DNA of 12,655 bases from an uncultured archaeon (GTDB taxonomy: Archaea; Hadarchaeota; Hadarchaeia; Hadarchaeales; WYZ-LMO6). The translations under genes were made by a program, and so were the position numbers. The DNA lies in contig CALJER010000041.1 in NCBI GenBank assembly GCA_938074535.1, forward strand, positions 1 to 12,655, in the 5' to 3' direction. The notes under the pieces are model-generated. The model was not told the DNA's origin. It made no database searches and saw nothing but the letters and a program-made list of their open reading frames with translations. Positions 1-12,655 of the stretch are shown piece after piece (positions within the stretch are counted from its first letter, which is position 1; each line of letters starts with the position of its first letter).

Positions 1-1
1 C

Positions 2-145
2 CCGAACAGGGGCCAGATCTGGCCCTTCGACATCACGAGGGAGAAGGTGGAGCTCATGGTGGAGGAGGGCTACGACGGCTCCGGGAAGAACGTGGAGTAC
101 TACAGCAGGCTGGCGGACAGGAAGATGGGGAAGAAGGTGGAGTGA
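2..145 (+). CDS. 3' end of a protein of unknown function (partial, runs off the left edge)
   Basis: Open frame from position 2 (PNRGQIWPFDITREKVELMVEEGYDGSGKNVEYYSRLADRKMGKKVE) ending at TGA 143-145. G/C-ending codons match the real genes here, and it abuts the convergent gene ending at 147. No family recognised. Confidence 0.7.
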   Translation, partial: PNRGQIWPFDITREKVELMVEEGYDGSGKNVEYYSRLADRKMGKKVE

Positions 146-146
146 G

Positions 147-713
147 TCAGCCCTTCAGCAGCTGGGAGACCTCCATCATGGCCGAGGAGACCCTCATGGC
201 CAGGGGGATGCTCCCGTCCGTCCTTATCAGCTGCTTGAAGAAGGCCTCGGTGGGATCCCTCTCTCCCAGGAACACCTCTACCATGGCCTGGGTGTAGCCC
301 TTCACGGTGAGGTCGGGCTTCTCCAGCAGTCCTGAACCCCCTGAGAGTTTCCCGTCCTTTATCTGGAAGTGGCCCCTCATGGGGCTGTCTATGGCCTCCA
401 GGTTCACCGCCACGTTTCCCGCCCTCTGGAGGGCCTCCTTCACCTCCGAATTTTTCTCCGCCAGCAGGCCTATTCCCTCCCAGAGGATGTCCATGAACCT
501 GGCGGAGGCTTCTGGATCTTCCTTGATGAACTGGGCGATGTTCACCTCTTTCAACCTCTTTGCCAGCCTGGGCACGAGGTCGGGAACCAGCTCCATGAGC
601 TTGGAAACCCCGAACTCCTTTATCCCGTTCAGGAGAGGAAGGAGATTCCCCCTCAGCTGATCGAGGGGGAGCTGGAAGGCTTCTTCAATGGTTCTCCTCA
701 GATCCTCTCCCAC
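147..713 (-). CDS. SCP2 sterol-binding domain protein with ~100-aa helical N-terminal extension
   Basis: 188-aa ORF with GTG start. The C-terminal part (HFQIKDGKLSGGSG..KPDLTVKG...MVEVFLGERDPTEAFFKQLIRTDGSIPLAMRV) matches the SCP2 pattern 'PD.T......GxxDPxxAFxxGxxxxxG'. TATA/BRE at 734-747. Confidence 0.8.
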   Translation of the reverse strand: MGEDLRRTIEEAFQLPLDQLRGNLLPLLNGIKEFGVSKLMELVPDLVPRLAKRLKEVNIAQFIKEDPEASARFMDILWEGIGLLAEKNSEVKEALQRAGNVAVNLEAIDSPMRGHFQIKDGKLSGGSGLLEKPDLTVKGYTQAMVEVFLGERDPTEAFFKQLIRTDGSIPLAMRVSSAMMEVSQLLKG

Positions 714-733
714 GGTCCTTCTTCCGGAAGGGG

Positions 734-747
734 ATTTATAACCTTTT
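734..747 (-). promoter_or_regulatory. Archaeal BRE/TATA promoter for the SCP2 gene 147..713
   Basis: Minus strand reads AAAAGG-TTATAAAT, an AT-rich island in GC-rich DNA. The first T of the TATA box is 28 nt upstream of the GTG start. Confidence 0.65.
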
Positions 748-767
748 GGGGGAGGCGCGAGCGAAGG

Positions 768-780
768 AACAGGTTTTTAG
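768..780 (+). promoter_or_regulatory. Putative BRE/TATA promoter for aor
   Basis: AACAGG-TTTTTAG, with the T-run starting 27 nt upstream of ATG 801. Confidence 0.45.
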
Positions 781-800
781 CGGGGGGAAGGAGGAGGGGG

Positions 801-2747
801 ATGGTGAACTGGTTCGGTTACACGGGTTCGATTCTGAGGGTGAACCTGAGCGGGGGAGAAGTGGGAAGGGAGGAGCTGACGGGGGATCTTGTGGAGAGGT
901 TCTTGGGAGGGCTGGGGATAAACCTGAAGCTTTACAGGAGGGAGGCCTCCCCCCTTTCCGATCCCCTCTCCCCTTCCAACCCCCTCGTGCTTGGAGCGGG
1001 TCCGCTGGTGGGTACGGAGGTGCCAGGGGCCACCAAGCTGGTGGCCACCACGAAGTCCCCCCTCTTTTCCAAGGGTGGAAAGCACTTCGTGGACGGTGCC
1101 GTGTGCGGGGGCAGATTGGGGGTGCAGCTGAAGAGGGCGGGCTACGACCATGTGGTGATAGTGGGGAGGTCGGAGGAGCCGGTTTATTTGAGCCTCGAGG
1201 GGGGCAGGGCGGAGCTCCTTGAAGCCTCGCACCTCTGGGGGAAGGACACCTACGAGACCACGGACCTGCTCCTCAGGGAGCACCCCGGGGCAGGGGTGGC
1301 GGTGATCGGGAGGGCCGGGGAGAAGAGGGTCAGGCACGCCATGGCCATCGTGGACAAGGTGGCCACGCTGGGCAGATTCGGGGTGGGGGCGGTGATGGGA
1401 TCCAAGAACCTGAAGGCGGTGGTGGCGAGAGGGGAGGGGAAAGTGGCCGTGGCGAGGGGGGAGGAGCTCTCGGAGCTGGTGAGGGAGTGGAGGGAGGACA
1501 TAGAGAGGAACCCCCTCCTGCCCCAGTGGAGGGTGCTGGGCATCATGGCCGGCTGGCCCGCCCATTCCCCGCTGGTGAGGGAGGGTGTGTGGGAGTACTC
1601 GAGGTGGAACGAGCTCTACGGCCCGGAGAGGTGGATGGAGTTCAGGGGGGGAAGGAACTCCTCCTGCTGGGGCTGCCCCATGGGCTGCAGGGTGGACTTT
1701 AACATAAAAGAGGGCAGGCACGCGGGACTCTCCACCTTCACGGGGTCCTACATGCTCCCGGCCAGGGTGGGGCAGAGGCTGGAGCTGGAGGATCCCAGGG
1801 ATGCCGTGGCCCTCCTCGACCTGTGCAACAGGGAGGGGATGTGCTACTTCACCACCAGCCAGCTGGTGAACTGGGTCACCAGACTCTCCAGGGAGGGAAG
1901 GCTGGAGGAGAGGCTCGGCAGGGACTTCGGGACCTACCTCCGCCTTTTCAGGGAGATCGCGGGAAGGGAGGGCTTCGGGGGGATGCTGTCGGACGGGTGG
2001 TACCCGGCTTCGGAAAAGCTGGGTGCGGATCCGGATGAGTTCGAGGAGGGGACGGGCCTCTTCAGGGGGGCGGATGCCATCCAGGATGCCAGGTTTACGA
2101 GGCTCCATCCCCAGGCCTTCTCCCACCTCACCTCGCCCAGACCGCATCACGGGGGGACCCAGTCCCTTTACACCGTCCCGATGGTGGAGCCGCAGGTGCT
2201 CAGGGAGGTGGACGCCAGGGGCATGGGCCTTTCGGAGGAGGAGCTGAACAGGGTGTTCGGAGGACCCATGAAGTTCAATCCGGCGAGGTACGCGAGGTAC
2301 GCGGAGGACAGGATGGCGGTTTACAACAGCCTGGGCACCTGCATCGTGCACGCCCTGTGGGGCTTTCTGGGGGTGAGGTACCTCAACCTGGACCTGGCGG
2401 CGGAGCTGTACTCCCTGGTCACGGGGAAGGAGCTGGGGGTGGCGGAGCTCAGGAGGGCGGGAGAAAGGATCTTCACCTTCTGGAGGATGGTGAACGCGGA
2501 GGAGGGACTGGGGAAGGAAGACCACAGGTGCTCCAGGATCTGGCTGAAGCCCAGGAGGACCCCGGAGGGGGAAGCGGCCCTGAGGGATTACTACGGCGAG
2601 GTGGTCCTCTCGGGGGACGACATGGAGGCCCTCCTCAGGGATTACTATCAGGAGAGGGGTTGGGAGGAGTCCACGGGCCTCCCCACCGCAGAAAAGCTGA
2701 GGGAGCTGGGACTGGAGGAGGAGGGCTTCAGGCTCCCCCCTTTCTGA
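801..2747 (+). CDS. aor: Tungsten-containing aldehyde:ferredoxin oxidoreductase family protein (648 aa)
   Basis: Start reassigned to ATG 801 (MVNWFGYTGSILRVNLS is the typical AOR N-terminus). Motifs include FLGGLG, KSPL, LKRAGYDHVVIVGRSEEPVYL, HLWGKDTYET, GRFGVGAVMGSKNLKAV, the 4Fe-4S motif CWGCPMGC plus the distal SLGTC, and a C-terminal YYQERGWEE..GLPTAEKLRELGL. Confidence 0.93.
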   Translation: MVNWFGYTGSILRVNLSGGEVGREELTGDLVERFLGGLGINLKLYRREASPLSDPLSPSNPLVLGAGPLVGTEVPGATKLVATTKSPLFSKGGKHFVDGAVCGGRLGVQLKRAGYDHVVIVGRSEEPVYLSLEGGRAELLEASHLWGKDTYETTDLLLREHPGAGVAVIGRAGEKRVRHAMAIVDKVATLGRFGVGAVMGSKNLKAVVARGEGKVAVARGEELSELVREWREDIERNPLLPQWRVLGIMAGWPAHSPLVREGVWEYSRWNELYGPERWMEFRGGRNSSCWGCPMGCRVDFNIKEGRHAGLSTFTGSYMLPARVGQRLELEDPRDAVALLDLCNREGMCYFTTSQLVNWVTRLSREGRLEERLGRDFGTYLRLFREIAGREGFGGMLSDGWYPASEKLGADPDEFEEGTGLFRGADAIQDARFTRLHPQAFSHLTSPRPHHGGTQSLYTVPMVEPQVLREVDARGMGLSEEELNRVFGGPMKFNPARYARYAEDRMAVYNSLGTCIVHALWGFLGVRYLNLDLAAELYSLVTGKELGVAELRRAGERIFTFWRMVNAEEGLGKEDHRCSRIWLKPRRTPEGEAALRDYYGEVVLSGDDMEALLRDYYQERGWEESTGLPTAEKLRELGLEEEGFRLPPF

Positions 2748-2757
2748 GTCATCCGGC

Positions 2758-3204
2758 TCAGGACGGCTCTATGAGCTTGAAAACATCCGCGGGCACGGTG
2801 GAGCGCATCATGGCGTTGGCGATGAGGGAGATGATCTCGAAGTCCATCTTCTCCGCCCCCTGCACCACCTGTATCCTCCCCTCCACCACCGCGTCGGAGA
2901 GCTCCACCTGCCCGGAGATCACCTTCTTCCAGGTGTCCCAGTCCCCCTCCAGCACCACATCCGCCCCCAGCGGGCTGGTCGCCACCTCGGCTTCGGCCCT
3001 GCCCTCCGCCAGCCGGAGGCGCAGGTGAGCATCCTCCATTCCCTTCTCCCTGAAGGAGGGGGGAAGCCTTATCACGTTGGAGAGCGAAAAGTCCTTCCCT
3101 TTGGTCTTCTCCCTGAACTCTGGGTCCGCTTCTATGTTGCTGAGCAGAACATTGGCGAAGCTCTTCATGCCCGCTAGAAAAAGTTCGGCTTCCACTCCCG
3201 GCAT
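2758..3204 (-). CDS. SCP2 sterol-binding domain protein (148 aa)
   Basis: SCP2-like segment LRLAEGRAEAEV...ADVVLEGDWDTWKKVISGQVELSDAVVEGRIQVVQG. Start moved to ATG 3204 because a TATA box lies at 3226-3233 inside the longer ORF call. Confidence 0.78.
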   Translation of the reverse strand: MPGVEAELFLAGMKSFANVLLSNIEADPEFREKTKGKDFSLSNVIRLPPSFREKGMEDAHLRLRLAEGRAEAEVATSPLGADVVLEGDWDTWKKVISGQVELSDAVVEGRIQVVQGAEKMDFEIISLIANAMMRSTVPADVFKLIEPS

Positions 3205-3225
3205 CCTCTTCCTCCAGAAGGGGAA

Positions 3226-3237
3226 ATATTTAACCTT
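3226..3237 (-). promoter_or_regulatory. Archaeal BRE/TATA promoter for the second SCP2 gene
   Basis: Minus strand reads AAGG-TTAAATAT, with the first T 29 nt upstream of ATG 3204. Confidence 0.6.
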
Positions 3238-3268
3238 ACCGCCAAGGTCCAAAAAGGCTCCCGGGACT

Positions 3269-3841
3269 TCAGCTCTTTTTCCTGGGGGGCTGGATTTCTT
3301 CCACGATTTTTTTGGCCGCGTTCTTCGCGGCCTCCAGCAGCGGCTGATTGCAGAGGGCCACGGGGCAGGAAGAGATGGGTATCCTCACGATTTTCTGCAG
3401 GATGGTCGCCACCACGGGACCGCAGACGATGGCCCTTGCCCCCTCCTGCTCCGCGTTCAGGGCGGCCACGATGGCATCCTCGATGCTGGAGGCTCCGTAC
3501 CCTTTTATCTTCAACTTGAGGCTGCCGGCGGTCACGTGGGAGGTGGTGAGGGCGTCGAGGGAGGAACGGGAAGCGATGAGGGCGATGAAGGGCTCGCCCT
3601 CCTTGGAGCTCTCCAGGTTTTTCAGGGTCCTCAGGATGTCCCTCAGGGTGGAGAGCCTGGGATTGGGCCTGTGCCCGGAGATGATTTTGTAGAGGGAGCT
3701 TTCGGAGACGCCGGAGAGCCTGCTGAACTCCTTCATGTCCAGATGGAACTCCTTCAGCACCCTTTTCAGGGTCTCCCTGAACTTCTCGTCGGACTCCAGG
3801 GCGGAGTTCAGGACCTCCTCCCACCTCTGGAAACCCACCAT
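3269..3841 (-). CDS. Archaeal XRE/Cro-type HTH transcriptional regulator with C-terminal alpha/beta effector domain (COG4800-like)
   Basis: HTH MKEFSRLSGVSESSLYKIISGHRPNPRLSTLRDIL, followed by FIALIASR...SSIEDAIVAALNAEQEGARAIVCGPVVA. ATG 3841 is preferred over 3865 because TTTTTATG at 3870-3863 fits as its TATA box. Confidence 0.85.
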   Translation of the reverse strand: MVGFQRWEEVLNSALESDEKFRETLKRVLKEFHLDMKEFSRLSGVSESSLYKIISGHRPNPRLSTLRDILRTLKNLESSKEGEPFIALIASRSSLDALTTSHVTAGSLKLKIKGYGASSIEDAIVAALNAEQEGARAIVCGPVVATILQKIVRIPISSCPVALCNQPLLEAAKNAAKKIVEEIQPPRKKS

Positions 3842-3916
3842 CGGACAACTTTCCTCTTTGTCCATAAAAAGGACACTATTTTAGAGGGGAAGGAGTAAGG
3901 GGCGGGAGGGAGCTTG

Positions 3917-5260
3917 ATGGAGTGGTCGCCGGTCTCCGACTTCGTCCTCCTCAGCCTGCTCCTGCTGCTCGCCACCTTCCTGCGCCTGAAGTCGAGGGTC
4001 CTCCAGAGGCTGCTCATGCCCAACGCGCTGGTGGCGGGCTTCCTGGGCTTCCTTCTGGCCCAGGTCCTGGGCGTGGTTTCCTTCCATCACCTGGAGAGCC
4101 TGATTTACCACCTCCTCAACCTCACCTTCGCCGCCCTGTCGCTGGGGATGGTCACGAGGGGGAGGAGCTACGGACAGGCGGCCAGCACGGGCATCCTCAT
4201 GGCCTTCGTCTTCTCCCTCCAGCTGCTGGCGGGTTTTCTCCTGACCTTCTTCCTGATGGCCACCCTTTGTCCGGATCTCTTCCCCACCTTCGGCTCCCTC
4301 ATGGCGGTGGGCTACGCCTCCGGTCCCGGTCAGGCCTTCTCCTTCGGCTCCTCCTGGGAGGGGAGGGGTTTCGCCCACGGCGGAGAGGTTGGGTTGATCT
4401 TCGGGGCGGTGGGCTTCCTCTGGGCCTACGGGGTGGGAACGGTCTGGCTCAACCTGGGGGTGAGGAGGGGGAGGGCCGCCCTCCTGAGGGATCTGCGGAA
4501 GGTGCCGGAGGAGGTCTGGACGGGCATCGTACCCAGGCGCAGGAGGAGGGCGTTCGGGGAGACCGTTTCCTCCCCCGAGGCCGTGGACACCCTCAGCCTG
4601 CAGGTGGCCCTCTGCGGGCTGGTCTACGCCCTTGCCTACCTGGTGGTGAGGCTTCTTTCCCTGAGCTCCGAAACGGCCTGGGGGGCCGCCTTCGTGGTTA
4701 CGGTCATAGTGGGGATGGCGGTCAGAAAGGTCATGGAGAAGGTGGGTGCCGACCACCTCATCTCACCCGAGGTTCAGAAGCACGTGGCAGGGGTGTGCGT
4801 GGACTACGCCGTGGCGGCCTCCGTGGCGGCCATCTCCCTCCCCGCCCTCAGGATGTACGCCCTCCCCCTCGTCCTGCTCTCCCTGGCCGGAGGAGCGGTC
4901 ACGGTCCTGGCCTTCCTCTGGCTGCCGCGGAGGGTGTGGAGGAACTACAGGTTCGAGAGAACGCTGGTCACCTACGGCACCCTCACGGGGACGATGGACT
5001 CGGGCATAGCCCTCTGCAGGGTGGTGGACCCCGAGCTGAGCACCCCTGCGGTGGAGGACTACGTGAGGGGCATGCCCCTGATGTTCCTTCTCATCCTCCC
5101 CCTCTACGGTCTCCTCCTCCTTCCCCTCAGCGGTTACGGTTCGGGGGAGGCCCCCCTCCTCTACTCCCTCACCCTCGTGGGCCTCCTCCTCTCCCTCCCC
5201 CTCTTCCTCCTGATGTGGAGGAGGATGGGCCTCTGGGTGCCAAGGCGCTCTCAGAGGTAG
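3917..5260 (+). CDS. gltS: Sodium/glutamate symporter, GltS (ESS) family
   Basis: 447-aa polytopic membrane protein with LQRLLMPNALVAGFLG, the re-entrant loop GYASGPGQAFSFG and YGTLTGTMDSGIALCRVVDP, all typical of GltS/ESS. ATG 3917 follows GGGAGGGAG. Confidence 0.82.
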   Translation: MEWSPVSDFVLLSLLLLLATFLRLKSRVLQRLLMPNALVAGFLGFLLAQVLGVVSFHHLESLIYHLLNLTFAALSLGMVTRGRSYGQAASTGILMAFVFSLQLLAGFLLTFFLMATLCPDLFPTFGSLMAVGYASGPGQAFSFGSSWEGRGFAHGGEVGLIFGAVGFLWAYGVGTVWLNLGVRRGRAALLRDLRKVPEEVWTGIVPRRRRRAFGETVSSPEAVDTLSLQVALCGLVYALAYLVVRLLSLSSETAWGAAFVVTVIVGMAVRKVMEKVGADHLISPEVQKHVAGVCVDYAVAASVAAISLPALRMYALPLVLLSLAGGAVTVLAFLWLPRRVWRNYRFERTLVTYGTLTGTMDSGIALCRVVDPELSTPAVEDYVRGMPLMFLLILPLYGLLLLPLSGYGSGEAPLLYSLTLVGLLLSLPLFLLMWRRMGLWVPRRSQR

Positions 5261-6009
5261 GGCACTTCCTCCCTGAGGAGATCCACCACCTCTCTTCTGA
5301 GCCTCACCAGCTCCCCGCTCAGCTTGTCGCGGGGGCGGGGGAGCTTCACCCGAAGCACCTTCTTCACCCTGGCGGGGCGGGAGGTGAGCACGATCACCCT
5401 GTCGGAGAGGTAAACGGCTTCCTCCACGTTGTGGGTCACGAAGAGGATGGTCTTTTTCACCTCCTCCCAGATCCTGGTGAGGTCCTGGTGGAGGATCCAG
5501 CGGGTCTGTGCGTCCAGGTTGGCGAAGGGTTCGTCCATCAGGAGGAGGTCAGGCTCCACGGCCAGGGCCCTGGCAATGGCCACCCTCTGCCTCATCCCCC
5601 CCGAGAGCTGGTGGGGGTAGCAGTGTTCGAAACCCCTCAGCCCCACCATTCCCACGAGCTCCCCCACCCTTTCCTCGCCTTCCATGCCCCTCACCTCCCT
5701 CCCGAACCCCACGTTCTCCCAGACCGTCCTCCAGGGAAAGAGGGAGTCCTCCTGGAAAACGAAGCCCAGGCGGTGTCTGGAGGGATCGGGCGGCCTTCCG
5801 TCTATGGTGACCCTGCCCCGGGAGGGCTTCTCCAGGCCCCCCACCAGCTTGAGGAGGGTGGTTTTTCCGCACCCCGAGGGACCCACCACGGAGACGAACT
5901 CCCCCTCTTTCACCCCGAAGGAGACCCCCTTGAGGACCTCCAGCCTTCCCTCCCCCGTGGTGAAACTCTTGTGCAGGTTCTCCGCCTTCACCTTGAGCTT
6001 CGCGGGCAT
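5251..6009 (-). CDS. NitT/TauT-family ABC transporter ATP-binding protein (SsuB/TauB-like)
   Basis: Walker A GPSGCGKT, Q-loop FVFQEDSLFPWRTV, signature YPHQLSGGMRQR, Walker B LLMDEPFANLD, H-loop FVTHNVEEAVYLSDR. Overlaps the gltS stop by 10 nt (convergent). Confidence 0.93.
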   Translation of the reverse strand: MPAKLKVKAENLHKSFTTGEGRLEVLKGVSFGVKEGEFVSVVGPSGCGKTTLLKLVGGLEKPSRGRVTIDGRPPDPSRHRLGFVFQEDSLFPWRTVWENVGFGREVRGMEGEERVGELVGMVGLRGFEHCYPHQLSGGMRQRVAIARALAVEPDLLLMDEPFANLDAQTRWILHQDLTRIWEEVKKTILFVTHNVEEAVYLSDRVIVLTSRPARVKKVLRVKLPRPRDKLSGELVRLRREVVDLLREEVPYL

Positions 6010-6018
6010 GGTTCCACC

Positions 6019-6810
6019 TCAGAGCGAGATCTCCTTCCTCCACACGAAGAGACGCCTTTCCGTCCGGAGGAGGATTTCGTTCATGAGGAGACCCACGATG
6101 CCTATGGCGATCATCCCCGCCAGGATCATGTCCACCCTCAGGAGCTCAGAATACTTCAGGATGAGCCTGCCCAGCCCCACCCTCTCCCCTCCTATCATTT
6201 CCGCTGCCACGATGCACATCCATCCCACCCCCAGCCCCACCCTCATCCCCGAGGTGATTTCGGGCAGGGCGCTGGGTATCACCACCTTCTTCACCGTAGT
6301 CCTGTTCTTGGCCCCGAAGCTCTTGGAGACCTCCACCAGCGTGGGGCTGGTTCTCTTGATGCCGCTCATGGTGTTTATGAGGATGGGGAAGAAGGCACCC
6401 AGCCATATCACGAAGAGGTAGCGCCAGTATCCGGAAAGGAGGATGATGACCAGGGGAATCCAGGCTAGCGGAGGGATGAACCGGAGGGGCTCCAGCACGG
6501 GCTTGGAGGAGCGGTAAACCCCCTCCCTCAGCCCCATCAGGATGCCCAGGGGTATGGCGGTAACGCAGGCCAGGGCGAATCCCCCCAGCACCCTGAGGAG
6601 GCTGTGCAGCGCGTGCTCGTGCAGCCTGATCCCCTCCACATCCCCCTTGGTCAGGAGGGTGGAGAGGGAGCGCAGCACCTCTCTTGGGCCTGGGAAGAAG
6701 GAGGAGCGGACGGTTGTGGAGGAGACTTCCCAGAGGAGGAGGACGGTTATCAGCAGGAGGGAGGCATACAGCACCTCCCTGCAGCGCAGGATTCCTTGGA
6801 TCCTCCCCAT
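6019..6810 (-). CDS. NitT/TauT-family ABC transporter permease (SsuC/TauC-like)
   Basis: SLLRVLGGFALA...PLGILMG, LRFIPPLAWIP, EAA-like loop VEVSKSFGAKN...VVIPSALPEITSGMRVGLGVGWMCIVAAEMIG and GLGRLI. Confidence 0.92.
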   Translation of the reverse strand: MGRIQGILRCREVLYASLLLITVLLLWEVSSTTVRSSFFPGPREVLRSLSTLLTKGDVEGIRLHEHALHSLLRVLGGFALACVTAIPLGILMGLREGVYRSSKPVLEPLRFIPPLAWIPLVIILLSGYWRYLFVIWLGAFFPILINTMSGIKRTSPTLVEVSKSFGAKNRTTVKKVVIPSALPEITSGMRVGLGVGWMCIVAAEMIGGERVGLGRLILKYSELLRVDMILAGMIAIGIVGLLMNEILLRTERRLFVWRKEISL

Positions 6811-6817
6811 TCAAACC

Positions 6818-7801
6818 CTACTTCAGGGCTTCCTCTAAAAGGGTGAGGTCCAGAGCGCCTTCCACGAAAGCGTCCACATTTTCCACCCCCTTAATCTCTC
6901 CGGTTTCCACGAGGAAGCTGGCGAAGGTCTTGATGCTCTCCACATGGGGGTGGTAGTCCCACACCATCCTCTTCCAGGATTCCTGAACCACGGCCGTGGA
7001 CTTGCCCGTGCGGGAGGAGAAGATCTGCATGGCCAGGTTCTCGTTTTCCATCATCGTCTGCATGGCCTTCACGTGGGCTTTAACGATGGAGAGGGCGAGC
7101 CTCCTGTCCTCCCTCAGGAGCTTCCCGGAAACGTAGAGGATGCAGCACTGGTGGCCGGGGAGAATGTCGCGGGAGGTGTAGACCACCCTTCCCGTACCGT
7201 TCACCACCGCCTCGGCGCAGAAGGGCTCCCAGGCTATGTATCCGTCTATCTCCCCCTTCTCCAGGGCGAGGGGGAGGGTGGAGGGGCCGGGGTAGTGTTT
7301 GGGACGGAAGGTGATCCCCAGCCGGTTTTCCACCATGGAGAGCATGGCATTCTGAATGGTGCCCAGGCCCGGGGTTCCCACGGTCCTGCCGTCTAGGCCC
7401 CTCACGTTTTCAATATCCAGACGGGCCACCAGCGCCGAGCCCTCCAGGTTGGCGGAGGCCACGATCTTGAGGTCGGCCCCCTGCGAGAGGGCCCTGAGGG
7501 CCGGGACCACCCCCACGTATCCGGCATCCAGCCCGCCGGCCACGAACTCAGTCATCTGCGCCGGACCGTTGACGTATTCCAGGTACCTGAACCTGAACCC
7601 CGGTCCAGCCTCTTTCTCGAAAAGCTCCAGCTCCCTTCCCACGAAGCACCCTATCTGATGGATGTCGCCCACCAGGTAGCCCATCCTGACGGTGGTGACG
7701 GCCTTCCTGCCGGCCTGGTACCCCAGCTGATAGCCGGCGTAGGAGGCCAGGGAGAGGATTACGAGAAAGGAGAGGAGGATACCCAGGGTCTTGCCGGTCA
7801 T
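6818..7801 (-). CDS. NitT/TauT-family ABC transporter substrate-binding protein (SsuA/NrtA-like), membrane-anchored
   Basis: Start ATG 7801 (MTGKTLGILLSFLVILSLA, a signal/anchor helix). Motifs include VRMGYL, NGPAQM..FVAGGLDAGYVGVVP, GTPGLGTIQ, GEIDGYIAWEPF and PGHQCC. First gene of a SBP-permease-ATPase operon. Confidence 0.9.
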   Translation of the reverse strand: MTGKTLGILLSFLVILSLASYAGYQLGYQAGRKAVTTVRMGYLVGDIHQIGCFVGRELELFEKEAGPGFRFRYLEYVNGPAQMTEFVAGGLDAGYVGVVPALRALSQGADLKIVASANLEGSALVARLDIENVRGLDGRTVGTPGLGTIQNAMLSMVENRLGITFRPKHYPGPSTLPLALEKGEIDGYIAWEPFCAEAVVNGTGRVVYTSRDILPGHQCCILYVSGKLLREDRRLALSIVKAHVKAMQTMMENENLAMQIFSSRTGKSTAVVQESWKRMVWDYHPHVESIKTFASFLVETGEIKGVENVDAFVEGALDLTLLEEALK

Positions 7802-7823
7802 CCTCCCTCCTTTCCTCCCCCTG

Positions 7824-7845
7824 TATTTAAATGTGATGTTTTTTT
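7824..7845 (-). promoter_or_regulatory. TATA promoter of the ABC operon
   Basis: Minus strand reads AAAAAAACATCACA-TTTAAATA, with the first TATA T 30 nt upstream of ATG 7801. Confidence 0.6.
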
Positions 7846-7922
7846 GGACAAAGAGGAAAAAAGAGGGATTCGGGGAGGCCGCGGGCGCGGAGGAGAAAAG
7901 ACTGCGCGAACAGGAATGGCTC

Positions 7923-7937
7923 AAAAATACTTAAATA
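7923..7937 (+). promoter_or_regulatory. BRE/TATA promoter of the ECF Ni/Co operon
   Basis: AAAAATAC-TTAAATA, with the TATA box starting 28 nt upstream of ATG 7959 and no Shine-Dalgarno sequence (probably leaderless). Confidence 0.65.
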
Positions 7938-7958
7938 CACAAAAGTAATACTACGCAG

Positions 7959-8594
7959 ATGCACCTACCAGATGGTTTTCTGACCCCGGCGGTGTGGGTT
8001 CCCCTCTGGGCGATAGCGGCCGGGGCCCTGGCCCTTTCCACCTGGCGCGTGAACAGGAGGCTGGAGGACAGGCACGTGCCCCTCCTGGGGGTCCTGGCGG
8101 CCTTCGTCTTCGCCGTTCAGATGCTCAACGTGCCCGTGGCGGGTGGAACCAGCGGGCACGTGGTGGGGGGGGTGCTCATCTCGGTCTTCGTGGGCCCTCT
8201 GGCGGCCTTCCTCGTGATGGGCTCCATCCTGGCCGTGCAGGCCCTCTTCTTCCAGGATGGGGGGATAACGACCCTGGGGGCCAACATGGTGAACATGGGG
8301 CTGATAGGGACCTTCTTGGGGTACTGGCTCTACAGGCTGGTGTCGGATGCCCTCCGGGGTGGAAGGGGGAGGCTGGCGGGAGCGGGGGTGGCGGGCTGGG
8401 TGACGATCGTGCTGGCATCCGTTGCCTGCTCCCTTGAGCTGGCCGCCTCGGGCACCTCTCCCCTGGGCGTGGCTCTTCCCGCCATGGTAGGGTATCACAT
8501 GGTGATAGGGGTGGTGGAGGCCGTGGTCACCGCGGCGGTGATAGGCTTCGTTTCCGGGGCGAGGCCCGACCTCCTCGAGCTGCCGAAGTTGTAG
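7959..8594 (+). CDS. cbiM: ECF-type Ni/Co transporter substrate-specific component CbiM/NikM
   Basis: Diagnostic metal-binding N-terminus MHLPDGFL, plus GGTSGHVVGG, LAVQALFFQDGGITTLGAN and HMVIGVVEAVVT. Confidence 0.93.
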   Translation: MHLPDGFLTPAVWVPLWAIAAGALALSTWRVNRRLEDRHVPLLGVLAAFVFAVQMLNVPVAGGTSGHVVGGVLISVFVGPLAAFLVMGSILAVQALFFQDGGITTLGANMVNMGLIGTFLGYWLYRLVSDALRGGRGRLAGAGVAGWVTIVLASVACSLELAASGTSPLGVALPAMVGYHMVIGVVEAVVTAAVIGFVSGARPDLLELPKL

Positions 8595-8602
8595 GTGGGA
8601 AG

Positions 8603-8881
8603 ATGAAGCTCAGGTGGTGGATGGTGGGTTTGGCGGTCTGTCTCTTGATGGCGGGAGTCCTCTCCCTCTTCGCCTCTCCCCTTCCCGACGGCCTGGAGAG
8701 GGTGGCGGAGGACCACGGGTTTGCCGGAAAAGCGGAGGAGCTCTTTTCCTCCCCCCTTCCGGACTACTCCCTCCCGGGGCCGGGCGGTGCCCTCTCCACC
8801 TCGCTGGCGGGAGTGCTGGGTGTCGTCTTGGTCCTCCTCCTGACCCTCCTCTGGGCCAGGGTGCTCAGGAAGAAAAAATGA
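8603..8881 (+). CDS. PDGLE-domain accessory membrane protein (NikN-type) of the ECF Ni/Co transporter
   Basis: 92 aa with two TM helices flanking FASPLPDGLERVA...PLPDY. Its stop overlaps the next start (ATGA). Confidence 0.88.
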   Translation: MKLRWWMVGLAVCLLMAGVLSLFASPLPDGLERVAEDHGFAGKAEELFSSPLPDYSLPGPGGALSTSLAGVLGVVLVLLLTLLWARVLRKKK

Positions 8882-9630
8882 AGCACCACTTCCTGGATCA
8901 GTACAGCGACCGTGCGAGCTGCCTCCACTCCCTGGACCCCAGGGTCAAGATCCTGGCCTTCCTCTCCCTGGTGGTAGTGGTGGTGCTCACCCCCCTCACC
9001 CACCCCCACCGCTTCCTCCTCTACGCCCTCCTCCTGGTTGCCCTCGTCCTCCTCTCCAGGGTCCCCCCCGGTTTCCTCCTTAGGAGATCCGCGGTGGTTC
9101 TCCCCTTCGTGGGTCTGGTGGCGGCGGGTCTGCCCTTCCTGGGGGGGAGCGGTGGCTCCTACAACCTGGGACCCTTCCACGTGACCCGCTCCGCTCTCCT
9201 CATCTTCGTCAACGTCCTCCTCAAAGCCTGGTTCTCCGTAATGGCGATGGGTCTCCTCGTGTCCACCACCCCCTTCACCCGTCTCCTGCGGGGCTTCCAG
9301 TCCCTCGGTCTTCCAGCCCTCTTCACCACCCTCCTCTCCTTCATGTACCGATACCTTTACCTCCTCACGGATGAGTTCGAAAGGATGGCGATGGCCAGGG
9401 ACTCCAGGGCCTGGAGGATGGGCAGGCTGGAGAGGATGAGGATCACGGGGAACATGGTGGGGGCGGCCTTCCTGAGGAGCTACGAGAGGGGCGAGCGGGT
9501 CTACCTGGCCATGCGGGCCAGGGGTTTCGACGGGAGGATCAGGGTGATGCGCGAGCTCCGGATGGGGAGGTCGGATGCGCTCTTCCTCTCCCTCTTCTTC
9601 CCCCTCCTCCTTTCCGCGGCGGTGATATGA
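8878..9630 (+). CDS. cbiQ: ECF-type Ni/Co transporter T component CbiQ/NikQ
   Basis: True start ATG 8878 (ATGA overlap). Motifs include LHSLDPRVK, STTPFTRLLRG, FMYRYLYLL.DE and the coupling motifs ARDSR and RSYERGERVYLAMRARGF. Confidence 0.92.
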   Translation: MKHHFLDQYSDRASCLHSLDPRVKILAFLSLVVVVVLTPLTHPHRFLLYALLLVALVLLSRVPPGFLLRRSAVVLPFVGLVAAGLPFLGGSGGSYNLGPFHVTRSALLIFVNVLLKAWFSVMAMGLLVSTTPFTRLLRGFQSLGLPALFTTLLSFMYRYLYLLTDEFERMAMARDSRAWRMGRLERMRITGNMVGAAFLRSYERGERVYLAMRARGFDGRIRVMRELRMGRSDALFLSLFFPLLLSAAVI

Positions 9631-10334
9631 GGGCGGTGGAGATAAGGAACCTGCACTACACCTATCCCGACGGGACCAGGGCCCTGAGGGGGGTGAACCT
9701 GGAGGTGGAGGAGGGGGAGAGCGTTTTTCTGATGGGCCCCAACGGCTCCGGCAAGTCCACCCTGCTCCTCCACCTCAACGGGCTCCTCCTCCCCCAGAGG
9801 GGGAGGGTGAGGGTCTTCGGGCTGGACCCAAGGAACGGGGTGGGGGAGATAAGGAGGAGGGTGGGGCTGGTCTTCCAGGATCCCGACGACCAGCTCTTCA
9901 TGCCCACCGTCTTCGAGGACGTGGCCTTCGGCCCCCTGCACCTGGGGCTGGAGGAAGGGGAGGTCAGGAGGAGGGTGAGGAAGGCGCTGGGGGAGGTGGG
10001 GATGAGGGGCTTCGAGAAGAGGAGCCCTCAGCACCTGAGCTACGGGGAGAGGAAGAGAGTGGCCATAGCCACCGTCCTCTCCATGGACCCACAGCTCCTT
10101 GTCCTTGACGAGCCCACGCTGGGCCTGGATCCCTGGGTGAGGGGGAGGCTGCTCTCCCTTCTCCGCAGGCTGAGGAGGGGAAGGACTCTCCTGATGGCCG
10201 GGCACGACGGGGAGCTGATGGAGCTCTGCGACCGGGCCTACCTGCTGAGGAGGGGGAGGGTGGAGAGGGAAATAGATCCTTCGGCGTGGAGGGAGGAAAT
10301 AGAAATAGGAGGGAGGGGGAGAGGTTATCGGTAG
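9627..10334 (+). CDS. cbiO: ECF-type Ni/Co transporter ATPase CbiO/NikO
   Basis: YTYPDGTRAL, Walker A GPNGSGKSTL, VGLVFQDPDDQLFMPTVFEDVAFGP, LSYGERKRVAIA and LLVLDEPT. Stop TAG 10332-10334. Confidence 0.93.
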   Translation: MRAVEIRNLHYTYPDGTRALRGVNLEVEEGESVFLMGPNGSGKSTLLLHLNGLLLPQRGRVRVFGLDPRNGVGEIRRRVGLVFQDPDDQLFMPTVFEDVAFGPLHLGLEEGEVRRRVRKALGEVGMRGFEKRSPQHLSYGERKRVAIATVLSMDPQLLVLDEPTLGLDPWVRGRLLSLLRRLRRGRTLLMAGHDGELMELCDRAYLLRRGRVEREIDPSAWREEIEIGGRGRGYR

Positions 10335-10425
10335 CCCCGTGGTGTAGATCCGCGAGGAGCACAACGGTCAAGCATGGCGGCCTTTGGAGCCGCTGACCCC
10401 GGTTCGAATCCGGGCGGGGCTACCA
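10333..10425 (+). tRNA. trnQ: tRNA-Gln(UUG) with a 17-nt D-loop intron (15/16) and encoded CCA
   Basis: Acceptor stem AGCCCCG/CGGGGCT (A1-U72) plus ACCA; D-stem GTGT/GCAT; anticodon arm GCGGC-CT TTG GA-GCCGC (anticodon 10384-10386); T-arm CCCGG-TTCGAAT-CCGGG. Removing 10348-10364 gives a 76-nt canonical tRNA. Confidence 0.95.
10348..10364 (+). other. Non-canonical tRNA intron (ATCCGCGAGGAGCACAA) at position 15/16
   Basis: Exon GTGT pairs with intron GCAC (4-bp central helix). The 3-nt segments AG^A and AA^C carry the cut sites. The intron hairpin TCC-GCGA-GGA has a GNRA loop. Confidence 0.85.
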
Positions 10426-10463
10426 GTTAGGTTTTTGGGAGATGGAGGAGGAGAATAGGTGGT

Positions 10464-10558
10464 AGCCCCGTGGGGTAGACCCTGTGGCGGGGCCCAACGG
10501 TCAATCCTGCGAGGCTCTGGACCTCGCGACCCCGGTTCGAATCCGGGCGGGGCTACCA
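10464..10558 (+). tRNA. trnQ: tRNA-Gln(CUG) with a 19-nt D-loop intron (15/16) and encoded CCA
   Basis: Acceptor stem AGCCCCG/CGGGGCT plus ACCA; D-stem GGGT/TCCT; anticodon arm CGAGG-CT CTG GA-CCTCG (anticodon 10517-10519); T-arm identical to the first tRNA. Removing 10479-10497 gives 76 nt. Confidence 0.95.
10479..10497 (+). other. Non-canonical tRNA intron (ACCCTGTGGCGGGGCCCAA) at position 15/16
   Basis: Exon GGGT pairs with intron GCCC. Cut sites are AG^A and AA^C. The intron hairpin is CCC-TGTGGC-GGG. Confidence 0.85.
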
Positions 10559-10574
10559 TCCGCGGAGGTGAGGG

Positions 10575-11291
10575 ATGGAGGAATGGAGGTCCCTGGGAAG
10601 GGAGCTGGAGGAGAGGCTCAGGCCGGCCACCTATCCCCTGGCCGTGGCTTTCCTGAAGGGGGGCGGGGTGCCGGAGGGCGTCAGGAAGCCGGAGGAGAGG
10701 CTCTCCTTCTGCCAGCTCCTCACCCTCTCCAGAACCCACGGCTGGACCGTGGGCCTGGGACCGGAGGAGAGCGCCTGCCCCGCCTTCAACCTCATGCTGG
10801 GCTGGCCGGCGGAGAGGGAGATGGTGTTGGAGTTCTTCCAGGCCGCGGGCTACGTGAGGGAGAGGAGGGCGGCGGAGGGCCTCTTGGAGGAGATGGAGGG
10901 GCTCGGGCCCGAAGGAACGGAAAGGGTGGTCGTCTCCCCCCTTACCCGCACGAAGGTGGTTCCCGAGGTGGTGGTGGTTTTCGGCAGCTCCGCCCAGATG
11001 ATGAGGCTGCTCCAGGGTGCGGTCTGCGAGCAGGGGAGGAGGGTGGAGGTGAGGCTGGCGGGCCTGATGGCCTCCTGTGGAAGCGTGCTGAGGTCCCGCA
11101 GGCAGGAGAAGTACGAGCTGGCCATACCGGGGGGAGGTGACAGGGTTTTCGCCGCCGTGCAGGAAAACGAAATCGTCTTCACCCTCCCCGCCTCCAAGCT
11201 GCGCCCTCTGCTGGAGGGAATGAAGGAGCAGAAGCTGATGAAGTATCCCGTTCCCCCCAGGCTTTTCACGCCTTTCTTCCCCGGTGGTTAG
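10575..11291 (+). CDS. DUF169 family protein
   Basis: LRPATYPLAVAF, SFCQLL..SR..G, ESACP...MLG, VVSPL....PEVVVVFGSSAQMMRL, ASCG and PGGGDRVFAAVQENEIVFTLP fit the DUF169/COG2043 pattern. SD GGAGGTGA at 10564-10571. Confidence 0.85.
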   Translation: MEEWRSLGRELEERLRPATYPLAVAFLKGGGVPEGVRKPEERLSFCQLLTLSRTHGWTVGLGPEESACPAFNLMLGWPAEREMVLEFFQAAGYVRERRAAEGLLEEMEGLGPEGTERVVVSPLTRTKVVPEVVVVFGSSAQMMRLLQGAVCEQGRRVEVRLAGLMASCGSVLRSRRQEKYELAIPGGGDRVFAAVQENEIVFTLPASKLRPLLEGMKEQKLMKYPVPPRLFTPFFPGG

Positions 11292-12137
11292 ATGGAGCAC
11301 TTCTTCGTGGAGACGAACGGGGTGAAGCTGCACTGCGTGGGTGAGGGGAGGGGCAAGCTGGTCCTCCTCCTCCACGGGTTCCCGGAGTTCTGGTACTCCT
11401 GGAGGCACCAGCTCCCGGTGCTGGGCAGGCACTTCAGGGCCGTGGCCCCGGACCTGAGGGGGTACAACGAAAGCGACAGGCCGGAGGGGGAGGAGCCCTA
11501 CAGGCTGGAGGTGCTGGTGGAGGACGTGGCCGGGCTGGTGAGGGAGCTGGGGGGAGGAAGGGGGATGGTGGTGGGCCACGACTGGGGAGGGGTGATCGCC
11601 TGGGCCTTCGCCGCCCTGCACCCGGAGCTCACGGAGAAATTGGTGGTGATGAACGCGCCCCATCCCTCCGTCATGGCGAGGGAGATCTCCAGCCCGGAAC
11701 AGTCCAGGAGGAGCTGGTACATTTCCTTCTTCAGGAAGGAAGAGGCGCCCGAGGAGTTCCTGAGGGCGGACAACTACGCGGTGCTGAAGGAGGTGCTTAA
11801 GAGCACGGCCGTCAAACCCGCCTTCACGGAGGGGGACCTGGAGAGGTTCGTGGAAGCCTGGTCAAAGCCCGGGGCCCTCAGGGCGGGCATCAACTACTAC
11901 CGGGCCAACGGTCCCGAGAGCCCGATGAGGGGGCTCCCGAAGGTGAGGGTTCCCACGCTGGTGATCTGGGGGAAGGAGGATGCCTTCCTCGGCCTGGGGG
12001 TGAGCAGGGCGGACGAGCAGGTGGAGGGCCCCTACAGGGTGGTCTACCTGGAGGGCTGCGGCCACTGGGTTCAGAACGAGGAGCCAGAGCTGGTCAACCG
12101 CCTGCTGCTGGAGTTCCTGCTGCAGGGGGAGAGTTAG
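11292..12137 (+). CDS. Alpha/beta hydrolase, epoxide hydrolase-like
   Basis: Oxyanion motif LLHGFPEFWYSWRHQ, APDLRGYNES, nucleophile elbow GHDWGG (Asp), cap tyrosines SWYISFF and INYYRAN, acid WGKEDAFL, catalytic His GHWVQNE. Confidence 0.9.
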   Translation: MEHFFVETNGVKLHCVGEGRGKLVLLLHGFPEFWYSWRHQLPVLGRHFRAVAPDLRGYNESDRPEGEEPYRLEVLVEDVAGLVRELGGGRGMVVGHDWGGVIAWAFAALHPELTEKLVVMNAPHPSVMAREISSPEQSRRSWYISFFRKEEAPEEFLRADNYAVLKEVLKSTAVKPAFTEGDLERFVEAWSKPGALRAGINYYRANGPESPMRGLPKVRVPTLVIWGKEDAFLGLGVSRADEQVEGPYRVVYLEGCGHWVQNEEPELVNRLLLEFLLQGES

Positions 12138-12367
12138 AGCTCCACCACGATGGCCGTGTTGGTGTCCACCACTCCCTTCAGCCTGTGGATTCCCTTTATC
12201 ACGGTGTTGCTCAGGGAGGCCAGGTCCTTGGTCTCCACGAAGGCGATGATGTCGTAGGGTCCAGTCACCACGTGGGCCGACTTCACACCGGGCACCTTCT
12301 TCAGCTCCTTCATCACCGCCTGCACCTTCCCTATGGCCGCCGTGATGAGGATGTAGGCCAGCATCAT
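12134..12367 (-). CDS. Stand-alone Lrp/AsnC ligand-binding (RAM) domain protein
   Basis: 77 aa, AYILI...GK...V..EL..VPGVKSAHVVTGPYDIIAFVE...I..LKGVVDTNTAI, with no HTH. ATGA overlap with the upstream reductase. Confidence 0.88.
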   Translation of the reverse strand: MMLAYILITAAIGKVQAVMKELKKVPGVKSAHVVTGPYDIIAFVETKDLASLSNTVIKGIHRLKGVVDTNTAIVVEL

Positions 12368-12654
12368 CTACCCTCTGCCTTTCTCTTTAAAGCCTTCACC
12401 CGGTAGAGCAGCAGCAGATCCCTCCCCACCCTGGAGACCTTCTTGAGCTCCAGCTCTATTCCCTCCCCCACCCTCCCAAAGCCCTCCCCCCCCACGAGCG
12501 TCTTGGCCTCCTTCCCCCCCACGATCCGGGGGGAAACGGCCACCCTCACCTCATCCACCAGGCCCAGGGAGAGCATGTGCCAGTTGAGGGTGGACCCACC
12601 TTCCAGCAGAACCTTCCTCACCCCCCTCCTGCCCAGCTCCTCCAGGAGGCGCGG
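12364..12654 (-). CDS. arfC: 2,5-diamino-6-(ribosylamino)-4(3H)-pyrimidinone 5'-phosphate reductase (Rib7/ArfC, RibD C-terminal domain), partial 3' end
   Basis: LLEELGRRGVRKVLLEGGSTLNWHMLSLGLVDEVRVAVSPRIVGGKEAKTLVGGEGF is the RibD_C NADPH-binding region. The frame stays open to the right edge. Confidence 0.82.
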   Translation of the reverse strand, partial: PRLLEELGRRGVRKVLLEGGSTLNWHMLSLGLVDEVRVAVSPRIVGGKEAKTLVGGEGFGRVGEGIELELKKVSRVGRDLLLLYRVKALKRKAEGR

Positions 12655-12655
12655 G

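What the first reader, a model, noticed from the sequence alone, without database searches (positions are those of the whole stretch)
10333..10558. Both tRNA-Gln genes carry a short intron in the D-loop at position 15/16
Seen: each tRNA is 17 or 19 nt too long. The extra bases lie right after A14-G15, and removing them restores a 76-nt archaeal tRNA-Gln (…TAG|CGGTCAA…). The boundaries fall where an archaeal splicing endonuclease cuts, after the second nucleotide of the 3-nt segments flanking a 4-bp helix (AG^A, AA^C). Established: most archaeal tRNA introns sit at 37/38, and non-canonical sites are best known from Thermoproteales and relatives. Inference: 15/16 is a rare site. These are likely the only Gln isoacceptors, so splicing would be essential, and standard scanners may miss or mis-score the genes. 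I cannot confirm from memory that this position is unreported.
Basis: partly seen in the sequence, partly recalled or inferred. Interest (0 to 1): 0.85.

Follow-up and report, generated by a model that had tools for sequence, protein, structure and literature searches.

The report
Short D-loop introns in tRNA-Gln genes
Both glutamine tRNA genes of this hot-spring archaeon (Hadarchaeota) are interrupted by a tiny intron in the D-loop that must be cut out before the tRNA can work; this is a real but ordinary example of a known archaeal habit, and it is common in this lineage rather than rare.

Summary
Two tandem tRNA-Gln genes, UUG at 10333-10425 and CUG at 10464-10558, carry 17-nt and 19-nt inserts right after G15. 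ARAGORN and the Rfam tRNA model miss both genes. Removing the inserts in silico gives 76-nt tRNA-Gln cloverleaves.

Each insert has splicing-endonuclease geometry. D-stem nt 10-13 pair with the four intron bases before a terminal AA. A 3-nt bulge (AG^A) and an intron hairpin follow.

I searched 41 genomes of the same order (Hadarchaeota by record titles) and recovered 73 tRNA-Gln genes from 40 of them. Forty-three genes in 25 genomes carry an insert at this site. All 38 distinct versions keep the 4-bp helix, with compensatory changes. The other genes are intron-less and match the predicted spliced product in their D-arm.

The outer exon-side helix is absent, so the motif is the relaxed HBh' form. 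The genome encodes RtcB and a single alpha4-type EndA. No RNA evidence could be obtained.

D-loop introns and heavy tRNA disruption in Hadesarchaea are already in print. The site also occurs in tRNA-Gln of Asgard, DPANN and Nitrososphaerales MAGs. Verdict: real introns (about 0.88 confidence), a new member of a known kind, modest interest.

The parts
10333..10425 (+). pre-tRNA-Gln(UUG) gene, 93 nt with encoded CCA (10423-10425)
   Evidence: One search gives the sequence; a 76-nt tRNA-Gln(ttg) after in-silico removal of 10348-10364; the only BHB-compatible solution.
10333..10347 (+). 5' exon of tRNA-Gln(UUG), nt 1-15 (acceptor strand, U8, G9, D-stem 5' strand, A14, G15)
   Evidence: The D-arm made by joining the exons is identical to that of intron-less orthologues.
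10348..10364 (+). 17-nt intron at 15/16. Layout: A, 3-bp hairpin h' (10349-10351 with 10356-10358) capped by GCGA (10352-10355), H' strand GCAC (10359-10362), AA (10363-10364).
   Evidence: The MFE fold of the pre-tRNA shows exactly H, the 3-nt bulge and h'.
10342..10345 (+). H-helix exon strand (nt 10-13, GUGU). It pairs with 10359-10362 before splicing and with nt 22-25 after.
   Evidence: H helix 100% paired in 38 sequences; the pair at nt 11 covaries (G-C 29, U-A 9, unpaired 0).
10365..10425 (+). 3' exon of tRNA-Gln(UUG), from C16 to CCA
10426..10463 (+). 38-nt spacer between the two genes, with a run of five T at 10432-10436
   Evidence: sequence only. A terminator role is inferred.
10464..10558 (+). 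pre-tRNA-Gln(CUG) gene, 95 nt with encoded CCA (10556-10558)
   Evidence: a 76-nt tRNA-Gln(ctg) after removal of 10479-10497.
10464..10478 (+). 5' exon of tRNA-Gln(CUG), nt 1-15. The H strand GGGU is at 10473-10476.
10479..10497 (+). 19-nt intron at 15/16. Layout: A, h' CCC (10480-10482) with GGG (10489-10491), 6-nt loop, H' strand GCCC (10492-10495), AA (10496-10497).
   Evidence: The MFE of this pre-tRNA prefers another fold, so support here is comparative.
10498..10558 (+). 3' exon of tRNA-Gln(CUG)

Best explanation
Both tRNA-Gln genes of this Hadarchaeota genome are interrupted between nt 15 and 16 by a short intron of the archaeal endonuclease type, in its relaxed HBh' form.

In the precursor, the 5' strand of the D-stem (nt 10-13) does not pair with nt 22-25. 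It pairs instead with the four intron bases that precede the terminal AA, forming helix H. A14, G15 and the first intron base form the 5' three-base bulge. A short intron hairpin (h') stacks on the other side of that bulge. The last two intron bases and N16 form the 3' three-base segment.

Inferred steps:
1. The single alpha4-type EndA cuts after the second base of each segment: 10347|10348 and 10364|10365 in tRNA 1, and 10478|10479 and 10497|10498 in tRNA 2.
2. RtcB joins G15 to N16.
3. The freed D-stem strand re-pairs with nt 22-25 to give a normal 76-nt cloverleaf.

No other tRNA-Gln gene is in the assembly, so splicing should be essential for reading CAA and CAG codons.

Shown here: the anatomy, its conservation and covariation, the intron-less orthologues, and the presence of the enzyme genes. 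Inferred: transcription, the exact cut sites, ligation, and the order of splicing relative to base modification.
For: 1. Removing the inserts gives 76-nt tRNA-Gln(ttg) and tRNA-Gln(ctg) cloverleaves. A blind enumeration of BHB-compatible deletions finds this as the only solution for tRNA 1, and for tRNA 2 as the only 76-nt tRNA-Gln among five solutions.

2. I recovered 73 tRNA-Gln genes from 40 of 41 genomes of the order. Thirty have no insert at this site, and their D-arm equals the predicted spliced product. Forty-three genes in 25 genomes have an insert of 15-31 nt at the same site.

3. All 38 distinct (D-stem, insert) combinations show 4 of 4 H pairs in the predicted register. None does so at offsets -3 to +1. 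All have an h' helix of 2-9 bp abutting H.

4. On alignment A1, 94.1% of cells are paired against 78.6% in shuffles (0 of 500 as high). The covariation score is 0.446 against 0.168 (0 of 500). Slid registers give 25-55% paired. The pair at nt 11 switches G-C (29) to U-A (9) with no unpaired case. All five h' pairs show changes on both sides.

5. The H' strand follows the D-stem, not the anticodon. In G011 the CUG gene has a GUGU D-stem and a GCAC H' strand. Several UUG genes have GGGU with GCCC or GCCU.

6. The genome encodes one EndA (178 aa; PF01974, 122.6 bits) with the Tyr, His and Lys motifs aligned to M. jannaschii EndA. It also encodes RtcB (590.8 bits).

7. At least three further tRNA genes of the same genome need non-canonical excisions of the same design (strong h', little or no h): Asp-GUC, Glu-CUC and Ser-GCU.

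8. The MFE fold of pre-tRNA 1 reproduces H, the bulge and h'.
Against: There is no RNA evidence. The two runs that hold the locus are kept as contigs, are flagged as probably DNA, and retain the inserts.

The exon-side helix h is absent (0 bp). The 3' cut site is therefore flanked by a helix on one side only.

The literature read here says that only (alpha-beta)2 and epsilon2 EndA types, helped by inserted loops, remove such relaxed introns (PMC5829648, passages). This genome has a single alpha4-type EndA. Its catalytic domain (residues 117-178) aligns without gaps to the strict M. jannaschii enzyme, and the genome holds no paralogue.

Fold energies are not significant on their own: z = -1.57 for pre-tRNA 1 and -1.18 for pre-tRNA 2. 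The MFE of pre-tRNA 2 does not show the motif.

The relatives are phylogenetically linked, so the shuffle counts overstate independence.
Confidence: 0.88

Rival explanations
1. The inserts are not removed. The mature tRNA-Gln keeps an extra hairpin in an enlarged D-loop.
For: There is no RNA evidence of splicing. The 3' site lacks a flanking exon helix. The only EndA looks like a strict alpha4 enzyme.
Against: The conserved pairing uses up the 5' strand of the D-stem, so a retained insert would compete with the cloverleaf. Loop sequence and length vary freely (15-31 nt), while H, both 3-nt segments and the stem base of h' are kept. Thirty of 73 orthologues lack the insert altogether. Rfam scores the uncut genes below threshold.
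Confidence: 0.05
2. The inserts are removed, but at boundaries shifted by a base or by a route other than EndA plus RtcB. For example, only the bulged 5' site is cut by EndA and another nuclease trims the 3' side.
For: Strict-type enzymes (A. fulgidus, fused M. kandleri EndA) cut a D-loop HBh' intron mainly at the bulge and leave the other site uncut (PMC5829648, passages). N16 varies among relatives (C, U or A), so sequence alone does not fix the junction to the base.
Against: Shifting either boundary by one base changes the D-loop away from the sequence of the intron-less orthologues. The terminal A-A/U followed by N16 is kept in 38 of 38 distinct versions at exactly 4 nt plus 2 nt from the helix, as the symmetric endonuclease rule requires.
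Confidence: 0.05
3. The two genes are decaying pseudogenes, and functional tRNA-Gln genes lie in the unassembled 6% of the genome.
For: The assembly is 93.64% complete in 53 contigs.
Against: The four other genomes of the genus carry the same tandem pair. Their exons differ at no more than two positions each, and each change keeps a standard pair, while the intron loops differ. One of these genomes is in only 4 contigs (G002), and it showed no other full-length tRNA-Gln match in the BLAST search. All stems are intact after excision.
Confidence: 0.02

Closest known systems
[quoted passage not shown]
   Same: A short intron in the D-loop of a euryarchaeal-grade lineage. The motif is the relaxed HBh' form. 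The organism lacks the crenarchaeal loop insertion in EndA. Maturation is needed for an essential tRNA.
   Different: The site is 15/16 rather than 20b/21. The enzyme here is a single-gene alpha4 type rather than (alpha-beta)2. The M. kandleri mature tRNA was seen by RNA-seq, while none is available here.
A. pernix pre-tRNA-Thr(UGU) D-loop intron (PMC3241643, passages read)
   Same: An intron in the D-loop removed by EndA alone in vitro. This shows that a D-loop position is workable for the archaeal enzyme.
   Different: That intron is described as a canonical BHB cut by an (alpha-beta)2 enzyme carrying the Crenarchaea-specific loop. The strict A. fulgidus enzyme hardly cut it. The exact position is not given in the passages I read.
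tRNA gene disruption in Hadesarchaea YNP_N21 with an alpha4-type EndA (PMC5829648, section 16 and Figure 7 legend read)
   Same: The same lineage, the same EndA type, and the same general observation of many non-canonical and multiple introns.
   Different: The text I could read gives no intron positions or isoacceptors. It states that an L3 loop is present in that EndA. I could not find an insertion relative to M. jannaschii EndA in this genome's enzyme. Supplements are closed.
D-arm introns of Asgard archaea missed by tRNAscan-SE (bioRxiv 10.64898/2026.10.13.758758; abstract, section 2.3 and passages read)
   Same: Short (median 22-23 nt) intervening sequences concentrated in the D-arm. They sit at BHB-compatible boundaries and are overlooked by the standard annotator.
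   Different: A different phylum. That study found canonical motifs for only 33% of D-arm insertions. Here the site is uniform and all 38 distinct versions fit one HBh' design.
Multiple non-canonical introns and intron transposition in Thermoproteales (Sugahara 2008 and Fujishima 2010, known to me only through PMC4090602 and PMC4033280 passages)
   Same: Many positions and up to three introns per gene. Related intron sequences occur at different positions in different tRNAs. Here the Asp and Glu-CUC introns are 22 of 28 identical.
   Different: Those organisms have (alpha-beta)2 EndA with the specific loop. The positions listed in the review text (3/4, 20/21, 22/23, 25/26, 29/30, 30/31, 45/46, 53/54, 56/57, 59/60, 'etc.') do not name 15/16.

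Membership tests
Archaeal endonuclease-type (BHB-family) tRNA intron | Central 4-bp helix H between the exon bases just 5' of the 5' cut and the intron bases just 5' of the 3' cut | tested here: met
   GUGU/GCAC and GGGU/GCCC in the window. 38 of 38 distinct relatives have 4 of 4 pairs in register, and none does at offsets -3 to +1. The H helix is 100% paired with one covarying pair.
Archaeal endonuclease-type (BHB-family) tRNA intron | Two 3-nt segments on opposite strands, each cut after its second base, such that excision restores a standard tRNA | tested here: met
   The segments are AG^A (A in 34 and G in 4 of 38) and A-A/U^N16. Excision gives 76-nt tRNA-Gln with a D-arm equal to that of intron-less orthologues. 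The cuts themselves were not observed.
Archaeal endonuclease-type (BHB-family) tRNA intron | Intron-side outer helix h' of at least 2 bp | tested here: met
   3 bp in both window genes and 2-9 bp in 38 of 38 distinct versions. All five h' columns show changes on both sides.
Strict hBHBh' motif (the substrate of classical alpha4 and alpha'2 enzymes) | Exon-side outer helix h of at least 2 bp flanking the other bulge | tested here: not met
   h = 0 bp for both genes. U8 and G9 cannot pair with the G18 and G19 that follow N16. The motif is therefore the relaxed HBh' form.
Canonical archaeal tRNA intron | Position 37/38 in the anticodon loop | tested here: not met
   The insert follows G15 in the D-loop.
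Archaeal endonuclease-type (BHB-family) tRNA intron | Splicing endonuclease and RNA ligase encoded by the host | tested here: met
   EndA at G000:C39:19137-19670. RtcB at G000:C12:5069-6376.
Archaeal endonuclease-type (BHB-family) tRNA intron | Intron absent from the mature tRNA | not testable with these tools
   Only two runs hold the locus. Both are kept as contigs, are flagged as probably DNA, and retain the insert.
alpha4-type (homotetrameric) EndA | A single gene of about 170-190 aa with one N-terminal and one catalytic C-terminal domain, and no beta or fused paralogue | tested here: met
   A 178-aa ORF aligns over residues 13-178 to M. jannaschii EndA 1a79 residues 9-171 (E = 6.3e-34). 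No second match in the genome at E up to 10. 39 of 41 genomes of the order have exactly one PF01974 match, and 2 have none. The oligomeric state was not tested.
Broad-specificity EndA with an inserted 'specific loop' (L1/CSL, L2/ASL, L3) | An extra loop with a conserved lysine relative to strict enzymes | tested here: inconclusive
   Residues 117-178 align to M. jannaschii EndA without gaps. The N-terminal part differs by three single-residue indels. The 5-residue insertion seen in ARMAN-2 EndA (4fz2) between the catalytic Tyr and His is absent. PMC5829648 reports an L3 loop in a Hadesarchaea EndA, but I could not see its figure or supplement to place that loop.

The most novel reading that the evidence does not exclude
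Hadarchaeota process relaxed HBh' introns at many non-canonical sites: 15/16, the D-loop near position 21, 28/29 and the anticodon loop in this genome, and up to three per tRNA-Gln in relatives. They do so with a single alpha4 EndA whose catalytic domain is colinear with the strict M. jannaschii enzyme and which has no detectable inserted loop. If so, broad substrate specificity arose here without the loop insertions thought to be required. It would have arisen through point changes, through an unknown helper, or through a precursor fold that supplies the missing helix. The 15/16 site in tRNA-Gln, shared with Asgard, DPANN and Nitrososphaerales MAGs, would then be a recurrently used or ancient insertion site.
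Probability: 0.3. Interest if true: 0.55.

Novelty: new member of a known kind. Interest (0 to 1): 0.3.

Why it matters
In practice, both glutamine tRNAs of this genome, and of most genomes of its order, are invisible to ARAGORN and to the Rfam tRNA model. Automated annotation will report the organisms as lacking tRNA-Gln, or will fuse the two genes into one. Lower tRNA counts may also feed into tRNA-based MAG quality criteria.

Biologically, the case adds a well-supported, covarying example of a D-loop intron placed directly after G15. By my recollection G15 is the base that archaeal tRNA-guanine transglycosylase converts to archaeosine. A TGT-family gene is present. This would imply that splicing and D-arm refolding precede that modification.

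The case also sharpens an open question already raised in print. How does a homotetrameric EndA cope with relaxed motifs in a lineage rich in disrupted tRNA genes? A cleavage assay with recombinant enzyme could test this directly.

Tried and rejected
RNA evidence: the look-up of sequencing runs listed no holder on record as RNA. It listed two runs of one study, labelled metatranscriptomic but flagged as probably DNA. Laying them gave only contigs. Contigs across 10330-10423 and 10425-10556 retain the inserts. One loose end at 10365 belongs to an intron-less tRNA-Gln with a different acceptor stem, so it comes from another organism. This says nothing for or against splicing.

Thermodynamics alone: strand folding z-scores of -1.57 and -1.18 are not significant. 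The MFE of pre-tRNA 2 does not show the motif. I rely on comparative evidence instead.

ARAGORN with introns allowed gave 57 calls, many with implausible introns of hundreds of bases. It fused the two Gln genes into one. Its extra 'tRNA-Gln' on contig C17 has a mismatched acceptor stem and no T-loop consensus, and I rejected it.

An alternative exon-side helix: in the MFE of pre-tRNA 1 the bases after N16 pair with the variable region. That complementarity is not kept in relatives whose T-stem starts with G (sequences), so I do not count it as helix h.

A space does not match a slash, as shown by '20 21' and '37 38' giving 0 hits in a paper that prints 20/21 and 37/38. Word searches and passages from 11 papers named no 15/16 intron, but they cannot show that none is catalogued. 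Marck and Grosjean 2003, Sugahara 2007 and Tocchini-Valentini 2011 are not held. Sugahara 2008 and Fujishima 2010 were not looked up, because their reference entries give no PMC id. Figures and supplements that list positions were not visible. tRNAscan-SE, SPLITS, GtRNAdb and SPLITSdb are not available here.

L3 loop: I could not place it, because only the top three PDB alignments were printed and the figure is not held.

Not used: protein homology searches, structure prediction, complex prediction and the metagenome scan. The question did not need them.
Full report
**What is in the sequence**

The stretch 10333-10558 holds two head-to-tail tRNA-like genes on the + strand. Each has a 7-bp acceptor stem starting A1-U72, an encoded CCA, a normal T-arm and a normal anticodon arm. 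The anticodons are UUG (10333-10425) and CUG (10464-10558). Each gene is too long by 17 nt (10348-10364) or 19 nt (10479-10497), and the extra bases sit directly after A14-G15.

Standard scanners miss or misread the genes:
- ARAGORN in default mode finds nothing in the window.
- Rfam finds nothing at gathering thresholds.
- With relaxed thresholds the Rfam tRNA model gives partial hits of 25.6 and 23.6 bits, below its 29-bit cut-off.
- With introns allowed, ARAGORN fuses the two genes into one tRNA-Gln with a 157-nt intron.

When the inserts are cut out inside a script, ARAGORN calls tRNA-Gln(ttg) and tRNA-Gln(ctg), 76 nt each.

**Anatomy of the inserts**

The archaeal splicing endonuclease recognises a 4-bp helix (H) flanked on opposite strands by 3-nt bulges, and it cuts after the second base of each bulge. 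Applying this rule gives the same layout in both genes:
- The exon bases nt 10-13 (GUGU or GGGU) pair with the four intron bases that precede the terminal AA (GCAC or GCCC).
- A14, G15 and the first intron base form the 5' bulge.
- A 3-bp intron hairpin (h') starts right after that bulge and runs straight into the H' strand. In tRNA 1 it is capped by GCGA.
- The AA plus C16 form the 3' segment.

A blind enumeration of all deletions that obey this rule, each tested with ARAGORN, returned one solution for tRNA 1. For tRNA 2 it returned five solutions. One was the 76-nt tRNA-Gln; the other four were over- or under-length or carried another or no anticodon.

The exon-side helix h is missing (0 bp), so the motif is the relaxed HBh' form and not the strict hBHBh'. 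The MFE fold of pre-tRNA 1 reproduces H, the bulge and h'. The MFE fold of pre-tRNA 2 does not, and neither energy is significant against shuffles. Single-sequence folding is therefore weak support.

**Comparative evidence**

The genome is a 1.2-Mb, 63% G+C assembly in 53 contigs, 93.64% complete. Near-identical loci in public records are titled Hadarchaeota, Hadesarchaea or Hadarchaeales.

A BLAST search of 41 genomes of the same order (the window's genome included) matched in all 41. With two further fetches I recovered 73 tRNA-Gln genes from 40 genomes. None was found in G025, which is 65% complete.
- Thirty genes have no insert after G15. Their D-arm reads exactly as the predicted spliced product.
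- Forty-three genes in 25 genomes have an insert of 15-31 nt at the same place.
- Counts by family: f1 6 of 6, f2 15 of 22, f3 0 of 1, f4 1 of 9, f5 3 of 3.

These inserts were defined only by comparison with the intron-less D-loop, not by any pairing rule. Among the 38 distinct (D-stem, insert) combinations:
- 38 have 4 of 4 H pairs in the predicted register, and none does at offsets -3 to +1.
- 38 have an h' helix of 2-9 bp abutting H.
- The first intron base is A in 34 and G in 4.
- The last two bases are AA or AU in all.

On the MAFFT alignment of these 38, the named structure has 94.1% of cells paired against 78.6% in shuffles (0 of 500 as high). Its covariation score is 0.446 against 0.168 (0 of 500). 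Slid registers give 25-55% paired. The pair at nt 11 switches between G-C (29) and U-A (9) with no unpaired case, and all five h' pairs change on both sides.

The H' strand follows the D-stem and not the isoacceptor. In G011 a CUG gene has a GUGU stem and GCAC. Several UUG genes have GGGU with GCCC or GCCU.

The sequences are related, so the shuffle figures overstate independence. The slid-register control and the repeated concerted switches do not depend on that.

**Is splicing essential here?**

The 226-nt locus has no second copy in the genome. The only other match is a 51-nt, 79% stretch in a tRNA-His gene. The Rfam tRNA model finds 42 matches at E up to 1, of which 38 are over the cut-off, and none is another tRNA-Gln. 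My own T-arm and acceptor scan finds only these two genes with a Gln anticodon. The extra ARAGORN -i call on contig C17 is a false positive. Within a 93.64%-complete assembly these are therefore the only tRNA-Gln genes.

**Machinery**

The genome has one EndA gene, a 178-aa ORF at G000:C39:19137-19670. It aligns over residues 13-178 to M. jannaschii alpha4 EndA residues 9-171. The catalytic domain aligns without gaps, and the Tyr, His and Lys motifs are kept.

No paralogue appears at E up to 10. Thirty-nine of the 41 genomes of the order have exactly one PF01974 match and two have none. The enzyme is thus the alpha4 type by gene content. RtcB is present.

[quoted passage not shown] That paper attributes the broad specificity to an L3 loop. 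I see no insertion relative to the M. jannaschii enzyme, and the 5-residue insertion of ARMAN-2 EndA between Tyr and His is absent. I could not see the paper's figure or supplement, so this point stays open.

**Context in the same genome**

The 15/16 introns are part of a genome-wide pattern. The rule-based search also resolved these genes:
- tRNA-Asp(GUC), with a 28-nt D-loop intron after nt 24.
- tRNA-Glu(CUC), with a 28-nt intron after nt 37.
- tRNA-Ser(GCU), with a 19-nt intron after nt 29.

Each has a strong h' and 0-1 bp of h. The canonical 37/38 introns (Pro-CGG, Arg-UCG, Trp) have 5-7 bp of h.

Three further candidates look multiply interrupted but were not fully resolved. One on C14 and one on C26 each have a predicted first intron after nt 8 or 9. 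I read these by eye as Lys-CUU and Asn-GUU. The third, a CAU-anticodon gene on C26, has a predicted 21-nt intron after nt 32.

**What is known**

- Non-canonical archaeal introns at many positions are textbook knowledge (PMC4090602 and PMC4033280, passages).
- D-loop introns are documented and were cut in vitro for A. pernix tRNA-Thr (PMC3241643, passages) and M. kandleri tRNA-Glu at 20b/21 (PMC5829648, passages).
- D-arm introns are the class most often missed by tRNAscan-SE in Asgard genomes (bioRxiv 10.64898/2026.10.13.758758; abstract, section 2.3 and passages).

The pattern scan of one genome per species gave 73 stretches. Four are bacterial chance matches. I examined 25 archaeal loci whose titles name neither Hadarchaeota nor Hodarchaeaceae. 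They are labelled Promethearchaeota or Promethearchaeati, Odinarchaeota, Hermodarchaeum, Woesearchaeota, Nanoarchaeota, Diapherotrites, Nitrososphaerales, Methanosarcinales, or unclassified archaeon. All 25 close into tRNA-Gln genes with an insert after G15 that ends in the same H'-plus-AA (or AU) design. The pattern itself required that ending, so this shows breadth and is not an independent test.

No cultured, named archaeon was among the hits. The site is therefore common in uncultured lineages. Whether 15/16 is listed in the older catalogues I could not establish (see Tried and rejected).

**Verdict**

The inserts are very probably genuine, essential, endonuclease-type introns at 15/16 (confidence 0.88). 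The remaining doubt comes from the lack of RNA data and from the mismatch between a relaxed motif and a strict-looking alpha4 enzyme.

This is a new member of a known kind. The most novel reading still open is that this lineage cuts relaxed motifs with an unadorned alpha4 EndA (probability about 0.3).

Noticed in passing
G000:C17:61173-61200(-) and G000:C16:3651-3678(-): The 28-nt introns of tRNA-Asp(GUC) (D-loop, after nt 24) and tRNA-Glu(CUC) (anticodon loop, after nt 37) are 22 of 28 identical. None of 20000 random 28-mer pairs from the genome reached that identity. Both share the core GCGAGGAG with the tRNA-Gln(UUG) intron. This suggests copying or transposition of an intron between tRNA genes, as described for Thermoproteales.
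   Followed up: partly
L021, L024, L027, L113, L123, L125, L127, L130, L131 (relatives' tRNA-Gln(CUG) genes): In several genera of the order the CUG gene is 128-132 nt long. By eye it carries three inserts: one at 15/16, one in the anticodon loop before U33, and one inside the T-loop. The UUG genes in L022, L118, L122 and L124 also have inserts in the T-arm region. Boundaries were not worked out.
   Followed up: partly
L020, L026, L028, L142; also L009, L012, L119, L131, L137: There is a second D-loop insert of 17-30 nt further downstream, after the GGUC of the D-loop near position 20a/21. It occurs alone (G040, G024, G039, G023) or together with the 15/16 insert (G005, G009, G013, G028, G034). 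For L020 I could draw a 4-bp H helix and AA^A by hand, but I did not test it by script.
   Followed up: partly
L010:1501-1599 and L010:2090-2188 (G011): The UUG and CUG genes of one genome carry an identical 26-nt intron and identical D-arms. G005 and G028 show near-identical pairs. This points to gene conversion or recent duplication between the two isoacceptor genes.
   Followed up: no
window 10352-10355 and the same place in L003-L006: Within the genus the 4-nt loop of the tRNA-Gln(UUG) intron hairpin reads GCGA, GCAA or GGAA. All three are GNRA-type tetraloops on a conserved 3-bp stem. The DNA contigs of runs X1 and X2 carry the GCAA variant (G>A at 10354).
   Followed up: no
window 10346-10348 and G000:C3:82323-83285(-): G15, the last base of the 5' exon and the second base of the 5' bulge, is by my recollection the site of archaeosine in archaeal tRNAs. 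A TGT-family gene in a 550-aa frame is present. Splicing probably has to precede that modification. This was not tested.
   Followed up: no
window 9627-10334 and 10575-11291: The tRNA pair lies between an ABC-transporter ATPase gene and a DUF169 gene. The ATPase gene follows a CbiQ-type gene at 8614-9630, and its TAG stop (10332-10334) overlaps the first two bases of tRNA 1. An A/T-rich stretch at about 10298-10310 could be the tRNA promoter's TATA box (my reading, not tested). The long minus-strand ORFs across the tRNAs (9501-10364, 10368-11663) look like high-G+C artefacts.
   Followed up: partly
G000:C14:87-220(-), G000:C26:4975-5128(+), G000:C26:7630-7742(+): Three heavily interrupted tRNA candidates, 113-154 nt long. 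The script predicts a first intron after nt 9 (C14) and nt 8 (C26, 4975-5128), and a 21-nt intron after nt 32 in the third. It gave no clean cloverleaf for any of them. I read them by eye as Lys-CUU, Asn-GUU and a CAU-anticodon tRNA.
   Followed up: partly
L032, L042, L080, L093: Four bacterial records (Kitasatospora, Haliea, Burkholderiaceae, Streptomyces) matched the degenerate pattern by chance. None shows a T-loop, and the one that closes a complementary 3' strand (L032) has no tRNA features. This gives a rough false-positive rate for the pattern scan.
   Followed up: yes
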